Of a stretch of DNA of 64,000 nucleotides, positions 1-64,000 are shown in pieces (within the stretch, counting starts at the first letter, position 1; each line of letters starts with the position of its first letter). Below the pieces are notes generated by a model that had not been told where the DNA came from, did no database searches, and was given only the letters and a program-made list of their open reading frames with translations. Origin of the DNA: an uncultured Prevotella sp. (GTDB taxonomy: Bacteria; Bacteroidota; Bacteroidia; Bacteroidales; Bacteroidaceae). The DNA is taken from positions 31,768-95,767 of the forward strand of contig CADCEF010000004.1 in NCBI GenBank assembly GCA_902800365.1, read 5' to 3'. The translations under genes were made by a program, and so were the position numbers.

Positions 1-33
1 ATTTTGCACGCAGATTTAAATGAATTTAGGTAA

Positions 34-426
34 ATGGAAACAAGAAAACAGATTGCAGCAGAAAAGAAAAGATATAATAGCCATAACTGCGCACAGGCTA
101 TTGTACATACCTACGCAGATATAGCAGGAATAGATGAAGAAACGGCCATGAACGTTGCTGGTGCCTTTGGTGCTGGCATGGGTAATATGGAAGGTACTTG
201 CGGCTCACTCGTAGGTGCTGGCATTGTCTTGGGTTTGGTGAATAAAGACAAGGTAAAGTCCATGAAGCAGATGCGCGAGATAATGGCAAAATTCCAGCAA
301 AGGAATGGTGCCACACAATGCAAGCTGCTGAAAGGAATTGGCACCAAGGTGGTACTTCGTGAATGTCCAGATTGTGTGGCTGATGCAGCTGAATTCTTAG
401 AAGAGCAGTTAAATAAGCAGGATTAA
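34..426 (+). CDS. C_GCAxxG_C_C family putative redox-active protein
   Basis: NCAQA, GAFGAGMG, TCGSLVGA and C-terminal C..C pattern typical of the family. Confidence 0.85.
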   Translation: METRKQIAAEKKRYNSHNCAQAIVHTYADIAGIDEETAMNVAGAFGAGMGNMEGTCGSLVGAGIVLGLVNKDKVKSMKQMREIMAKFQQRNGATQCKLLKGIGTKVVLRECPDCVADAAEFLEEQLNKQD

Positions 427-785
427 TGGACATAGCAGAGCTGCACGACGAAGAGAATCTGCACACGCAGATGGAAGACCGCTGGGAGAACTACGGTAGC
501 TTGGATGGAATCATCGACACAGATGACCCGTTCACTCTTCAAGGTGCACCGAGGTTTGAACTGTCTGAGAAGATAAACAGCCTTCTCAGCAATGCTCTGA
601 ATGATGATGAGAACCTGCTTATTCGCCAAGTGCTTGGCATGGGTTGCAAGCAACGCTCGGTGAAGGAGCTTGCAAAGATGCACGGGATTACTCAGCAAGT
701 AATCCAGAAACAGCTTGTGGATATCGTCAACAAACTACGACACCACGACGATTCTATTCAACTTTGGAAGTATTTGAATAGGTAA
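426..785 (+). CDS. Small protein with sigma-70 region 4-like HTH
   Basis: C-terminal LGMGCKQRSVKELAKMHGITQQVIQKQLVDIVNKLR resembles sigma region 4; TAATG overlap with upstream gene. Confidence 0.55.
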   Translation: MDIAELHDEENLHTQMEDRWENYGSLDGIIDTDDPFTLQGAPRFELSEKINSLLSNALNDDENLLIRQVLGMGCKQRSVKELAKMHGITQQVIQKQLVDIVNKLRHHDDSIQLWKYLNR

Positions 786-793
786 GTAATCAA

Positions 794-1375
794 CTATAAT
801 GTGTAGCCTTTTCTATATGCTATTTCGAGATACTTGTCCCAGTTTGTATGTCTTGATTCAAGTGCTTTAGACATACCTCCAAAAACAACGAAATCTGACT
901 CTTTTACACGATTATAAAGTCTATCGCCAAGCATTACTTTCTTCATACTTCCAAGAAGTCCAAGCTCCTCCAAATATTCAGTATTCTTTCCTGCAGTACA
1001 GAGAATAATGGCTTTGTCGAGAACCTTCATTGTTTTGTTGCCATAAGCAAATCCATACGACCATACGCGGTCGAACCATCCCACAAGCTTGGCTGGGGCT
1101 TCCGTCCAGAAAACGGGATAGATAAAGGCAATAGCATCTGCAGAGTTTATCTTTTCTTGTTCTGCAAGAACATCGCTTTCCAAACTAGGTTCTGTACTAT
1201 AGTTAGAATCTCTAAGATATTCCTTTTCAGACATATCTGTTCTGAAATTCATCTTATACAGATCAGATATTACATATTCATTTCCGGAATCAACAATTCC
1301 TTTGATAAATGAGTCGCGGACATTTCTTGTAAACGAATCCTCTGATGGGTGACAATATACGATAAAAACTTTCAT
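794..1375 (-). CDS. NAD(P)H dehydrogenase (quinone), flavodoxin-like fold
   Basis: HPSEDSF, ADAIAFIYPVFWTEAPAKLVGWFDRV motifs. Confidence 0.9.
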   Translation of the reverse strand: MKVFIVYCHPSEDSFTRNVRDSFIKGIVDSGNEYVISDLYKMNFRTDMSEKEYLRDSNYSTEPSLESDVLAEQEKINSADAIAFIYPVFWTEAPAKLVGWFDRVWSYGFAYGNKTMKVLDKAIILCTAGKNTEYLEELGLLGSMKKVMLGDRLYNRVKESDFVVFGGMSKALESRHTNWDKYLEIAYRKGYTL

Positions 1376-1404
1376 TATGAATATATAAAATATACTTATT
1401 TAAG

Positions 1405-2097
1405 TCAGTCATAATTTGCTATTGCTATTTCTATCAGCTCCCTATCGGCCATAAAACATTTATAGCCGGTTTTAACCAAATCCCAGTTTCTTGTAAGCAA
1501 CCATACGCCGAAGCATTTCTTGATGGTTGGCCAGAAAGCATTACGATTTGTACGCATAAAATCCTTGATGATTTCCTCATCGCTCACGCCATATGATTTC
1601 AGCAATGCCATACTGGCTATGCCTGTACGGTCCTTTCCTGCCGTACAATGACAGAGGGTGCAGATACCTTTCTCGGCATTCTGACGCATTACAGCTACAA
1701 CTTTGTCGAGGTTGGCACGAGAAAATTCATCAGTAACTATATCTTTGTATAGTACCTTGAAATCAGGCACCATTTCTTTTAGTTTCTCAGGGTGTTTGCG
1801 GAGATTGCGGATGATGGTCATAGCGTCAGAACCCGTTTCGTGCGTAATGCCAACTGCAGCATCTTTCAGAAGCGGGATTTGCAAATACTCCACACCCTCT
1901 GGCAATGGGTCGGGGAATTCGGCTGATTCGATGGGCGTACGTAGGTCGATAACGCATTTGATACCATATTTACGGCAAAAGGCTGCGCATTCTTCCTCTG
2001 TGAAGATGCTCAGCTTTCCGCTACGCAAAAGCAATCCCTTTGGAATGCCGCACTTACCTCCTATATCTCTTAGATTCAGCTTAAATTGCTTATTCAT
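1405..2097 (-). CDS. Tyrosine/serine protein phosphatase (Y_phosphatase3-like)
   Basis: LLRSGKL, VIDLR, P-loop HCTAGKDRTG. Confidence 0.9.
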   Translation of the reverse strand: MNKQFKLNLRDIGGKCGIPKGLLLRSGKLSIFTEEECAAFCRKYGIKCVIDLRTPIESAEFPDPLPEGVEYLQIPLLKDAAVGITHETGSDAMTIIRNLRKHPEKLKEMVPDFKVLYKDIVTDEFSRANLDKVVAVMRQNAEKGICTLCHCTAGKDRTGIASMALLKSYGVSDEEIIKDFMRTNRNAFWPTIKKCFGVWLLTRNWDLVKTGYKCFMADRELIEIAIANYD

Positions 2098-2237
2098 AAT
2101 AGTCCTGATACAATATCTCCATGACGCTTCTCGTCGTTCTTTACACTTTCCACTTCTGGGAAATCTGCAATCAGATGTTCATATCCAACAGCTGCATCGT
2201 ATTCGCCCTTAGCTATTATTTGAAAGCGCCATTCCAC
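2094..2237 (-). pseudogene. Possible ferritin/rubrerythrin-like gene remnant or micro-ORF
   Basis: GTG-started 47 aa with GEYDAAVGY...DEKRH pattern; overlaps crcB 3' end and the phosphatase start. Confidence 0.25.
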
Positions 2238-2568
2238 CCCATACGGCCAAGATACCGATGACAACGCTAACACCAACGTAAAGCGCCATCTGCAGAACAT
2301 CGCCAGCTTTCATCATTCCAAATGATTCGTTGGCAAATGTGCTGAATGTGGTGAAACCGCCACAGAAACCTGTAACCATCAATAACTTCATCTCTGGAGA
2401 TAGAACGCCTTTACTAACCAAACCGACTAAGAGTCCGATGAGCAGGGAACCAAGGATGTTGACGGCGAAAGTACCCCAAGGGAATGAGGTGTTTATGCCG
2501 GAAAGCAGATAGCGCAACACAGAACCTACTGCTCCTCCAAGTGCTACTAATAACAGATTTCGTATCAT
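2209..2568 (-). CDS. crcB: Fluoride efflux channel CrcB/FluC
   Basis: GGAVGSVLRY, FPWGTFAVN, GFCGGFTTFSTF signature. Confidence 0.95.
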   Translation of the reverse strand: MIRNLLLVALGGAVGSVLRYLLSGINTSFPWGTFAVNILGSLLIGLLVGLVSKGVLSPEMKLLMVTGFCGGFTTFSTFANESFGMMKAGDVLQMALYVGVSVVIGILAVWGGMALSNNS

Positions 2569-2736
2569 TATTCTTTCTTTTGTGGATGCAAAGGTACAAA
2601 TAATATTTCATAAAAAGGCAGAATAATTGGCCGAATTTCCAAGCCATACTCTTTTATCGGCTTGATACAATATTCCGTCAAGTCAAGGTTACCTTTGCCA
2701 CCAGCTACACCAGTAACAGTACCATTTGTGAACTAA

Positions 2737-3213
2737 TTATTCTTTTAAATTTCCGCCGTTATTGGCTTTACAGTAAAAGGATGCTATGCCATGTAGCATC
2801 CTTTTATGTGTCAGGCTGTCCGCAGTCTGATTTTGGGGTTGGTTCTTGGTTTCATTATACAGATCCATCAGTTCACTATAGAGTGGTCTTTGTTTTTGGG
2901 GACAAAGCAGATAGTAATATGTGGCATCTTTATAGAGGCCGAAAATATACTGGAATGTATCCTTGACATTGAAGCCTAATGGATTAGTATATTTCATGAC
3001 GAATGATTCTATATGCAAGGAATCATCGGTATATAATGTATTCTTTTGGTCTATTTCCAGCTTGGAATTTGGTGCGTGAGGATATAAAACGTCAACCACA
3101 ATAGGCAAGTGTCGCTCTGCGCTTTCTGCAAAAGCATTTTTATTGACTTGTCCTTGCCTTTGGCCACAAGAAATAATTAATAACAGGCTGATAAATAATG
3201 TAATTTTTTTCAT
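2737..3213 (-). CDS. Hypothetical lipoprotein
   Basis: Start MKKITLFISLLLIISC (lipobox), just downstream of a TATCTTTG promoter box at 3233-3240. Confidence 0.7.
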   Translation of the reverse strand: MKKITLFISLLLIISCGQRQGQVNKNAFAESAERHLPIVVDVLYPHAPNSKLEIDQKNTLYTDDSLHIESFVMKYTNPLGFNVKDTFQYIFGLYKDATYYYLLCPQKQRPLYSELMDLYNETKNQPQNQTADSLTHKRMLHGIASFYCKANNGGNLKE

Positions 3214-3232
3214 ATACACTTTTTTTGCGGTG

Positions 3233-3302
3233 CAAAGATACTTTATTTTATGATAAAAACATTCTAATCTACAAGAAAAATGCAAATAAATAATTATCTT
3301 TG
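3233..3302. promoter_or_regulatory. Divergent Bacteroidota sigma-70 promoters (-7 TAnnTTTG boxes)
   Basis: TATCTTTG on - (3233-3240) and on + (3295-3302), each just upstream of a gene start. Confidence 0.7.
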
Positions 3303-3317
3303 TAGCCAAAATAACAT

Positions 3318-4046
3318 ATGCATATGAAAAAGTATTCAATCCTTTCGCTGATAATAGCGATGTTTCTTTCGGGCAATGTAGTGTTTGCTCAAAAGTCAGA
3401 CAAGATCTATCTCACAGCCGACGAAGTTCCTAACGCAGTTTATTGGCTGCCCCAACCACCTGCACCAGGCTCAACGCAGTTCTTGTACGACTTGTCGCAG
3501 TACTATTGGGGAAAACAACAGCGCCTTGACTCGTTGCGTGCAAAGAAAGCCATTCGTGAGGCTGATATTGAAGTTTCCGACATGCTGTCGCAGTTCTCAG
3601 GCGCCTTTGGTATGGAGCTTTCTAAGCAGAAAACACCAGCCATCTATAAGGTCGTAGAGCGCGCCGTGCTTACAATCCGTCTTAGCGCCACAAAGCCAAA
3701 GGCAACGTATATGCGCACGCGTCCGTTTGTATATTTTAATGAGCCAACCCTTGTTTCTGCCGATGAAGAAGAGTTACGCAACACAGGTTCTTATCCCTCA
3801 GGGCATACGGTTCGTGGTTGGGGTATGGCATTGCTGCTTTGCGAGATTAACCCAGCTGCACAGGATGAACTGTTTAAGCTGGGTTATGAATGGGGCCAAA
3901 GTCGTGTGATAGCAGGCTTCCATTGGCAGAGCGACGTAGATGCATCGCGTATGCTGGCTGCTGCATGCTACGCCCGTCTACACACCTGCAAAGAATTTCT
4001 CGACGATATGTCAGCTGCCAAAAAGGAGTTCGACAAAATGTTTTAA
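3318..4046 (+). CDS. PAP2-superfamily (class A) acid phosphatase, secreted
   Basis: Signal peptide; KxxxxRxRP, SYPSGH, SRVIAGFHWQSD. Confidence 0.9.
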   Translation: MHMKKYSILSLIIAMFLSGNVVFAQKSDKIYLTADEVPNAVYWLPQPPAPGSTQFLYDLSQYYWGKQQRLDSLRAKKAIREADIEVSDMLSQFSGAFGMELSKQKTPAIYKVVERAVLTIRLSATKPKATYMRTRPFVYFNEPTLVSADEEELRNTGSYPSGHTVRGWGMALLLCEINPAAQDELFKLGYEWGQSRVIAGFHWQSDVDASRMLAAACYARLHTCKEFLDDMSAAKKEFDKMF

Positions 4047-4276
4047 TCTGGTCCGTGGGTGGTGTGATATTTGTGATGTTTGATGTGCGCAGTTGAATCT
4101 GCCTTACCTGTGGCATTGGAGTCGCGCAACAATTCATCACCGCTCACGTATTCTGCACCCACGGTCCATCCCTCCTTGGTCATATAGTCATCGTGACTAA
4201 AATACTGTGTTATCGCCACACCTACTAATAGGATAATAGCAATAGTCAGTATCTGTTTAATAACTTTCTTTCGCAT
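4043..4276 (-). CDS. Small hypothetical membrane-anchored protein
   Basis: 77 aa, single N-terminal TM helix, upstream TATTTTTG box. Confidence 0.55.
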   Translation of the reverse strand: MRKKVIKQILTIAIILLVGVAITQYFSHDDYMTKEGWTVGAEYVSGDELLRDSNATGKADSTAHIKHHKYHTTHGPD

Positions 4277-4509
4277 AGTTTTTTAGTCATGTTGGGAATA
4301 AATAAAATTGCTATAATATATTATCAGTACATAGGTTTTCTGCCACAAAAATACAAAAAAATTCTAACAATACAAATATTTTAATGTTTTTTTCTTATAT
4401 TTGCAACAGATATATTTAATACAATCTAATTTAGACCTAATATGACAAAGAAACCACTTAGTTAGTCTGGCCACACAACGCGAGATTGAGGAACAAGGAT
4501 TGGCCCACG

Positions 4510-4540
4510 AAAAAGCCGGAAGTGGTTGAATACTTCCGGC
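4510..4540 (-). terminator. Intrinsic terminator of gyrA-TPR unit
   Basis: Stem GCCGGAAGT/ACTTCCGGC with U-tract on - strand. Confidence 0.75.
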
Positions 4541-4564
4541 TCTGATTTATTGATTAACTAGTGA

Positions 4565-5779
4565 TTAGTGTGAATCCTGCTCGGCCTGCTTGGTCTCAGG
4601 AGCATTCTCACCATAGTAGTTGTAGTAAGCGTTGTAGCGGTTGTAACCCCACTTAGCCTGGAGCATGTCGGGGTCGAGCTCCTTAGCCTTGTCGAACATC
4701 TCGATGGCCTGCTTGTAGAGCTCCTTCTTCTTAGCGGGATCCTCAACATTCTGTGCCTGAACAACATAAGCTGTACCTGCATAGGTAGCGATGATAGCAT
4801 TGTCGTTCTTAACATCGTAAGCTCTCTTGAGGTATGTGATAGCCTCGTCGGCCTTCTGAGCCTGAAGCAGTGACAGACCCTTGTCAGCGAGTGCTACGAA
4901 GTTGTTTGGATCAGCAGCAAGTGCTTCGTCAATAATCTTGTCAGCCTCGGCAGCCTGACCTACGCCAATCAGGGTGTTGTAGAGCTTCTCCATCACACCG
5001 TTGGTCTTGTGCTCAGCGTAGAGTGACTTGAGGTTCTCAACATACTTCAGAGAGTCGTCCTTGGTCTTCAGACCGTCGCCCAGAATCTCAAGCTTGAGGT
5101 TCAGTGCGTTCTCGTACTCCTGAGGATCCTTCATGGCAACATCGGCCAGCTGGAGAGCCTTGGCCATATCCTTGTCCTGATAAGCGAAGATAGCAGCGAA
5201 ACGAGCTACCTGGCCGAAGAATGGCTTCTGCTGGTCGCGGTTCTGATCCTTGAACATAGGTGCTGCATCGCTCTCAACGAAGAGAGTCCAGTACTTACGA
5301 GCTGTAGCGTTGTCCTTAGCGGTGAGGGCGTCCTGACCAGCATTAACCATCTGGTTACGTGGAGCGAACCACAGGCGCTGTGCGTTCTTTGAAGCGAACT
5401 TTGGAGCTACCTTTCCCTTCTCGTTTGGCTTCTGGTCGAACTTGTCGCACTCCAGACCAGCTACGAGAGCTTTATAAGCCATATCTGACATGAGCTTCTC
5501 ATCAACAGGCTTCTCTTCCTTACCCATCTGCTTTGCTACCTGATTCTCGGTCTGAATGGTGCTCTGAGCATCGAACTGAGCGAGGGCCAGATCAACAAGC
5601 TTGTTGTAAGCCTTAGCCTTTTCGGCATCGTTAGCCAGAGAACCGAGGCTGCTGTTTACAAGAGCTTCTGCTTCTGCATAAGTCTTTGCCTTGAGGATAG
5701 CCTTCAGGGCGTCACTGTCACCGGCAAATGCGGTAGCGCTGGCTACCATCATTACTGCCATAACGAATAATTTCTTCAT
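4565..5779 (-). CDS. Secreted tetratricopeptide-repeat protein
   Basis: Signal peptide, Ala-rich helical TPR-like repeats; directly downstream of gyrA. Confidence 0.8.
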   Translation of the reverse strand: MKKLFVMAVMMVASATAFAGDSDALKAILKAKTYAEAEALVNSSLGSLANDAEKAKAYNKLVDLALAQFDAQSTIQTENQVAKQMGKEEKPVDEKLMSDMAYKALVAGLECDKFDQKPNEKGKVAPKFASKNAQRLWFAPRNQMVNAGQDALTAKDNATARKYWTLFVESDAAPMFKDQNRDQQKPFFGQVARFAAIFAYQDKDMAKALQLADVAMKDPQEYENALNLKLEILGDGLKTKDDSLKYVENLKSLYAEHKTNGVMEKLYNTLIGVGQAAEADKIIDEALAADPNNFVALADKGLSLLQAQKADEAITYLKRAYDVKNDNAIIATYAGTAYVVQAQNVEDPAKKKELYKQAIEMFDKAKELDPDMLQAKWGYNRYNAYYNYYGENAPETKQAEQDSH

Positions 5780-5858
5780 ACTCTTTTAATTTTGGTTATA
5801 CCATTAATATTGATTGATTCTTATTCTCTCTTTTTTGACGTTTGCAGAGAACCAAGGT

Positions 5859-8387
5859 TTAATCCTTGGTCTCTGGCTCAGCCTGTACGGCCTCGTCGGT
5901 AAGCTCGGCTTCCTCGATATCCTCGTCCTCGGCCTGTGAGTGCATTACCTTACATACTGAGGCAATAACATCGTTCTTCTTAGCCAGGTTGATGAGGCGA
6001 ACACCCTGAGTGGCACGGCCCATTACGCGGACATCGGCCACCTTAAGGCGGATGAGTACACCGCTCTTATTAATAATCATGAGGTCGTTCTCGTCGGTTA
6101 CTACCTTGATGGCTACCAGGCGACCGGTCTTCTCGGTGATGGCGAGTGTCTTAACACCCTTGGCACCACGGGCTGTCTTACGATAGTCCTCAACCTCTGA
6201 ACGCTTACCGTAGCCATTCTCACTTACTACCATGATGGTCTCGGTGTTAGGATCGTTTACGCAAACCATGCCTACTACCTCGTCGTCGCCACCGTCGAGA
6301 CGCATACCGATAACACCAGTAGAAACACGACCCATGGTGCGGACATCGTTCTCGTCGAAACGTACTGCACGACCGTTGCGGTTGGCCAGCAGCAGCTCGT
6401 TGTGACCGTTAGTAAGACGAACACCTACTACCTCGTCGCCCTCGTTGATGTTGATGGCGATAACACCGGCTGCACGTACATTCTTATAGGCATCGAGGCG
6501 TGTCTTCTTGATGATACCCTGCTTGGTAGCGAATACCACGTAGTGGCTCTTGAGGAACTCCTCGTCGCCGAAGTTCTTGATGCGCAGAACGGCATTGATA
6601 GAATCGTCGGGCTCGATGTTGAGCATATTCTGGATGGCGCGACCCTTAGAGTTCTTGTCGCCCTCAGGAATCTCGTAACACTTCTGCCAGTAGCAGCGGC
6701 CCTTCTGTGTGAAGAACAGCAGAGTGTTGTGCATTGTGGCAGGATAGATATACTCTGTGAAGTCGTTGTCGCGATGACGGGCTGCCTTAGAACCCATACC
6801 GCCACGGCTCTGCTCATGGAAGTCGCTGAGTGGTGTGCGCTTGATGTAACCCATGTGAGAGATGGTGATGACAACAGGATCATCGGGATAGAAGTCCTCG
6901 GCATTGAACTCGTGGTCGAATGGGATAATCTCTGTACGACGCTCGTCGCCATACTTCTCCTTAACCTCGAGCAGATCCTCCTTCATAACCTCCTTACAAC
7001 GCTCGGGGTTATCGAGAATCTCCTGCAACTCGGCAATGAGCTTCTGCAAGTCGTCGAACTCCTGGTGGAGCTGATCAACACGCAGACCTGTGAGCTGAGC
7101 CAGACGCATATCAACGATAGCCTTTGACTGAAGCTCGTCGAGCTCGAAACGCTGCTCCAGATTGCGCTGGGCATCGGTAGGAGTCTTAGAGTTGCGGATG
7201 ATGTGTACTACCTCATCGATATTGTTGACTGCGATGATCAAGCCCTCGAGGATGTGTGCACGCTCCTGAGCCTTGCGCAGATCGTACTTGGTGCGGCGGA
7301 TTGTTACGTCGTGACGGTGCTCAACGAAGTACTTAACACACTCCTTGAGCGAAAGCAGACGTGGACGGCCCTTGACCAGAGCAATATTGTTTACAGAGAA
7401 TGAACTCTGCAGTGCTGTCATCTTGAAGAGCTTGTTGAGCAGAACGTTTGCGTTAGCGTCGCGCTTGCAGTCGACTACGATACGCATACCCTGACGACCT
7501 GACTCATCGTTAACGTTAGCCACGCCCTCAATCTTGTGCTGGTTTGCCAGATCGGCAATATAAGCCACGAGGTCGGCCTTGTTAACGCCGTAAGGAATCT
7601 CGGTTACTACAATCTTATCGTGAGTTTCGCCGCTCTCAATCTCAGCCTTGGCACGCATAACGATACGGCCACGACCAGTCTCGTAAGCATCCTTAACACC
7701 CTGCAGACCATAGATATATGCTCCTGTTGGGAAATCAGGACCTGGGATGAACTGCATCAGGCCCTCGGTGTCGATATCAGGATTGTCGATATAAGCGCAG
7801 CAGCCATCGATAACCTCACCCAGGTTGTGGGTTGGCATATTGGTAGCCATACCTACAGCGATACCGTTACCACCGTTAACCAGCAGGTTAGGAATCTTGG
7901 TAGGCATTACTGTTGGCTCCTCGAGCGAATCGTCGAAGTTAGGAGCCATATCAACAGTTTCCTTATCAAGGTCGTCCATGATGTGCTCACCCATCTTAGA
8001 GAGGCGGCACTCGGTGTAACGCATGGCAGCTGGTGAGTCGCCATCAACTGAACCGAAGTTACCCTGACCGTCTACGAGGGTGTAACGCATGTTCCAGTCC
8101 TGAGCCATACGCACCAGGGCTCCATATACAGAACTGTCGCCGTGTGGGTGATACTTACCAAGCACCTCACCTACTACGCGCGCGCACTTCTTATAAGGTT
8201 GTGTAGAAACGTTGTTAATGTTCATCATACCGTAGAGGATACGGCGGTGAACAGGCTTGAAGCCGTCACGAACATCAGGAAGAGCACGTGCCACAATGAC
8301 TGACATTGAGTAGTCGATGTAGCTGGATTTCATTTCTTCCTCGATGTTGATCTTAATAATTCTGTCGTTGTCGAATGTTTGATCCAT
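5859..8387 (-). CDS. gyrA: DNA gyrase subunit A
   Basis: [31 protein letters not shown]-terminal pinwheel repeats. Confidence 0.98.
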
Positions 8388-8475
8388 CTTGATATTTTAC
8401 AATTTAACTATTTACTATTTTTCGATTTTTGCGTTTAAGGCCATTTTTAAGCCCGCTGACGCGTTTTTAACCGTG

Positions 8476-8579
8476 CAAAGGTAGTAATTTATTTGCAACC
8501 AAACAAAGATTTTATGCTTTTTTAGAGGAAAAAATTTGGTTTTAATGGCACGATGTTTGCAAGAATTATTGTAACTTTG
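8476..8579. promoter_or_regulatory. Divergent promoters for gyrA and clpC
   Basis: TACCTTTG on - (8476-8483), TAACTTTG on + (8572-8579). Confidence 0.7.
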
Positions 8580-8589
8580 CAAAAAATAA

Positions 8590-11121
8590 ATGTATATGAC
8601 GACGCAATTTTCGCCAAAACTATCAGAAATACTGGCATTCTCACGAGAGGAGGCTGCCAGACTGGCCAGCCGTTCAGTTGGTCCGGAGCACCTGCTGCTG
8701 GGCATACTGAGAACCAAGGAGGGACCGGTGATAGACCTATTTAAAAGACTTGACTTAAACCTGCAGGCCGTAAAGACCGAGCTTGAACAGAGAGTACGTG
8801 AAGACGAGATAGGAACACCTATTCACACCACCGACCTGGTGCTGAACGAGAAAGCCAGCAACGTGCTGAAGCTGGCTGTGCTGGAAGCCAGAATACAGAG
8901 AGCAGCAAAAATAGACGAACAGCACCTGCTGTTGGCCATACTGCACGATATCGCCAACAACGGGGCTAAAGAAGTATTGGAAATGAATAATATGACGTAC
9001 GACGACGCCAGATCGATGCTGTTTACTCCACAGAATTCGAATGTGAGCAACGGTATCGGACTGCCCGACGACTACGAGGAGGAATACGAGCAGACTGGTA
9101 ATAAGGGGGCTGCTAACAATCAGCCCAACACCACTACTGCACAGAAGAAGACGGCATCGAAAACTCCTGTGCTCGACAGCTTCGGCACCGACCTTACAAA
9201 GGCTGCTGCCGAGGGTAAGCTCGACCCATGTGTAGGTCGCGACCGCGAGATTCAGAGAATAATCGAGATTCTTGGTCGCAGAAAGAAAAACAACCCTATA
9301 TTAATAGGTGAACCAGGTGTGGGTAAGAGCGCAATAGTTGAAGGACTGGCACAGCTGATTGAGAAGCGCAACACAAGTCCGATGCTGTTTGGTAAGCGCA
9401 TATATACCCTCGACATGACAGGCGTTGTGGCAGGTACAAAATATCGCGGACAGTTTGAGGAGCGCCTGAAGGCTCTGATGAAGGAGCTGGAGAGTAATCC
9501 TGACATCATTGTGTTTATCGACGAGATTCACACCATCATAGGTGCTGGTGCTACACCAGGCTCGATGGATGCTGCAAACATAATGAAACCAGCATTGGCA
9601 CGAGGCACAATACAGTGCATTGGTGCTACAACGCTGGACGAATATCGCGAGAGCATTGAGAAAGACGGTGCACTTGAGCGCCGATTCCAGAAGGTGCAGG
9701 TTGAGCCTACTACAAACGAGGAGACTCTGCAGATTCTGCATAACATCAAGGATCGCTACGAGCAGCATCACCATGTGATATATACCGACGAGGCTCTGGC
9801 GGCTTGTGTCAAATTGACAGACCGCTATGTTACCGACCGCTTTATGCCAGATAAGGCCATCGACGCTCTTGATGAGACTGGCTCGAAGGTACACTTGGGT
9901 AATGCCAAGGTTCCACCAGAGATTGTTGAGAAGGAGCAGGAGCTGAACGAGGTGAAGGAAAAGAAGAGTCAGGCTGTAAAGAACCAGAACTACGAACTGG
10001 CCGCAGGCTATCGCGACCGGCAGGTTCAGCTGGAGAGAGAACTGCAGGAACTCAACGAGAAGTGGGCTAACGGCGAGAACGAGGCTCCACAGGTGGTAGA
10101 TGCCGACCAGGTGGCTGAGGTTGTATCGATGATGACAGGCGTGCCCGCTCAGCGTATGGCAGAGCAGGAAGGCATCCGACTGAAAGGTATGGCCGTAGAG
10201 CTGAAGAACAACGTGATAGCTCAGGATGCTGCCATCGACAAGATGGTTAAGGCAATACAGCGTAACCGCGTAGGTCTGAAAGAGCCTAACCACCCCATCG
10301 GCGTGTTCATGTTCCTTGGTCCTACTGGTGTGGGTAAGACTTATCTTGCCAAGAAGCTGGCTGAGTTTATGTTCGGCAGCACAGATGCGCTGATTCGTAT
10401 CGACATGAGCGAATATACTGAGAGCTTCAATACTTCGCGACTGATTGGTGCGCCTCCAGGATACGTAGGCTACGGAGAGGGCGGACAGCTTACTGAGCGA
10501 GTACGTCGACATCCCTACTCTATCGTTCTGCTCGACGAGATTGAGAAGGCTCACAGCAATGTGTTCAACCTGTTGCTGCAGGTGCTTGACGAGGGACGCA
10601 TGACTGACGGAAACGGCCGACTGGTTGACTTCCGCAATACAGTAATCATAATGACATCTAACGCTGGTACTCGCCAGCTCAAGGACTTCGGTCGTGGTGT
10701 GGGATTCGGTGCTGGTTCAACAACAGGACTGATGCTTAACGACAAGGATAAGAAGAACGCGCGCGACATTGTGCAGAAGGCTCTTTCGAAGCAGTTCTCG
10801 CCTGAGTTCCTGAACCGACTGGATGAGATTATCACCTTCGATCAGCTTGATTTGGATGCCATTAAGCGCATCATCGATGTAGAGCTGAAGGGACTGTACA
10901 ACCGCATTGAACAGATAGGTTATCACATCGACCTGAGCGACGAGGCTAAGGAGTTTGTGGCTTCAAAGGGCTACGATGTTCAGTTTGGCGCACGCCCGCT
11001 GAAGCGAGCCATACAGAACTATCTGGAAGACGGAATAAGCGATATCATCGTGAATGGCGACAAAAAGCCAGGCGACACGATTCATATAGAACTTAAAGAA
11101 AATGAGTTAGCATTCAGCTAA
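8590..11121 (+). CDS. clpC: ATP-dependent Clp protease ATPase subunit (ClpC-like)
   Basis: Clp N-domain, two AAA+ modules ([16 protein letters not shown]), UVR coiled coil, GAPPGYVGY. Confidence 0.93.
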
Positions 11122-11132
11122 CTCATTTCTTT

Positions 11133-13064
11133 TTATAACGTATCACATTCTTTAAGCCAAAGGGCGGATGATGCGTCACTTGGCATACGCCAATCGCCTC
11201 GTGGCGAGAGACTTACACTTCCCACCTTAGGACCATCAGGCAAGCACGAACGCTTGAACTGCTGATTGAAGAATCGGCGGCAGAATGTGGTGAGCCATTT
11301 CTTGATGGTCTCCTCGTCGTAGAGTGCATCCTTACCATCGCTTGGTGTGCAGAAGGCACGCTTGGCAAGGAGGAATATCTTCTTAGGACTGAAGCCATAA
11401 CGCAGGAAATAGTAGATGAAGAAATCGTGCAGCTCGTATGGGCCCACAAGGTCTTCGGTCTTCTGCTTTATGTTGCCTTGTTCGTCGGCAGGAATAAGCT
11501 CTGGCGAAATAGGTGTGTCAACAATATCGAGCAGAGTCTCAGTTGCCATCTCGCCAGCCACATAGCTTACTAAGTAGCGGATGAGAGTCTTGGGCACTCC
11601 AGCGTTTACACCATACATCGACATGTGGTCGCCATTATATGTGGCCCATCCGAGGGCAAGCTCCGAGAGGTCGCCTGTACCCACAACGATGGCGTTCTCC
11701 TTGTTGGCTACATCCATCAGGATCTGTGTGCGCTCGCGAGCCTGAGAGTTCTCGTAGGTGATATCGTGGATGGCAGCATCGTGATTGATATCAGCGAAGT
11801 GCTGTGTTACAGCTGCTGCGATGCTAATCTCGCGGATGGTAACACCAAGTGTCTCCATCAGCTTCAGAGCGTTGTTATAGGTGCGATCGGTGGTTCCGAA
11901 TCCTGGCATTGTGATGCCCACGATGCCCTTGCGGTCGAGACCGAGCTTGTCGAACGCCTTAACGGCAACAAGCAGAGCGAGTGTAGAATCCAGTCCGCCG
12001 CTGATGCCGATAACAGCCTTCTTACCATTGATATGATACAGGCGCTTTACCAATCCCATAACCTGTATGTTGAGAATCTCCTCGCACGATGCCTGCATAT
12101 TCTCGCTCTTAGGAATGAAGGGATAAGGATCGATGTTGCGAGTGAGTTTGAACTCTCGCTGGGCTGTCTGCTTGCAGACTATCTCGTTGGCATGTGCGCC
12201 ACGCTGTGCATTGATGAATGTGGTGTTGGTGCGGCGCTCAACATGCAGTGCCTCGATGTCAATCTGGCACATCTTGAGTTGTGGCTGCAGAGAGAAGCGA
12301 TCGCCCTCTTCAAGCAGACGTCCGTTCTCGAAGATGATGGCATTTCCGCCATATACAACATCCTGAGTAGACTCTCCGAAACCGCAGCTTGAATATACAT
12401 ATCCGCTAATCATGCGGGCACTCTGCTGAGCAAGAAGCGACTTGAGGTAGGCATGCTTGCCGATAAGCTCATCGCTGGCAGAGAGATTGAAGATGATATC
12501 GGCTCCAGCAAGTGCAAGATTGTTACTTGGCGGTGTTGGTGCCCATACATCCTCGCAGATTTCAACGCCGAACTTAACGCCATCGCGGGTTACAAATACC
12601 TGTGGCTCGGCTGACACCTTAACAGGGCTGCCTGCGAAATAGATTTCGGTTGGGTTCAGGTCCTGCGACGAAGCAAACCAGCGCTTCTCGTAGAACTCGC
12701 CGTAGTTGGGTAAATATACCTTAGGCACAATGCCCAACAGTGTTCCGCTCTGCAGAACGGCAGCGCAGTTATACAGCAGGCCGTTTACCACAACGGGCAG
12801 ACCAACTATAACGATGGTGTTGAGCTTGCGGGTGAAATCGAGCAGCTGTACTACACCCTCCTCAGCATGGTCGAGAAGAAGCTGCTCCTTGAACAGATCC
12901 TGACAAGAATAGCCTGTGATGCAGAGCTCGGGGAACACGATAATCTCAACTCCACGATCCTCGGCCTGAGCTATCAGACTCTCTATCTGCTGAACATTAT
13001 ATTCTACATCGGCCACCTTAACCGTGGGAACAGCTGCTGCAACGTTTACAAATCCGTATTTCAT
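11133..13064 (-). CDS. nadE: Glutamine-dependent NAD+ synthetase
   Basis: N-terminal nitrilase domain (FPEL, EICED), [15 protein letters not shown]. Confidence 0.96.
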
Positions 13065-13759
13065 AGCTTTACTTTTTGAACGTCGTTTTCAATAAGTGTG
13101 TAGATAAGTGCGGGCTGCTCGAAGAAGTCGTTCTCGCGGAAGGCGTGCAGCTTGTAGAACTTAACGGTATCAACACGCACCTGGGCATTTACAGGAGTCT
13201 TGAGCAGATAATGCTTGTCGCGCTTATATGCAATAAGCTGGATGCAGCAGTGTTCAAGATCGTTCAAGTCCTCACGACCGAACTCCTCGATAAACTCCTT
13301 GCAGTTAGGCTCAATCTCGCCCTCGGCACGTAGCTTCCATGCGCTGCCCTCGGCTGTCATATATACATAGCGCAGATAGTAGTTCGAATCGTTTACCAGA
13401 TAGGTCTCGAAACGGCTCTGCGACAGTTCCTTAATCTCCATTGGCACAAAAGCTAGAAAAGCACTAAGCTTGTCGCCACCTTTACGCTCTTCGGGTTTAG
13501 CTTTAAAAGTAATCGGACGATCGGCGGGTTCAATCTCTGGTTCTTCTTCATCTTCAGCAGCCTGACGTGCCTGGTTCTTAATCTCAACCATACGGGTTGT
13601 CTCGTAGCTCTCCTCGCCTACTACCACAACCTCGTTAATCATCATCGGCATCTGGAATCCGTCTTCGTCTTCAACCAGTACGATGTTCTTTCCCTGAAAG
13701 CCGGCAACCTTTCCGCCGCCTACTTCGCTCAGGAATCTTACTTTATCTCCAATTTTCAT
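13061..13759 (-). CDS. DUF2027-domain protein, apparently lacking the C-terminal Smr domain
   Basis: MKIGDKVRFLSEVGGGKV N-terminus; 232 aa; ATGA overlap with nadE. Confidence 0.75.
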   Translation of the reverse strand: MKIGDKVRFLSEVGGGKVAGFQGKNIVLVEDEDGFQMPMMINEVVVVGEESYETTRMVEIKNQARQAAEDEEEPEIEPADRPITFKAKPEERKGGDKLSAFLAFVPMEIKELSQSRFETYLVNDSNYYLRYVYMTAEGSAWKLRAEGEIEPNCKEFIEEFGREDLNDLEHCCIQLIAYKRDKHYLLKTPVNAQVRVDTVKFYKLHAFRENDFFEQPALIYTLIENDVQKVKL

Positions 13760-14355
13760 AATCCAAATAAATTCTTCAATCCTCCGTCAACACCCGAGAA
13801 GCCCATGAACGCTAAGCTCAGCAGTCCTGCCGAGAGCATTACGATGGCCATTCCCTGCATGCCCTTTGGAATCTTAACAAGTTCGAGCTGCTCGCGCATG
13901 CCAGCAAACACGGTGAGTGCCAAGCCGAAGCCGATGGCGGTAGAGAAGGCGTAAACCACACTCTGCAGAAGGTTATAGTCTTTCTGGATTACCAGAATGG
14001 CTACACCCAGCACAGCACAGTTAGTAGTGATGAGCGGCAGGAAGATGCCTAACGCCTGATAGAGCGCAGGCGATACCTTCTTGAGCACAATCTCTACAAG
14101 CTGTACCAGCGAGGCTATAACCAGAATGAAGGCGATAGTCTGCAGATACTGCAAGCCGAATGCGTCGAGCACATATTTCTGTACCAGCCAGGTAACGATG
14201 GTGGCAAGTGTAAGCACAAAGGCTACAGCAGCCGACATACCCAGCGAGGTGTCAATCTTCTTTGATACGCCAAGGAAAGGACATATTCCCAAGAACTGTG
14301 ACAACACGATGTTGTTCACAAAAATGGCGCTGATGAAAATAAGTATATATTCCAT
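13756..14355 (-). CDS. rnfA: Rnf complex subunit A
   Basis: NNIVLSQFLGICPFLGVS, LPLITTNCAVLG. Confidence 0.96.
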   Translation of the reverse strand: MEYILIFISAIFVNNIVLSQFLGICPFLGVSKKIDTSLGMSAAVAFVLTLATIVTWLVQKYVLDAFGLQYLQTIAFILVIASLVQLVEIVLKKVSPALYQALGIFLPLITTNCAVLGVAILVIQKDYNLLQSVVYAFSTAIGFGLALTVFAGMREQLELVKIPKGMQGMAIVMLSAGLLSLAFMGFSGVDGGLKNLFGL

Positions 14356-14361
14356 AAATGA

Positions 14362-14420
14362 TTAAACGTTAAACATTAAAGATTAAAGATTAAACATTAA
14401 ACATTAAACATTAAAGATTA
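14362..14420. repeat. Heptamer tandem repeat TTAAA(C/G)A x8
   Basis: Fills the rnfE-rnfA intergenic gap and runs into the rnfE stop codon. Confidence 0.9.
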
Positions 14421-15002
14421 TGCATTGCGCAGCTTGTTAACAATCGCAACGAGGAATCCAAGGGTGATGAATGCTCCTGGAGGGAGGACAAACAACAGAA
14501 TGTTGAATGTCTCGGGCAGCAGGGTTAATCCGAAGATTGAACCTGAGCCAAGCAGCTCGCGGCACATACCAAGAAGGGTTAGACCCAAGGTAAATCCGAG
14601 TCCGATACCTATTCCATCAAACAGAGAGGCTATGGGTGAGTTCTTTGCAGCAAAAGCTTCGGCTCTACCCAAGATAATACAGTTTACTACAATCAGCGGA
14701 ATGAACAATCCCAGCGATGCATCAACATCAGGCAGATAAGCCTTGATTACCATCTGGAGGATTGTTACAAAGGCTGCAATAACCACAATGAATACTGGGA
14801 TGCGAACCTTATCGGGAGTTACCGACTTCAAGCAGCTGATAACGAAATTGGTGCAGATAAGTACCGCCATTGTGGCAAGTCCCATCGACATACCATTCAT
14901 AGCGGATGTGGTTGTGGCCAGAGTTGGACACATACCAAGCATCAGGACGAACGTTGGGTTCTCCTTTACAATGCCATTTTTTATAATCTGTATCGCGTTC
15001 AT
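14418..15002 (-). CDS. rnfE: Rnf complex subunit E
   Basis: ENPTFVLMLGMCPTLA, IPLIVVNCIILGRAE. Confidence 0.96.
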   Translation of the reverse strand: MNAIQIIKNGIVKENPTFVLMLGMCPTLATTTSAMNGMSMGLATMAVLICTNFVISCLKSVTPDKVRIPVFIVVIAAFVTILQMVIKAYLPDVDASLGLFIPLIVVNCIILGRAEAFAAKNSPIASLFDGIGIGLGFTLGLTLLGMCRELLGSGSIFGLTLLPETFNILLFVLPPGAFITLGFLVAIVNKLRNA

Positions 15003-15023
15003 ATATCTCTTAATTCTTAAATC

Positions 15024-15647
15024 TTAATTCTTAACTTGAGTAGAAGCTCCTGAGTGAGCATCGGCACTTCCGCCCATGTAAGCGTTATAAGCATTGTTTA
15101 CAGCAAGCAGGAATGCGCGACTTGTAATGGTAGAAGCTGTGATAGCGTCAACCTGTCCGCCATCCTTCGAAACAGTGAGAGGTTCGGCTGGCGACTTGCC
15201 AATGATGTTGCCCTTGCCGTCCTTCTGGAACCACTTGTCGGCCTTAGCTCCAAGTCCTGGAGTCTCAGCGTGCTCAAGCAGCGTGTAACCTAAGATTGTG
15301 CCCTCGGGGTCGAAACCTACCAGCACCTTAAGGTCGCCACCAAAACCGCCTGTTGTGCTCTCAACGGCAACACCCAGCTTGTTTCCTTTGGCATCTTTTG
15401 TCTGATAGATAATGTATATTGCTTCCTTGCCCTTGGCATCGTGCTGACGAACGGTATCGGTGGCCGAAACACTAAGGTTGTCGCATACCATAACCTTCTT
15501 GATTCCATCAGCCAGTGCCTTTGCTTTCTGGTCGGCAATCGGACCCTCGGTAAGGTGGTTTACAAAAGCAAGTACACCACCCATGATTACTGCTACCGAT
15601 GTAAGTACCAGCACCATATTTAGTAATGATGATTCTAACTTCTTCAT
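15024..15647 (-). CDS. rnfG: Rnf complex subunit G
   Basis: ETPGLG, FMN-binding DAITASTITS. Confidence 0.95.
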   Translation of the reverse strand: MKKLESSLLNMVLVLTSVAVIMGGVLAFVNHLTEGPIADQKAKALADGIKKVMVCDNLSVSATDTVRQHDAKGKEAIYIIYQTKDAKGNKLGVAVESTTGGFGGDLKVLVGFDPEGTILGYTLLEHAETPGLGAKADKWFQKDGKGNIIGKSPAEPLTVSKDGGQVDAITASTITSRAFLLAVNNAYNAYMGGSADAHSGASTQVKN

Positions 15648-16636
15648 TTTGCTACCTCCCCGAATCTCTTTGGTTTTACATAATTATTAATGAGCGGAGT
15701 GAACGCATTCATGATAAGAATTGCGAACGAAACGCCCTCAGGATAAGCACCCCAGTTACGGATGATAACTGTGAGAACTCCGATGGCTATACCATAAATA
15801 ATCTGACCCTTCGGAGTCATAGGACTGGTAACGTAATCGGTAGCCATAAAGATGGCACCAAGCATCAGTCCACCTGTGAACAGCGCTGAGATAGGATCAG
15901 GATAAACAGAATCTGACAGATGCAGCAAACCTGCGAACACGAACACTGTGCCCAGAATAGATGCTGGGATGTGCCATGTGATGATGCGGTTGTAGAGCAT
16001 GAATGCCAGACCAAACAGCAGTGCTAATCCGCTAATCTCGCCCATAGCTCCTGCACCACCATTGGTTGAACCAAGGAACAGCTCAATTGATGATGGCAGC
16101 TCGTCGAGCAGCGATACGTCACCTTGACGGATGGCTGAGTTGATGATAGAAAGCGGTGTGGCTCCTGTCTCAGCATCGAGATATGCTCCCCACTGTCCTA
16201 TCTTTGGCCATGAGGTCATCTGTGCAGGGAAGGCTACCAACAGTGCAGCACGACCCACCAGAGCAGGATTAAAGATGTTATTACCCAAACCTCCGAATGT
16301 CATCTTTGCTACACCGATGGCAAACAGCGCACCAATAAGCACTATCCATACAGGAAGGTTTGAAGGCAGATTGAACGCCAACAGCAGACCAGTAATGATG
16401 GCCGATCCGTCGTGCAGCGTGTTCTCTTTCTTCTTCAGAATATATTTGTTGATAGCCCACTCAAAAAGGCAGCAGGCACCTACACTGGTTGTGGTTACAA
16501 CAAGCGAACCCAAGCCAAAGAAGTAGAACGAAGCGAGCAGAGCAGGCATCAAGGCGATGATGACACCATACATATTGCGCTCTACCGAATCGCGGCTATG
16601 GGCGTGTGGCGATAATGAAACTATTAACTTTGACAT
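15644..16636 (-). CDS. rnfD: Rnf complex subunit D
   Basis: GGLGNNIFNPA, FMATDYVTSP, ETGATPL. Confidence 0.96.
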   Translation of the reverse strand: MSKLIVSLSPHAHSRDSVERNMYGVIIALMPALLASFYFFGLGSLVVTTTSVGACCLFEWAINKYILKKKENTLHDGSAIITGLLLAFNLPSNLPVWIVLIGALFAIGVAKMTFGGLGNNIFNPALVGRAALLVAFPAQMTSWPKIGQWGAYLDAETGATPLSIINSAIRQGDVSLLDELPSSIELFLGSTNGGAGAMGEISGLALLFGLAFMLYNRIITWHIPASILGTVFVFAGLLHLSDSVYPDPISALFTGGLMLGAIFMATDYVTSPMTPKGQIIYGIAIGVLTVIIRNWGAYPEGVSFAILIMNAFTPLINNYVKPKRFGEVAK

Positions 16637-16666
16637 TAAACGTTAAACATTAAAGATTAAACATTA
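16636..16666. repeat. Heptamer tandem repeat x4
   Basis: TTAAACG TTAAACA TTAAAGA TTAAACA TTA between rnfC stop and rnfD start. Confidence 0.85.
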
Positions 16667-18031
16667 TTTTTTTGCAGAGCGGGCGCGAATGATGCCCATT
16701 ACTGTGGCTTTGCCCTGACGGATATTATCGAGCAGCGGACGATGAGCAGGACAAGTGTAATGGCACGAACCGCACTCAATACAACTTGTGATATCCTCGC
16801 TCTCAGCACGCTCCCAGTTCTTTACCTCCGAGAGTTTTGCCAGCAGATATGGCTCCAAGCCCATTGGACAAACACCAACGCACTTGGCGCAGCGGATGCA
16901 AGGCTGTGGTTCCTTACGGCGTGCTTCTTCGTCGCTGATGATGGTAACAGAGTTGGTTCCCTTACAGATGGGCACCTCGTCAGATGTGAGTGCCTTACCC
17001 ATCATTGGTCCACCTGCCAGCAACTTATTGTCGCCCTCAGGCATACCGCCACAGAAGTCGATAAGGTCCTTCATCGGGGTACCCATTCTCACCTGGAAGT
17101 TACCTGGGTTGGCAAGCTTCTTACCTGTAACTGTGGTGTAGCGCTCAAACAATGGCTTATTCTTCATCACAGCCTCGTAAACGGCAAAGGCTGTACCCAC
17201 GTTCTGCACAATAGCGCCAACGTTCACTGGGATAGCTGGTGGAGCAGGAACCTGACGCTGGATAACAGCATCTACAAGCTGCTTCTCACCTCCCTGAGGA
17301 TAGCGCTGCTTCAGTGGAACAACCTCAACCTGATATTTTGTGCCGTTGAATTTCTTGGCGCACTTCTCTGTGAGCAGTTCGATGGCAGCAGGTTTGTTGG
17401 TCTCGATACCAATATAACCCTTAGTCACCTTTGCACCAATCATCAGCAGCTCTAATCCAACGAGAATCTCGTCAGAACGCTCCATCATCAGTCGATAGTC
17501 GGCTGTGATATAAGGCTCACACTCTACGGCGTTTATGATTACACACTCAGCCTTAGCTGTTGGCGGAGGTGTTAGCTTGATGAATGTTGGGAAACAAGCA
17601 CCTCCCATACCTACTACACCAGCGTTCTTTATGCGATTCACAATCTCCTCGGGAGTAAGCTCAGGATGAGTCTCAACCAGCTCCAGCTTATTGCTGCGGT
17701 CGATAGTCTCTTCCCACTCATCGCCCTCAACGTTGATGATGATTGCGGGTTTGCGATAGCCTGTAGCATCGATGGTGGTATCAACCTTGAATACGGTTCC
17801 GCTTACCGATGAGAAAATAGGAGCCGAAACAAATCCGCCAGCCTCGGCTATCAGTGTGCCCACTTTTACCTTGTCACCCTTCTGGACAACAGGCTTTGCT
17901 GGGGCTCCGATATGCTGACTCAATGGGAAGATGGCCTGCTTTGGCAACTCGGCCACAACAGTAGGCACCTCGTGGGTCAGCTTGTTTTCTTTTGGGTGAA
18001 TACCACCCATGCTAAATGTCTTTATCTTCAT
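16664..18031 (-). CDS. rnfC: Rnf complex subunit C
   Basis: GVVGMGGACFPT, NAVECEPY, YPQGGE, two 4Fe-4S motifs. Confidence 0.96.
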   Translation of the reverse strand: MKIKTFSMGGIHPKENKLTHEVPTVVAELPKQAIFPLSQHIGAPAKPVVQKGDKVKVGTLIAEAGGFVSAPIFSSVSGTVFKVDTTIDATGYRKPAIIINVEGDEWEETIDRSNKLELVETHPELTPEEIVNRIKNAGVVGMGGACFPTFIKLTPPPTAKAECVIINAVECEPYITADYRLMMERSDEILVGLELLMIGAKVTKGYIGIETNKPAAIELLTEKCAKKFNGTKYQVEVVPLKQRYPQGGEKQLVDAVIQRQVPAPPAIPVNVGAIVQNVGTAFAVYEAVMKNKPLFERYTTVTGKKLANPGNFQVRMGTPMKDLIDFCGGMPEGDNKLLAGGPMMGKALTSDEVPICKGTNSVTIISDEEARRKEPQPCIRCAKCVGVCPMGLEPYLLAKLSEVKNWERAESEDITSCIECGSCHYTCPAHRPLLDNIRQGKATVMGIIRARSAKK

Positions 18032-18879
18032 GCTGTTGCCTCCTCTTTTTTAGGTTGTGGGAAATTAACCGCTACAATAGCCTTCTTGGGGCAAACGGCT
18101 ACGCACTTGCGACACAAACGGCACTTCTGATGGTCGATGTAAGCCAGATTGTTCTCAACGGTAATAGCACCAAACGGACACTCCTTCTCGCACTTTCCGC
18201 ATCCGATACAGCTCACTGCGCAAGCCTTCATAGCAGCAGGACCCTTATCCTTATTTACGCACGATACAAATACTCTACGGTTCTTCGGCCCCTTCTTTCT
18301 GAGCTCGATGATGCCGCGTGGACAAGCCTTTACGCAGGCTCCGCACGATGTACACTTATCGTCGTCTACATCAGGGATACCTGTCTCAGGATTGATGCTG
18401 ATAGCACCAAACTGGCATGCTGCAACACAGTCGCCACAGCCCAGACAGCCGTAGCCGCAAAGCGTCTCACCAGCACCACAAGCGTGCATGGCAGCACAAC
18501 TGCGCAAACCAGAATACTCTGCTATCTTAGCACGATTCTCGCATGTACCGTTACATCTCACTACTGCCACCATTGGCTCGGTATTGGCAATAGCCATACC
18601 CAACAAGTCGGCCACCTTACCCATAGTCTCAGCTCCGCCCACAGGACACATCAGTCCGTCAAGGCTTCCAGCATCGGCACCCTTCACAAGTGCGTCGGCC
18701 ATACCGCTACAACCAGGATATCCGCATCCACCGCAGTTGGCTCCAGGCAGCAGTTCGCCCACCTGAGCAATACGTGGATCCTCATAGACAGCAAACTTCT
18801 TGGAGGCTGCAAACAGCACAATGGCAGCTATCAGTCCGATGGCTCCAAGCACGATTACTGCAATCAAGATATAATCCAT
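18028..18879 (-). CDS. rnfB: Rnf complex subunit B
   Basis: LPGANCGGCGYPGC and multiple CxxCxxCxxxC motifs. Confidence 0.95.
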   Translation of the reverse strand: MDYILIAVIVLGAIGLIAAIVLFAASKKFAVYEDPRIAQVGELLPGANCGGCGYPGCSGMADALVKGADAGSLDGLMCPVGGAETMGKVADLLGMAIANTEPMVAVVRCNGTCENRAKIAEYSGLRSCAAMHACGAGETLCGYGCLGCGDCVAACQFGAISINPETGIPDVDDDKCTSCGACVKACPRGIIELRKKGPKNRRVFVSCVNKDKGPAAMKACAVSCIGCGKCEKECPFGAITVENNLAYIDHQKCRLCRKCVAVCPKKAIVAVNFPQPKKEEATA

Positions 18880-18913
18880 AATTACCTGTATTTGTTTTAG
18901 TTACTACTTTTTA

Positions 18914-19327
18914 TTAATCTTCTAAATTAAACGATATCCGCTGCTGTATTCTGTCGCGCATCAGCCACAGCGCCACGTAATATGGCACCAGCGAGGCAAT
19001 GGCGGCAAGTGCCGAAACGCCTTCGCTGTCTGTAAGCTTCAAGGCTATCATCAGCACACATACCAACAACAGAAACGGAACTCCGAAGCCCAACAGCAAT
19101 GCCTGATTGGCAACATCCTTAGATGCCCAAACCACTACCTGCTGCCCTACCTCAAATCCCTTGGTATCATTGCATAATACATCTACTATCTTCACTTTCG
19201 ATTCGGCGGCGTTGCATTGACTTGCCACTTTGCATGCTGCGCAAGCCGACGTCTGGACAATCTGCACCTTGATGCAGCCATCATTAATACTTTGTATTAC
19301 TCCCGAATGTGATATCTTATTACTCAT
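18914..19327 (-). CDS. rseC: RseC family protein
   Basis: SACAACKVASQC, two C-terminal TM helices, first gene of rnf operon. Confidence 0.85.
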   Translation of the reverse strand: MSNKISHSGVIQSINDGCIKVQIVQTSACAACKVASQCNAAESKVKIVDVLCNDTKGFEVGQQVVVWASKDVANQALLLGFGVPFLLLVCVLMIALKLTDSEGVSALAAIASLVPYYVALWLMRDRIQQRISFNLED

Positions 19328-19479
19328 TAACTTGCTTAGTAGACATTACACACTGCAAAGATAAGAAAAACTCACTAATAAAACAAGCGAAAAGCGGTTT
19401 TTTCGCAAAAATAATCATAATAGTTTGCTATTACAAAAGTTTTTTTATACTTTTGTCGCGGATTAATAATAATTAGAAG

Positions 19480-19923
19480 ATGAATACAACCGAACTGACA
19501 TTCCAGCAAATCGAGCGCGCTATCCGCAAGATAGCCGACAAATTTCCTCCATCTGAGGAAGCTAACGTTATGACCGATATCCACTTCCGCGTGACTCAGG
19601 AGACGGGCGAACTGATGGCTTTCGACGATAACGACGAGGAGATTAACCGTTGCATCATCGAAGACTGGATCGACAATACGGACGATAACTTCTTCGACGA
19701 AATCCCAAGCATTTTCCGCAAGTGTCTCGACAAGATGAAGGGCACTGTAGAAAGCATGTCAATCCTCAAGCCATTCTCGTTTGTTCTTGAGAATGACGAG
19801 AAGGAGTCAATAGCCGAGCTCTATCTCGTGGATGACGAGACAGTAATCATCGACCCTGATCTGATGCAGGGTCTGAACGAGGACCTCGACGACTTCTTCA
19901 AGAAGCTCTTCGACGAGGATTAA
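19480..19923 (+). CDS. Hypothetical acidic protein
   Basis: 147 aa ORF with host-like codon use, divergent from rnf operon. Confidence 0.75.
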   Translation: MNTTELTFQQIERAIRKIADKFPPSEEANVMTDIHFRVTQETGELMAFDDNDEEINRCIIEDWIDNTDDNFFDEIPSIFRKCLDKMKGTVESMSILKPFSFVLENDEKESIAELYLVDDETVIIDPDLMQGLNEDLDDFFKKLFDED

Positions 19924-20588
19924 TCATCAAGTTCTTCACTTTTCTGTAGAAGGAAGTTTCGCGACGCGTCAAGCGTGTAAACCTCCTCAGTACGTGTTTT
20001 GTGCTTCTCTCTCGAGTAGTCCATCAGGTGAATCTCGTAGTCGCTGGTGATGGTAAAGTACTGCATGATGTCGTCTTCATCATACAGGTCAAAATCCTCT
20101 TCATCATCAATGGCATAAAGACAAATCTTGTCAACAGGCAGATAATCATCGTCGAGTGAATATAGCCAGAGCGAATAGCGCTCAGCCCCTTCGTTGCCCT
20201 CTTCATCCTCTTCTGCCCCTTCGTCAGCAGCTAAGAGCATCAGGCGTGCGCCAATAGTTTCAGTAAGTTGTATGGCCTTCTGCTTGCCATTGCCTTCAAG
20301 CTCCAGAGCCTTAGCAATATCCTGAGGCACGGGCTTGAAGTTAGGCAGATATCTCACGAATTCATCGGTATAGGTAATAGGAAGTGGCAACAGCTCCAGA
20401 CTGTCGTAGAACTGCTTCAGCGGATTGTCGGCGCTCTCAAGGTTTATGCCCTGAGCCGCCAGTCGCTCTGCAACTTCTATCTTCTGGATACTGTCCAGCT
20501 TGCGCTGCATCTCCTCTGCGCTCATGCTCCTGCCGCCACAAGCGGCTAGCAGCAACATAGCAAATATTCCTCCAATCAACCCTTTCAT
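19920..20588 (-). CDS. Hypothetical lipoprotein
   Basis: MKGLIGGIFAMLLLAAC lipobox. Confidence 0.75.
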   Translation of the reverse strand: MKGLIGGIFAMLLLAACGGRSMSAEEMQRKLDSIQKIEVAERLAAQGINLESADNPLKQFYDSLELLPLPITYTDEFVRYLPNFKPVPQDIAKALELEGNGKQKAIQLTETIGARLMLLAADEGAEEDEEGNEGAERYSLWLYSLDDDYLPVDKICLYAIDDEEDFDLYDEDDIMQYFTITSDYEIHLMDYSREKHKTRTEEVYTLDASRNFLLQKSEELDD

Positions 20589-20607
20589 TGTTTTATCTCC
20601 TACGGAT

Positions 20608-22092
20608 TTACAACTTAACCGACTTCTTTGCTGGTTTGCTTTCATTCTGGATGCGGTTCAGAGCAGTTACCACATACGTGAACTTCTCTTTTCCATCCTC
20701 ATAAGGCAGCTTGTAGAAGAACTGGTCTGTTATTGCCACAATCTTCGATGCATCATCAGTGTTCACCTTCTCACCCTTGGCAAAGCGGTAAATCACATAT
20801 TTAACTGACTGTGTGTCCCACTTCTTTCCGTTTGATGGTGTCCAGAACAGCATGTATCCGTCTTCTGTCCAAACAGGAGCCAGCTTCTTCACCTTCTTTG
20901 GAGCCTTGTTGCTGATAAAGCTCATATCAGGCTGCAGCGAAGGATTCTTCCAATAAACCTCACGCAGCGATGTGCCGTAATTACCCACATTGTCAACTGC
21001 TGCTTTGGCATACCACAATACAGTTCCCTTTACAGCAGGATAAGCCTTGTGCAACTTCATCTTTGCAGCCAGCTGATGGCTGTTGGCATTCTGTGGGTCG
21101 GCATATTTCACTGTGCGCTCCACATCCTCACCAATCACCAGCGGACGCTCTGCAGCATGCTGACTCCACCACTTTATCAGTGTGGCGTAATCGGCTGCCT
21201 TATTACCAATCTCCCAGTACAACTGAGGCACGCAGTAATCAAGCCATCCGTTGTTCACCCACAGCAGAATGTCGGCATACAGATCGTCGTAGTTCTGAGT
21301 GCCGTTGGTGTCGCTACCAGCAGGCGAGCTCTTCTTGTTACGATAGATTCCGAATGGCGAGATACCCACCTTTACCCAGGGCTTCACAGAGTGAATCTCC
21401 TTGTAGAACTGCTCGATAAACAAGTTAACGTTATATCGGCGCCAGTCGTTCTGGTCCTTGATACCGTTAGAGTGATCGTGGAACAGCTCATCGTCAGGAA
21501 TCGTCTGACCCTTAACGGGATAAGGGTAGAAATAGTCGTCCATATGTATTCCGTCTACATCATAGCGGCTCACGATGTCCTTTGCCACCTCGCAGATATA
21601 GTCGCGGTTCTCCTCTATTCCAGGATTCAGAATAAACAGTTCGTCGTAAGCGAAACAGTTTGATGGCTTGCGTATTGCCACATGACTCTTTGCCAGCGCC
21701 TTTGTTCCCTTGGTCTTAGCGCGGAAGGGATTAATCCATGCGTGCAGCTCCATACCACGCTTGTGGCACTCCTCAATCATCCACTGCAGAGGGTCCCAGT
21801 ATGGGTTTGGTGCCTTACCCTGCACACCTGTAAGGAATCGGCTCCAAGGCTCAATCTTACTCTCGTAAAGAGCGTCGCACTCAGGGCGCACCTGGAACAT
21901 AATCACGTTCACACCGTCCTTCTGCAACTCGTTGAGCTGGTAGGTAAGCGTTTCCTGCATCTTCTTTGTTCCAAGGTTCTGGAACTGTCCGTTCACGCAT
22001 TGTATCCATGCTCCGCGCATCTCTCGCTTCTGAGCATTTACAGTCATCGCCATCATAGCAGCGATGGCCATCAAAATCAGTTTATTCTTCAT
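20608..22092 (-). CDS. Glycosyl hydrolase-like 10 (DUF187/YddW-like) protein
   Basis: [32 protein letters not shown]. Confidence 0.88.
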
Positions 22093-24787
22093 ATTTTGGT
22101 TTGTTCTTTCTTGCTTCTTCCAGCGACACTATCTGTGCCTGTTCCTGCTGATATTCCTCGCGCAGAGTCTGGTATTTCTCGTCGAGCTCATGCTCTATGG
22201 CCTCCTTGTCGGCCAACAGCTTCTGAGCCACAAGTGCATTCTGCGATGCATCCTTCATCCACACCACTGGTCCGCCGTAAACAGGCGCTATCTTCAGTGC
22301 CACATGCAACTCACTTGTTGTGGCTCCACCTATCATTATAGGCAGGTCCATACCAGCTTTCTTCAGCTCTTCGGCCACGTTCACCATCTCTTCAAGACTT
22401 GGTGTAATCAGTCCGCTAAGACCTATCATGTCAACGTTTTCCTCTTTGGCCTTGCGCACTATCTGGTCGGCAGGCACCATCACGCCCATATCTATCACAT
22501 CGTAGCCGTTACAAGCCATCACCACGCTCACAATGTTCTTTCCAATGTCGTGAACATCGCCCTTTACGGTGGCAAGCAGCACTTTTCCTGCTGATGCAGT
22601 GCTTTCTGTCTTCTCGGCTTCGATGTATGGCTGCAGTATGTCAACGGCTTGTTTCATGGTGCGGGCAGTCTTTACTACTTGCGGTAGAAACATCTTTCCT
22701 TCACCAAACAGTGTACCCACTTTATTCATTCCCGCCATCAATGGACCTTCGATTATCTCTACCGCGTGCTGAAAATTTCCCAAGGCTTCCTTTAGGTCAT
22801 CTTCCAAGTATTGCCCATCGCCCTTAACAAGCGCCTCTGCCAGCCTCTCCTCCACAGGCCTCTTACCTCTTAATTCTAAATTCTCACTTCCTGTCTGGCC
22901 CTCGGCCGCTCCAGCTTCTTTCTTGGCCATCTCAGCTGCCAAAATCTTTCCAGCCAGCTCAATAAGGTCTTCTGATGCACCCTTGCGGCGATTCAGCACC
23001 ACGTCTTCAATCACCTCAAGCTCTTCTGCAGGAATATCTGCGTAAGTAACTTTAGTAGAGGGGTTTACGATACCGAAATCCATACCCACTTTAATGGCGT
23101 GATACAGGAATACGGCATGCATTGCCTCGCGGATATAGTTGTTTCCGCGGAACGAGAAACTAAGGTTGCTCACACCTCCGCTCACGTGTGCTCCAGGCAG
23201 ATTGTTGTGAATCCATTCTGTGGCACGTATAAAGTCGAGTGCATAAGCATCGTGCTCCTCCATACCTGTGGCAATGGCCAGTACGTTGGGGTCGAAGATT
23301 ATGTCGAGTGGGTTCATTCCCACCTTTTCTGTCAGTATCTTATATGCACGCTGGGCTATCTCTATGCGTCGCTCGTAGGTTGTGGCCTGACCCTCTTCGT
23401 CAAAGCACATCACCACCACAGCAGCTCCGTAACGCTTCACATCCTCAGCATGCTCAATAAACTTCTGTTCACCCTCTTTCAGCGAGATAGAGTTTACGAT
23501 GCTCTTTCCTTGAACGCACTTCAGTCCGGCCTGAATCACCTCCCAGTTAGATGAGTCAATCATCACTGGAACCTTTGCTATATCAGGCTCAGCGGCAATC
23601 ATGTTCAGGAATGTGGTCATCTCCTGCTTTGCGTCCAGCAGTCCGTCGTCCATATTCACGTCGATAACCAGCGCACCGTCGCTCACCTGCTTGCGTGCGA
23701 TACTCAGAGCCTCGCTGTATTTCTTCTCCTTAATCAGTCGCAGGAATTTTCGCGAACCAGCCACGTTGCATCGTTCACCCACATTGGTAAATGTGTTGGC
23801 AAGTGGAGCCAGCAGTTCCAATCCCGACAGCCACATGGTTTGTGGTTTTGTTGCTGGAACATGAGGCTTCTTACCCACAACCAGCGGACCGTACAAACGG
23901 ATAAACTCATCGGTAGTACCGCAGCAGCCACCAATGATGTTCACTATCCCCTCGTCTACCAGCACGCCCATCTTTGGCGCCATACTCTCGGCTGTCTCAT
24001 CATAGAGTCCAAGAGCGTTTGGCAGTCCAGCATTGGGGTGACAGCTTATATAATAAGGTGCTTTCTGTGCCAGCTCGCGTATAAACGGTTTCATCTGCGT
24101 GGCACCAAAAGAGCAGTTCAGTCCTATCGAGAATATCGGATAAGTGCTTATGCTTGCCAGGAATGCGTCGAGAGTCTGACCAGAGAGTGTTCTTCCAGCC
24201 AGATCGCTCACCGTTACCGATACCATTATGGGCAGCATTGCGCCTCGTTTCTCCATCACGCGCATACAGGCGTCGATGGCACATTTCGCGTTCAGCGAGT
24301 CGAATATCGTCTCTATCAGCACAGCGTCGACACCGCCTTCCATCAGCGCGTCGGCCTGCTCCATATAGGCATCCAGCAGTTCGTCGTAAGTTATATCTCT
24401 AAGCGCAGGATTGCTTACATCAGGACTCATCGACAGTGTTTTGTTGGTAGGACCCATCGATCCTGCCACAAATCTTGGTTTGTCGTCAGTACTGTATTTG
24501 TCGGCTTCCTCGCGAGCCATCTTAGCTCCTCGGAAGCACATCTCCCATGCTTTATCTTGCAGATTATAGTCAGCCTGCGAAATTCGCTGACCGTTAAACG
24601 TGTTGGTAGAGATGATGTCAGCTCCTGCTTCCAGATATTTGCGATAGATGTCGCATACTATCTCAGGGCGTGTAAGGTTCAGCTCGTCGCTGTTTCCAAC
24701 CTTTCCCAGCACGGCTCCCAACATGGTTCCCATCGCTCCATCGAGTATCAGAACCCTCTCGTTTATGATTTCGTCTAGCCTTTTCAA
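22082..24787 (-). CDS. metH: Cobalamin-dependent methionine synthase lacking the AdoMet reactivation domain
   Basis: DGAMGT, GGCCGT, pterin domain, B12 motif DVHDIGKN...SGL; ends at 901 aa; TTG start. Confidence 0.93.
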
Positions 24788-24808
24788 CTTTTAATGTTTA
24801 ATCTTTAA

Positions 24809-25291
24809 TCACTTCCACACTTTCATTGCGCGGTCCATTTCGCGGCGGTCTTCTTTCTCTTTCAGGGTCTGTCGCTTGTCAAACTCCTTTTTACCCTTAC
24901 ACAGCGCCACATCAACCTTCGCCCTACCCTTGTCGTCGATAAACACAAGCGTAGGCACAATGGTATATCCAGTTTGTTTTGTAGCACTCTCAAGAGCGCG
25001 TATCTCTTTCTTTGTGAGCAGCAGCTTGCGGTCGCGCTTCGATTCGTGGTTGTTGTACGAACCATAGAAGTAAGGGCTAATATTCATTCCCTTCACCCAC
25101 AGCTCGCCGTTAATCACCACGCAGTATGTGTCAACCAGACTCGCCTTGCCCAGTCGGATACTTTTTATCTCAGTACCCGTAAGCACGATACCAGCCGTGT
25201 ATTCCTCAATAAAGAAGTACTCAAACGAGGCCTTCTTGTTTTTTATCTGTACCGGACTCTTTTTCCTTAACTGTTCCTCAGTCTTATTCAC
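24809..25291 (-). CDS. smpB: SsrA-binding protein
   Basis: [29 protein letters not shown]; GTG start. Confidence 0.96.
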
Positions 25292-25293
25292 TC

Positions 25294-25333
25294 TTAATCT
25301 TTAATGTTTAATCTTTAATGTTTAATCTTTAAT
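25294..25333. repeat. Heptamer tandem repeat TTAAT(C/G)T x5
   Basis: Between DUF4375 stop and smpB start; opposite orientation to coding strand compared with the rnf copies. Confidence 0.85.
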
Positions 25334-25828
25334 AGTGGCGAAGCTCTCCAAATGGTCATCGATATAGTGAGCAATGTCATCAGTCCATTCCTCCTCGTTC
25401 TCGATGAACTGGTCGTCCAGATCCTCAAACTCGGGATACTGTTCGAACATAGCCATGAAGTCCTCGTCGCTCTTTTCCGATTCTATTTCGTCGCGATATT
25501 TCAGCCACAGTGTGTGAGCATCGTAAATCAGCTTCGATGGAGCGCGCATGTCCCACAGGCGCAGCACCTTAGCCAGCGGATTTTTGAATATGAATGGTCC
25601 GTAGCCGTTGTAGATAAGCTGTACGAATCCACCGTCCATCACCTCATCGTGCAGAATTTTCCACGCCAACAGCGTAAGCTGGTCGGCGTTCAGTTCCTGC
25701 ATATTCTCGGCAGTAAGTTCACCTCCGATAGCATCGTAGATGGCCTTTACAAACACGTCGATAAACTCGTCCATTCCTTCCATCGCAGCCTTCTGCAGCT
25801 CCTGGTCTTTAACGATTACTTCCTTCAT
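25322..25828 (-). CDS. DUF4375/DMP19 family acidic protein
   Basis: EVMDGGFVQLIYNGYG, FEDLDDQF, strongly acidic. Confidence 0.8.
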   Translation of the reverse strand: MKEVIVKDQELQKAAMEGMDEFIDVFVKAIYDAIGGELTAENMQELNADQLTLLAWKILHDEVMDGGFVQLIYNGYGPFIFKNPLAKVLRLWDMRAPSKLIYDAHTLWLKYRDEIESEKSDEDFMAMFEQYPEFEDLDDQFIENEEEWTDDIAHYIDDHLESFATIKD

Positions 25829-25900
25829 ATTATATCTCCTATGGATTCTTTTAGTCGGCGTTCCGCCTTTGTAAAAGCGGCATAGCCGAGCGTTACGAAT

Positions 25901-26704
25901 TTATTCTAGCTCGTAAACGCCGGTGGGCGTTTTGCGCTTCAGCACTTCCAGCTCCATATCCTTTCCAGGAATCACTCCATGACTACGCAGAATCTGCTCA
26001 ACAGTCTTGCGAGCCAACTCAGGGTGATTATTCTCCTCACTCAGATGGCACAGCCAAACGTGCTTCAGCTCCTCAGTCATATTCTCTACCAGAGCCTCGC
26101 CACAAGCCACGTTACTCAGGTGTCCGCTGCCGCTTGTAATGCGCTGCTTCAGATACTCAGGATATGGTCCTGTCTTCAGCATCTCCAAGTCATGGTTAGC
26201 CTCTATCACCAGATCGTTAGCGCGACCAATCACCTCTTTAATCTCATCGGTGATGTGGCCCACATCGGTAATCACAACAAAGGTAATGCCCTCAACCACA
26301 AGCTCGTAACCTACGTTCTCGCTTGCATCGTGAGGCACCGCAAAAGGGCGCACCTTAAAGTCGCCAAGCTGCATCTCGGCACCCAGTTCTATCTCTTTCT
26401 TATGGTCGGCTGATACCTTGCGGGCAACGCAATAGTTCTGATCTATGCCCTCGTGCACTTTGCGCGTGGCATATACGGGCAGATTCATGTCATGACTCAG
26501 GGCTCCCACACTTTTTATGTGGTCAGCGTGATCGTGAGTAATCAAGATACGCTTAACGGAATTCAACTGAATACCATACTCTCTGCAATATTTCTTAAGT
26601 GTGCGTATTCCTATTCCAATATCTATTATCAGCCCGTCTGTCGCAGTGCCCAAATAATAGCAATTACCGCTGCTACCGCTTCCAAACGATATAAATTTCA
26701 ACAT
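25901..26704 (-). CDS. MBL-fold metallo-hydrolase (YycJ-like)
   Basis: GSGSSGN, THDHADH, VPHDA, HLSEENN. Confidence 0.9.
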   Translation of the reverse strand: MLKFISFGSGSSGNCYYLGTATDGLIIDIGIGIRTLKKYCREYGIQLNSVKRILITHDHADHIKSVGALSHDMNLPVYATRKVHEGIDQNYCVARKVSADHKKEIELGAEMQLGDFKVRPFAVPHDASENVGYELVVEGITFVVITDVGHITDEIKEVIGRANDLVIEANHDLEMLKTGPYPEYLKQRITSGSGHLSNVACGEALVENMTEELKHVWLCHLSEENNHPELARKTVEQILRSHGVIPGKDMELEVLKRKTPTGVYELE

Positions 26705-26802
26705 CTCTAATTCATAATTTTCGTGCAAAAGTAATACAAAAAATCGAGAATTTAGAATTTAGAATTTAGAGATATGGCACTATTTTACTTTTTTAACACT
26801 CG

Positions 26803-28986
26803 TTAGAATGGAAGTCCTACGGCGAAGTGGAACGCAAGGTCGCGACTCAGTTTCGGATGAATCAACGGATAGTGGTCATCTGAGTCTATCTCATATGCAG
26901 GATTAACCGCCTTCATACCAAGGTCGAAACGCAATATGAAATAGTCAAAATTTAATCTCAGTCCTAAACCATAGCTCACAGCCATGTCGTTCAATAGTCG
27001 GTTTATCTTAAACTGTCCGCCCTCCTGTCCTTCGTATTCTCTGAAAGTCCATATGTTACCAGCATCCACAAAGGCAGCTCCATTGAATTTCCAGAACAGA
27101 TGTGTGCGATATTCCACATTCAGGTCAAGTTTTATGTCACCCGTTTGTGTAATAAAGTTTATACGTCCATCCTTATCCTTATAACTACCCGGACCCAAGC
27201 TTCTTACGCTCCATCCTCGCACGCTGTTTGCGCCACCGCTAAAGTAGCGTTTCTCAAACGGCAACACCTTCGAGTTTCCATATGGGTAAGCCAATCCCAG
27301 TCCGATGTGGAACACCAGCTGGTCGTTAGCCCTCTTCATCAGCTCCTGCGTGTAGTCAAAGTCGCCCTTCACATACTGCGCGTATGCTATGTTAAACAGC
27401 TTATACTGTCCAAGGTCGTTCTTGTTTCCGCCAAACAGTTTCGAGAATGCGCCAAACAGGTTTCCCGCTGTCTCCACGCTTGTTCTCAGTGCCACATGTC
27501 CGTTGTTGTAGGCATATCCGAATCCCGTACGCATAATGAAGATATCCTCGTAGTTATATCTCAGAATCACGTTCTGGTTCGTCTCGTCGTCCAGATACTC
27601 CTTCTTGAAAGTCTCGCTTATCCAAGGCATAAACACATAGTTAAGGTTCAGCAGGTCAAAGCGGAAGTTATCGTGGCGGTTAGGCTGTCGCCATTGGTAG
27701 CTCCATCCAGCGGTAAGCACTCGGCGGTGGAACTCAGGACGATCCTGCGAGTCGTAAATCAGGCTCACATCACTAGTTGCCAACGTGCGACGACGGAAGT
27801 CACGACTCAGGAACGGCATTATGAATCGTGGGAAACTAAGTCTTGTTTCCACGCTGTATTCCACGAAGTTCTGATTGCTGTAGCCCTCCAGTCCCTTGAT
27901 GGCCTCGTAGGCACCACGTAGCTGCATACTGAATGTCTCTGAGCCACGGAACAAGTTGCGGTTCTGGTATGTCAACGATGCTGCAGCACCAAAGTCGCCC
28001 GCCGTGTTCGTACCTTCTGGCTGGAAACTTATCGTCGAAGGTTTGTTTGTAAGTATCTGTATCTTAGCGTCAAGCAGTGTGGTGTCAGGATGCTGCTCAA
28101 ACGCTATGTTCGTATATCTCACAGCCCCTAATCGGCCAAAGTGGTTGTATGTTTTCTGCAAGTCGGCAGCACTGTAAAGCTTGCCTGCCTCCACAAATGT
28201 GTTCTCGTCAAGCACCTTCTGCCTGAGATGCATCTTCTCTTCCTCGTCGGCACCCTCGCAGTTCACCTGATTGATGGTGTACGCCTTGTGCTGCTTGCTT
28301 AGCAACAGCTTCAGGTAAACCCCCTGCTGCTCCTCGTCCTTACTCGCGTTATAAGTAATAAACTCCTTGTGGAATCGATAGTAACCGTTGTTCTGCAGCA
28401 GCTGTGTTATCTGGTTGCGCTCCTGTTGCAGCGCCTCTACGCTAAACTGCATTCCCTGGTGCAGCACGCTCTGTCGCCTTCTCAGCACGCGCGCCACAGT
28501 GGTATCTTCCACCTCAAAGTCAAGATTACGCACAAAGTAAGGCTTTCCCGGATGCAGCACATACACCGCATCAAGCTTCTTGGGTTTCTTCTGGTCGATA
28601 AACAGCTCCACCTGAGCGTCAAGATATCCCTTGTTCTGCAGCGCCTGTTGCAGGTCCTTACAAGTAAGCTCCGCCTGCAGCGAGTCGTAAATCACAGGTG
28701 CCTCGCCCATCTGTCGCAGCGTACGGTTCAGCCAACTGCTGTCGCGCCCAGCCATCGAATACACTCCTAACGGCAGCTTCACAGCCGAGAACCATCGCGC
28801 GTTACCCTTCTGCCGCACGTAGCCCTTAAGCTGACTGGTATTCACATCGCGGTATTTTCCGTCGGCCACCACTTTCACCCTATCGAGCATGTAGCTACCT
28901 TCGGGAATATCGCGCGTAGCCGAGCAGCCGCAAAACGTTATTGCCGCCATCGATATTAGTATATTTTTTGAGAGCTTTTTATCCAT
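26803..28986 (-). CDS. Omp85 (BamA/TamA) family outer-membrane protein
   Basis: Lipoprotein-like signal, POTRA-like region, GGANSVRGW, C-terminal F. Confidence 0.88.
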   Translation of the reverse strand: MDKKLSKNILISMAAITFCGCSATRDIPEGSYMLDRVKVVADGKYRDVNTSQLKGYVRQKGNARWFSAVKLPLGVYSMAGRDSSWLNRTLRQMGEAPVIYDSLQAELTCKDLQQALQNKGYLDAQVELFIDQKKPKKLDAVYVLHPGKPYFVRNLDFEVEDTTVARVLRRRQSVLHQGMQFSVEALQQERNQITQLLQNNGYYRFHKEFITYNASKDEEQQGVYLKLLLSKQHKAYTINQVNCEGADEEEKMHLRQKVLDENTFVEAGKLYSAADLQKTYNHFGRLGAVRYTNIAFEQHPDTTLLDAKIQILTNKPSTISFQPEGTNTAGDFGAAASLTYQNRNLFRGSETFSMQLRGAYEAIKGLEGYSNQNFVEYSVETRLSFPRFIMPFLSRDFRRRTLATSDVSLIYDSQDRPEFHRRVLTAGWSYQWRQPNRHDNFRFDLLNLNYVFMPWISETFKKEYLDDETNQNVILRYNYEDIFIMRTGFGYAYNNGHVALRTSVETAGNLFGAFSKLFGGNKNDLGQYKLFNIAYAQYVKGDFDYTQELMKRANDQLVFHIGLGLAYPYGNSKVLPFEKRYFSGGANSVRGWSVRSLGPGSYKDKDGRINFITQTGDIKLDLNVEYRTHLFWKFNGAAFVDAGNIWTFREYEGQEGGQFKINRLLNDMAVSYGLGLRLNFDYFILRFDLGMKAVNPAYEIDSDDHYPLIHPKLSRDLAFHFAVGLPF

Positions 28987-29077
28987 TTGTGCTGCAAAAT
29001 TAAAAAAATTCCGTGTAATCCGCATATCCATACCTTATTTTTTGTATTTTTGTAACCGAATTATAACAATTTAGATA

Positions 29078-29848
29078 ATGATAAGTAAAAATCAGATAAA
29101 ATTTGTGCGCCAGTTGGAACAGAAAAAGTTCCGCAAGGCCGAGAACCTCTTCATTGCCGAGACACATAAGGTAGTGGGCGATCTGCTTGCTGCAGGATTC
29201 CGCCCTGTCCAGCTCTTCGCCACCAACGATTGGATATCCGAGCATCGCCCAATGCTTGCCACACTTGGTAGCCAGATTACCGAAGTCTGCCTCGACGAGC
29301 TCACCCGCCTGAGCCTCCAGCAGCACCCCCAGCAGGTCCTCGCCCTCTTCCTCATCCCTGATGCCAATCCTACATCATCCATCAGCCACCAGACATCATC
29401 CTTGTCTCTCCTTCTTGACAACGTCCAAGACCCAGGCAATCTCGGCACCATCATCCGTATTGCCGATTGGTTTGGCATCGATTCCATCTACTGCTCGCCT
29501 GGCACTGTCGACGCATGGAACCCTAAGGTTGTTCAGGCCACCATGGGCAGCATAGCTCGCGTACATATTATCTATATCGAGCCCGATGAGCTGTTCAGTC
29601 AGCTACCAGCCGATTATCCCATCTACGGCACCTTCCTCGATGGCGATAACATCTACACCCAGCAGCTCACCTCTCACGGACTTATCGTCATGGGCAACGA
29701 GGGCAATGGCATCTCCGATGCAGTCCGCGCCCGTGTCAGTCATAAGCTATTGATTCCTGACTTCCACAAAGGCGACACTGCCGACAGCTTGAACGTGGCC
29801 ATCGCCACCGCCATCACCTGTTCCGAGTTCCGCCGCCGCTCACTATAG
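29078..29848 (+). CDS. TrmH/SpoU family RNA methyltransferase
   Basis: DPGNLGTIIR, VMGNEGNG, SLNVAIA. Confidence 0.92.
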   Translation: MISKNQIKFVRQLEQKKFRKAENLFIAETHKVVGDLLAAGFRPVQLFATNDWISEHRPMLATLGSQITEVCLDELTRLSLQQHPQQVLALFLIPDANPTSSISHQTSSLSLLLDNVQDPGNLGTIIRIADWFGIDSIYCSPGTVDAWNPKVVQATMGSIARVHIIYIEPDELFSQLPADYPIYGTFLDGDNIYTQQLTSHGLIVMGNEGNGISDAVRARVSHKLLIPDFHKGDTADSLNVAIATAITCSEFRRRSL

Positions 29849-29853
29849 AGTTC

Positions 29854-30756
29854 ATGAACATCAAGACGCTATACCGCCGATTCCGTGCCTGGCAGCTCAA
29901 TCCCTTCAGCTACCAGAATCACAGTCAACATGTAGAGCGATGTGCCAACTGCGGCACAGAGTTCCAGTCTAACTACTGCCCCGTTTGCGGTCAGAAGTCA
30001 GGCGTAGGCCCTGTCTGCTGGAAAACCGTTCGCCAAGGCCTCATGGTCATCTGGGGCATGGACTCCCGCTCACTGCTCTTCACCTTAGTGCAGCTGTTGC
30101 TGCGCCCAGGCTATCTCATCAGCGATTACATCAGCGGCAAGCGCCAGGTTTCTTTTCCTCCAGTCAAGATGCTGCTTATTGTAGCCATCGCCCAATTGCT
30201 GGCTTATACCTTTGTCGCCGATCCCGAAGCTGTAGCCAAAGAAACCATAAAATCCTCTTACGATGTTTTTGCCCGTTGGACGCGTAGCAATCCTGGTTGG
30301 TCTATGATGTCCATCAGCAGCATATTCCTGCTGCCCACATGGCTAATGTATCGTTTCAGCCCTAAGCATCGCAAGCACACCCTTCCTGAGGGTTTCTTCA
30401 TTCAGGTATTCATGGGCACCCTTCTTTCTCTCATTGGTGCTATTACCGTAGTTTTAGATAACATATTAATTTTGGTTATATTGTTGCCGTTCTACTATCT
30501 GGTCACCTATCGCCAACTATTTGGTTACGGCTGGTGGGGCACATTCTGGCGCCTGTGTATATGCTTCGTGGTAGCCTCCGCCACCATCTTAAATCTGTCT
30601 GAGATAGGCGACTACCTGCTTCATTTTGAGACAGAGTCCATCAAGACTATCCTTTACGCCAATGGCACTATCCTATTCATTGTTTTGATAGGCGTCTTCT
30701 TCGAATACCGCAAAAAGAACAGAAAAAAGCATAGCTATACGACATCGAAACCATAG
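29854..30756 (+). CDS. DUF3667-domain membrane protein with N-terminal zinc ribbon
   Basis: CANCG...YCPVCGQ, LLLRPGYLISDYISGKR, several TM helices. Confidence 0.82.
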   Translation: MNIKTLYRRFRAWQLNPFSYQNHSQHVERCANCGTEFQSNYCPVCGQKSGVGPVCWKTVRQGLMVIWGMDSRSLLFTLVQLLLRPGYLISDYISGKRQVSFPPVKMLLIVAIAQLLAYTFVADPEAVAKETIKSSYDVFARWTRSNPGWSMMSISSIFLLPTWLMYRFSPKHRKHTLPEGFFIQVFMGTLLSLIGAITVVLDNILILVILLPFYYLVTYRQLFGYGWWGTFWRLCICFVVASATILNLSEIGDYLLHFETESIKTILYANGTILFIVLIGVFFEYRKKNRKKHSYTTSKP

Positions 30757-30806
30757 CTTTTACATTCAAAAAGCATAGGTTTTACAATTTAAAAGCATAG
30801 CTTTTA
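30725..30806. repeat. Four 22-bp-periodic copies of AAAAGCATAGCTTTT-like palindrome
   Basis: CATAG cores at 30730, 30752, 30774, 30796. Confidence 0.85.
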
Positions 30807-30850
30807 TTGACAATAATAATAGTTTATTCTTTCAACAGGAACAGAATATA

Positions 30851-31063
30851 CTATTGAGTATTAAGTAGTGAGCGGGTGTGCTGGCGGGCTTGGCGCCAGC
30901 GAGGGAAGTATTGGGTCATAAGGGTGTAGAAGCGGGCGTTGTGGCTGGGCTCTAAGAGGTGGCAGAGCTCGTGGACTACTACGTGCTCCTGGCACCAATC
31001 GGGCAGCAAGAGCAGATAGAGGGAGAGGCGGTTTGTGAAACGATAGGTTACTTTTATACTCAT
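30851..31063 (-). pseudogene. C-terminal fragment of M48/YgjP (DUF45) metallopeptidase
   Basis: VVVHELCHLLEPSHNARFY (HExxH) in only 70 aa. Confidence 0.7.
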
Positions 31064-32673
31064 TTATTGATTCGCAGCACGGGGGCTATCTTGTTGCAGG
31101 GCTGAGGGAGGTTTACTACGAGGCCATCAGCGGTCTGTGTGGCCTTGAGCTTGCCGTAGCCAAGCAGATAGACGCTGGTGATGGACTTCTTGAAATCGGG
31201 GTTGCCCTTGGCAAGCGACTTGATGACGAGCTTACCATCCTCAGGCCAGCCCATGGCTGTGGCGTAGAGGTACTTCTTGGTCTGGTTGAAGCGAACGTCG
31301 CGATAGTCCATGCCGTTATACTGGCCCTCGTTGAAGCCTTGTGCATTGATCTCGATGACCTTCTCGGCAACTGGACCCTCGCCAAACTTTACCCAAGGAC
31401 GGGTGCCAAAGATACTCTCGCCGTTTGGTGTCATCCAGGCCTCGAGCTCGTCGAGGAACTGTGCCTCTTTCTCGTCGTAGGTGCCATCGGCCTTCAGAGG
31501 GATATTGAGCAGCAGATTGCCGTTCTTCGACACGATGTCGACAAGCTGCTTGACGATGTTCTCGGAGGTGCGATAGCCGTGCTTGTAAACGCTGGTGTTG
31601 TAGTGCCAGTCGCCAATGCAGTTGCAGGTCTGCCAGGGCTCAGAGATAATCTGATTTGGTGCGCCGCGTTCTACATCCCATGTTAGTGCACGCTTTTGGT
31701 CTTCGCTGAGAATCTTGCCGAAAACCACGCCGCGAGGGTTCTTATTATAAAGATGTGTAGCAATCTTTAGTCCGCAGTCGCTAACGGGATAGAATGGCAA
31801 TACGGTTACATCGAAGTAGATGAGGTCAGGATTATAACGATTGATGGCGTCGAGGGTGCGATCGTAGAAATTGGTTACGAACTCCTCAGAAGGAGGACAG
31901 GCACCATTACCCCACCCCCACTGTGCGTGAATCTGGCCGTTGTTCCAAGAGCGGTCGCTCATAGGGTGATTCTGGGCGTAGAGCTTCTGTGGGTCGAGTC
32001 CTTCCCACCATTTGCCCTTGCCATCGGCCTTGGTGAGCTTGCCATCGTAATAAACGCCTGCCTTAGAGCCGTTCTGGTCGTAGCGCTGCGATGTCTCGTA
32101 CCATGTCCAGGCGTGGTCGGCATGGAATGAGATGCCGAGTGGCAGTCCGGCTTTCTTGGCGGCCTTAGCCCATCCGTCGAGGATATCGCGCTTAGGGCCG
32201 ATACGCACTGAGTTCCACTCCTGATACTGTGAATCCCAGAGGTCGAAATTGTCGTGGTGATTGCCTAATACAAAGAAGTACTGGGCGCCGCAACGCTTAT
32301 AGCGCTCGACAAGCTTCTCAGGGTCCCACTTCTCGGCCTTGAAGAGTGGCAGGATGTCCTTGAATCCGAACTCGGACTGATGACCGTAGTGCTTTTTGTG
32401 ATACTTGTACTGGTCGCTGCCCTCGATATACATGCCGCGAGCCATCCAGTCGCCTGAACCTTCGACACACTGCGGGCCCCAATGAGCCCAGATGCCGAAC
32501 TTGGCATTACGGAACCACTCGGGGGTCTTGTGAGTCTCGAGCGACTGCCATGTGGGTTGATACTTACCCGTGAGCATCTTCTCGTGCTCTTCGGATACGG
32601 GTACGTCGTAAGTTTGAGCCATAGCTGCTGACGTGCAGCAGCATATGGCCGCAGTTAAAATGCTTTTAATCAT
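31060..32673 (-). CDS. Alpha-L-fucosidase, GH29
   Basis: WFRNAKFGIWAHWG, HHDNFDLWDS, DIVSKNGNLLLNI. Confidence 0.92.
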   Translation of the reverse strand: MIKSILTAAICCCTSAAMAQTYDVPVSEEHEKMLTGKYQPTWQSLETHKTPEWFRNAKFGIWAHWGPQCVEGSGDWMARGMYIEGSDQYKYHKKHYGHQSEFGFKDILPLFKAEKWDPEKLVERYKRCGAQYFFVLGNHHDNFDLWDSQYQEWNSVRIGPKRDILDGWAKAAKKAGLPLGISFHADHAWTWYETSQRYDQNGSKAGVYYDGKLTKADGKGKWWEGLDPQKLYAQNHPMSDRSWNNGQIHAQWGWGNGACPPSEEFVTNFYDRTLDAINRYNPDLIYFDVTVLPFYPVSDCGLKIATHLYNKNPRGVVFGKILSEDQKRALTWDVERGAPNQIISEPWQTCNCIGDWHYNTSVYKHGYRTSENIVKQLVDIVSKNGNLLLNIPLKADGTYDEKEAQFLDELEAWMTPNGESIFGTRPWVKFGEGPVAEKVIEINAQGFNEGQYNGMDYRDVRFNQTKKYLYATAMGWPEDGKLVIKSLAKGNPDFKKSITSVYLLGYGKLKATQTADGLVVNLPQPCNKIAPVLRINK

Positions 32674-32700
32674 ATCAGTTAGTAAAAGTAGTTGTGTTGT

Positions 32701-33198
32701 TTATTTAAGAATCTCGTTCATCTCCTTGCGGATTTTGGGCTTTGCCTCGTCGGCAGGATAGCCTATGGGGATAAACACACAGGGCTCTTCGTTATTGTCG
32801 TATCCGAACAGCTGCTTGCAGAGCAGAGCGTCGAAGTTGCACACCCAGCAGGTGCCCAAGCCTTGCTCGGCGGCTGCCAGGCAGAGGTGCTCAACAGCGA
32901 TGGCAACATCGATATTGCCATGGGCCTTGCCATCGGAACGTACCCACTCCTCATCGTGAACGAGTGAGGCAATGATGTACATAGGTGCTGAGTAGAACCA
33001 TGTGCGTGGGTAGCAGCGCTGAAGCTTGGCTTTATCCTCATCAGAGCTAACGATGCGGAAACGCCAGGGCTGCTTGTTTACTGCCGAAGGAGCCATGCGC
33101 ACGCACTCCATGATATAGTCGAGCTTAGCGGGTTCTACACTTGCTGCCTGATAGCTACGGCAGCTATACCTTGATTTAATAAGTTCCTGTAAATTCAT
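32701..33198 (-). CDS. Nitroreductase family protein
   Basis: SRYSCRSY, APSAVNKQPW, GLGTCW, IPIGYP. Confidence 0.92.
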   Translation of the reverse strand: MNLQELIKSRYSCRSYQAASVEPAKLDYIMECVRMAPSAVNKQPWRFRIVSSDEDKAKLQRCYPRTWFYSAPMYIIASLVHDEEWVRSDGKAHGNIDVAIAVEHLCLAAAEQGLGTCWVCNFDALLCKQLFGYDNNEEPCVFIPIGYPADEAKPKIRKEMNEILK

Positions 33199-33225
33199 AA
33201 TCTTGACACATTATTCTGATTTATA

Positions 33226-33864
33226 CTATTTGCTGAATCCATTGCCATTCCACTTGAGAATCTTCTGCTGCTTCATACCGCTTGGGAACCACAGTGTGGC
33301 AGTGATATCCTTGCCTGAACGTGGCAGAGCGAACGATGGCATAACGCCCTCGGCAAGCGAGTCGTAGAGTGCGGCCAAGCCATTGTCGGCTATAGTGTCC
33401 ATGCCCTTGGTGGCATTGTTGTAGCGGAAGAGAATAAGACCGTCGAACTGACCTGGGCTGTACTTGCCGTTGGTGAAGCATGCCTCGTTGAAGGCGAATA
33501 TCTTATGCTTCTGGTCGGCACAGTTCCAATAGCACATCTCAACACGGATGATCTGCTCGTCGCCATCGTAGACATGCTTGCTCTCGATGGTTACAAAGCC
33601 GTTCTTAACGTCGGCAGTAACGGTTACGCCATCGGCCTGCTTCTGGCCTTTGAGATGGCTCTCCCAAGCCCCCTGAAGCCATGCTACAGCCTCGCCGTCG
33701 CACTCCATAGCTTCTTCGTCGTCGGCAGCTGCGGGTGCGAGATAGGCCGAAACGAAATCGCTGATGGTGGGCTTAGCGCCCTGATACTTTACTTTGATAA
33801 ACGACTGTGCCGACATCGTGAGAGCGACGCCCAGCAGGAGGAATGACAATAGGTTACGTTTCAT
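33226..33864 (-). CDS. Hypothetical secreted protein
   Basis: Signal peptide ending SAQ. Confidence 0.7.
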   Translation of the reverse strand: MKRNLLSFLLLGVALTMSAQSFIKVKYQGAKPTISDFVSAYLAPAAADDEEAMECDGEAVAWLQGAWESHLKGQKQADGVTVTADVKNGFVTIESKHVYDGDEQIIRVEMCYWNCADQKHKIFAFNEACFTNGKYSPGQFDGLILFRYNNATKGMDTIADNGLAALYDSLAEGVMPSFALPRSGKDITATLWFPSGMKQQKILKWNGNGFSK

Positions 33865-33900
33865 AAGTTACTTAGTTTTTATAGATTGTTATTAAAATGA

Positions 33901-34803
33901 TTAATCGTCTTTGCGATAGGCTTTCTCGCCGATGGTCTCTTGTGAGCCGATAGTCATCTGGCGGAGATCGTAGTAAGAGCCGTTGTAGATATTGAAGTCT
34001 ACATTACCCTTGATACCTGGAAGACGGCCAACATCAGTGTGCTGCCAGAACTTCCATGGGCCCTGATACTCGAGCGAGTCGACATAGTAGTGAGCTATCC
34101 AATAGGGATACTCGTCGAACACGGGGTCGGACAGGTAGCGCGTCTTAAATTTAAAATAGGTATATATAATAGGTTTTACCTGATAGTGCTTCTCAACCAG
34201 ACGGAGCCACTTGAGTACGGAGTTCTTGAACTCCTCATCAGATTGACTCTTTGGCTTGTGTTCTACATCGAGCACGGGAGGAAGGTCGCCATTCTCAAGA
34301 TCAACGGTCTTGATGAAGTGATAGGCCTGCTGCTCGGCTGGAGTGTGAACGCTATAGAAGTGATAGGCACCACGGGTAAATCCGTTCTCGCGAGCCTGAT
34401 AGAAGTTGTCGCGGAAGTTACGGTCGGTCTGTGTTGCTCCCTCGGTGGCCTTGATCATTACGAAGCGTATGGGGCAATGATTGATGGTGCCATTGTCCTT
34501 AAGCTCGTCCCAATCGATGTGGCCCTGATGGTGGGAGATGTCGATGCCGTGAATCTCGTAGCCCTCAGGATAGCTTACGTCGCCATACAATGCGCGCCAA
34601 CGGAAGCCGAACGGGCCAACAAAAAAATAGTAGAAGAAATATAAATAAACAGCGACGATGCCAGCGCCTCCCAACCAATACGACCAGCTGGGAAGTCGTT
34701 GCAATAAGCGAATCACGACTCCGGGACGCTTTTTACGCCCGGGGCCGTGATAAGTATGAGTTGTGCCGATTCCTTTTCGGCGTACTACATGTCGCTTAGT
34801 CAT
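33901..34803 (-). CDS. GH25 lysozyme/muramidase, membrane anchored
   Basis: GIDISHHQG, IKATEG, GAYHFY, PVLDVE, WQHTD. Confidence 0.92.
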   Translation of the reverse strand: MTKRHVVRRKGIGTTHTYHGPGRKKRPGVVIRLLQRLPSWSYWLGGAGIVAVYLYFFYYFFVGPFGFRWRALYGDVSYPEGYEIHGIDISHHQGHIDWDELKDNGTINHCPIRFVMIKATEGATQTDRNFRDNFYQARENGFTRGAYHFYSVHTPAEQQAYHFIKTVDLENGDLPPVLDVEHKPKSQSDEEFKNSVLKWLRLVEKHYQVKPIIYTYFKFKTRYLSDPVFDEYPYWIAHYYVDSLEYQGPWKFWQHTDVGRLPGIKGNVDFNIYNGSYYDLRQMTIGSQETIGEKAYRKDD

Positions 34804-34808
34804 TTAAT

Positions 34809-36446
34809 TTATTTAGCCTGCTCGAGAGCGAGGGTGCGGGTTGGCTGGTCGCATACCTCTGTTGGTCCCCAGTACTGGATTGGACCTGGATATACGTAAG
34901 CAGTCTCGCGAGCCCAACGATCGCGCTGAGCAGCAAATGTCTTGAATGGAGCACCGTCGAGCTCAACAAGAGCCTTGCGGATAACAGGCTTCATCTCGCC
35001 GTTACGCTTCTCCATGTTCATCATCATTGTGATGGGCACACCACCAGCAATCCACTGCTCGGCAGGAGCGGTTGTGTTCTTAACGATAGCCATGTAGCCA
35101 GTCTTGCCGTTAGCAATCAGCTGAGCAGCTGAAGTACCAAGAGCGTAGCAGTAGTCGGCATCGAAGTTAGATGGAGCTGCACAACGTCCCTCGTAACCGA
35201 AGAAGTGGTGCTGAGCAGCAAACTTACCCTTGAAGGTTCCCTCCTTCTTCATACGCTCAAGCTTCTGAGCAACCATGGTAGAGAGCAACTTCTCGGTCTC
35301 GATGAGCGATACCTGTACGTTTCCGTGTGGGTCGCGGTCGAGAGCCAGCTGACGAGCAACACCTGTAGGCAGGCTATTGAATACAGCAAGGTTCTCGTCG
35401 GTGAGGTGGCTCTTAGCAAAGTCGATAGTCTCAGTGCGGCCCATATCCTTAACCTCAGGAAGAGCCAGAACGTCGTTGAGCTGAGCGATGAGCTTCTTGA
35501 TAGCTGGGATGAACTCGATAACACCCTCAGGGATGATAACGGTACCGAAGTTGTTACCATCAGCAGCACGCTGAGCAACAGCGTTAGCGATGTAAGCAAC
35601 GATATCGTCAAGGCTCATTGCCTTCTCCTCGATCTCCTCTGATACGAGGCAGATGTTTGGCTGAGTCTGCAGAGCGCACTCAAGAGCGATGTGTGATGCT
35701 GAACGACCCATAACCTTGATGAAGTGCCAGTACTTGCGGGCTGAGTTACAGTCGCGCTCGATGTTACCGATGAGCTCAGAGTAAGTCTTACAAGCGGTAT
35801 CGAAACCGAATGAAGTCTCAATCTGATCGTTCTTCAGGTCACCGTCGATAGTCTTAGGACAACCGATTACCTGTACGCCGTAGTTCTTAGCAGCATAGTA
35901 CTCAGCCAGAACGCAAGCGTTAGTGTTAGAGTCGTCGCCACCGATGATAACGATAGCCTTGATGTCGAGCTCGCGGATAATCTCCAGACCCTTCTCGAAC
36001 TGATCAACCTTCTCGAGCTTTGTACGACCAGAACCGATCATATCGAAACCACCAGTGTTACGATACTCGTCGATGATCTCCTTTGTGAGCTCCATGTAGT
36101 TGTGGTCTACCAGACCGCCAGGACCCAGGATGAAACCGTAAAGACGGTTCTCGGGGTTGAGTTTCTTTATCTGATCAAAAAGACCAGTGATAACATTGTG
36201 ACCGCCAGGAGCCTGACCGCCTGAGAGGATGATACCTACGTTCATCTTAGTGTTGTTAGCCTCGGTAGCGGGCTCGAACTCTACGATTGGCATACCGTAA
36301 GTGTTTGGGAAGAGCTTCTTGATCTCCTCCTGGTCGCCAACACTCTGTGTGGCTGCACCCTCTTTTACTTTTACTGCACCCTGAAGCGCCTTAGGCAACT
36401 TGGGCTGATAAGCGGCTCTCGCCAGCTGCAATGCACTTTTTTCCAT
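34809..36446 (-). CDS. pfp: Pyrophosphate-dependent phosphofructokinase
   Basis: [31 protein letters not shown]. Confidence 0.95.
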
Positions 36447-36648
36447 AATACTTTATTATTTATAAATTGAACCAATTGTTTTCTGAGGCGCAAAATTAGT
36501 GAATTTTTGTAAGAAATACGAAATAAAACAATCAATTTTCGCCTTTTTAATATTTTTTTTGGGTGAAACACTTGGAATCTCAGATTTTTTTTCTAACTTT
36601 GCTTACTGAATATAACAAAACACCCAAAATAAAGGGATTTAAAAATTA

Positions 36649-36921
36649 ATGAGTATGATGAACAAAAGAAGTTTGAAGAAGGCTATTAATGCCGTAAGCG
36701 ACCAGTTGTTCGCTAATGCAGTTGCAGTATCACTGTACGGAACCAATCGAAATGCCGAAAATGATGAAGCACTGATCCAGTCGATCCTTTCTATGCGTGA
36801 GGATTTCGTAAGCCGCATATCACACCCAGAGCCAGGAATGAAGAAGCAGGAGTACTACAAGGACCTGCGCGAGAAGTTTATTTCACAGGCTCAGGAACTG
36901 GCCGACCAGATTAGCCTTTAA
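36649..36921 (+). CDS. Small hypothetical protein
   Basis: 90 aa ORF, first gene of + strand unit. Confidence 0.7.
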   Translation: MSMMNKRSLKKAINAVSDQLFANAVAVSLYGTNRNAENDEALIQSILSMREDFVSRISHPEPGMKKQEYYKDLREKFISQAQELADQISL

Positions 36922-36932
36922 TTTGCCTGCTG

Positions 36933-37490
36933 ATGCTAGGGAAATTATGTAGCTGGCTGCTATACAAACGCCTGGGGTGGACAAAGGAAGTAACACAGCC
37001 CCACCCCGAGAAGTTCATTATCTGTTTGGCACCGCATACCAGTAACTGGGATTTTGCGTTAGGACAAATGTATAGCCGTGCTGAGGGGATGAAGATTAAC
37101 TTCCTGATGAAAAAGGAGTGGTTCTTCTGGCCCCTCGGTCCTATCTTTAGGAGTATGGGAGGCATACCTGTGTTCCGCCAGAAGAAAATGAGCATGACCG
37201 ACGCTATGGCAGATACAGCAAAGAAGGTTGAGCAGTTTAAACTCTGCATCACACCCGAGGGTACCCGTTCGAGAGTTGAGGAGTGGAAAAAAGGATTCTA
37301 CTTCATAGCACTCAAGGCGGGCATACCTATTTTATTATACGGTGTGGACTATGAGCGAAAACTGATACAGTGTACTAAAACCATCATCCCAAGTGGAAAC
37401 CTTGAGGAAGACATGAGGGAGATAAAACTGTATTTCAAAGACTTCAAAGGCCGAAAGCCCGAGAACTTTGCAATAGGAGACATTGAATGA
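36933..37490 (+). CDS. 1-acyl-sn-glycerol-3-phosphate acyltransferase family
   Basis: PHTSNWD, TPEGTR. Confidence 0.9.
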   Translation: MLGKLCSWLLYKRLGWTKEVTQPHPEKFIICLAPHTSNWDFALGQMYSRAEGMKINFLMKKEWFFWPLGPIFRSMGGIPVFRQKKMSMTDAMADTAKKVEQFKLCITPEGTRSRVEEWKKGFYFIALKAGIPILLYGVDYERKLIQCTKTIIPSGNLEEDMREIKLYFKDFKGRKPENFAIGDIE

Positions 37491-40435
37491 TGAAACGACG
37501 TAGCGTGATAATACCTCTGGCCCTGTGCGCCCTGCTTACAGCAATGCCAGCCGACTCTGCTCGGAAGGTAAAGGTAAAAACACCGCCAGATCCCTACAAG
37601 ACACTAAAAGAGAAGATAGACAGATACTTCGTTAACTACAAATCGGACGAACAGCGAATACGCGCTACTTTCCACCTGAAGACTCTGGTGGTGAACGACT
37701 CGTTGCAGACGATTGACATAAGCGCAAACAACAGCTTAGGAGAGCAGCTGTTTAACGATGACATGGCGGAGACTATCTATCAGGAGGTGGGCGAACTGCT
37801 GCCTGATACGCTGCAGGAATACGACCTGAAGATTACCACTAACGGATGGGACTTGCGACAGCTGGTGCCAAACCGACTGAGGGAGACGAAGGACAAAACC
37901 CGCACTTGGGGGCATATTGATTATCACGGACGTCCATGGGTAAAGAACGCATCGATACCCTACGAGATAACTGAGGGACTGCAGAACAGGCACATTTCGC
38001 TGTGGGCAAGTCACGGAAGATACTTCAACGTGAAAGACAGCACATGGAAGTGGCAGCGACCACCGCTGTTCGGAACGCGCGAAGACCTATTTACGCAGAC
38101 CATAGTAACGCCTTACTTGATTCCGATGCTGCAAAACGCTGGTGCTGTGGTATTTACACCACGCGAGCGAGACTGGCAGAGGTACGAGTATATAGTTGAC
38201 AACGATACGCCTGAGAGCGGATACAGCGAGACCAACGGCCATCACCCATGGCAGAAAAGCAACGCTATAGGATTCGCTATGCATCCAGGGGTGTATACCG
38301 ACTACGAGAACCCATTCAACGAGGGTACGGCTCGTATGGTAGCCACTACCGACAACGTGAAGCGAAAGAGCGAGATAGTATGGAAACCCATCATCACAGA
38401 GAGCGGATGCTATGCCGTTTACGTGAGCTATCAGACTCTGGAAAACAGCGTTGACGATGCTCACTACACAGTGTGGCATCAAGGCATGCCTACCGAGTTC
38501 CGCGTGAACCAGCAGATGGGCGAAAAGACTTGGGTTTTTCTTGGCAACTTCTATTTTGACGAAGGACAGAGCACGCGCAACTGCGTAACCCTATCGAACC
38601 TGAGTAAGCACCACCACGGAGTGGTAACTGCCGACGCTGTGAGATTCGGAGGCGGTATGGGAAACATAGACCGCGGACGAGGAACAAGCGGACTGCCACG
38701 TTGCCTTGAGGCTGCACGCTACTATGCACAGTGGGCAGGAATGCCTTACGAGGTGTACAGCACTAAGGACGGTGAGGATGATTATGGTGACGACATCAAC
38801 GTGCGCAGCTATATGACAAACCATCTGGCAGGAGGTTCGATCTACGAGCCTGACACCACAGGACTGAACGTGCCAATAGAACTGTCGCTCGCTATTCATA
38901 GTGATGCAGGTTACACCAAGGACGGAAAGAGTCATACTGGTACTCTGGCTGTTTGCACCACAACGATGAACGACTCGATATTAGGCACAGGAATGACAAG
39001 ACTGGCATCGCGCGACTTTGCCGACGAGCTGCTCTACTCTATCCCTGCCGACATATCAAGGAAATACGGCAACTGGCCCATACGCGAGCTGTACGACCGA
39101 AACTACTCGGAGACACGATGCCCAATGGTGCCAAGCGCTATATTGGAGACAATGAGTCACCAGAACTTTGCCGACATGAGAATGGGTCAAGATCCTAACT
39201 TCCGTTTCGATCTGGCACGCAGCATCTACAAGGCAGTGCTGCGATACATCAGCTCAATGCACCATAAGAAATATGTGGTGCAGCCATTGGCTCCAAGGAG
39301 AGTGAGCGCAGAGCTTACAGGTAAGGGCGAAGCAAAGATAAGCTGGCGCCCAGTTTACGATGAATACGAGCCCACAGCAAAACCCACTGGATACGTCCTG
39401 TATACAGCCACAGGACGAAGCGGGTTTGACAACGGAACTTATATAAAAGGGGGCAACGAGACATCGATAACTATCCCTGTTGAGAGCGACAAGGTGTACA
39501 GCTTCCGACTGACGGCTGTGAACGAAGGAGGCGAGAGTTTCCCCACTGAGGTGGTTTCGGTTTACGATGTGCCTGAGGCTCAGAAGACCGTTCTTGTGGT
39601 GAACGGATTCAGCCGACTTGCATCGCCTGCCGTTATCGACAACAAGGTGGAACAGGGATTCGACATGCAAGAGGATGCTGGTGTTACCTACGGACGCACT
39701 GCTGGATGGCTGGGATTCCAGACAAGCTTCGACAAGAGTAAGATGGGAAGCGAGCGACGCGACGGACTGGGATTCACCAACGACACGCTGATGGGACAGT
39801 TCATAGCTGGTAACGACTTCGACTACATCCGCACCCACACTCAGGCCATCGCCACTGCAAGGAAATATCGTGTGGTGAGCTGCTCGGCAGAGGCTCTGGA
39901 GTATAACGATGTGCACCCTCAGCGCTATGAGATGATGGACCTGATACTGGGTCTGCAGCGCAAGGACGGCTACTCGCTTGTGCCTTACCAGGTTATGACT
40001 CCGATAATGAAAGAGCACCTGCGCCTATTTGCTAAGAAAGGCGGAGCACTGCTTGTGAGCGGAGCATATCTGGGTACCGACATGCAGGAGCCTGCCGACC
40101 GCCGCTATCTGGAAGACATACTGAAGATTAAATATCAAGGTAGAGATCTGGACAGCCTGCAGCGCGACTCTATTCGCGGACTCGGAACTGAGTTCACATT
40201 CCATCGCCACCTGAACGAGCGACACTATGCAGCTCAGCATCCTGAGATTCTGGAGCCTGTATATCCCGCTTTCTCGGCGATGAAGTATGCCGACGATTTC
40301 AGCGCCTGCGTGGCCTACGGCGGCACAGATTACAAAGCAATAACCATGGGATTCCCACTTGAATGCATCAAGGACGAACCCAAGCGCAACAGCATTATGC
40401 GCGGTTTGCTACAGTTTTTACTACAATCACATTAA
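37487..40435 (+). CDS. Large secreted amidase-like/FN3 protein (often annotated xanthan lyase-like)
   Basis: Signal peptide, SLWASHG, AIHSDA, ILE amidase-like motifs, ADAVRF module, FN3. Confidence 0.7.
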   Translation: MMKRRSVIIPLALCALLTAMPADSARKVKVKTPPDPYKTLKEKIDRYFVNYKSDEQRIRATFHLKTLVVNDSLQTIDISANNSLGEQLFNDDMAETIYQEVGELLPDTLQEYDLKITTNGWDLRQLVPNRLRETKDKTRTWGHIDYHGRPWVKNASIPYEITEGLQNRHISLWASHGRYFNVKDSTWKWQRPPLFGTREDLFTQTIVTPYLIPMLQNAGAVVFTPRERDWQRYEYIVDNDTPESGYSETNGHHPWQKSNAIGFAMHPGVYTDYENPFNEGTARMVATTDNVKRKSEIVWKPIITESGCYAVYVSYQTLENSVDDAHYTVWHQGMPTEFRVNQQMGEKTWVFLGNFYFDEGQSTRNCVTLSNLSKHHHGVVTADAVRFGGGMGNIDRGRGTSGLPRCLEAARYYAQWAGMPYEVYSTKDGEDDYGDDINVRSYMTNHLAGGSIYEPDTTGLNVPIELSLAIHSDAGYTKDGKSHTGTLAVCTTTMNDSILGTGMTRLASRDFADELLYSIPADISRKYGNWPIRELYDRNYSETRCPMVPSAILETMSHQNFADMRMGQDPNFRFDLARSIYKAVLRYISSMHHKKYVVQPLAPRRVSAELTGKGEAKISWRPVYDEYEPTAKPTGYVLYTATGRSGFDNGTYIKGGNETSITIPVESDKVYSFRLTAVNEGGESFPTEVVSVYDVPEAQKTVLVVNGFSRLASPAVIDNKVEQGFDMQEDAGVTYGRTAGWLGFQTSFDKSKMGSERRDGLGFTNDTLMGQFIAGNDFDYIRTHTQAIATARKYRVVSCSAEALEYNDVHPQRYEMMDLILGLQRKDGYSLVPYQVMTPIMKEHLRLFAKKGGALLVSGAYLGTDMQEPADRRYLEDILKIKYQGRDLDSLQRDSIRGLGTEFTFHRHLNERHYAAQHPEILEPVYPAFSAMKYADDFSACVAYGGTDYKAITMGFPLECIKDEPKRNSIMRGLLQFLLQSH

Positions 40436-40452
40436 CAAAAATAACCAAAATT

Positions 40453-40797
40453 ATGAAGATTCAATCTAATTCATCCGGAACAAGGAGCATTGAAGTGAGC
40501 GAGGCTCATCTTCAGACTATTGACCAGTACCAATTATTCAGAGACCTTATCGATTCAAACGGTTATGTTGACGAACAGGTACTTGACAAATTAAAGCTGA
40601 ACATCCGCAGTCTGCTGGAGGGAGATGCAGGTAAGGACAAGAATCTGCTAGACCTCTGTCTAGATGTTATCTATCATCAGAACATGAAGGCATTCGGATT
40701 GCAACAGCTTGTATTGTTGTATATAAACTGGAAGGATAAATGTAACGATGGACTCGGCATGACCATCAGGGCTGTGCAGGGAACACCGTTTAATTAA
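40453..40797 (+). CDS. Hypothetical protein
   Basis: Start MKIQSNSSGTRSIEVSE after A-rich leader. Confidence 0.7.
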   Translation: MKIQSNSSGTRSIEVSEAHLQTIDQYQLFRDLIDSNGYVDEQVLDKLKLNIRSLLEGDAGKDKNLLDLCLDVIYHQNMKAFGLQQLVLLYINWKDKCNDGLGMTIRAVQGTPFN

Positions 40798-40826
40798 GCC
40801 TCCAATTAAGATGTAAGAATTAAGAA

Positions 40827-42824
40827 TTGAGAGATTTTAGATTAACAGATTTTTTACCTACTACAAAGAAGGAGTTGGAGCTACGAGGATGGGATTATGT
40901 TGATATAATTCTGTTCTCGGGCGACGCTTATATAGACCACCCATCATTTGGTGCGGCTGTGATAGGACGAACACTCGAGGCAGCAGGATTCCGTGTGGCC
41001 ATTGTGCCACAGCCTGACTGGCACGGCGATTATCGCGACTTTAAGAAGTTGGGAAGACCGCGTTTGTTCTTCGGCATCGCACCAGGATGCATGGACTCTA
41101 TGGTTAACAAATATACGGCCAACCGCCGTCTGCGCTCAGAGGATGCATACAGTCCTGACGGACGTCACGACATGCGACCAGAGTACCCAACGATAGTGTA
41201 TGCCAAGATTCTTAAGGAGCTTTATCCTGATGTGCCCGTAGTGCTGGGAGGCATCGAGGCTTCGCTGCGAAGAGTGACGCATTACGACTACTGGAGCGAC
41301 AGCTTGAAGAAGTGCCTGCTGTGCTACTCGCCTGCTGATATGATTACCTACGGCATGGGCGAGAAGACCACCATTGAACTGGCACGTAGACTGAGCAACG
41401 GAGAGAAGATTAGCGATATTCGCAATCTGCCGCAGACGGTTTATCTGGCTCGCAAAGAGGAAATACCAGGGGGTATAAACGAACACGACATAGTGCTGCA
41501 CTCGCACGAGGAGTGCATGCAGAACAAGAAGGCTCAGGCTGAGAACTTCAAGAATGTTGAGGAGCAATCGAACATGATGCACGCACAGCGATTGCTGCAG
41601 GGTGTTGACGGGCGTTACGTGGTGATAAATCCTCCCTACCCGCCTATGACTACGGAGGAGCTAGATGCATCGTTCGACCTGCCATATACTCGTCAGCCGC
41701 ACCCTAAGTACAAGGGCAAGCGAATTCCGGCTTACGACATGATTAAGTTCTCGGTGAACATCCATCGCGGATGTTTCGGAGGATGTGCCTTCTGCACCAT
41801 CTCAGCCCATCAGGGAAAGTTCATCTCGTGCCGCTCTAAGGAGAGCATTATGCGCGAGGTGAAACAGGTGATTGAGATGCCTGACTTTAAGGGAAACCTT
41901 AGTGACTTAGGCGGACCATCGGCCAATATGTATGGCATGAGTGGACGCAACAAAAATGCTTGCGAAAAATGTCGCCGTCCATCGTGCGTGCATCCGCAGA
42001 TATGTCCAAACCTGAATACTGATCACTCAAAGCTGCTTGATATCTATCGCTCGGTAGATGCTCTGCCAGGCATAAAGCACAGCTATATAGGAAGTGGTGT
42101 GCGCTACGACTTGCTGCTACATCGCAGCAAGGACGAGGCAAGCAACAAGGCAGCAATGGAGTACACTCGAGAGCTGATTACTCGCCACGTTAGCGGACGA
42201 CTGAAGGTGGCACCAGAGCACACAAGCGACAGAGTGCTGTATTTGATGCGCAAGCCATCGTTCCAGCAGTTCTACGACTTTAAGCGTATCTTCGACCGCA
42301 TAAACCGTGAAGAGGGATTGCGACAGCAGATTATCCCCTACTTCATTTCGTCGCACCCAGGATGCCACGAGGAAGATATGGCAGAACTTGCTGTGATTAC
42401 CAAGGGTCTTGACTTCCATCTGGAGCAGGTTCAGGACTTTACGCCAACGCCAATGACCAATGCCACAGAGACGTGGTATACAGGTTACGAGCCATATACG
42501 CTTGAGCCAATATTCAGCGCTAAAACGCCAAAGGAGAAGCTTGCCCAGAGGCAATTCTTCTTCTGGTACAAGCCTGAGGAACGAAGAGGCATTGAGCAGA
42601 GTCTGCGCCGTATTGGTCGCCCTGACTTAATAGCAAAGTTGTATAGCGGCATGCCACCTTCGCAAGGCGGCTATCGCCCATCAGCAGGTGGTGGATACCA
42701 ATCAGGTGGAGGTAACAAACAGAAATCGTATAATCCAAACTTCAGAAATGAAAATAATAGAGCAAAGCATCATAGCGAAAAACCCCGCGAAGAAAAGCGA
42801 GGACGGGATCGTCGTCACAGATGA
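40827..42824 (+). CDS. ygiQ: YgiQ family radical SAM protein
   Basis: GDAYIDHPSFG, CFGGCAFC, DLGGPSANMY; TTG start. Confidence 0.92.
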   Translation: MRDFRLTDFLPTTKKELELRGWDYVDIILFSGDAYIDHPSFGAAVIGRTLEAAGFRVAIVPQPDWHGDYRDFKKLGRPRLFFGIAPGCMDSMVNKYTANRRLRSEDAYSPDGRHDMRPEYPTIVYAKILKELYPDVPVVLGGIEASLRRVTHYDYWSDSLKKCLLCYSPADMITYGMGEKTTIELARRLSNGEKISDIRNLPQTVYLARKEEIPGGINEHDIVLHSHEECMQNKKAQAENFKNVEEQSNMMHAQRLLQGVDGRYVVINPPYPPMTTEELDASFDLPYTRQPHPKYKGKRIPAYDMIKFSVNIHRGCFGGCAFCTISAHQGKFISCRSKESIMREVKQVIEMPDFKGNLSDLGGPSANMYGMSGRNKNACEKCRRPSCVHPQICPNLNTDHSKLLDIYRSVDALPGIKHSYIGSGVRYDLLLHRSKDEASNKAAMEYTRELITRHVSGRLKVAPEHTSDRVLYLMRKPSFQQFYDFKRIFDRINREEGLRQQIIPYFISSHPGCHEEDMAELAVITKGLDFHLEQVQDFTPTPMTNATETWYTGYEPYTLEPIFSAKTPKEKLAQRQFFFWYKPEERRGIEQSLRRIGRPDLIAKLYSGMPPSQGGYRPSAGGGYQSGGGNKQKSYNPNFRNENNRAKHHSEKPREEKRGRDRRHR

Positions 42825-43560
42825 TTTCGTAGCCGTTATCGATGGCAGCACAGCCAAGACAGAACGCCGTCATTGCCCACCACTGAGCAATGGCCGTTAT
42901 GCCATGATGCTCATCAGCCGCTATATACGCAAGATGCCTGCCAACATGTCGTGCCATCAGTTCTGTGTGGGCGTTACAAAGGCCATACGCAAGCACTACT
43001 GGCTGCGTTTCCCCATCGACAGGATGAAGAAGCATCCTGAAGAGCGCCTTTGTGCTTCGGTAATAATCTACAGTCGTTTGCGCAGAGAGGTATGGATGGT
43101 TGGCGATTGCCAATGTCTTGTAGGCGGAGAGTATTTCGACAATCCCAAGCCCTACGAACAGGAGTTGGCCGAGATGCGTGTACAAAAGGTGCGCGAGCTA
43201 TTGGCACAAGGCGTTCCGCAGAAAGAGCTGCTTCAGCCACACGACCCAGCACGCGCGGTTATGATACCTACGATGCTTGAGGTGATGCAAAACCAGAATG
43301 TGACGTATGCCGTTATCGACGGATTCAAAATACCGGAAGACAGAGTGCGTGTGATACCACTCGACTTCCAGAAATGGGAAATAGTGTTTGCCAGCGACGG
43401 ATATCCCAAACTGGCTAATACCCTCGAAGAATCGGAGACGCTGCTCAACTATCAACGTGAGGTTGACCCGTTGAACATAGGAGGATTCAAAGCCACAAAG
43501 GCGTTTGTAGAGGGAAACAACTCTTTCGACGACCGCTCGTACATACGATTTGAAGTATAG
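42748..43560 (+). CDS. Hypothetical PP2C-like phosphatase
   Basis: AVIDG, VGDC, ASDGY, FDDRS acidic motifs. Confidence 0.6.
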
Positions 43561-43564
43561 ACGT

Positions 43565-44143
43565 ATGGAGAAGATAATATTAGGCATTGACCCAGGAACC
43601 AATATTATGGGATACGGACTGCTGAAGGTGGTAGACGGAAAGGCCAAGATGATTACCATGGGTGTAATCGACTTGCGAAAGTTTCCTGATGCCTACCTCA
43701 AGCTGGGCCACATCTTCGAACGCGTAACGAGCATCATCGACGGATTCCTGCCTGACGAGATGGCAATCGAGGCTCCGTTCTTCGGAAAGAACGTACAGTC
43801 GATGCTGAAACTGGGACGAGCCCAGGGAACAGCCATCGCCGCTGCTGTGAACCACGGAGTGCCCATACATGAATATGCGCCAATGAAGATAAAGATGGCG
43901 CTTACAGGAAACGGTAACGCATCGAAGGAGCAAGTGGCAGGAATGCTACAACGCCTGCTGAAGATACCCAACGAGGATATGGGAAAGTTCATGGATGCCA
44001 CCGATGCCCTTGCAGCAGCTTATTGCCACTACCTGCAGATGGGCAAACCCGAGAGCCCTGTGAAGTACAGAGGTTGGAAGGATTTCATAAACAAGAACCA
44101 AGAAAAAGTCTCGAAACGAAAGATAAAAAATGAAGACAATTGA
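43565..44143 (+). CDS. ruvC: Holliday junction resolvase RuvC
   Basis: [22 protein letters not shown]. Confidence 0.95.
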
Positions 44144-45566
44144 ATTACGTAATGCGAGAGCACGAAAGCCGGAATGGTGTTTGGCCGAACCAGTAAACTT
44201 CTATCTGGACGAAGGCGAGCACTTAGCCATCGTTGGTAGAAACGGTGGAGGTAAGAGTATGTTGGTAGACATGATTACAGGAAAGCACCCTGTGGCGCCT
44301 GACAGTATAAGCTATTCTTTCACCGAACCTTACAACAACCTGAAAACCATAACGTTCCGCGATACGTATGGTAGCGATAACGACCGCACGTACTTCCTGC
44401 AGCAGCGTTGGAATCAGACTGAGATTAACGAGGAGACTCCCACTGTGGGCGCCAAGCTTGAAGAGGCTTACATGCTTGCTGGCGAAGATACTCCTGAACG
44501 CAGAGAGTTCCAGAAGCATCTGTACAAGCTCTTCCACATGGAGGATTTGCTTGATAAATATATCATACTTTTGAGCAGCGGTGAGTTGCGCAAATACAAG
44601 CTTGCAGCCAACCTGTTTACCAAGCCAAAAGTGCTTATCATCGAGAACCCGTTTATAGGTCTTGACGCTGAGACAAGAGACCAGGTTAAGGTTCTGCTCG
44701 ACTCGCTCGCTGCAGAGAAAGAGATGCAGATTATTCTGGTGCTGTCGAAGATTGACGAGGTGCCCGACTTCATTACGCGCGTAATAAAATTGGACGGTCT
44801 GCACATTGTATCTGACATCAAGGTAAAGACTGATTTTATTATCGAACATTGTCCGTTTGCCATCCAGGTGAAGAACGAGAATCCTATTCCACCAATACCT
44901 CAAGAGGTGATAAAATTCAATCACGTAACGATACGCTATGGCGAGCGAACCATCCTGAAGGATCTTAACTGGGTTGTGCTTAAGGGCGAACACTGGTCGC
45001 TTTCTGGTCAAAACGGCTCAGGTAAGTCTACCCTACTTTCGCTTGTATGTGCCGACAACCCACAGAGCTATGCATGCGACATATCACTATTCGGCCAGAA
45101 GCGCGGCAGCGGAGAAAGTATTTGGGATATCAAGCGCCACATAGGCTACGTATCGCCAGAGATGCACCGTAGCTACAAGCAGAACATCCCTGCCATAGAA
45201 ATTGTGGCAAGCGGACTGAAAGACACTATCGGCCTGTACTACAAGCCCAACAAAGAGGAAAAGGATAAATGCATAGAATGGATGAATCTGTTTGGCATAA
45301 AGAAGCTGGCCGACAGGAAGTTCCATGAGATTTCGAGCGGTGAGCAGCGCCTTGTATTGCTGGCCCGTGCGTTCGTAAAGAACCCAGACCTACTGATACT
45401 CGACGAGCCTCTGCACGGACTCGATCTGTGTAACCGTAATATGGTGAAGGCTATTGTTGACCGCTACATGATAGACAACCCAGAGTGCACACTCATCTAC
45501 GTAACACATTACGAAAATGAGTTACCGAACTGTATCGATAACTCATTATATCTGAATAGAAACTAA
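44130..45566 (+). CDS. ABC ATPase with duplicated domains (ModF-like)
   Basis: [32 protein letters not shown]. Confidence 0.88.
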
Positions 45567-45576
45567 ATCAAAGTTT

Positions 45577-46176
45577 TTATTTCTCCATCAGGGCCGCTGT
45601 TCTCACACGAGACAGCGTCTCTGGTGTCATCTGCAGGTAGCTTGCGATGTAAACCAGCGGAGCACGCAGCACAAGCTGTGGCTGATTCTTTACCAGCTTC
45701 TGGTATCTGTCCTGAGCACTCTCAAAGCGTAGCATATCAGCGTGATGCTGACTGAGAATGAGGCTCTCCTCGAGAATCTTACGATACAGAATCTGAATGT
45801 TCACACTCTTCATGGCCACAGCCTCAAGTTCGGCCTTAGGCAGAGCGATAAGAATGGTAGGTTCCAGCGCCTTAATCTGCAGCTGTGATGGCACCTCGTG
45901 GAACAAGCTCTCGATACACATAACGATGCTGTTCTCGGTGGCCATATACTCGGTTAATTCCTTATCGTTTTTAAAGTAAAACTGACGTACAAGTCCACGT
46001 ACCACCCAATAGATATTGGTACATACCTCGCCCTCTTTAAGAACCATTTCGTTTTTTGCAAACTTCATTGGCACCAGGATGCTTTCTAGAAGGTCAAGCT
46101 CCTCGTGAGTCATAGTACTATATCTGCGGGCCAGTTCGCGGGCCACATCGCGTGTTGTTAAACTAACGTTTGCCAT
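45577..46176 (-). CDS. Crp/Fnr family regulator
   Basis: cNMP-like domain, IASYLQMTPETLSRVR HTH. Confidence 0.9.
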   Translation of the reverse strand: MANVSLTTRDVARELARRYSTMTHEELDLLESILVPMKFAKNEMVLKEGEVCTNIYWVVRGLVRQFYFKNDKELTEYMATENSIVMCIESLFHEVPSQLQIKALEPTILIALPKAELEAVAMKSVNIQILYRKILEESLILSQHHADMLRFESAQDRYQKLVKNQPQLVLRAPLVYIASYLQMTPETLSRVRTAALMEK

Positions 46177-46193
46177 AGATTATTGATATGTTT

Positions 46194-47975
46194 TTAGTCC
46201 AATTTTAATACTGCAAGGAATGCCTTCTGTGGCACTTCCACATTTCCTATCTGTTTCATACGCTTCTTTCCTCGTTTCTGTTTCTCAAGCAGCTTACGCT
46301 TACGGCTCACGTCACCACCATAACACTTGGCAGTAACATCCTTGCGTACCTGCTTAACTGTTTCTCGTGCTATAATCTTAGCACCAATAGCAGCCTGAAT
46401 AGCGATATCAAACTGCTGACGAGGGATGAGCTCCTTCAGCTTCTCGCACATACGGCGTCCAAAGGTTACAGCGTTGTCCTGATGAGTCAATGTAGACAAC
46501 GCATCAACAGGTTCACCATTAAGCAGAATGTCGAGCTTAGCAAGCTTTGAAGGACGGAATCCTGCCAAATGATAGTCAAAAGACGCATATCCCTTGGATA
46601 CTGATTTCAGCTTATCATAGAAGTCGATCACAATCTCACCAAGGGGCAGCATAAAGTGCAGTTCGATACGGTTTCCACTCACATACTGCTGGTCAATCAG
46701 CTCGCCACGCTTATCCAGACACAGCGTCATGATAGGTCCGATATAATCGGCAGCAGTGATGATTGATGCACGGATATAAGGCTCCTCGATGTGCTCAATC
46801 ATTGTCTGATCAGGCAGTCCTGAGGGGTTGTGCACCTCTTTTACCTCACCCTGCTTAGTGTAGCACATATAGCTAACGTTAGGCACGGTTGTGATAACAT
46901 CCATATCAAACTCACGATCCAGTCGCTCCTGAACAATTTCCATGTGCAGCAGTCCAAGGAATCCGCAACGGAAACCGAATCCCAGAGCAACCGAAGACTC
47001 AGGCATGAATGTAAGCGAAGCATCATTCAGCTGCAGCTTCTCGAGCGATGCACGAAGGTTCTCGTAGTCGGTAGGATCGATAGGATAAACGCCTGCGAAC
47101 ACCATAGGCTTAACCTCCTGGAATCCCTCGATGGCAGCGCTACAAGGATTAGCCACATGAGTGATGGTATCACCCACCTTAACCTCCTTCGAGTTCTTGA
47201 TACCGCTGATGATATAACCTACATCACCTGTCTTGAGTTCCTTACGTGGAATCATGTCCATCTTCAGCACTCCAATCTCGTCGGCATCGTACTCCATGCC
47301 TGTATTGAAGAACTTAACGTGATCGCCGCTCTTGATAGATCCGTTTACAATCTTGAAGTAAGCGATGATGCCACGGAATGAGTTGAACACCGAGTCGAAG
47401 ATAAGCGCCTGAAGCGGAGCCTTCTCATCGCCAACGGGATGAGGAATCTTCTCTACTACAGCGTTAAGAATCTCCTCAACGCCCTCGCCAGTCTTACCCG
47501 ATGCACGTATGATGTCCGAGCGATCGCATCCGATAAGATCGATGATCTCGTCTTCAACCTCATCAGGCATAGCACTCGGCATGTCAATCTTATTAATTAC
47601 AGGGATAATCTCCAGATTATGGTCGATAGCCATGTAGAGATTAGAGATAGTCTGAGCCTGAACACCCTGAGTGGCATCAACCACCAGCAGAGCACCCTCG
47701 CAGGCAGCAATAGAGCGTGACACCTCGTAAGAGAAGTCAACGTGTCCCGGAGTGTCAATGAGGTTCAGGATATACTTCTCGCCCTGATAAGTATATTCCA
47801 TCTGGATGGCGTGACTCTTGATTGTGATACCGCGCTCACGCTCCAGATCCATATCGTCAAGCATCTGTCCCTCAGTAACCTGTATGGTTTTAGTGTACTC
47901 AAGCAGTCGGTCTGCCAGAGTAGACTTGCCGTGGTCAATGTGGGCTATGATGCAGAAATTTCTTATATGATCCAT
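46194..47975 (-). CDS. lepA: Elongation factor 4
   Basis: [38 protein letters not shown]. Confidence 0.98.
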
Positions 47976-48077
47976 TAATATATCTATGCTTTAAGGTGCA
48001 AAGTTACAAAAAAAGTCTCGAAAATCGCATTATTTTGCTTTTTTTTGTATCTTTGCAGCCAAAAAATAGCATTCATT

Positions 48078-48464
48078 ATGAAAAAGTATTGGATAATAGC
48101 AATAATTGCTCTCATGTTTACCGCTTGTCAGGAGAGTCTTGAAGACAAGTGCGAACGCGACTCAAAAGAATACACCCGCAAGCATTGTCCCACGGCTATC
48201 GACGACTATACCATCATCGATTCGCTCACCTTCGATAGAGCCACTCACACCATACATTATTATTATCGTCTAACTGGTGTAGCCGATGAAGAGAAGGCGA
48301 TTAAGGACATTGATGCAGTAGGAACCCTCAAGAAGTCGCTTAAGAATTCAACCAGCGTACAGACCTATAAGAACAATAAGTACCGCTTTGCGTATACCTA
48401 TCGTTCGGATAAGGATCCAAAGAAAATTCTGTTAGAAGTGGTTTTCACAGATAAAGATTACTAA
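48078..48464 (+). CDS. Hypothetical lipoprotein
   Basis: MKKYWIIAIIALMFTAC lipobox. Confidence 0.78.
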   Translation: MKKYWIIAIIALMFTACQESLEDKCERDSKEYTRKHCPTAIDDYTIIDSLTFDRATHTIHYYYRLTGVADEEKAIKDIDAVGTLKKSLKNSTSVQTYKNNKYRFAYTYRSDKDPKKILLEVVFTDKDY

Positions 48465-48465
48465 A

Positions 48466-48502
48466 AAGAAATCCCCGCCTTCATCAAGCGGGGATTCTTT
48501 TT
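48466..48502. terminator. Bidirectional intrinsic terminator
   Basis: AATCCCCGC/GCGGGGATT stem with A and T tracts between convergent genes. Confidence 0.85.
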
Positions 48503-48503
48503 A

Positions 48504-49241
48504 TTATTCAGCTACCTCTTCAGGTTTCATGTTTGTGTAAACTGTCTGAACATCATCGAAGTCCTCCAGTTTCTCAACCATCTTGTCGATAGTCTCACGC
48601 TGCTCAGGAGTTACGTCCTTCAGGTCGTTAGGAATACGAGTGAACTCAGCACCTGTCACCTCGAAACCGTTCTCCTCAAGGTGCTTCTGGATAGCACCGA
48701 AGCTTGAAGGATCGCCGTAGATGGTGATGCTGTTCTCCTCCTCGTCCTCGTCGAACTCATCCTCTACTCCGTAGTCGATCAGGTCGAGAATCATCTCGTC
48801 CATATCCAGACCGTCCTTCTTCTTGAATGTGAACACGCTCTTGTGGTCGAACAGAAAGCTCAGTGAGCCCTGTGTACCCAGGTTACCGTTGAACTTGTTG
48901 AATACTGAACGAACGTCACCAACGGTACGTGTGGTGTTGTCTGTCAGAGTCTCAACGAAGATAGCGATTCCGTGAGGTCCGTATCCCTCGTAAGTTACCT
49001 CCTTGTAATCGCTCTGGTCCTTACCCATAGCGTTCTTGATGGCACGCTCAATGTTATCCTTTGGCATGTTCTCGCGCTTAGCATTAGCGATGATAGCACG
49101 CAGTGTAGGATTGTTCTCTGGCTCTGGACCACCAGCCTTAACGGCAATAGCGATCTGCTTACCAATCTTAGTAAATGTCTTGGCCATGTGGCCCCATCGC
49201 TTCAGCTTTGTAGCTTTACGATATTCAAATGCTCTTCCCAT
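48504..49241 (-). CDS. yebC: YebC/PmpR family protein
   Basis: MGRAFEYRK, YEGYGPHG, LEDFDDVQTVY. Confidence 0.93.
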   Translation of the reverse strand: MGRAFEYRKATKLKRWGHMAKTFTKIGKQIAIAVKAGGPEPENNPTLRAIIANAKRENMPKDNIERAIKNAMGKDQSDYKEVTYEGYGPHGIAIFVETLTDNTTRTVGDVRSVFNKFNGNLGTQGSLSFLFDHKSVFTFKKKDGLDMDEMILDLIDYGVEDEFDEDEEENSITIYGDPSSFGAIQKHLEENGFEVTGAEFTRIPNDLKDVTPEQRETIDKMVEKLEDFDDVQTVYTNMKPEEVAE

Positions 49242-49278
49242 ATACTTATTTAAATTTAAAAATTCAAGAATGTAAAAA

Positions 49279-51741
49279 TTAACGCAGTTCTGCGTTGAGC
49301 TGCTTCTTGATGTTTGCTATCAGCTTGTTCATGATTGCCTCAATCTGCTTGTCACCCATGGTCTTCTCCTCGTCCTGAAGGATGAAGTTAACGGCGTAGC
49401 TCTTCTTGCCAGCAGGCAGCTTATCGCCCTCATAAACGTCGAACAGCTCAACCTTCTTCAGCAGCTTCTTCTCTGTCTGACGGGCAATCTGCTCAATCTG
49501 AGCAAACTCTACGCTGTTGTCAACCAGCAGAGCCAGGTCACGACTAACAGCAGGGAACTTAGGCACCTCAGTGTAGAGCACCTCGTTCTTCTTGATAACC
49601 TTCATCAGTGCGGTCCAGTTAAGCTCTGCGTAGAACACAGGAGCATCCAGTCCGAACTGCTTCTGAAGCTTCTTAGCGATGATACCCATCTCGATGAGCT
49701 TCTTACCACCACGGTTCTCGATAGTGAGACCAGCTGAGAAGATATCGCTCTCGCTCTTTTTGCGAACGATCATACCTGGCTTAACGCCGATACGACGCAG
49801 GATGTTCTCAACATAAGCGCTCAGCTCGTAGAAGTTGCTATCCTCGTTAGCGTGAGCCCAAGAACCCTCAACACGCTTACCAGTGATCCACAGAGCGGCA
49901 TGATACTGCTCCTTGTAAGCCTGCATAGGATCGTCCAGATTCTCCTTCTCAGGATCGAATGTATAAACATTACCGAACTCGAAGAAACGCAGGTTACCGC
50001 GCTTACGGTTCACGTTGTGCTGAACACTCTCCAGTCCACCGAACAGCAGTGTCTGACGCATCACGTTCAGGTCGGTACTCAGTGGGTTCAAAATATTCAC
50101 GCAGTTCTCTGCAGGGAATGATGCGCTGCCCTCGTAGTAAGCACCCTTAGTGAGCGAGTTGTTCAGGATCTCGTTGAATCCCTCGCCAACCAGCTGCTCG
50201 CTAACCAGATTAGCCAGTTTGTGCTTCTGGTCCTCATCGCCCTTAATTACGAGCGATCCCTTAAGCTGTGTAGGAATCTCAACATTGTTATATCCATAGA
50301 TGCGCAGGATGTCCTCAACCACATCGCAAGGACGTGTCACGTCTACGCGATAAGCAGGAATCTCCAGCTTCAGGCCCTCTGCTGTCTCCTCGAGAACCTT
50401 CATCTCCAGACTCTCGCAGATGCTCTTGATCTTCTCTACAGGGATATCCTTACCCACCAGATCATGTACATATTTATATGTGAGGTCAACCACAGCGTTC
50501 TCCATCTTCTCAGGATAAACGTCTACGATCTCCATGCTAACCTTACCGCCAGCCAGCTCCTTACACAGAATAGCAGCCTGCTGCAGTGCATAGATTGTTC
50601 CGTTTGGATCAACGCCACGCTCAAAGCGGAAGCTTGCATCAGTGCTCAGTCCATGACGACGAGCGCTCTTGCGGATCCATGTTGGATGGAAGTAGGCACT
50701 CTCCAATACAACATTCTTGGTTGTCTCGTAAGTACCGCTACCCTTACCGCCAAACACACCAGCGATACACATTGGGTCCTCCTCGTTGCAGATAGCCAGA
50801 TCGCGGTCGCTCAGCTTGTGCTCCTCGCCATCCAGAGTCTGGAATGGAGTTCCGTCAGGCATAGTCTTAACCACAATCTTGTGGCCCTTCACCATATCAG
50901 CATCGAATGTGTGCAGAGGCTGTCCGTAAGCCATCATCACGTAGTTAGTGATGTCTACGATGTTGTTGATAGGACGCAAGCCGATAGTGTTCAGCTTGTT
51001 CTTAAGCCACTCAGGACTCTCCTTAACCTCGCAATCGGTTACGCTTACGCAAGCATAACGCTTACAAGCCTCAGTATTCTCAATCTTCACCTCGATAGGC
51101 AAATCGTGATTGTCTACTGTAAATGCAGAGCAGTCAGGACGATGCATCTTTGTCTCGTAGCCATTGCTCTTGAGCCATGCATACAGGTCGCGTGCCACAC
51201 CCCAGTGACTCAGTCCGTCAGCACGGTTAGCGGTGATGTCAACCTCGATAAGCCAGTCGCTCTCCAGATTGTAGTACTCAGCAGCAGGAGTTCCTACTAC
51301 TGCGTCCTCAGGCAGAACGATGATACCATCGTGACTTGTGCCCACGCCAATCTCGTCTTCAGCGCAGATCATACCGTTACTCTCTACACCGCGGAGCTTC
51401 GACTTCTTGATTACAAACTCCTTATCACCATCGTAGAGCACACAGCCCAGATCAGCAACAATAACCTTCTGACCTGCAGCAACGTTAGGAGCACCACAAA
51501 CAATCTGTGATGGCTCGCCCTTGCCCAGATCAACTGTTGTTACATGCAGATGGTCGCTATTTGGGTGAGCCTCGCAAGTAAGAACCTTACCTACGTACAG
51601 ACCCTTCAGTCCACCTTTAATACTCTGTACTTCTTCCAATGCGTCGACCTCAAGACCTGTTGACGTAAGTGCATCAGCTACCTGCTGAGCTGTCAGGTCG
51701 AAATCAACGTATTCCTTCAACCATTTGTAGGAAATATTCAT
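49279..51741 (-). CDS. pheT: Phenylalanyl-tRNA synthetase beta subunit
   Basis: IVCGAPNV, TANRADG, RFERGVD, FPAVSRDLAL. Confidence 0.97.
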   Translation of the reverse strand: MNISYKWLKEYVDFDLTAQQVADALTSTGLEVDALEEVQSIKGGLKGLYVGKVLTCEAHPNSDHLHVTTVDLGKGEPSQIVCGAPNVAAGQKVIVADLGCVLYDGDKEFVIKKSKLRGVESNGMICAEDEIGVGTSHDGIIVLPEDAVVGTPAAEYYNLESDWLIEVDITANRADGLSHWGVARDLYAWLKSNGYETKMHRPDCSAFTVDNHDLPIEVKIENTEACKRYACVSVTDCEVKESPEWLKNKLNTIGLRPINNIVDITNYVMMAYGQPLHTFDADMVKGHKIVVKTMPDGTPFQTLDGEEHKLSDRDLAICNEEDPMCIAGVFGGKGSGTYETTKNVVLESAYFHPTWIRKSARRHGLSTDASFRFERGVDPNGTIYALQQAAILCKELAGGKVSMEIVDVYPEKMENAVVDLTYKYVHDLVGKDIPVEKIKSICESLEMKVLEETAEGLKLEIPAYRVDVTRPCDVVEDILRIYGYNNVEIPTQLKGSLVIKGDEDQKHKLANLVSEQLVGEGFNEILNNSLTKGAYYEGSASFPAENCVNILNPLSTDLNVMRQTLLFGGLESVQHNVNRKRGNLRFFEFGNVYTFDPEKENLDDPMQAYKEQYHAALWITGKRVEGSWAHANEDSNFYELSAYVENILRRIGVKPGMIVRKKSESDIFSAGLTIENRGGKKLIEMGIIAKKLQKQFGLDAPVFYAELNWTALMKVIKKNEVLYTEVPKFPAVSRDLALLVDNSVEFAQIEQIARQTEKKLLKKVELFDVYEGDKLPAGKKSYAVNFILQDEEKTMGDKQIEAIMNKLIANIKKQLNAELR

Positions 51742-51832
51742 TATACCAAATCTTTAGTAATTACTATCTTTGAAATTTCAGGGTGCAAAGGTAGTAAAAA
51801 AATGGTATATCAACAAATTTTTCCCGCAAAAT

Positions 51833-52453
51833 CTACTCAATACACTTCATTAAAAAGTCTACAGCGCCGTTTATGCCGAATTTTCGCACATCCAGACATA
51901 TATCATAGTTGCGAGCATCGGTCCAATCCTTGCCTGTAAATGTCTTAGTGTATAACTCTCGGCTGTAGTCGTTATCAACCACCATAGCAGCGGCATCTCT
52001 AAGGTCGAGATCGTACTTCTGGGCTATGCGGCGCTTGCGACAATCCTCAGTGCTGTGAATGAAGATTTTCAGTGCATTAGGATGATTCTCGAAGATATGG
52101 AATCCGCATCGTCCCACTATCACGCAGCTCTCTTTCGATGCTATCTGCCTGATAGCTTCACACTGTGCTTCAAACAGCTCGTGCGATGTCTGATCTTGCT
52201 CAGCTCCGTCGTACTCTGCCTTAGACATGTAGTTACGATAGAAGTTGGTGAAATCGTCACGCCACAAAGGGTTGCGTGCCTCAATCTTCTCCATTGCCTC
52301 TTCTACCACTTGGTTTCTTTTAGCCACTTCGTTAAGAATCTGCTTGTCAAGCAACTTAACGTCCAATCTGCGTGCCAGTTCAGCTCCGATCTCATGACCG
52401 CCCGTTCCGAACTGTCGGCTGATTGTAATAACAAATTTTTCCTCCCTATTCAT
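51833..52453 (-). CDS. Cytidylate kinase-like family protein
   Basis: ITISRQFGTGGHEIG, VGRCG. Confidence 0.88.
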   Translation of the reverse strand: MNREEKFVITISRQFGTGGHEIGAELARRLDVKLLDKQILNEVAKRNQVVEEAMEKIEARNPLWRDDFTNFYRNYMSKAEYDGAEQDQTSHELFEAQCEAIRQIASKESCVIVGRCGFHIFENHPNALKIFIHSTEDCRKRRIAQKYDLDLRDAAAMVVDNDYSRELYTKTFTGKDWTDARNYDICLDVRKFGINGAVDFLMKCIE

Positions 52454-52544
52454 ATTCGTTCCGATTTTTAGTTAATAGATTCTTTTTACTGCTGCAAATA
52501 TAAAAAAAAGATTTGGAATCTCCAAACCTTTTTTGCTTTTTTTT

Positions 52545-52609
52545 GCAACGGACTACAGGACTTAAGGACATTTTTGCTAATCAGTCCTTTTAGTCATTTA
52601 GTCCGTTGC
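52545..52609. terminator. Long imperfect hairpin at oxidoreductase 3' end
   Basis: GCAACGGACTA...TAGTCCGTTGC 11-bp perfect outer arms with internal GGACT repeats. Confidence 0.6.
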
Positions 52610-54176
52610 TAGAAATATATGCAGCAGCGGCTTCGGCGCAGCGTTCTCCATCAACGCCAGCCGATACGATGCCTCCTGCATATCCGGCTCCTTCGCCACA
52701 AGGGAAAAGACCCTGAACACTAACATGTTGCAGCGTTTCCTTATCGCGAATTATACGCACCGGACTGCTTGTTCTCGTCTCCACCGCTATCATCACAGCC
52801 TCGTTAGTAAGGAATCCGTGAGCACTCTTTCCAAAGGCCTTGAATCCCTGTTGCAGTCTGTGCGAAATCATCTTAGGCATCCAGAAGTGCAGCGGGCTAG
52901 AAATCAATCCAGGAGCATACGATGACTTAGGCAGATCGTAGCTCAGTTTACCGTTCACAAAGTCCACCATTCTCTGTGCGGGAGCAGTCTGCTTCATGTT
53001 TCCCTGCTGCCAGCACATCTTCTCCAGTTCCTCCTGGAACGCCATCACCTTCAGCGCAGGTTCTGCATTATCGCATCTTTCCATTTTTGCATTGTCCAGA
53101 TCCTCTGGACGTACTTCTACCACCATTCCCGAGTTGCTCCACGCTGTTCCGCGATTAGCAGGACTCATACCGTTCACCACAATCTGCTCCTTATCCGTAG
53201 CAGCAGGAATCACGAATCCACCAGGACACATACAGAACGAGTACACGCCACGTCCGTCAACCTGAGTAACCATCGAGTACTCAGCAGCAGGCAGCCATCT
53301 GCCCCTACCTTGTTTATTATGGTATTGTATCTGGTCAATCAACTGCGAAGGATGCTCCAGTCGCACACCTACGGCGATACCCTTTGCCTCAATCTCAATC
53401 TTTGCCTCTGCCAGATACCTATATACATCGCGCGCAGAATGACCAGTAGCCAGAATCACAGGACCACGATACTCCTTATCGGCAATACAACCTACTACTG
53501 TATCGCCTTGCAGTATCAGCTGAGTCATCTTGGTTTTGAAGTGCACCTCTCCGCCACACCGTATGATGGTGTTACGCATTGCCTCGATAACCTTTGGCAG
53601 GCGGTCTGTTCCGATATGCGGATGAGCATCAGCCAGAATAGCCGTCGATGCACCATGCTGACAGAACACGTTCAGAATCTTTTCAATGTTTCCACGCTTT
53701 TTCGAGCGAGTGTACAGCTTTCCGTCAGAGTAAGCACCTGCACCACCCTCTCCAAAACAGTAGTTACTCTCGGCATCTACCTGCTGCGTACGGCTGATGT
53801 TTGCCAGGTCCTTCTTGCGCTCGTGTACGTCCTTACCACGCTCCAGCACAATAGGACGCAGTCCAAGCTCAATAAGTCGCAGAGCAGCAAACAGTCCACC
53901 AGGGCCCGCACCCACAACTATCACCTGCGGCTTACCCTCCACATTTGGGTATTCCGTATGCTGATAAACATCGTCGGCAGGCATCTCGTTAACGTATGCG
54001 CGTACCTTTAGGTTCACAAATATCTGTCGCTGTCGTGCATCGATACTGCGTTTCAGTATTCTTATGCCGTTGATGGTCCTTGCATCCAGCCCGTCTTCAT
54101 CAGCCAGGTAAGCTTTTAGTCTGTCTTCCTGTGCTGCCACTTCGGGCCTTACTCTTATCTGGTATTCTTTAATCAT
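52590..54176 (-). CDS. FAD-dependent oxidoreductase
   Basis: GAGPGG, FGEGGAGAYSDGKL, PCGEGAGYAGGI. Confidence 0.9.
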   Translation of the reverse strand: MIKEYQIRVRPEVAAQEDRLKAYLADEDGLDARTINGIRILKRSIDARQRQIFVNLKVRAYVNEMPADDVYQHTEYPNVEGKPQVIVVGAGPGGLFAALRLIELGLRPIVLERGKDVHERKKDLANISRTQQVDAESNYCFGEGGAGAYSDGKLYTRSKKRGNIEKILNVFCQHGASTAILADAHPHIGTDRLPKVIEAMRNTIIRCGGEVHFKTKMTQLILQGDTVVGCIADKEYRGPVILATGHSARDVYRYLAEAKIEIEAKGIAVGVRLEHPSQLIDQIQYHNKQGRGRWLPAAEYSMVTQVDGRGVYSFCMCPGGFVIPAATDKEQIVVNGMSPANRGTAWSNSGMVVEVRPEDLDNAKMERCDNAEPALKVMAFQEELEKMCWQQGNMKQTAPAQRMVDFVNGKLSYDLPKSSYAPGLISSPLHFWMPKMISHRLQQGFKAFGKSAHGFLTNEAVMIAVETRTSSPVRIIRDKETLQHVSVQGLFPCGEGAGYAGGIVSAGVDGERCAEAAAAYISSNGLND

Positions 54177-54312
54177 GGTGCAAAGGTAATCACTTTCTGA
54201 TAATAATGCAAGAAAAAAAGCATATTTTTGATGCAATCACTTGATATGAATCAAGCACATTGTAAGAATCTCAGAAAAATGTGCATTTAGAGTGAAAAAA
54301 CCACAATAAAAA

Positions 54313-54344
54313 TTTGGTAGAGTCAAATAAAACCTCTACCTTTG
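54313..54344 (+). promoter_or_regulatory. tRNA-Lys promoter
   Basis: TTTG (54313) - 20 nt - TACCTTTG (54337). Confidence 0.8.
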
Positions 54345-54366
54345 CACCCGCAAAACAAAAAACGAT

Positions 54367-54439
54367 GCACCCGTAGCTCAGTTGGTAGAGCACCTGACTC
54401 TTAATCAGGGTGTCCAGAGTTCGAGCCTCTGCGGGTGTA
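54367..54439 (+). tRNA. trnK: tRNA-Lys(CTT)
   Basis: 73-nt cloverleaf: GCACCCG/CGGGTGT acceptor, anticodon arm CCTGA-CTCTTAA-TCAGG, T arm CAGAG-TTCGAGC-CTCTG; CCA not encoded. Confidence 0.97.
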
Positions 54440-54447
54440 CTGATATT

Positions 54448-54478
54448 AAGAAGAGATAAGTTATACTTATCTCTTCTT
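54448..54478. terminator. Palindrome H1
   Basis: AAGAAGAGATAAG-TTATA-CTTATCTCTTCTT after tRNA. Confidence 0.85.
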
Positions 54479-54574
54479 TTTGTTTTATATCACTAAAATA
54501 ATCATAAATCCTTGGAAGTCTCAAATTATTGTCTTATCTTTGCACCCAGATGTATTACAATTGAATTACAAAAT

Positions 54575-54829
54575 ATGGCAACAACGACGATTAGAAAGCC
54601 CGCTTCGTTCAGACTTAGGGCTGACCTCTTAGAGGGATTAAAGCGAAATGCTGCACGAGAGAACAGGACACTCAACAACTATGTTGAGAGTGTGCTGCTC
54701 GGTATTGTATTTGATGAACCTAACGAGGTGACTAAAGCCGCTATCAAGGAGGCTAAGTCAGGTAAGAACCCCAATAAGGTTTATGATGATATTGATGAAC
54801 TCTTTAAGGATTTAGATTCGGATAAATGA
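54575..54829 (+). CDS. Ribbon-helix-helix antitoxin-like protein with no toxin partner
   Basis: RKPASFRLRADLLEGLKRNAARENRTLNNYVE, PNEVTKAAIKEA; own promoter TATCTTTG at about 54535. Confidence 0.75.
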   Translation: MATTTIRKPASFRLRADLLEGLKRNAARENRTLNNYVESVLLGIVFDEPNEVTKAAIKEAKSGKNPNKVYDDIDELFKDLDSDK

Positions 54830-57216
54830 AGAAACTTTTATCAACTATCGTGCTGGCCATTGTTGCAACTGCCGGGTGGGCACAAACTCGAATATGGAAT
54901 AACATTGTTACCGGCTATTCCAATGTACCATTTGTAAAAGTAACCAAGGTAGTACTTAGTGCCGACAGCACTGAGGTATTTCTGCATTTCGACATGCCAG
55001 AACGTGCTGCAGGCCAGGAAGGTGTATTGGCTGCGAAATCGCAACTCCAGGCCGACGGTAAGACCTACGAAGCAAAGAACGCCGTAGGTATGAAACTGGG
55101 GCAGCCCGTCAAGATACCTAAGGACTGTAAGTTAGACTTCTCGCTGGTGTTCGATGCCCTGCCAGCATCTACATGGCAGTTTTCTATAAGTGATCCCGGC
55201 ATGTGGATAATTAATGCTGTACGCGATGCTGATGCGAATGCTGATGCTGATGTAACCCCCGTTGGCGTCACCGACACTTATTGGCGCAATACGCTTACTG
55301 GCGACTGGCTGGTAGGATTCGGCCAGCACCATGTAATATATGATAATAAGGTGTGGGATATCCTGAATCAGAAAGAACAGAAGGACGCCTACGAGCTTAC
55401 TCTGAACAATGGACTTACCATCAAGGTGGGCAAACTGAAGAAAGGTATTCGCCCGATAACTATCGGCGATGCTAAAGCTATCGCCTGCAGTGCGATCACT
55501 AATCTGTCGATAGCCGACTATCCTACGAAAGATACTCGCAAGGGATTTGTAGACAACGGTTATCGTGAGGGCGACAGCGTTACCATCATAGGCTGGCTGA
55601 AGGATATGCCAGAGCCGGCGTGGAGACTAAGTGACGAGTTTGAAGTAAGGACGAGCAATTTCATCAGTGATAAAACTGAAAGCTATAAAGCAAAGCTCGA
55701 CTCGCTGGGACGATTTACACTCCGAATGCCCATACTCAATTCTACAACAGCAATACTCGACCCGCGAAGATCTTGGGAATGGTCTGTATTAGAACCTGGA
55801 AAGACGTACTTCTTCCTGAACGACTTCACGACTGGCCAGAAGCTGTTTATGGGCGATGACGTACGTTTGCAAAACGAGCTTGTGGCTTGTGATGCAGCAT
55901 GGCCGGATGCGCGCATCAATAAAGGCGAGAGCGCCATGCAATTTAAGGCGCGCACGGATAGTGACTGTGAAGCCATAATGGCCAAGATGCAGGAGAATAT
56001 CGCACATCGCCCGAACATATCGCAGCGCTATATCGATTACATTAAAGGACTGTGTATGGCAGGGCAGGGCAACTCGATGATGCAGGCCCGATTCGATGTG
56101 CCTGGCAAAAATCTGCCCAAGGAGTATATGGATTATGTTACCACCAAGCTGTGGCAGCCCATGCCTAAACCTTATACGCTCTATATGAACTTCGCACCAT
56201 TTATGCGCGACTATCTTGACCACCTGAGAAATGAGCGCCACTCTGTGAGCATTGATCCTTACACAATAACGTTGAACGACGGTGCCTATCCCATCATTTT
56301 ACGCCAGGCTAGGGCTGATGGCAAGGTATCGATTACCGACGAGGAGCTTGCCCTAATGGAGCGTTATGCAGTGGAATATCACAAGGAGTATGCCAAACAA
56401 GCCAAGAACCAGAAGATAGATAGTCTAAACATTGATTTGGCTGGTACCGATTTAGATAAGCTTGGCATTGCGGAGCAGTATCTTGCCATTATGGAGCGTC
56501 CTGATGTGAAGAAGGCGATAGAGCAAGAATTCTCGTTGATAGATTTGTATTACCAAAAGCAGGCTATCGAATCGGCAACTACCGATAGGGCATTGATTGA
56601 TATGGCCTTGGCTCGCAAATTCTATTGGAAGCTTAACTCGTTCCGCAAGTCGCTTGACCCTTCTGATTTGAATTTCGCCAATAAAGAAATCAAGTTGGCA
56701 TCGGCACTAAACTTTGTTTTGACCGAAAACGATAAGTATGTAGCTTTGGAGCATCAGGACTTGGCTAATGCAGCCAGTCTGCGACCATCAACCGATGTTG
56801 CGAACATGACCGATGGCGAGAAGATGCTGCGCAAGATTATCGAGCCATATAAAGGCCGAGTAATCTATCTCGATGTATGGGGCACTTGGTGCGGCCCTTG
56901 CAAGCAGAAACTAAAGGACTCGTGGAAAGTAAAAGAGGCACTCAAGGATTACGATATCGTGTATCTCTACCTATGTAATGGCAGCAGCGATGAATCGTGG
57001 AAGAATGTGATTAAGGAGTACAATCTGACAGGACCAAACTGTGTTCACTATAATCTGCCAAAAGAACAGCAGAGTGCTATCGAGCATTACCTGAGTGTAA
57101 ACAGCTTCCCCACATATAAGATTATCGATAAGCAGGGAAACATTCACGACCTAGGTTGGCTCGACGATCAAAATCTGGAGGCATTCAAACAGACTATGGG
57201 AAAATTCTGCAAGTAA
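54826..57216 (+). CDS. Large secreted protein with C-terminal TlpA/thioredoxin-like domain
   Basis: Signal peptide ending WAQ; YLDVWGTWCGPC, SFPTYKIIDKQG. Confidence 0.85.
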   Translation: MKKLLSTIVLAIVATAGWAQTRIWNNIVTGYSNVPFVKVTKVVLSADSTEVFLHFDMPERAAGQEGVLAAKSQLQADGKTYEAKNAVGMKLGQPVKIPKDCKLDFSLVFDALPASTWQFSISDPGMWIINAVRDADANADADVTPVGVTDTYWRNTLTGDWLVGFGQHHVIYDNKVWDILNQKEQKDAYELTLNNGLTIKVGKLKKGIRPITIGDAKAIACSAITNLSIADYPTKDTRKGFVDNGYREGDSVTIIGWLKDMPEPAWRLSDEFEVRTSNFISDKTESYKAKLDSLGRFTLRMPILNSTTAILDPRRSWEWSVLEPGKTYFFLNDFTTGQKLFMGDDVRLQNELVACDAAWPDARINKGESAMQFKARTDSDCEAIMAKMQENIAHRPNISQRYIDYIKGLCMAGQGNSMMQARFDVPGKNLPKEYMDYVTTKLWQPMPKPYTLYMNFAPFMRDYLDHLRNERHSVSIDPYTITLNDGAYPIILRQARADGKVSITDEELALMERYAVEYHKEYAKQAKNQKIDSLNIDLAGTDLDKLGIAEQYLAIMERPDVKKAIEQEFSLIDLYYQKQAIESATTDRALIDMALARKFYWKLNSFRKSLDPSDLNFANKEIKLASALNFVLTENDKYVALEHQDLANAASLRPSTDVANMTDGEKMLRKIIEPYKGRVIYLDVWGTWCGPCKQKLKDSWKVKEALKDYDIVYLYLCNGSSDESWKNVIKEYNLTGPNCVHYNLPKEQQSAIEHYLSVNSFPTYKIIDKQGNIHDLGWLDDQNLEAFKQTMGKFCK

Positions 57217-57333
57217 TTTGATACCGCCCCTAGGCGCACGAATATGCGGTACTTGGGCAGGGGCGAACAGGCTGTTCTCTCCTGCTTTGGATTGAGCCGA
57301 ATGTGGCGGGGCTTTATGCGCTGCCTCTTTCGG

Positions 57334-58458
57334 CTATTTTGCTTTTAAGGTGATGAGCCAAGGATTTGGCTTGTCGGTGGAACCGAAAAGGGTGGCTTTG
57401 TCACCGATGGCGCTGAAACGGCGCAGCTGCAAGTAGTCAGGATGGCCGTCGGCATCGGTGTCGTTGAAGGTGATAAGCGTGCACCAGCCAAGCTTGAGGT
57501 AGCCAGCGTTGGCATAGGTGAACGGAAGTTGTTGGCGCTGTGCGCCTTGAACGCTGTCACCTTGTACGGTGATGCTGTCGCCAGGGGCGAGAAGGTACAT
57601 GCCTGAGTCGGACGAGTTGCCTCGTTCTTCGAGGGTGTGATTGTGTCCAAACAGTAGGACGATGTCGTGTTTTTGGGCGGCACGGCTAAGGGTATTGAAC
57701 CAGCGTAGCCCGCCGGGGTTGTCATTACGAGAAGCGTGAATAGGCACGTGTGACATCACGATGATTGGGGCGTGACCGCTTAGGGTGTCAGCCCATGCCG
57801 CGAAGCGGGCGGAGGCCGATTCGGCTGAAATGCCGTAAGGGTCGGCTATGTCGATACCATTGTAGGCGCGCAAGCCGCCAGATGGTTGCTGTGGCATTGG
57901 CATGGTACTATCATTATTAGCAGGTGGAGGATTGTTGCCTGGAATGTTATCACCTTGCTCATCGTAAAGAGCTACTGCAGCTCGTGTCAACGAGTCGGTG
58001 GCATAAGCCATTTGAGCGTAGCTGATACCATAGATATAATAGCCATCGCATCGATGGGGACCACTAAAGAAGGCTGAATAGTCATCGGTGCAGTTCCGGT
58101 CATGTGAGCCGTAAGTAAAGAATATCTCTGTCTTGTTAGGATCGAGTGATGAGAAAATCTCTGATCGGAGGTCGGCAAGTGTGAAGGCTGGTTGTCCTGT
58201 ATCTCCTGCATCAGGACCACTGCCTACGTAGTCGCCTCCGAGCAGCACAACACTTGGAGTAACAATACCATTGCGGTTGGCAACCTTTTGAATAGCTGCT
58301 GCCAGATTGTTGCCATTGCCCGCCTCATGACGGTCGGACGCGACAAATAGCGAGGTTGTTTTACCTTCCCAAACAGGTGGATTGTCTTCCGTAGCACAAG
58401 CAGTTATCATCACGATACTGCAGATTGCCTTAATAGCAAGTAGTAAATCTTTCTTCAT
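57334..58458 (-). CDS. Calcineurin-like metallophosphoesterase lipoprotein
   Basis: Lipobox ITAC; SDRH, GGDY, GSHD, SHVP, GHNH motifs. Confidence 0.85.
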   Translation of the reverse strand: MKKDLLLAIKAICSIVMITACATEDNPPVWEGKTTSLFVASDRHEAGNGNNLAAAIQKVANRNGIVTPSVVLLGGDYVGSGPDAGDTGQPAFTLADLRSEIFSSLDPNKTEIFFTYGSHDRNCTDDYSAFFSGPHRCDGYYIYGISYAQMAYATDSLTRAAVALYDEQGDNIPGNNPPPANNDSTMPMPQQPSGGLRAYNGIDIADPYGISAESASARFAAWADTLSGHAPIIVMSHVPIHASRNDNPGGLRWFNTLSRAAQKHDIVLLFGHNHTLEERGNSSDSGMYLLAPGDSITVQGDSVQGAQRQQLPFTYANAGYLKLGWCTLITFNDTDADGHPDYLQLRRFSAIGDKATLFGSTDKPNPWLITLKAK

Positions 58459-58561
58459 CTTTAGATTGTTTTATGGTGCAAAGATACAAAAAATATTGGA
58501 TGAACCTCACGGTTTGGCAAATATTTCGTTTTAGAAATTCAGATGTGACTGATTCTTTAAT

Positions 58562-58695
58562 CTGCTGCAAAGATAACATAATTAGAGAAAACAACAAAAA
58601 AAAATCCCTATTATTCATTGGGGATATCCCTATAATATAAAAAGAGATAAGCTTTGGGGCTTATCTCTTTTGCTTATATCATATTTATTGCTTTA
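58562..58695 (-). repeat. Junction module copy A (palindrome + promoter) with inserted hairpin H2
   Basis: 58562-58635 nearly identical to 60207-60282; TATTGCTTTA shared at 58686-58695 and 60287-60296. Confidence 0.9.
58640..58671. terminator. Palindrome H2
   Basis: AAAAGAGATAAG-CTTTGGGG-CTTATCTCTTTT. Confidence 0.85.
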
Positions 58696-59040
58696 TAATA
58701 CAGCAGCGTGCTTTAGTTCGTTTTGGATGGCTTTATTGATAAAATCGTTTATTGTGGTGCCAGTAGCTGCCACAACAGCTGCCACTCGAGAGTGAAGCTC
58801 TGACGACATGCGAAGATTCAATCTCCCACTATATGGCTTAGCAGGTTCAACCCCATCAGCTTTACAAGCTTCGAGATAGCTGTCAACACCATCCTCAAAA
58901 TCCTTACGTAATTCTTCGAGTGTATCGCCTTCATAGAGAATCAGCGCCTTACTCATTCCCTGAACCTTTCCAAACAGGCAGTTATCTTCCTTACTATACT
59001 CTACACTGCCTTTGTAGCCCTTATACTCCAAATAATCCAT
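58693..59040 (-). CDS. hicB: HicB family antitoxin
   Basis: LEYKGYKGSVEYS, YEGDTLEELRKDFEDGVDSYL, KPYSGRLNLRMSSELH. Confidence 0.93.
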   Translation of the reverse strand: MDYLEYKGYKGSVEYSKEDNCLFGKVQGMSKALILYEGDTLEELRKDFEDGVDSYLEACKADGVEPAKPYSGRLNLRMSSELHSRVAAVVAATGTTINDFINKAIQNELKHAAVL

Positions 59041-59048
59041 ATCATTAA

Positions 59049-59309
59049 TTATTTAATATGTCCATACTCTTTAAGATGCTGATAAATCGACTTGATCATC
59101 CACTCTTTCATAATACTACCAGGATGAGGGCGATGAATATCAATGTAAACACCTAATGTATCATTCTTAAATCTAACACGAGAGCCTGAAGTTGCCCCTT
59201 TATTATGAACATTATATCCGAAGTGTGCTAAAAGTGCAATAGTTTCTTCGTACGTAAAGTCCTTGGGTTTCTTCTTGAAACGTTCAACCAATTTTTCTTT
59301 TGTACCCAT
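59049..59309 (-). CDS. hicA: HicA family toxin
   Basis: MGTKEKL, GATSGSRVRF, IHRPHP. Confidence 0.92.
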   Translation of the reverse strand: MGTKEKLVERFKKKPKDFTYEETIALLAHFGYNVHNKGATSGSRVRFKNDTLGVYIDIHRPHPGSIMKEWMIKSIYQHLKEYGHIK

Positions 59310-59329
59310 AATTATGTATTTGGCTGCAA

Positions 59330-59347
59330 AAGTACTAAATTTAGTAC
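59330..59347. promoter_or_regulatory. Putative HicB operator
   Basis: Perfect palindrome AGTACTAAATTTAGTACT overlapping the hicA -7 box (TACTTTTG on -). Confidence 0.7.
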
Positions 59348-59490
59348 TAACTTCCAAACTTTTTTCCGATTATTTTAGTTTTCCACCTTATATCCTTTTT
59401 AAAAGTATCATTTCATAAAAAAAGTGGGTTCGATATTTGGTAGTAACAGGAAGTAACATATACAGGGTCTAAGTGCCTGATATTCAAGAA

Positions 59491-59514
59491 GGGTTCGACA
59501 CTCTGCGGGTGTAC
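59491..59514 (+). repeat. Duplicated tRNA-Lys 3' end (attR-like)
   Basis: GGGTTCGACACTCTGCGGGTGTAC; preceded by AGTAACA direct repeats at 59442 and 59452. Confidence 0.85.
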
Positions 59515-59521
59515 GAAAAGC

Positions 59522-59553
59522 AAAAGAGATAAGTCGAAAAACTTATCTCTTTT
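59522..59553. terminator. Palindrome H3
   Basis: AAAAGAGATAAG-TCGAAAAA-CTTATCTCTTTT. Confidence 0.85.
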
Positions 59554-59560
59554 TTGTTTT

Positions 59561-60178
59561 TTATTCAAGTTTTCGTCCTCGATAGTAATCATTAAATGCA
59601 TCTTTGGCATAGCCATCGCCAGTATATTTAAATGTGCCGGCAGAGGCTCCGTCTACTTTCTTTCCAAAATAGAACACGGTGAATGCATCCTTGGCGTAAC
59701 CACCTTCTAATAACTTAAAGGAACCTGCTGAAGCTTCAATCTTTCTACCATGATAGAATACGCTGAAAGAATCCTTTGCATAACCTTCGCCTATTTCCTT
59801 GAATGTAGCTGCAGTTGCGTCTATCTTTTTACCATCATAGTAAACATTAAAGTCTGATTTGTAATAACCTTCATGTCGTCTGTCGTAATCGCGGTGTTCC
59901 ATTGGTTCACGATAATGCGACTTAGAATGACTCTTAAGACGGAAAGTAGCAGGATCGACATACTCCAGCACTCGACCGTCGAGATATACATTTTCGCAGT
60001 CCTTTGCATAACCGCAACCTAAATCTACGAACGTACGAGCATCGGCATAAGGGATTGGCTTGCGCTCAAAAAGCACTATGCCACGGTCGACTTCATACGA
60101 TTGTGCATATACCGATACAGTACATCCTAATAATCCTATCACCATAAGTGACTTCAGTAAAAATGCTTTCTGTTTCAT
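59561..60178 (-). CDS. DKNYY-family repeat protein, exported
   Basis: Repeated YAKDxxxVYYxGKKI units; signal peptide. Confidence 0.82.
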   Translation of the reverse strand: MKQKAFLLKSLMVIGLLGCTVSVYAQSYEVDRGIVLFERKPIPYADARTFVDLGCGYAKDCENVYLDGRVLEYVDPATFRLKSHSKSHYREPMEHRDYDRRHEGYYKSDFNVYYDGKKIDATAATFKEIGEGYAKDSFSVFYHGRKIEASAGSFKLLEGGYAKDAFTVFYFGKKVDGASAGTFKYTGDGYAKDAFNDYYRGRKLE

Positions 60179-60206
60179 ACTCTTGATAATTTAGAATTTT
60201 AAATAA

Positions 60207-60296
60207 CTGCTGCAAAGATAACATAATTAGAGAAAACAACAAAAAAGAAAATCCCTATTATTCATTGGGGATTTTCCTATAACATCTATTGCTTTA
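60207..60296 (-). repeat. Junction module copy B
   Basis: Palindrome AAAATCCCTA-TTATTCAT-TGGGGATTTT abutting -33 TTTG / -7 TATCTTTG promoter of DKNYY gene. Confidence 0.9.
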
Positions 60297-60382
60297 CTGA
60301 ATAAATCAGCCTGTTAGCTGATAATTTTTCTTTAGAAGGAATAGAAATTTTATTTTTGCATCGGATTAAACAAATAAATAAG

Positions 60383-60952
60383 ATGCGAAAGAAACAATTA
60401 TTGGTAATATGTATGTTCCTGATTTCAGGAAGCCTGATGGCTCAGGAGCCAATGCATAAACGAAAACAAGTGACCTATGAGCAGGTTACTAAAATGATGG
60501 TCAAGGATCTTCAGCTGGATGAAAAGCAGCAGAAGAAGGTGACTAAACTCAATAAGAAGTACAAAACCCTTATTGAGGGTGAGCAACGCGAGGCTCCAGG
60601 CAAAGGACGCCCTAATATGGGTGAACGACCTTCAGGACCTCCTAGTGGCGGTATGCCGGGTGGACCTGGTGGTTTTGGTGGTGGTCCTGGAGGCGGCTTC
60701 GGTGGAGGCATGCCTGGAGGTATGGGAGGAGGCCCAAGGACGGGTGGAATGCCCGGAGGACCAGCTTCAGAAAACAGCTATGACTACGACAAGAAACAGA
60801 AGAAGTACGACAAGGCAATAAGCAAAATCCTGTCTGAAAAGCAGATGGAGGGTTATCAGGAGATTAAGACCCAGTTTGCCTCACAGAGACGCGTAAGAAA
60901 CTTCTTGTTTGGTTCACCACAAGACTTCAACAAAGATGGAAAAGATAAGTGA
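60383..60952 (+). CDS. Exported protein with Gly/Pro/Met-rich low-complexity linker
   Basis: Signal peptide ending MAQ; GGPGGFGG repeats between helical Lys-rich segments. Confidence 0.7.
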   Translation: MRKKQLLVICMFLISGSLMAQEPMHKRKQVTYEQVTKMMVKDLQLDEKQQKKVTKLNKKYKTLIEGEQREAPGKGRPNMGERPSGPPSGGMPGGPGGFGGGPGGGFGGGMPGGMGGGPRTGGMPGGPASENSYDYDKKQKKYDKAISKILSEKQMEGYQEIKTQFASQRRVRNFLFGSPQDFNKDGKDK

Positions 60953-61053
60953 GTTGGTAATGGCTGTAATATCAGCGATAGTCCAAAGTGCAGTATTCCT
61001 TGTGATTCTTTTTATGCTGTTCATATCCTTTGTCAGCATATTAATACCAGCAA

Positions 61054-61085
61054 AAAAGAGATAAGCATTTGCGCTTATCTCTTTT
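61054..61085. terminator. Palindrome H4
   Basis: AAAAGAGATAAG-CATTTGCG-CTTATCTCTTTT, directly after HEPN stop. Confidence 0.85.
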
Positions 61086-61088
61086 ACT

Positions 61089-61493
61089 TTATTGTTTATT
61101 CTCCTCTTCAAATAACTGATCTTTGAAGAATGCTATCGCTTGTTTTAATGGTTCCAACTCTTTTTTTACTACTTCGTAGACAACATCAGCGTCGACTTCA
61201 AAGTAGTGATGAGCCATAATATCGCGTATACCCATAACCCTTTTCCAAGGAATGCTTGGATATGTAGGTAATAGTTTTCCTTCGGAAACTTTGTCGAGAT
61301 TCTTAATAGACTCTCCGATTGCTATCAGTACCATACATGCAGCATCAAGTTTCTCCATTCCCACAGGACTGGTTAAGAAATCATCAACTGAAAGAATGTT
61401 TTTGGTTCTTTCCTGGAGTCTGTTTATGGCCAATTCCAGCTGACTAAGAGTATGCCATATTAGAGGCAGATTCTCTGATGATATCGATTCCAT
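61089..61493 (-). CDS. HEPN (DUF86/HepT-like) toxin
   Basis: IPWKRVMGIRDIMAHHYFEVD (RX4H); start codon uncertain. Confidence 0.88.
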   Translation of the reverse strand: MESISSENLPLIWHTLSQLELAINRLQERTKNILSVDDFLTSPVGMEKLDAACMVLIAIGESIKNLDKVSEGKLLPTYPSIPWKRVMGIRDIMAHHYFEVDADVVYEVVKKELEPLKQAIAFFKDQLFEEENKQ

Positions 61494-61767
61494 CTTTCTC
61501 AATTTGTTTAAGTAAGAAAGCATCATTATTACGATGTTTCCTGATTAAGTCAACATGACATCCAAGCAGACTTTCGAGATACTCTTGCAGACCAATTATC
61601 TTATAGATACTAGGTTCCATCTCAACAAACACATCAACATCGCTCGACTCATGCTGCTGATTACGAGCTAACGAGCCAAACAAGCGAAGCGAACGGACGT
61701 CGAATTCTTCAATAATCGTCTTTGCATTCGCCAAAATCTTATCGATGCATTCTTGTCTACTTAACAT
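61444..61767 (-). CDS. Minimal nucleotidyltransferase (MntA-like) antitoxin
   Basis: LFGSLARNQQHESSDVDVFV, LGCHVDLI. Confidence 0.9.
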   Translation of the reverse strand: MLSRQECIDKILANAKTIIEEFDVRSLRLFGSLARNQQHESSDVDVFVEMEPSIYKIIGLQEYLESLLGCHVDLIRKHRNNDAFLLKQIEKDGIDIIRESASNMAYS

Positions 61768-61895
61768 ATCTGCTGCAAATATAACTCAATTATCTGAATA
61801 ATGCAAGTTTTTATGGAATTTTCCATTATTTGTGCTAATATTTGAGACTTTTATGAGATTTTTTTAGTACCTTTGCACCCCCAAAAAAGAAAAAA

Positions 61896-62234
61896 ATGAC
61901 ATTACACGATCTTATAAACTCTGTAGACACCGAGCAGTATAGCGATAATCAGCTATACCAGAAGCTCCGTAATACTAAGCCAGAATATGGCTATCTCCGA
62001 CGTATTAATGTAAAAGAAGAAAAAGGCAAGCTCATAATCACCAACACTCATATAGGCTCACTAGGCGACATTCTTACATACGTAGTTGATGTAGCTCCGG
62101 AACTGAACATATCTAAGGTTCAGCTCTTGGACGCCATCCTGCAGGAGATGTCAAAAGGCGGTTTCTCAGAGCAAGAAGAGTGCGTCTTCTGGAATGATTT
62201 CGACAATCTTCAGAAAGCCAAGATTATCAGATAA
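61896..62234 (+). CDS. Hypothetical protein
   Basis: 112 aa ORF downstream of TACCTTTG box. Confidence 0.65.
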   Translation: MTLHDLINSVDTEQYSDNQLYQKLRNTKPEYGYLRRINVKEEKGKLIITNTHIGSLGDILTYVVDVAPELNISKVQLLDAILQEMSKGGFSEQEECVFWNDFDNLQKAKIIR

Positions 62235-62260
62235 ATCATAATTCACCACGAAATAAAACA

Positions 62261-62381
62261 GTTATAGGAAAATCCCCAATGAATAATAGGGATTTTCTTT
62301 TGGGGCGATAAACTGAAAAGTGTTATCTTTGCAGCGGTTATTTAAAAATCGTAATTATCAATCATTAAAATTAAAAGTATG
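62261..62381 (+). repeat. Junction module copy C (inverted relative to A and B)
   Basis: 62261-62301 is the exact reverse complement of 60243-60283; promoter and leader also resemble copy B. Confidence 0.9.
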
Positions 62382-62936
62382 AAAAAGCTATTATTTATTA
62401 TGGTGGCCCTATGCATGGCTACAACAATCGATGCACAGGTTTATGTGGGTGGTGGAATCGGTTTCACCCGAACAACTGAAGCTTTAAACAAGTCGACTAT
62501 CTTTAGACTTATGCCCGAGGCAGGATATCGTATTAACGATCGCTGGGCCATAGGTTTGTCTCTAGGTTATGCCAATTCTAAGAATTCTACAGAAGTAAGT
62601 GGTATGGAATCGGAACTGAAACTAACGCAATATAACTTTAATCCATATGCACGTTATACCTTTGCAAAAATAGATAAAGTTGGTTTGTTTGTTGATGGAG
62701 GTGTTGAGTATATACACCGCGACATCAAAGGGTCATATGATACAAATGCCTGGAATATTGGTCTGCGCCCAGGTATCAGTTTCGCTGTGAACGACAAAAT
62801 AAGTCTTGTGGCCCAAGTAGGATTCCTTGGTTACCGCACTCAGAAATCAGATTTTGAAGGCGCAATAGCCACAAACACTTTCACAGCCGATATAGATGGT
62901 AATGATCTCTCCTTCAGTGTTTATTACAACTTCTGA
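62379..62936 (+). CDS. Outer-membrane beta-barrel protein
   Basis: Signal peptide ending DAQ, alternating aromatic strands, C-terminal YYNF. Confidence 0.85.
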   Translation: MKKLLFIMVALCMATTIDAQVYVGGGIGFTRTTEALNKSTIFRLMPEAGYRINDRWAIGLSLGYANSKNSTEVSGMESELKLTQYNFNPYARYTFAKIDKVGLFVDGGVEYIHRDIKGSYDTNAWNIGLRPGISFAVNDKISLVAQVGFLGYRTQKSDFEGAIATNTFTADIDGNDLSFSVYYNF

Positions 62937-62942
62937 AAAAGA

Positions 62943-62974
62943 AAAAGAGATAAGCGCAAAAGCTTATCTCTTTT
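62943..62974. terminator. Palindrome H5
   Basis: AAAAGAGATAAG-CGCAAAAG-CTTATCTCTTTT between convergent genes. Confidence 0.85.
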
Positions 62975-62980
62975 TTGTCT

Positions 62981-63892
62981 CTATAGATTCTCGGCCTCAA
63001 GGAAACGTAACTCAGCCTCCAGCATCTCCAGCTTACGCATAGGGAATCCAGCCTCGCGGGCTATCTCAAGCGGACGTGTGTAGAGATAATATATCTCCAT
63101 CGGACGATGGAAGTCGTAGTCCAGTCGCATCGATGGCGAGTAAGGCGTCATCTCGTCCGTCATCGTTATCATCTTCTCAACAAACGCCTCGTCAAGGTTC
63201 TTCACGCCCAGATGCAGAGCAGCGCCTACCACCTCCATCATCTGCTCGCGTATCAGCTTTCGTGTAGAAGGGTTCTTCAGCAGTTTGTCGGTCTGCGTGT
63301 GCAGTGCCACCGTCATACCGTTAAACGGCATGTTCCATACCGCCTTTTTCCATCGCGCCTCGTTATACTCCACCAGCCCAGTCTCAATGCCAGCAGCGCG
63401 GAATTCATCCACCACCGCCTGCATCTTCGCCTCGTCGCGGCATGAGTAGTTGGCCAGGTTTATGCTGCCGTAGCACTGATGACTCACCACACCCGGCTCA
63501 GTCTTTGCCGAACAGATAAAAGCCAGTCCTGCAGCCAGCTGCACCCCAGGAAACATCTTCTGCACATCGTCCTCCACACCTATGCCGTTCTGTATCAGCA
63601 CCACCAGCGTGTCGGCGCCTACCAATGGAGTCAGCAGCTCCTTCAGCATGCCGTTGTTAACCGATTTCAGGCCCACCAGCACCACGTCGCACTTTGGCAT
63701 GTCGCTCGAGTGCTGATACACGTTCACGTTGTCCAGATGGAACGATCCGTCGCACGAGTCAACCTGCAGTCCGTTCTGCTTCACATATTCATAGTCGCGA
63801 TGCAGCAAGAAGTGCACCTCCTGCCCTCCATGAGCCAGTTTTGCACCGTAATATCCTCCTATGGCACCAGTGCCGATTACTCCGTATTTCAT
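62981..63892 (-). CDS. panE: Ketopantoate reductase family protein
   Basis: GTGAIGGYYG, LIQNGIG, WKKAVWN, SMRLD; start could be 63898 or 63904. Confidence 0.85.
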   Translation of the reverse strand: MKYGVIGTGAIGGYYGAKLAHGGQEVHFLLHRDYEYVKQNGLQVDSCDGSFHLDNVNVYQHSSDMPKCDVVLVGLKSVNNGMLKELLTPLVGADTLVVLIQNGIGVEDDVQKMFPGVQLAAGLAFICSAKTEPGVVSHQCYGSINLANYSCRDEAKMQAVVDEFRAAGIETGLVEYNEARWKKAVWNMPFNGMTVALHTQTDKLLKNPSTRKLIREQMMEVVGAALHLGVKNLDEAFVEKMITMTDEMTPYSPSMRLDYDFHRPMEIYYLYTRPLEIAREAGFPMRKLEMLEAELRFLEAENL

Positions 63893-64000
63893 ATTCATTT
63901 CCATTATTCCGGGGCAAAGGTACAAATTTTCCCGATAAAGCCACAACATTAATTCGCTTATTTGTATTTAATACTATCCGAAATGTTTCCAAGGCCCATT

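Follow-up and report, generated by a model that had tools for sequence, protein, structure and literature searches.

A strain-variable array of probable small mobile-element remnants next to a lysine tRNA gene in rumen Prevotella

Short single-gene and toxin-antitoxin (TA) units in mixed orientations, separated by two families of repeats, extend from a lysine tRNA gene across positions 54367-62980 of the 64-kb stretch of DNA analysed here (the window). The question raised by this locus is how such an array is assembled and reordered when it encodes no recombinase of its own. An earlier note, made from the sequence, had proposed an integron-like cassette array in which the two repeat families, H and J, served as shared exchange sites. 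The host belongs to the Xylanibacter ruminicola group of rumen Prevotella. The analysis indicates that small remnants of mobile elements, with TA and surface-protein genes, have piled up downstream of the tRNA gene in combinations that vary between strains, bounded by copies of the last 14 nt of the tRNA. This way of build-up has already been described for genomic islands, and a new integron-like system is rejected.

The tRNA-Lys(CTT) gene at 54367..54440 (+; ARAGORN; Rfam tRNA, 68 bits) would be the integration target and supply the attB/attL left half. The duplication of its 3' end was confirmed by repeat search: 54416-54440 and 59490-59514 match at 22/25 positions, and the final 14 nt are identical. 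This 14-nt core, CTCTGCGGGTGTAC, lies at 54427..54440 (+) in attL and at 59501..59514 (+) in attR, the second copy within a whole tRNA 3' remnant (59490-59514, +), and an H hairpin directly follows each of the two tRNA 3'-end copies. The left part of the locus (54441-59514, 5.1 kb), with direct core copies on both sides, is a putative composite integrase-less integrative islet, and the right part (59515-62980, 3.4 kb) is probably an older flexible segment. Against a backbone GC content of 48%, the left part has 45% and the right part 39%. In 13 contigs CTCTGCGGGTGTAC was found at every unit boundary. Its left partner is the tRNA body in some cases and a conserved P arm in the others, and its right partner is one of four unit-specific arm types (Z, X, C, I), each beginning with an H hairpin. 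All eight of the eight possible left-by-right junction types were present in these contigs, the combination of P arm and I arm being defined by H and ~35 nt of common flank only, and this fits reciprocal exchange within about 14-24 nt. From this comparison the point of reciprocal exchange is the 14-nt tRNA-Lys 3' end, and not H or J as the earlier note had supposed, and the duplicated tRNA end is a true att repeat.

The left part begins with an 84-aa RHH-like orphan antitoxin (54575..54829, +; no Pfam match), followed by cargo: a 796-aa secreted protein with a thioredoxin-like C-terminus (54826..57216, +; PF13905, E = 2.9e-11), which has 79-86% alleles in L255, L260, and L156, and a 374-aa metallophosphoesterase (mpe374; 57334..58458, -; PF00149), which was found in window-type contigs only and is absent from L081, L255, and L260. 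In L255 a 90-aa YafQ toxin (E = 9e-32) comes after the RHH homologue, which is 98.8% identical; this toxin partner is present in L255 and L260 and deleted in the window. Pfam also identified a pair (58693..59309, -; PF05534 and PF07927) of HicB antitoxin (58693-59040) and HicA toxin (59049-59309), both of which are 98-100% identical across strains with 86-91% backbone identity.

The right part contains a DKNYY-family secreted protein gene (59561..60178, -; PF13644; RNA depth 115-167), which is down to two fragments in L001, L230, L219, and L255, and a 185-aa OMP beta-barrel protein (62379..62936, +; PF13505, E = 3e-19; RNA depth 110-280). Between them are a 189-aa Gly-rich secreted protein (gly189; 60383..60952, +; weak DUF4890 match), an indel TA module (61089..61767, -; PF01934, PF18765, PF01909) of HepT toxin (61089-61526) and MNT antitoxin (61444-61767), and a 112-aa protein predicted as an ORF (61896..62234, +) with no Pfam match and no PADLOC match. 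L081-type strains have lost gly189 (deletion of 60381-61011) but retain the orphan promoter, and HepT/MNT is missing from L249-L251 and has an internal HepT deletion in L244. The TAnnTTTG promoters reported earlier were verified, with a box 16-55 nt upstream of every transcription unit. Three TA-type modules had been claimed; two (HicAB and MNT-HepT) are complete pairs, while the third is the orphan RHH antitoxin.

Comparison with related rumen Prevotella strains showed at least 10 locus architectures among about 25 contigs: empty, one to three tandem units, permuted, inverted, and deleted. Gene content and order thus differ from strain to strain, and in this respect the cassette-like hypervariability predicted by the earlier note was borne out. 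L230 represents the empty site, with the tRNA, H, DKNYY fragments, and panE in order. The window, L081, and L001 each have one unit in the same place with different cargo, and L255 and L219 have two or more tandem units, each closed by P arm and core. Units are 96-100% identical between strains in which the FAD gene is only 86-91% identical, which indicates horizontal movement. The islet in the window is not a clean unit; it is a fusion of RHH/thioredoxin, mpe374, and J1-H2-HicBA with a single att pair. In L260 and L253 the DKNYY-J2 block is placed between the tRNA and the HicBA unit, so an extra rearrangement is needed, and the L253-type haplotype is reshuffled without any H. The earlier note had expected gene content to change at the repeats. 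This held for 14/29 mapped breakpoints, which lie within 10 nt of repeats that make up 8.4% of the region (P = 2e-8), but half fall within genes or unique sequence, which in part matches an outcome that the note itself had counted against its proposal.

The comparison loci are all metagenome contigs or MAGs, and Logan unitigs are broken at J and at the tRNA, so the permutations might be chimeric contigs assembled across short repeats. This is barely credible, for each haplotype recurs in several independent samples: one architecture in L081, L084, L085, L086, and L256, a second in L253, L254, L257, L258, L259, and L261, and a third in L082, L083, and L246, from independent samples and assemblers. 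The repeats, at 30-100 nt, are below read or read-pair length, and the unit-specific arm variants agree across contigs.

The P arm of the window (59426..59500, +) was delimited by alignment of units and has lost about 140-160 nt internally, at 59452/59453. Its full form, roughly 245 nt and common to other units and a prophage, holds a TTTG-N20-TAACTTTG promoter, and its left edge is constant to within 8 nt beside four unrelated cargos. The prophage (L113/L262) ends in the same P arm and core and encodes HTH_17, a VapE-like protein, ArdA, and a ClpP-like protease; its 31.6-kb contig stops before attL, and an integrase specific for this att and this P arm was not found. As the earlier note had stated, no recombinase was present among the array genes by Pfam, and a profile of tRNA-Lys-adjacent integrases detected none across all 64 kb, the best match having E = 0.32. 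By sequence comparison the tRNA-Lys is 100% identical in L001, L230, L255, and the integrase-bearing contigs L120-L124. Tyrosine integrases of 382-385 aa are located directly 3' of this identical gene in L120, L121, L122, and L124, and these elements have their own hairpin straight after the core. Co-occurring tyrosine recombinases, for which the earlier note had proposed a search, are therefore found in related contigs and not in the window. Because such integrases adjoin an identical tRNA-Lys, the units are likely to be moved by a tyrosine integrase acting in trans, and this enzyme is presumably specific for tRNA-Lys, in keeping with the earlier suggestion of a recombinase encoded elsewhere.

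These observations also bear on whether site-specific recombination was involved at all. A plasticity zone shaped purely by homologous recombination, in which RecA patches in other strains' DNA and H, J, and the P arm are merely portable homology, would account for the mosaic identity (100% blocks beside 97-98% blocks) and for the lack of an integrase nearby. The inversion and deletions are compatible with it, and repeats of 46-245 nt that are 90-100% identical are enough for RecA. However, the tRNA body and the P arm have just about 24 nt in common around the core, and the X-type right arm resembles the others in little more than the H stem, yet the tRNA-X and P-X junctions nonetheless change partners precisely at the core. 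The duplicated tRNA 3' end together with the empty-site allele is a classical integrase footprint, and neither the integrases beside the identical tRNA in related elements nor the closing of a prophage by the same P arm and core favours homologous recombination alone, which we consider unlikely.

The five H palindromes described earlier were all recovered; they have a common 12-14-bp stem, AAAAGAGATAAG / CTTATCTCTTTT, and loops or spacers of 5-8 nt that vary (TTATA, CTTTGGGG, TCGAAAAA, CATTTGCG, CGCAAAAG). The full pattern had 0 matches in shuffled sequences, and all 10 occurrences of the word GAGATAAG in the window are within these five hairpins. As claimed, neither H nor J was found in the remaining 55 kb of the window, and both are confined to the locus when the 64 kb and about 1.4 Mb of related loci are considered together. 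H behaves like a terminator: its copies are at gene 3' ends, have fold energies of -17 to -20 kcal/mol, are flanked by A and U tracts, and are where RNA unitigs end. H1 (54448..54478; loop TTATA; -19.9 kcal/mol) is the putative core-proximal (P') arm of the RHH/thioredoxin unit, and its TTATA variant also lies between the P-arm core and the RHH/thioredoxin genes in L255, L260, and L156. H3 (59522..59553; -18.1 kcal/mol) appears to be the native tRNA-Lys terminator (B' arm), which also serves the DKNYY gene; at the empty site of L230 this same H variant and the DKNYY 3' end directly follow the tRNA, and H3 was probably displaced from the tRNA by the insertion. As judged from these alignments, H would be the tRNA-Lys terminator copied as an arm beside the core, with each unit carrying its own variant.

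The other three hairpins have no adjacent core, so accretion alone is insufficient for them. H2 (58640..58671; repeat search and folding) is the hicBA terminator; the HicB RNA unitig begins within it at 58650, and it is the left limit of a block 100% identical in L081. H4 (61054..61085; folding and RNA unitigs) lies between gly189 and hepT and serves both as a bidirectional terminator; RNA unitigs begin in it at 61057 and 61071, and there are indel breakpoints at 61085 and 61090. H5 (62942..62975; -20.1 kcal/mol) plays the same bidirectional part between the OMP gene and panE, and RNA unitigs end at 62957-62986.

The three J modules of the earlier note were likewise found by repeat comparison and share a 25-nt exact core that is absent elsewhere in the window. 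J1 (58553..58638, +) is a partial terminator-plus-promoter module that abuts H2; this junction type recurs in L260 as J2-H, and a 12-nt relic of J1 persists in L081. J2 (60183..60285, +) comprises a hairpin, a TAtcTTTG promoter, and the 5'UTR of the DKNYY gene, and J3 (62261..62361, -) comprises a hairpin and the promoter and 5'UTR of the OMP gene. They form the left and right arms of an inversion of a 2-kb segment, present in at least 5 independent assemblies, with the crossover inside the 41-nt perfect inverted repeat that they have in common (60243-60283). J is a terminator-plus-promoter module common to surface-protein genes, and its sole clear role in recombination is this one inversion, plus an H-J composite junction.

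Several observations speak for H and J as dedicated sites of a new integron-like cassette system with its recombinase elsewhere: the lox-like layout of H (inverted arms of 13 bp on either side of an asymmetric 8-bp spacer), the confinement of both families to the locus, the excess of breakpoints near repeats, the permutation of H-delimited segments among the window, L255, and L260, and the inversion crossover in a palindromic J core. One deletion even fuses H4 to J3 exactly, with TATA between, and recreates the H-TATA-J composite of J1-H2 in the window and J2-H in L260. Partner switches, however, are always at the tRNA core and never within H, and the H variant (e.g. loop TTATA) is constant per unit whether the tRNA or the P arm is on its left. 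H spacers vary between copies and can flip between strains, which is unfavourable for recombinases that depend on spacer homology. The L253-type haplotype was reshuffled despite having zero H, the breakpoints in unique sequence are unexplained by such sites, and 5/5 H copies are exactly at places needing terminators. The inverted segment diverges by 2.8% whereas its flanks are 99.9-100% identical, which argues against fast site-specific switching. Dedicated H and J sites are therefore highly unlikely.

The locus is probably best explained by tandem accretion of integrase-less, att-flanked islets like cis-mobilizable elements (CIMEs) through a tyrosine integrase acting in trans, overlaid by homologous recombination and ordinary deletions. 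Elements targeting the 14-nt core would insert beside the tRNA and displace older ones outward. Every incoming element would supply its own H immediately 3' of the core, so that the tRNA retains a terminator, and the far end of each would consist of the conserved P arm and core. Loss of integrase and backbone genes would then leave small att-flanked units with TA, Abi, or surface-protein cargo, which the tRNA-Lys-specific integrase of a co-resident prophage or mobilizable element may still excise, integrate, or reorder in trans. In the right segment, two highly expressed surface-protein genes have homologous regulatory flanks, with J upstream and H downstream, and these repeats, most likely via homologous recombination, gave rise to the inversion between J2 and J3, to the junctions that fuse H with J, and to part of the deletions. 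The remaining indels (gly189, MNT-HepT, and the toxin genes) are probably ordinary illegitimate deletions or insertions.

Among known systems, integron cassette arrays and CALINs also consist of compact single-gene or TA units that need no recombinase inside the cassettes. No defining integron feature is present here, in that intI, attI, and attC are all absent, H forms a perfect palindrome of 12-14 bp that lacks R/L boxes and extrahelical bases, and the units have their own promoters, mixed orientations, and exchange at a tRNA-derived core; the integron-like nature suggested earlier is thus replaced by decayed att-flanked elements. Bacteroidales invertons and shufflons resemble the J2/J3 segment, as segments flanked by inverted repeats are found in both orientations in natural populations with no adjacent invertase, but with inverted repeats of 10-30 nt, against about 100 nt (41 nt perfect) here, where the flipped 2-kb segment holds whole genes with their own promoters. 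Because the two orientations are 2.8% divergent, the inversion does not necessarily amount to phase variation. Upstream homology boxes are known from paralogous surface-protein loci, e.g. the Borrelia erp/mlp families. The DKNYY gene, the OMP gene, and an OMP paralogue in L253 are unrelated genes for secreted proteins that similarly share J (promoter, 5'UTR, and first codons), though in just 2-3 copies at a single locus and coupled to the shared terminator H.

Arrays of islands bounded by partial tRNA copies include the tycheposon-type islands of Prochlorococcus (10.1101/2020.12.28.424599), and the ssrA-specific islands of Dehalococcoides (PMC3146451) are comparable. There too, a single tRNA or tmRNA gene receives one element after another, so that older elements are displaced inward, and partial target-gene copies between units, integrase-less degenerate remnants, and strain-variable cargo are found. 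Their cargo is nutrient-uptake or dehalogenase genes rather than TA, Abi, and surface proteins, and an integrase-bearing member was not recovered at the Prevotella locus. CIMEs have lost integration and transfer genes, keep attL and attR, and use a recombinase in trans, and new elements enter the att site at a tRNA gene 3' end to give tandem arrays, as in ICESt1/ICESt3 relatives and the tRNA-Lys(CTT) composite islands of Streptococcus agalactiae (PMC5704250). The Prevotella units share the att flanks, the missing integration and transfer genes, the tandem arrangement at a tRNA-Lys 3' end, and the presumed recombinase in trans. They differ in their host, a member of the Bacteroidota rather than the Firmicutes, in having a prophage instead of an ICE as the partner that carries the same P arm, and in their very small size (about 1.2-5 kb). 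Mobilization of these units is presumed, and the shared terminator (H) and promoter (J) repeats form an extra layer.

The array at tRNA-Lys (window positions 54367-62980) contained every element that had been listed in the earlier note, as judged by sequence scans and Pfam: the tRNA-Lys gene, five hairpins with the same stem (H1 to H5), three terminator-plus-promoter modules (J1 to J3), a repeated tRNA 3' end, toxin-antitoxin (TA)-type genes, and no recombinase. Pfam identified HicB/HicA, HepT/MNT, a DKNYY protein, an OMP beta-barrel protein, a metallophosphoesterase, and a large thioredoxin-like protein. The units were in mixed orientations with promoters of their own, as had been claimed: a TAnnTTTG box was found 16-55 nt upstream of each transcription unit. 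This box is the usual Bacteroidetes -7 promoter element, so it signals many small operons and nothing special.

Related loci were collected in two ways. With the neighboring FAD-oxidoreductase gene as bait, 80 loci from rumen Prevotella and Xylanibacter species were found; tRNA-Lys adjoined the gene in only the two closest of these, and none of the 80 contained the cassette genes of the window. Look-ups of exact proteins together with a scan for H produced about 25 contigs of the same locus from independent rumen metagenomes, and among these there were at least 10 architectures, which bore out the claim that the array is variable. Two contigs (L082 and L083) were 100% identical to the window. 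In the L081 type, a single CarboxypepD_reg-like gene replaced RHH, trx796, mpe374 and J1, the J2-J3 segment was inverted, and gly189 was deleted; in L001, an AbiE-like/metallophosphoesterase trio replaced the entire left part. L255 and L219 had at least two units in tandem, L260 and the L253 type began with DKNYY and continued with HicB(A) and further units, L247 was a separate architecture, L249-L251 were without MNT-HepT, and HepT was internally deleted in L244 (L244 424-568, with window 61172-61457 missing). The site was empty in L230. Each main architecture occurred in several samples, which argues against assembly chimeras.

TA toxins were repeatedly lost while the antitoxins were kept. 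YafQ was absent in the window (RHH84/trx796 junction, 54826-54829, versus a copy at L255 6731-7003) and fragmentary in L260, and HicA was reduced to 32 nt in L253-type strains (L253 flipped, 8357-8388). The MNT antitoxin (61444-61767) matched the PADLOC candidate defence family PDC-S09 (E = 1e-21), and the metallophosphoesterase of the L001 islet (L001 3333-4085) matched PDC-S10 (E = 2e-9). The 117-nt spacer between the convergent genes trx796 and mpe374 (57217-57333) was GC-rich and had no H-type or other obvious terminator, unlike all other gene ends in the array. Joints 57217->59481 and 57217->59495 in read runs X32 and X2 represented a variant in which trx796 was followed directly by the P arm (a conserved stretch at the far end of units) and the tRNA core. 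The promoter region of mpe374 (58492) was joined to that of unk112 (61859) through the 28-nt filler TATTCATTATTAACTATTTACTATTCAC in contigs from runs X1, at low depth, and X2; this joint is a further architecture, not recovered as a long contig. Past panE, beyond the right end of the window, were genes for APH, NUDIX and an SLFN-like helicase (L082 11869-20558, L081 11714-20558). After these, L082 had RteC, an M15 peptidase and a Toprim/DnaB_C primase-helicase, and L081 had HU-HIG and AhpC. This divergent region is probably another mobile or defence region.

The five H hairpins, starting at 54448, 58640, 59522, 61054 and 62942, had the common stem AAAAGAGATAAG/CTTATCTCTTTT, a perfect stem of 12-14 bp, with differing loops of 5-8 nt. 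The 8-mer GAGATAAG occurred 10 times in the 64 kb, every time within an H hairpin, and the full pattern had no matches in shuffled sequences. The hairpins folded at -17 to -20 kcal/mol (z -5.7 to -8.6) with A and U tracts on their flanks, all five were at gene 3' ends, and metatranscriptome unitigs of hicB, DKNYY, hepT-mnt and OMP started or stopped inside H2-H5 (these are contig ends, not mapped 3' ends). H has the features of an intrinsic bidirectional terminator. A REP- or MITE-like dispersed palindrome was dismissed, as no copies were found in the remaining 55 kb of the window, in the 9 kb past panE, or outside this locus in related loci totalling about 1.4 Mb; within these sequences H was confined to the locus, in line with the earlier note, which had noticed neither repeat family in the preceding 54 kb. 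Generic scans for the H pattern matched 24 contigs of viral origin and no fewer than 120 from metagenomes; nearly all matches were unrelated single AT-rich hairpins, and only contigs of the same locus were informative. H, J and the P arm had no Rfam matches at E ≤ 1 in the window or in contigs L113 and L219.

The place at which partners are exchanged was located by comparing all junctions around the tRNA end. An intact tRNA-Lys(CTT) gene (54367-54440) formed one islet boundary, and its 3' end was duplicated at 59490-59514 with 22 of 25 positions matching and the final 14 nt, CTCTGCGGGTGTAC, identical (54427-54440 and 59501-59514). To the left of this core was either the tRNA body or the conserved P arm ending in ...AAGGGTTCGACA. 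To the right was one of four arms, each opening with its own variant of H: Z is the host flank before DKNYY; X, whose H loop is TTATA, precedes RHH/trx; C precedes the Carbo/HicBA unit; and I precedes the AbiE-like unit. Every one of the eight pairings of left and right was seen, that of P with I through H plus about 35 nt only. The two left types have only about 24 nt in common, and site-specific recombination is therefore the best explanation for exchange at this one point, with the 14-nt tRNA core as the exchange site. In the unoccupied site of L230, the tRNA ran straight on into H, the DKNYY fragments and panE; together with this empty site in a relative, the intact tRNA and the direct repeat of its 3' end in the window are the features of a tRNA-targeting element. 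No further core was found in segment 59515-62980, in which GC was 39% versus 48% in the backbone.

These junctions did not uphold the proposal that H and J are shared exchange sites: partners switch at the tRNA core, whereas H serves as a terminator arm and J as a promoter module. A lox-like crossover at H was rejected on the same table of junctions, which puts the exchange elsewhere. In the empty site the tRNA directly precedes H in its H3 variant, which makes H the terminator native to tRNA-Lys in this lineage. The fixed place of the core with H to its right indicates that H1 and H3 are core-proximal arms; H4 and H5, as well as H2 within the left islet, are orphans placed exactly where convergent or tandem genes end. 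The tRNA-Lys genes of other Prevotella, like the integrase-bearing elements inserted in them, had different hairpins at the same place, which suggests that inserting elements would bring a terminator for the tRNA they interrupt. H is accordingly described here as a duplicated terminator arm, and it serves as a caution that palindromes repeated within a single locus may be duplicates of a terminator next to att and not recombination sites. Between the core and DKNYY, the loop of the perfect H palindrome read CTTTTCGG in one strain, whereas another strain had the reverse complement, CCGAAAAG (L247 flipped, 2263-2290, versus L255 flipped, 12255-12282), and this flip at the same position led to rejection of loop orientation as a marker of site polarity. 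In a further haplotype (L253 9140-9216, also L254, L257, L259 and L261), tRNA-Lys was cut after nucleotide 68 and H was precisely deleted (...CTCTGCGG joined to CTTTTTTTGTTTT); no H copy was left anywhere in the L253-type array.

The full P arm was about 245 nt long (L255 7349-7625, minus strand; L113 110-345; L219 1074-1311 and 3089-3324), and its left edge was constant within 8 nt beside four unrelated cargos. The window copy had an internal deletion at 59452/59453. The same arm terminates a prophage (L113/L262) encoding HTH_17, a VapE-like protein, ArdA and a ClpP-like protease, and the attR of this prophage in L113 adjoins another H-type arm. In contigs L123 (8722-8796), L264 and L284 (IMGVR_UViG_2593339271_000001), a related prophage was directly upstream of a complete tRNA-Lys(CTT), so that the full tRNA gene stands where the P arm and core otherwise sit; the ClpP-like protease of this type was 75% identical to that of L113, and the host genes CrcB and LysR were downstream of the tRNA.

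The P arm carries a canonical promoter, TTTG-N20-TAACTTTG, directed toward the core and H. In metatranscriptomes X31 and X32, RNA k-mer depth over 59454-59519 was 126-1216 versus 3-4 just upstream, and abundant P-arm unitigs ran on into a stretch of about 140-160 nt that is missing from the window. This suggests that the P arm yields a plentiful transcript, about 130-190 nt long, whose 3' end resembles that of tRNA-Lys. A tRNA or tmRNA was rejected: neither Rfam nor ARAGORN matched this RNA, there was no strong fold (z about -1), and variation was too low for covariation.

No recombinase was found within the window, in keeping with the earlier note, which placed it elsewhere. Pfam analysis of all 12 array ORFs revealed no recombinase, an integrase profile run against all ORFs of the window had a best E of 0.32, and tblastn found no integrase homologue in the fetched loci of the lineage. 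Tyrosine integrases of 382-385 aa were encoded directly 3' of an identical tRNA-Lys in four IMG/VR contigs. None was found on the 31.6-kb prophage contig, which stops within an ORF short of attL. Since the window and lineage loci lack a homologue and the prophage contig ends where it does, we can only infer an integrase acting in trans.

An exact 25-mer was common to the three J modules (58553-58638, 60183-60285 and 62261-62361) and absent from the rest of the window. J consists of an 11-bp hairpin with a U tract, a TAtcTTTG promoter, a 5'UTR, and the first codons of DKNYY and OMP. A diverged copy adjoined an OMP paralogue in L253. J2 and J3 face in opposite directions, and the crossover of the J2-J3 inversion falls within the 41 nt that they share as a perfect core; both orientations occur among strains, the inverted segment was 2.8% different, and no invertase was found nearby. 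A composite of H, TATA and J recurred as J1-H2 in the window, as J2-H in L260, and at an H4-J3 deletion joint. That gene content changes at these repeats was correct for about half of the events: 14 of 29 breakpoints, which are not fully independent, were within 10 nt of repeats making up 8.4% of the region (P = 2e-8), but the other half were in unique sequence. The latter included the gly189 deletion, the internal HepT deletion, and three deletions leaving DKNYY and OMP as fragments in L001-type strains. In addition, a joint in DNA run X2 and in run X25 marked an in-frame-looking internal loss of 507 nt from the Gly-rich middle of gly189 (60408-60916). The events at H and J probably arose between short regulatory repeats, by homologous recombination or by template switching.

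The islets were far better conserved than the surrounding chromosome, which points to movement of the units. Compared with L255, identity was 91% for the FAD gene and 95% for panE, versus 98-100% for the P arm, the RHH gene, and hicBA with the region upstream of it; compared with L253, it was 86% for the FAD gene, 96% for DKNYY and 99% for hicB. L081 had a 1658-nt block 100% identical to the window, with 98.25% identity in the tRNA-side flank and 97.2% in the inverted segment. A tentative reading, which we consider rather unlikely, is that the units are true minimal cassettes and not wreckage, each consisting of cargo and a complete attP (the promoter-bearing P arm of about 245 nt with its abundant RNA, the 14-nt core, and the H terminator), which the integrase of a helper prophage would move in trans into and out of tRNA-Lys, while the H-J flanks would provide a second, homology-based layer of shuffling. 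If this were true, rumen Prevotella would have an integron-like, promoter-carrying system, anchored at a tRNA, for capturing genes of the TA, defence and surface classes. The locus offers a nucleotide-resolution view of how strain-level gene-content diversity arises in Prevotella, a dominant rumen genus, with one tRNA-Lys site holding from zero to at least three small TA, Abi or surface-protein islets in many orders. Its att core, P arm and empty-site allele are also defined parts with which one could examine whether elements without an integrase are mobilized in trans in Bacteroidota.

Compared with known systems, the array as a whole failed every defining integron feature tested, and the description of it as integron-like was abandoned. 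Integrons and CALINs are defined by IntI, attI and Pc, whereas the window has no recombinase. The attC sites of integrons, 57-141 nt long, are imperfect palindromes that contain extrahelical bases and R''/L''-L'/R' boxes, in contrast to the perfect stem and short loop of H, and integron cassettes are mostly promoterless and in one orientation, unlike the units here. Invertons and shufflons are driven by an invertase and have both orientations in one clonal population; for J2-J3, the two orientations were observed in different strains. Islands that target tRNA genes carry a tyrosine integrase inside the element beside att, which the window array does not. The left part, as read from its sequence, has what defines a CIME, with attL and attR kept and the integration and transfer genes lost, and the tandem accretion of CIMEs was seen in L255 and L219, where each unit closes in P arm and core. 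CIMEs are derived from an ICE or IME and leave or transfer along with an element that arrives; the sole partner seen here is a prophage, and mobilization of the units is a prediction. No published description of this Prevotella locus, or of CIME-type accretion in Bacteroidota, was found in the literature searched. What remains of the earlier interpretation is a variable, trans-dependent array anchored at tRNA-Lys, but with its exchange site at the tRNA core and of a kind already known: it fits the accretion model (PMC5704250) and islands delimited by partial tRNAs (10.1101/2020.12.28.424599; PMC3146451).

Follow-up and report, generated by a model that had tools for sequence, protein, structure and literature searches.

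Integrative elements, among them many genomic islands and, in Bacteroides, those of the NBU type, integrate at the T-loop or the 3'-end of tRNA genes and leave tandem att repeats there. The hypervariable island between a tRNA-Lys(CTT) gene and panE of an uncultured rumen Prevotella shares several features with these systems. An intact tRNA gene is located at one end, direct repeats of its 3' part surround an insert, and the tRNA end and its terminator are restored. Multi-unit arrays, presence or absence of the insert among strains and a large mobile element ending in the repeat complete the resemblance. The island differs in that none of the versions seen has an integrase, its elements being remnants of 0.6-5 kb, and in that three hairpins without tRNA part follow other genes, two of them inverted. 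All five hairpins of the island resemble Rho-independent bidirectional terminators: they are stem-loops between an A-tract and a T-tract, located just past stop codons and where convergent genes meet, and their compensatory and wobble changes maintain the pairing. Here, however, one sequence with an A/T-rich stem is used five times in one locus, and the terminators are predicted ones.

Repeated sequences between unrelated genes are also found in gene cassette arrays. Integron attC sites are imperfect palindromes with R''/L''/L'/R' cores (GTTRRRY) and extrahelical bases, near IntI and in arrays of promoterless, co-oriented cassettes. The rAID-1 arrays of Bacteroidales have a 5' XerD-like recombinase gene, at least two co-directional genes whose GC content does not exceed 41%, and intergenic sequences that are repetitive (Ross et al., bioRxiv 10.1101/471110). 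As in both, repeated intergenic sequences in our locus lie between unrelated low-GC cassettes, right after stop codons. Unlike in either, the array lacks an IntI or XerD-like recombinase, and genes lie on both strands with their own promoter motifs. The palindrome is perfect, lacking the attC core and extrahelical bases, which excludes an attC assignment; of the rAID-1 characteristics, only the intergenic repeats and the GC content of the right-hand part (39.5%) match.

The sites loxP and FRT have a 13-8-13 arrangement, in which an asymmetric spacer sets the direction. Our hairpins likewise have arms of 12-13 bp in inverted orientation, separated by about 8 bp of asymmetric sequence, but their spacers differ between copies, the outer spacer bases pair, a cognate recombinase is lacking and rearrangements occur mostly elsewhere. 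REP/BIME sequences, associated with RAYT genes, are likewise short extragenic palindromes at gene 3' ends, but are dispersed in tens to hundreds of copies, as opposed to five local ones, and a RAYT gene is missing here. Finally, chloroplast genes undergo small hairpin-loop inversions at their 3' stem-loops. A comparable flip of the loop of a conserved stem is observed between close relatives here, and loops vary far more than stems, although our hairpin is bacterial and has been multiplied within one island.

Sequence, distribution and predicted termination

The window, by which we mean the whole 64,000-nucleotide stretch that was analysed, contains four exact AAAAGAGATAAG-N8-CTTATCTCTTTT palindromes (H2 to H5) and the variant H1, in which an A>G change in one arm is compensated by a T>C change in the other and the spacer is 5 nt long (Table 1). 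A motif search confirmed these five copies of what we call hairpin A, as well as the neighbouring genes named in the original prediction. All are located between tRNA-Lys and panE, and they have common flanks (AAGC-AAAA ... TTTTTTG). The outer spacer bases mostly pair, making the actual geometry a 13-bp stem with a 6-nt loop; folds of H1 to H5 have stems of 13-14 bp and 6-nt loops (3 nt in H1), with adjoining T-runs. In H2, H4 and H5 this hairpin occurs without the tRNA piece, each copy being oriented with the gene it follows. Read in this orientation, the spacers of H4 and H5 are identical at seven of eight positions, and at two of eight in the other. The spacers are indeed asymmetric and related, as had been proposed, but the fixed direction attributed to them is contradicted by an exact loop flip between two strains (L145 and L204).

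Table 1. Features of the tRNA-Lys-panE island, from left to right.
Feature	Position	Strand	Evidence or remark
tRNA-Lys(CTT)	54367..54440	+	ARAGORN, Rfam 68 bits; island anchor, integration target
att-like direct repeat, left copy	54416..54490	+	tRNA T-loop to about 12-14 nt beyond hairpin
H1, hairpin A variant AAGAAGAGATAAG TTATA CTTATCTCTTCTT	54448..54478	+	predicted terminator of tRNA-Lys here
105-aa gene	54512..54829	+	no Pfam match
796-aa protein, C-terminal thioredoxin-like domain	54826..57216	+	Pfam Thioredoxin_8
Metallophosphoesterase, 374 aa	57334..58458	-	Pfam Metallophos
repB copy 1	58558..58635	-	blastn 93.8% to 60204-60282
H2, hairpin A after hicB, minus-strand loop CCCCAAAG	58640..58671	-	motif and fold
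hicB (58693-59040) and hicA (59049-59357), toxin-antitoxin pair	58693..59357	-	Pfam HicB, HicA_toxin
att-like unit, right copy	59453..59580	+	37-nt element end, tRNA-Lys 3' fragment (59490-59520), H3, 27-nt flank
H3, hairpin A, loop TCGAAAAA	59522..59553	+	after tRNA fragment; also at DKNYY 3' end
DKNYY-repeat protein, 205 aa	59561..60178	-	Pfam DKNYY
repB copy 2, DKNYY promoter module	60183..60283	-	left inverted-repeat arm of 2-kb invertible segment
DUF4890-family protein, 189 aa	60383..60952	+	Pfam DUF4890; own promoter, H4 sole terminator
H4, hairpin A after HepT, minus-strand loop CGCAAATG	61054..61085	-	motif and fold
HepT (61089-61493) and MNT nucleotidyltransferase (61444-61767), toxin-antitoxin pair	61089..61767	-	Pfam HepT-like, Polbeta, NTP_transf_2
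112-aa protein, function not assigned	61896..62234	+	hairpin B of repB' is predicted terminator
repB', OMP gene promoter module	62261..62361	+	right inverted-repeat arm
Small outer-membrane beta-barrel protein (OMP), 185 aa	62379..62936	+	Pfam OMP_b-brl
H5, hairpin A, loop CGCAAAAG	62943..62974	+	between convergent OMP and panE
panE (ketopantoate reductase)	62981..63949	-	Pfam ApbA, ApbA_C; core gene, right island border

No exact palindrome of this kind is expected by chance (100 shuffles). The 2.89-Mb genome contains only these five copies, all inside 8.5 kb; there are none in 24 close relatives, and just three genomes among 400 species of the genus have a single copy. Arms identical over 10+10 nucleotides occur as scattered single copies in many unrelated phyla (GTDB, 596 Gb). 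As hairpin A is confined to the island, it is not a frequent generic terminator following housekeeping genes, the finding that would have refuted the original prediction.

In a terminator scan, all five copies were terminator-like, with free energies of −18 to −20 kcal/mol (H1 −19.9, H2 −18.2, H3 −18.4, H5 −20.1 on the plus and −18.7 on the minus strand) and z-scores between −4.8 and −8.6. The T-runs contain four to six T, and the hairpins begin 3-21 nt past the tRNA or a stop codon, in many cases where two genes converge. A stable stem-loop with a T-run just 3' of a gene end is the anatomy of an intrinsic terminator, and on these grounds we predict H1 to H5 to be bidirectional intrinsic terminators, albeit with an unusually A/T-rich stem (four G-C pairs per 13-14). 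Strain variants include G·U-type intermediates, for which pairing is limited to the gene-following orientation: L157, L167 and L178 have a T..G closing pair, and L184 and L190 have G..T in their H1-type copy. These wobble intermediates, together with the compensated arm change of H1, would fit selection for pairing in RNA. Of the dual role originally proposed, the terminator half is retained as a prediction, while a recombination site of the loxP/FRT type is not supported.

Repeats, modules and strain variation of the island

H1 and H3 are inside an att-like direct repeat of about 85 bp, which borders inserted DNA in many strains. Its two copies in the window match at 78% (blastn, 54416-54490 versus 59490-59564), and the homology of other strains stops at 54490. 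The att-like unit is present twice in L142 and also found in L141, L143, L147, L167, L168, L184 and L190; in strain contigs it forms tandem arrays of up to three copies per contig. The tRNA fragment and hairpin together form the exact end of a 31.6-kb phage/ICE-like viral record (G417). A further species of the genus (G371, locus L170) has tRNA-Lys immediately followed by this stem, with another loop. In L164, tRNA-Lys, hairpin and DKNYY gene directly succeed each other, and in the decayed locus L144 the hairpin is followed by a DKNYY remnant. Different inserts are present at the repeat in the window, L133, L168 and L184, and L184 has the element order swapped relative to the window. The TTATA-type hairpin is constantly linked to the 105-aa gene at its right, also in L183, L184 and L190. 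In L184 and L190, a YafQ_toxin gene (YafQ/ParE-type) lies between the 105-aa and thioredoxin-like protein genes; its adjoining position in L184 suggests that the 105-aa gene is an orphan antitoxin in the window.

An intact tRNA gene, direct repeats of its 3' part around the insert and presence or absence of the insert among strains are what is expected for the att site of a tRNA-integrating element, but no integrase gene lies beside it. PF00589 genes are absent from the contig itself (C4), from L141 and from G417, and no integrase domain was found among the ORFs tested from L164, L203 and L133. The three PF00589 genes of the genome are on contigs C28, C39 and C45, the one on C45 being broken. 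As the contigs yielded no integrase using the att site, we deduce the integration step from anatomy. Contig C2 carries another copy of tRNA-Lys(CTT), whose terminator is not hairpin A. At this position tRNA-Lys is missing in five related species, which makes the ancestral state uncertain and counts against the explanation we favour below.

A second repeated module is repB. Copy 1 consists of hairpin B (GAAAATCCC-N12-GGGATTTTC) and a Bacteroidetes-type promoter (TTTG ... TATCTTTG) directed into the metallophosphoesterase gene, and forms a junction module (J) with H2. Such junctions of hairpin A and repB are found repeatedly, linking hicB or HepT to DKNYY or metallophosphoesterase. A perfect 41-bp inverted repeat in repB (60243-60283 and 62261-62301) encloses the 2-kb segment, which occurs as a whole in both orientations among strains.

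Comparison of about 40 related-strain contigs revealed a very plastic locus, with module swaps, microhomology deletions and the 2-kb repB inversion. The DUF4890 gene is absent from L156 and its coding sequence is deleted in L133 and L135; in L182, the hairpin and tRNA 3' end are deleted. The exact HicB protein occurs in 177 collection blocks, at the tRNA-Lys-panE locus in every contig read, and HicB and HepT are listed in about 180-195 such blocks. The original prediction depended on breakpoints mapping to the motif, and some do: H4 has breakpoints at both edges (L156 and L168), and H1 and H3 are in the att-like repeats bounding inserts. A few are exactly at hairpin edges; most rearrangements are away from hairpin A, involving the 41-bp repB inverted repeat, microhomology deletions or the tRNA T-loop.

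The arms of hairpin A are nearly invariant in these contigs and its loops hypervariable, a pattern also expected of a protein-binding or recombinase site. With identical flanks, L145 and L204 have loops that are exact reverse complements, the H4 loop being flipped in L204. The loop CGCAAATG is shared by non-orthologous copies, namely the tRNA copy in L133, H4, and H5 of L156 and L168, while one and the same junction has loops differing at three of eight positions. In one strain allele of H2, an arm change is left uncompensated and the loop has 10 nt.

Proposed origin and alternative explanations

The copies look like reused terminators and integration scars, rather than loxP-like or REP-like sites. 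Hairpin A is probably a single bidirectional terminator, first that of this tRNA-Lys(CTT) gene, which was copied within the island by integration and by exchange between copies. Its A/U-rich 13-bp stem and 6-nt loop, with the A-tract on the 5' and the T-tract on the 3' side, would serve genes from both directions. Mobile elements carrying an att segment of about 85 bp (tRNA T-loop, 3' end, hairpin and about 14 nt beyond) would integrate at tRNA-Lys and, because this segment spans the T-loop through the hairpin, each insertion would leave a scar of tRNA fragment plus hairpin, such as H1 and H3. The elements would then have decayed to integrase-less remnants rich in toxin-antitoxin genes. This route cannot directly explain H2, H4 and H5, as a tRNA fragment is missing from all three and two have the inverted orientation in the window. 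For these, which hicB, HepT and the OMP gene precede at 3-21 nt and which repB often follows as a second shared module, we infer exchange between copies from the patterns described. The shared terminator and promoter modules would provide short portable homology and unstable palindromes, at which host recombination and template-switching during replication may reshuffle, invert, delete and homogenise cassettes. The loop flip between L145 and L204 and the deletion in L182 speak for such instability of the palindrome.

An unlikely alternative is that the hairpins are sites for a site-specific recombinase encoded in trans, integron- or pdif-like, with the arms as binding sites, the loop as crossover region for the insertion, excision or inversion of cassettes and termination as a second role. 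The near-invariant arms around a variable central 8 nt, the two-sided breakpoints of H4 and the identical loops at non-orthologous copies would agree with this, as would the joining of cassettes to the hairpin within 3-21 nt of stop codons. The cargo, too, is of the kind that cassette arrays usually carry (small surface proteins and three toxin-antitoxin pairs, with a GC content of 39.5% in the right-hand part versus 46.9%), and on contig C48 of the same genome a further local family of palindromes is located at gene boundaries. Candidate recombinases, however, are limited to the three PF00589 genes elsewhere, one of them broken; the contig, the related contigs tested and G417 have none. The spacers of all five copies differ within the strain, which would block exchange of the loxP/FRT type, and no strain has an H4-H5 inversion: the 2-kb segment inverts via repB, although H4 and H5 are inverted and differ by 1 nt. 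Cassettes were lost through microhomology deletions at a distance from the hairpins, no cassette lies between two hairpins in a way that would predict a one-site circle, and the att-like unit extends far past the hairpin, its left edge being the tRNA T-loop. It is equally doubtful that the island is an integrase-less counterpart of integrons in rumen Prevotella, with hairpin A and repB as dedicated portable junctions at which toxin-antitoxin, defence and surface-protein cassettes would be inserted, swapped and inverted by a recombinase acting in trans or by hairpin-directed replication or repair. On that reading, the palindromes of contig C48 would hint that variable regions may generally be built in this way in this lineage.

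It is very improbable that hairpin A is a miniature mobile palindrome, REP- or MITE-like, of about 44 bp with TATA-rich flanks, inserting downstream of genes. The two repB copies do look like a filled and an empty site, as copy 1 leads into TATA-hairpin-GCTTATAT, with CATATTTATTGCTTTA next to it, and copy 2 directly into CATCTATTGCTTTA, but excision of an extended palindrome explains this paralogous empty site equally well, and the approximately 40 strain contigs contain no orthologous filled and empty pair. Only five copies exist, all within 8.5 kb, the GTDB matches are scattered and single, and the genome has no RAYT or IS200-type gene, its sole PF01797 match (23.5 bits) being a cytidylate-kinase-like ORF; the suggestion of a REP-like hairpin is thus not supported. 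That the copies are independent ordinary terminators, alike by chance or convergence in A/T-rich intergenic DNA as the single matches in unrelated phyla might suggest, is in effect refuted, given how they cluster (8.5 kb with five copies versus none in the remaining 2.88 Mb, and none expected from shuffled sequence), while related oriented loops and shared flanks indicate common descent.

The locus is a compact natural case of unrelated genes with common terminator and promoter modules. Owing to these and to the att site in the tRNA gene, a small island differs greatly from strain to strain within one rumen species. If the shared modules drive cassette exchange, integron-like variation could arise in Bacteroidota without a recombinase or with one acting in trans. 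If not, terminator reuse, accumulation of att scars, retention of toxin-antitoxin genes and hairpin-loop flipping in a bacterium are still clear. For genetic work in Prevotella or Bacteroides, hairpin A and repB are candidates for a compact terminator and an insulated promoter.

Copies and predicted fold of hairpin A

Four exact copies of the palindrome AAAAGAGATAAG-N8-CTTATCTCTTTT, hairpin A, are present in the window, with none expected in shuffled sequence. In the fifth, H1, the loop is 5 nt long and an arm change is compensated. The palindrome family of the original prediction is real. All five copies lie within 8.5 kb, and they are the only ones in the draft assembly (2.89 Mb, 53 contigs searched). 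A census of perfect inverted repeats (arm at least 10, loop 3–10) gave 391 in the genome; with low-complexity sequences excluded, only two families have at least five copies, hairpin A and an unrelated one on contig C48. Hairpin A was not found in the 24 close relatives searched, and a single copy is present in three of 400 same-genus species genomes. Across all GTDB species genomes, a pattern scan picked up scattered single matches in unrelated phyla, which are chance A/T-rich hairpins. Between them, the GTDB-wide and IMG/VR-wide pattern scans gave only two informative matches, one at a tRNA-Lys gene of another species (L170) and one at the end of a mobile element (L178/G417, a viral record). 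A generic genome-wide terminator, frequent after housekeeping genes, is ruled out by the five copies at one locus and the near-absence from the 400 genomes.

The outermost bases of the spacer usually pair with each other, which gives hairpin A a 13–14-bp stem and a loop of 6 nt, or of 3 nt in H1; the stem-loop is preceded by an A-tract and followed by a T-tract. All five hairpins are called terminator-like, and their folding energies, −18 to −20 kcal/mol, are much lower than for shuffled sequences. H2, H4 and H5 begin 3–21 nt past the stop codons of the hicB, HepT and OMP genes, and H1 and H3 begin 7–8 nt past the tRNA or tRNA fragment; convergent genes flank H3, H4 and H5. Oriented by the preceding gene, the loops share a common pattern (CGCAAAAG, CGCAAATG, CCGAAAAG, TCGAAAAA, TCCAAAAG, CCCCAAAG). 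By their sequences, the copies are homologous and not look-alikes. Some variants contain wobble pairs that form only in RNA of the gene-following strand (a T..G closing pair; G..T in the H1-type copies of strain loci L184 and L190), and these intermediates speak for selection on a transcript hairpin. In an Rfam search the sole match was the tRNA, and hairpin A matched no RNA family there.

Coordinates of the features discussed
Feature	Sequence	Position
H1	window	54448–54478
105-aa gene, overlapping the start of the thioredoxin-domain gene	window	54512–54829
repB copy 1	window	58558–58635
H2	window	58640
H3	window	59522
repB copy 2	window	60183–60283
repB/repB' inverted repeat, left arm	window	60243–60283
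2-kb segment between the repB arms	window	60284–62260
H4	window	61054
repB'	window	62261–62361
repB/repB' inverted repeat, right arm	window	62261–62301
H5	window	62943
Variable region right of panE	window	beyond 63949
Same region, locus	L134	1–9703
Second tRNA-Lys(CTT) gene	G000 contig C2	58221–58400
Defence-like insert	L141	340–10993
Defence-like insert	L182/L186–L189	3426–5904
Deletion of hairpin and last tRNA-Lys bases	L182	5192 (flipped; original ~7157)
YafQ/ParE-type toxin gene	L184	4731–5317 (105-aa gene/toxin gene region)
Second palindrome, five copies	contig C48 (L173)	481, 6743, 7280, 9337, 10391

The island and its att-like units

The island is bordered by two core genes, encoding an FAD-dependent protein and panE. 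It starts with tRNA-Lys(CTT), H1, the 105-aa gene, a thioredoxin-domain protein and a metallophosphoesterase (−), followed by repB, H2, hicB and hicA (−), a tRNA 3' fragment and H3. Then come DKNYY (−), repB, DUF4890 (+), H4 and HepT with MNT (−), and finally the 112-aa gene (+), repB', the OMP beta-barrel gene (+), H5 and panE (−). The GC content of the right-hand part is 39.5%, versus 46.9% for the genome. Within the 8.5 kb, hicAB, MNT-HepT and the 105-aa gene make up three toxin-antitoxin pairs or remnants, as would fit elements that have decayed but kept their addiction modules. The 105-aa gene of the window is probably an orphan antitoxin, because the space between it and the thioredoxin-domain gene is occupied by a 90-aa YafQ/ParE-type toxin gene in L184 and by a truncated toxin remnant of 43 aa in L190.

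H1 and H3 are each contained in a direct repeat, the att-like unit, running from the tRNA T-loop to about 14 nt past the hairpin. Related strains have one to three such units per contig, each time bounding different DNA: a 0.6-kb piece with the 105-aa gene only (L168), a 1.9-kb piece with a CarbopepD_reg_2 gene and hicBA (L133, L142), the 5-kb insert of the window, or more than 10 kb with AbiE-like and other defence-like genes (L141). In L184, the hicBA unit and the 105-aa/YafQ/Trx unit are in reversed order compared with the window. The TTATA-type hairpin always accompanies the 105-aa gene on its right, as expected if an element brings its own tRNA end and terminator copy. The 31.6-kb IMG/VR record G417, with replication, anti-restriction and head-protease genes, has the tRNA fragment plus hairpin as its exact end. 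Att-like units with such varied inserts are what repeated integration at a tRNA gene would typically leave. A search for an integrase in L141, in G417 and among the ORFs tested from L164, L203 and L133 found none.

The defence-like insert at the same tRNA-Lys in other strains contains an operon of 313-aa, weakly AbiEii-like 259-aa and metallophosphoesterase genes, together with genes for AAA ATPase, sigma-70-like, nucleoside 2-deoxyribosyltransferase-like, DUF3990 and NADAR proteins; some strains with this insert have hicB without hicA.

Directly 3' of its tRNA-Lys, another species of the genus (G371, locus L170) has the same stem and a different loop. The species has a second tRNA-Lys(CTT) gene, on contig C2, with a different terminator. 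Its promoter and tRNA region is 92.8% identical to that of the window, and the left-arm core of hairpin A, GAGATAAGC, is also the start of its terminator. The closest panE relative (G015, 85% amino acid identity) has different neighbours and lacks the hairpin, five relatives have no tRNA-Lys next to the FAD gene, and the synteny comparison with related species defined no ancestral empty site. L144, considered as an empty site, is instead a decayed array.

Strain variation and the origin of the copies

Strain variation was read from about 40 contigs of related strains, 90–100% identical, found with the exact proteins panE, HicB and HepT and by a metagenome pattern scan. HicB is listed in 177 collection blocks and HepT in 195, and every contig read has them at this locus. 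Among protein-found contigs (those from the pattern scan are biased to intact arms), the arms are almost invariant, with one uncompensated change in an H2 allele on six contigs. The loops vary in substitutions, length (5, 7, 8 or 10 nt) and orientation; between L145 and L204 the flanks are identical and the loops exact reverse complements, a flip in place. Six different loops occur among strains at the junction of tRNA or fragment with DKNYY, and loop CGCAAATG is found at three non-orthologous copies, a pattern suggestive of conversion among the copies. A deletion in L182 takes out the hairpin and the 3' end of tRNA-Lys, …CTCTGCGG running directly into CTTTTT…, which probably inactivates the tRNA-Lys copy at the locus.

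Apart from the hairpin and a few bases flanking it (AAGC-AAAA ... TTTTTTG), H2, H4 and H5 have nothing in common with the tRNA-linked copies. The orientation of their loops follows that of their own genes, inverted genes included: L133 has HepT on the plus strand, where H4 reads CGCAAATA. The second module, repB, consists of hairpin B and a Bacteroidetes-type promoter, is common to the metallophosphoesterase, DKNYY and OMP genes and often follows hairpin A. The junction of hairpin A with repB is found repeatedly, flanked on one side by hicB or HepT and on the other by DKNYY or metallophosphoesterase, and this swapping of partners implies that recombination must have taken place in or beside the junction. 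Within the promoter-plus-hairpin module of about 100 bp, repB and repB' form a perfect 41-bp inverted repeat. The segment between its arms, with DUF4890, H4, HepT, MNT and the 112-aa gene, occurs complete in both orientations among strains (L202 versus the window, L198 and L205), and the promoters of DKNYY and the OMP gene, which point outward, are unaffected by its flip.

Breakpoints fall into four classes: the att-like unit (left edge in the T-loop, right edge about 14 nt beyond the hairpin); the edges of repB, with an outer edge CCTATAA that has three alternative neighbours; microhomology deletions away from any repeat (loss of OMP in L156, of the DUF4890 coding sequence in L133, and the DKNYY and OMP remnants of L144 joined via TTTGTCTCTA); and the immediate edges of hairpin A. 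The last class includes the left edge of H4, where DUF4890 is present in the window and absent in L156, and its right edge, where HepT-MNT-112aa is present in the window and absent in L168. Some breakpoints are thus at hairpin A, contrary to the possibility that none would map to the motif, though most are elsewhere. We infer the directions of the events, both insertion versus deletion and ancestral orientation.

The best-supported reading is a terminator hairpin multiplied at the island, with hairpin A and repB as remodelling modules. Hairpin A would originally have been the terminator of tRNA-Lys and may have multiplied as att sites were duplicated and cassette ends exchanged; at the two shared modules, the island would be remodelled by host recombination and by replication errors that the palindromes provoke. 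A site-specific recombinase acting on the arms of hairpin A is unlikely. Conserved arms, variable centres and edge-precise breakpoints are the pattern expected of its site, but no enzyme was found, the spacers differ between copies and no strain seen has an inversion through the inverted, nearly identical H4/H5 pair. No recombinase gene is present in the island or on its contig, and the three tyrosine-recombinase loci of the genome, two of them intact (contigs C28 and C39) and one broken, are all on other contigs. Of the dual role originally proposed, the terminator is retained as a prediction for all five copies, and a loxP/FRT-like recombination site is not supported. The REP-like mobile hairpin proposed alongside it fails on its few copies, its confinement to one locus and the lack of a RAYT gene, the one weak match being a false positive. 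A dif/Xer or terminus reading gains no support, as the GC skew shows no switch along the 100-kb contig and there is no other dif-like copy of the arms; hairpin A likewise lacks the defining features of integron attC sites and of rAID-1.

A second palindrome cluster and the region right of panE

The palindrome on contig C48, ATGTCAGGGGAC(A/T)GTCCCCTGACAT, has a 12-1-12 geometry and no T-run. Its five copies are on one 13.4-kb contig, with none elsewhere in the genome, at boundaries of unrelated genes (AAA_14/DUF4143, peptidase S41, a 271-aa ORF, nucleoside hydrolase/PrsW and GNAT). Among the three other contigs found, the cluster shows no strain variation and gene order is identical.

To the right of panE are APH, NUDIX and Schlafen-like helicase genes, then RteC, peptidase M15 and a Toprim/DnaB_C primase-helicase. 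The content varies by strain, with Vsr, Nuc_deoxyrib_tr or LRR genes in L199, L204 and L205, and these genes appear to belong to a further mobile or defence region.

Follow-up and report, generated by a model that had tools for sequence, protein, structure and literature searches.

A perfect 41-bp inverted repeat flanks a five-gene block that occurs in both orientations in rumen Prevotella

Three kinds of described systems lie closest to the locus analysed here. The first are the invertons of Bacteroidales (the capsule promoters of B. fragilis, which are flipped by Mpi or Tsr recombinases, and those of the PhaseFinder type), in which a segment flanked by repeats, typically a promoter of 150-400 bp, is found in both orientations. 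Genes for surface or exported proteins are the usual company of these invertons (PMC11892184), and the same source cites the Bacteroides invertase Mpi, which acts in trans. The second are NAHR inversions between rRNA operons, IS copies or duplicated genes, which need no dedicated enzyme, have their breakpoints in identical inverted copies of a duplicated sequence, segregate in both arrangements and block recombination tracts at their edges. The third are integron arrays and shufflons, in which short structured repeats lie between small accessory cassettes of strain-variable content and an IntI or Rci-type recombinase acts on them. Our literature search turned up no paper devoted to rumen Prevotella invertons. 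Here, we describe a block of 2.06 kb containing five genes (60243-62301) in an uncultured rumen Prevotella and compare it with each of these systems.

A repeat search over the window, i.e. the whole 64-kb stretch of DNA that was analysed, showed that the two arms flanking the block, hp1B (60243-60283, - strand) and hp1C (62261-62301, + strand), are reverse complements of each other over 41 of 41 nt and are separated by 1977 nt. When up to three mismatches were allowed, the 41-mer matched the window at exactly these two arms, against 0.00 matches expected from 100 shuffles. The perfect inverted repeat described in the sequence-only reading is thus confirmed, and the outward-facing promoters that it placed at the arm ends, together with their similar leaders, hold as well. 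The outer T-run of each arm enters a TTTG (62299-62302 on the + strand and 60243-60240 on the - strand), and the -7 box TATCTTTG follows 20 nt after it on the right side (62323-62330) and 19 nt after it on the left side (60220-60213). In the consensus reportedly given by Bayley et al. (2000), promoters of the Bacteroidota sigma-ABfr type consist of a -33 TTTG and a -7 TAnnTTTG spaced about 19-21 nt apart, and both outward promoters match it in their sequence. Over 41 nt, the two leaders (60183-60223 and 62321-62361) complement each other at 90% of positions, and they are separated from the repeat by a 20-nt spacer that is 30% alike; the perfect 41-bp core lies within a module of about 100 nt that is 82% alike overall. 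The left promoter and leader (60183-60242, - strand) precede a gene for a DKNYY-family exported protein (59561-60178, - strand; Pfam PF13644, E 9.7e-23), and the right ones (62302-62378, + strand) precede a gene for a small outer-membrane beta-barrel protein, OMP (62379-62936, + strand; PF13505, E 3.2e-19). Pfam likewise bore out the earlier assignment of these two genes, the latter as OMP_b-brl, and of the HepT and MNT genes inside the block.

Each arm can also be folded. Read towards its outward gene, the repeat forms a stem of 11 bp with a loop of 12 nt (-12.2 kcal/mol; for hp1B -15.0 kcal/mol when read inward), followed by UUUU(GGGG) or UUUUUUG; the tail reads UUUUGGGG on the OMP side and UUUUUUG on the DKNYY side. 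The resemblance to an intrinsic terminator joined to a Bacteroidota promoter lies in the stem-loop, the T-run and the TTTG located 19-20 nt upstream of TATCTTTG. The arms differ from intrinsic terminators in that the loop of 12 nt is long, and a terminator scan covering loops of 3-8 nt, a range outside which this loop falls, made no call; in addition, no gene that hp1B (60243-60283) could terminate lies upstream of it when the block has the orientation of the window. The right arm begins 27 nt past the stop codon of a gene for a 112-aa protein, for which it can be a candidate terminator. Judged from its sequence, each repeat copy is best described as a hairpin resembling a terminator, followed by a T-run that also provides the -33 TTTG of the outward promoter, and this role is probably the day-to-day function of each copy. 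The sequence-only reading had offered a terminator fused to the next promoter as an alternative to flipping; it turns out to be the best description of each copy, and it is compatible with flipping.

The first gene inside the block encodes a Gly-rich exported protein (60383-60952, + strand) and is preceded by a -7 box of its own (TATTTTTG, 60351-60358). The protein is weakly DUF4890-like: its Pfam match is weak (18 bits, E 0.004), and the hits of a precomputed collection list PF16231. Its 3' end is overlapped by an ORF for a hydrophobic peptide of 43 aa (60933-61064, + strand; taken from the ORF list), which is kept in all three independent deletions of the Gly-rich gene. These are followed by the genes encoding the HepT (HEPN) toxin (61089-61526, - strand; PF01934, E 8.4e-19), called in other assemblies as a gene of 134 aa at 61089-61493, and the MNT nucleotidyltransferase antitoxin (61444-61767, - strand; PF18765 and PF01909), whose -7 box TATATTTG is located at 61785-61778. 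The last gene, encoding the conserved hypothetical protein of 112 aa (61896-62234, + strand; -7 box TACCTTTG at 61866-61873), is the only one in the block directed towards a repeat arm. This protein has no Pfam match, and its homologues, at least 1197, are all unnamed or annotated as 'hypothetical protein', none of them with a Pfam domain. A second family of hairpins, hp2, with the structure AAAGAGATAAGC-N6-GCTTATCTCTTT, is found at the 3' ends of cassettes. One of these terminator-like palindromes, which appears bidirectional (hp2c, 61051-61090, -17.1 kcal/mol), lies inside the block between the small ORF and HepT, another follows DKNYY (hp2b, 59517-59556), and a third lies between OMP and PanE (hp2d, 62938-62977). 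The promoters within the block serve genes that likewise lie within it and whose ends are at hp2c or hp1.

The block is part of a variable islet that is anchored on its left side by a tRNA-Lys(CTT) gene (54367-54440, + strand), behind which an hp2-like terminator is present (54448-54478). Small DNA-binding proteins encoded locally include HicB, MNT and an RHH protein (54575-54829). A comparison of the DNA of the locus with 60 relatives gave short scattered matches only, and the locus is species-specific. In the 2.89-Mb genome, hp2 is confined to the islet, and the same applies to hp1, which has three copies only. The third copy, hp1A (58595-58635, - strand), is decayed: it is 93% complementary to hp1C, is a direct repeat of hp1B in the same orientation, and folds into a stem of low stability (-5.8 kcal/mol). 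Downstream of hp1A, a module resembling the left promoter precedes the Metallophos gene. This copy, the hp2 family and the restriction of both families to the islet had been overlooked in the earlier reading.

Contigs from public rumen metagenome assemblies of different samples (MEGAHIT k141/k127 and metaSPAdes scaffolds) show that both orientations of the block exist at the population level. Besides the window itself, four contigs bridge both repeats in the order of the window (L040, L044, L057 and L059), and eight bridge them in the inverted order (L039, L041, L042, L043, L053, L055, L056 and L058); 13 more contigs cover a single junction. From left to right, the inverted order is DKNYY (leftward), the 112-aa gene (leftward), MNT and HepT (both rightward; then the DUF4890-like gene, leftward) and OMP (rightward), with the repeats adjoining DKNYY and OMP. 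In every case the left spacer stays with DKNYY and the right spacer with OMP, whereas the inner flanks (G-side and H-side) are swapped, which places the breakpoints inside the 41-bp repeat. A search for both orientations across strains, the check proposed for the sequence-only reading, was therefore positive, with the exchange point inside the repeat in all bridging contigs. Both states were not found in one sample among the contigs; contig L048 is ambiguous, because its two ends disagree, one having a junction of the window type and the other a junction of the inverted type. Contig L030 ends 13 nt beyond the repeat, and its last 54 nt are shared with the junction of the other arm, as a branch point at k = 55 would leave them. 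The ends of these two contigs are suggestive of mixing within a sample, but the lengths do not fit cleanly, and neither contig was counted as evidence for it. The Logan contigs of ERR3201396 (L035, L047 and L052; k = 31) are interrupted within the repeat and are uninformative on orientation.

It could be argued that the inversion is not real, and that the locus merely carries a duplicated terminator-promoter or operator module, the inverted contigs being assembly errors. Assemblers can indeed be misled by short repeats, and the mixed junction types of L048 and the end of L030 just past the repeat might be read in this way. However, the inverted order is bridged by eight contigs from different samples, it was obtained with k = 127-141, far above 41 bp, and it was also recovered by a second assembler. 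Furthermore, the inverted contigs have their own SNP haplotypes and private deletions in the DUF4890-like gene, and hence are distinct molecules rather than mis-joined copies of the window. We regard the assembly-error reading as all but refuted, and give it hardly any probability.

The distribution of the two orientations over the contigs suggests that the block has flipped more than once. A tree of the block interior needs four orientation changes (3-5 over bootstraps; about 5 on average when shuffled), while its well-supported branches force only one. The nearest relatives of the window are L053 and L055, which have the inverted order (8 differences in 1221), and the nearest to L057, in window order, are L062 and L048, scored as inverted (6 differences). 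In addition, identical 54-nt haplotypes of the inner flank occur in both orientations. Since orientation is not tied to the genealogy of the block and identical flank haplotypes are present in both states, flipping is probably recurrent; the statistical signal is weak, and recombination between strains could mimic it. Near-identical tracts shared by the window and L039/L041 end exactly at the inner edges of the repeat, as is expected if the inversion blocks the extension of heteroduplexes.

How, then, might the block be inverted? On the one hand, it could be a programmed inverton, in which the hp1 palindrome is the target of an unlinked site-specific recombinase that frequently inverts the block. 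Phase variation would result, for example through read-through from the 112-aa gene being steered into OMP or DKNYY, or through altered coupling at the divergent promoter pairs. Both orientations are common (eight against four bridging contigs) and untied to genealogy, the repeat is perfect, sharply bounded and conserved in nearly all of the approximately 45 copies seen, the host belongs to the Bacteroidota and the products of the outward genes are surface or exported proteins, as in Bacteroidales invertons, for which trans-acting invertases are known in Bacteroides. Moreover, the different U-tracts at the two exits imply that a flip could change the efficiency of termination. On the other hand, no recombinase gene was found within the block or next to it in any of the different contexts (at least five on the left and three on the right), and the genome, a MAG that is 92.8% complete, contains no match to serine recombinases (PF00239, Resolvase). 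Tyrosine recombinases (PF00589) are encoded at three loci, all unlinked, on contigs C28, C39 (372 aa) and C45, and none on C4, the contig of the block; with a completeness of only 92.8%, a trans-acting recombinase could be missing from the MAG. A global invertase normally serves many sites, yet the genome contains a single invertible pair of hp1 sites. The three genomic copies, together with the absence of hp1 elsewhere, indicate that it is not the site family of a global invertase: none of 300 other species of the genus carries it (up to three mismatches), and among the GTDB representatives it occurs in one other genome only, that of the sibling Prevotella sp. RUG126, which rules out a genus-wide element.

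The anatomy of the block also argues against a switch. The promoters of DKNYY and OMP are located outside the repeat and remain with their genes in both states, whereas known Bacteroidales invertons turn a short promoter instead of a block of 2 kb with five genes. Here, the 41-bp terminator-like hairpin is unique to the locus, and the two orientations of the block are known from the population only, no single sample having been found with both. Redirected read-through from the 112-aa gene (61896-62234) may occur; in both states a hairpin and a U-run separate this gene from either outward gene. For these reasons we consider a programmed inverton unlikely. Of the inverton claim made in the sequence-only reading, the flipping of the block thus stands, while an invertase-driven promoter switch does not, there being no linked recombinase and the promoters lying outside.

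The lack of both an invertase and a switchable promoter points to an ordinary inversion polymorphism mediated by repeats. The explanation that we favour, and that we consider probable with considerable room for doubt, is that a duplicated terminator-promoter module, located in a hypervariable islet next to tRNA-Lys, recombines between its inverted copies through general homologous recombination. According to this explanation, the module, a terminator hairpin whose T-run doubles as the -33 TTTG, would have been duplicated before several exported-protein genes within the islet between tRNA-Lys and panE of this rumen Prevotella species, with the third copy decaying. Because the two facing copies match at all 41 bp, an exchange within them would flip 60243-62301, and such flips would have been repeated in nature, both orientations persisting in the population. 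The exchange would be the work of the general machinery of homologous recombination, or of template switching where the hairpins lie, and no dedicated invertase would take part; as the repeat itself is palindromic, template switching promoted by a hairpin or cruciform may contribute. The regulatory effect would be small, as each internal gene would keep its own promoter and terminator, and the sole change would be which of the two outward genes follows the 112-aa gene with its hairpin.

Several observations are consistent with homologous recombination. As in NAHR inversions, the breakpoints lie within identical inverted copies that are long enough to pair. The region has undergone other rearrangements, i.e. 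deletions at AAGATG microhomologies and, in some contigs, loss of the OMP or HepT-MNT genes, and these homology- and microhomology-based events provide indirect support for a RecA- or homology-based flip. In contig L033 the inverted repeat spans the whole promoter module of 113 nt, which fits an exchange driven by homology rather than a site-specific one. Against it, a repeat of just 41 bp is near the lower limit for RecA-type exchange and short for an efficient one, yet flips look frequent relative to a sequence divergence of 0.5-2%. A perfect and sharply bounded identity, with an outer spacer that is 30% alike ahead of a leader that is 90% alike, would also be expected of a recombinase site.

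The variable gene content of the islet raises the question of whether the inversion is one product of a wider shuffling of cassettes, in which hp1 and hp2 would be recombination sites comparable to attC, next to tRNA-Lys, and cassettes for exported proteins and toxin-antitoxin pairs would be inserted, excised, exchanged and inverted at them. Like integron arrays and shufflons, the islet has short structured repeats between small accessory cassettes, which are bracketed by an hp1-promoter unit and hp2, and both hairpin families are confined to it. Its content differs greatly between contigs (CarbopepD_reg_2, AraC with Lactamase_B, genes of 313 and 259 aa, Metallophos). Some joints coincide with hairpins: in contig L031, hp2c is joined to a hybrid A/B hp1, and the window and L039 share a stretch of 100% identity that extends from hp1A to hp1B. 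Against this, an integrase was found in no context, nor was an IntI or Rci-type recombinase; many joints fall off the hairpins, including those of three different deletions in the DUF4890-like gene and of an OMP deletion (62322|62923); and, in contrast to those of integrons, the cassettes bring promoters of their own. The promoter and terminator modules are, furthermore, the only homology common to the unrelated cassettes, so that ordinary homologous recombination would place joints there anyway. We therefore hold hairpin-based shuffling, as an account of the inversion, to be very doubtful. A bolder version, in which hp1 and hp2 are sites of an unlinked or unrecognised hairpin-acting enzyme, the islet is a shuffler of exported-protein and toxin-antitoxin genes without an integrase and the 2-kb flip is its reversible, phase-variable output, seems to us improbable; if true, the flip would decide whether OMP or DKNYY receives the transcription that leaks past the terminator, the U-tract of which differs between the two exits. 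An integron proper is ruled out, with no tyrosine recombinase on the contig and with -7 boxes of the cassettes' own, and so is a transposon or MITE, as the flanks CAACAAAAAA and GGGGCGATAA form no target-site duplication and the element has a single genomic copy. An empty DKNYY-OMP site was found in none of 30 contigs.

With homologous recombination as the favoured explanation, this uncultured rumen Prevotella would provide a case in which a duplicated terminator-promoter module of 41 bp suffices, with no invertase linked to it, for several genes to keep flipping in wild populations. A program for finding invertons that accepts every segment flanked by repeats and present in two orientations would label the locus as phase-variable, although its anatomy argues against a switch. 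The inversion polymorphism also sharply limits the tracts of recombination between strains, since blocks of 100% identity end exactly at the repeat. Finally, the islet from tRNA-Lys to panE is a hotspot of cassette turnover.

The two arms of the inverted repeat, 62261-62301 (GTTATAGGAAAATCCCCAATGAATAATAGGGATTTTCTTTT) and 60243-60283, are exact reverse complements of each other at 41 of 41 positions and lie 1977 nt apart. They are the only matches to the 41-mer in the window with up to three mismatches, and shuffled sequences are expected to contain none, which confirms the perfect repeat described in the sequence-only reading; that description was right on every point that could be checked. 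Transcribed outwards, each arm (hp1) is predicted to fold at -12.2 kcal/mol into a hairpin with 11 bp in the stem and 12 nt in the loop, with a U-run behind it; the inward strand gives -15.0 kcal/mol and has no U-run. A third, decayed copy (hp1A, 58595-58635), oriented as the 60243 copy and 93% complementary to the 62261-62301 arm, has a weak stem (-5.8 kcal/mol) and is followed by a promoter module that is 98% identical to that of the DKNYY gene and lies upstream of a Metallophos gene. A pattern search of the 2.89-Mb genome of this rumen Prevotella confined hp1 to the islet at tRNA-Lys; it was absent from all 300 other species of the genus searched, and among GTDB representatives it was present only in Prevotella sp. 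RUG126.

The outer T-run of each arm merges into TTTG, with a TATCTTTG box 19-20 nt further on. On the right, TTTG (62299-62302) and the box (62323-62330) lie on the plus strand and point towards the OMP beta-barrel gene (62379-62936, plus strand); on the left, TTTG (60243-60240) and the box (60220-60213) lie on the minus strand and point towards the DKNYY gene (59561-60178, minus strand), both genes being assigned by Pfam. Outward promoters at both arms had been claimed, and these putative elements fit the -33/-7 consensus of Bacteroidota, reportedly that of Bayley et al. 2000. The claim of shared leaders also holds, since over 41 nt the -7 boxes and leaders of the two genes are 90% alike. 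By contrast, the hairpin is separated from the -7 box by 20-nt spacers that agree at just 6 of 20 positions. The arrangement of hairpin, promoter, leader and ATGAAA is found 5' of four unrelated exported-protein genes (window 58553-58584, 60183-60242 and 62302-62378; metagenome contig L033, 1693-2991). In the window these are the Metallophos, DKNYY and OMP genes; the fourth, in L033, encodes a 121-aa protein and has a CarbopepD_reg_2 gene behind it. The arrangement has the look of a portable expression module.

About 30 distinct rumen metagenome contigs, obtained by exact-pattern scans and exact-protein look-ups, were mapped to the window, and their hp1 copies were sorted by inner flank (G-side, adjoining the Gly-rich gene, or H-side, adjoining the 112-aa gene) and by outer spacer (spacer B in front of DKNYY, spacer C in front of OMP). 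The window state (G-side with spacer B, H-side with spacer C) bridges both repeats in the window, L040, L044, L057 and L059, and is seen at one junction in L028, L029, L031, L033, L045 and L060. The inverted state (H-side with spacer B, G-side with spacer C) bridges both repeats in L039, L041, L042, L043, L053, L055, L056 and L058, and is seen at one junction in L030, L034, L037, L038, L046, L048 and L062. Because the bridging contigs, which come from different samples, are MEGAHIT (k = 127-141) or metaSPAdes assemblies, the 41-bp repeat cannot have misled the assembly; the inverted contigs also carry private SNPs and deletions. The outer spacers are fixed in all contigs and the inner flanks are exchanged, which places the exchange point within the 41 bp. 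A single orientation across strains was the outcome named beforehand as speaking against an inverton; both orientations are found in distinct contigs, so the inversion is real and the block flips in nature. The MEGAHIT contig L048 has a window-type junction at its left end (1-107; H-side flank, hp1 carrying one mismatch, spacer C) and an inverted-type junction at its right end (2085-2766; G-side, hp1, spacer C, OMP), and represents either a strain with two spacer-C modules or a sample with both orientations and a chimeric contig.

On the maximum-likelihood tree of the block interior (61040-62260, 16 contigs), orientation requires four changes (3-5 in the bootstrap); shuffled labels need about five changes, the observed number counting as no fewer, and the well-supported branches alone force just one. 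The window is nearest to the inverted L053 and L055 (8 differences in 1221), and the window-state L057 and L059 are nearest to the inverted L062 and L048 (5-6 differences). The 54 nt adjoining the repeat are identical on the H-side in window-state (L031, L057, L059) and inverted (L039, L062) contigs, and on the G-side in four window-state and 11 inverted contigs. Both the HicAB and the 313-aa-gene left contexts occur with both states. This reads as several independent flips, and between-strain exchange in a highly recombining population could contribute part of the recurrence pattern. Identity of the window to L039 and L041 is 100% in 58626-60283 and 99.95% in 62261-64075, but only 97.3-97.5% across the inverted interior and 96.8-98.2% beyond the two blocks. 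Towards the interior, these near-identical blocks stop at precisely the inner edges of the repeat; the left one begins inside the decayed hp1A, and outside the blocks the sequences are about 97% alike. Thus, recent exchange tracts halt where the interior begins, which is the pattern predicted if inversion blocks heteroduplex extension.

No recombinase gene was found in the block or its neighbours in any contig context examined. A recombinase acting in trans on the repeat, which is as sharp and perfect as a recombinase site would also be, is the less likely agent; the genome, a MAG that is only 92.8% complete and could therefore lack such a gene, gave no Resolvase match, its three tyrosine recombinase loci all lie off the block's contig, and it contains only one invertible site pair. 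We lean towards general homologous recombination, perhaps aided by hairpin-induced template switching, because no dedicated invertase was seen, the islet also rearranges without hp1, and both the structure of L033 and a rate argument favour it. The hp1-independent events comprise three different deletions of the Gly-rich gene, an OMP deletion and a HepT-MNT deletion; one Gly-rich deletion runs exactly between two AAGATG repeats and leaves a 43-aa ORF at the deleted gene's start codon. In L033, the inverted repeat encloses just the Gly-rich cassette and comprises the full 113-nt module of hairpin, spacer, promoter and leader, as homology-driven duplication and exchange would produce. In E. coli, perfect repeats of about 40 bp exchange at very roughly 1e-7 per generation; at such a rough rate, several flips would occur within the time needed for 1% divergence. 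Duplication of a terminator-promoter module would have created facing identical copies, and recombination between these would flip the block with no need of an invertase.

The block interior (60284-62260) contains the gene of a Gly-rich exported protein, weakly DUF4890-like, which is overlapped by the 43-aa hydrophobic ORF (60933-61064); the hp2c palindrome (61051-61090) between the small ORF/HepT pair; HepT and MNT on the minus strand; and the conserved hypothetical 112-aa gene (61896-62234, plus strand), whose stop lies 27 nt ahead of the right arm. Each of these units comes with a -7 box (60351-60358, 61785-61778, 61866-61873) and a terminator-like hairpin of its own. Since the promoters of DKNYY and OMP lie outside the block, they are not switched, and the internal genes retain promoters and terminators in either state. 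What the flip changes is which gene lies 3' of the 112-aa gene and which U-tract follows the hairpin of the latter: in the window state OMP comes next and the tail reads UUUUGGGG, in the inverted state DKNYY comes next and the tail reads UUUUUUG; as judged from these tails, read-through from the 112-aa gene could be altered. The Gly-rich deletions (window 60380-61012; L041 1945-2005, L053 5822-5882, L037 300-360) are found on inverted-state contigs only (3/3), and the 43-aa ORF is kept in all three independent cases. At least 1197 homologues place the 112-aa protein in a large unnamed family, of which no member found has a Pfam domain. Elsewhere in rumen contigs (L067-L082), its homologues are followed by an overlapping 64-79-aa gene; the pair frequently occurs as tandem copies and in surroundings that have nothing in common, for instance behind CrcB or FKBP genes, and so resembles a small mobile module of two genes. 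This partner is missing beside the window's copy.

The surrounding stretch from tRNA-Lys(CTT) to panE (54367-62980) is a hypervariable islet, as seen in L039, L053, L057, L058, L060 and L062. Depending on the contig, DKNYY is preceded on its left by HicAB, by Metallophos and a 796-aa thioredoxin-like protein, by CarbopepD_reg_2, by AraC and Lactamase_B, or by 313-aa and 259-aa genes. A second palindrome, hp2 (AAAGAGATAAGC-N6-GCTTATCTCTTT, -17 to -20 kcal/mol), with the shape of a bidirectional terminator, lies at the 3' ends of HicB, DKNYY, the small ORF/HepT pair and OMP/PanE, with an hp2-like copy directly after tRNA-Lys (54448-54478, 58639-58675, 59517-59556, 61051-61090, 62938-62977). Every cassette has it at its 3' end, as does the tRNA-Lys gene; over the whole genome, its exact pattern matched three of these five sites and none outside the islet. 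The OMP deletion (joint 62322|62923) fuses spacer C to the final 12 nt of the OMP frame and hp2d (62938-62977), so that strains without OMP (L031 135-195, L060 2615-2718) lack the -7 box, the leader and nearly the whole gene. No integrase was found in the islet in any contig context seen, and we regard shuffling of cassettes at hairpin sites with phase-variable output as improbable. A transposon was rejected (no target duplication, a single locus, no empty site seen), as was an integron (no IntI, cassettes with promoters).

In gut Bacteroidota, invertons typically have a linked tyrosine or serine invertase nearby (PMC11892184); for rumen Prevotella, our literature search brought up no inverton paper. 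The locus resembles Bacteroidales invertons in its repeat, in occurring in two orientations and in having surface genes as neighbours, but neither an assignable invertase nor a switchable promoter, two features that, like mixing of orientations within one clone, define invertons, was found. The inverton interpretation therefore stands in that the block flips, but not in these two respects, and the locus behaves like non-allelic homologous recombination between inverted repeats. Most likely, it is an invertase-free, largely neutral inversion polymorphism arising from a duplicated terminator-promoter module. As such, it provides a clean natural example and a caution for inverton callers, and the cassette islet around the block may hold more of interest.
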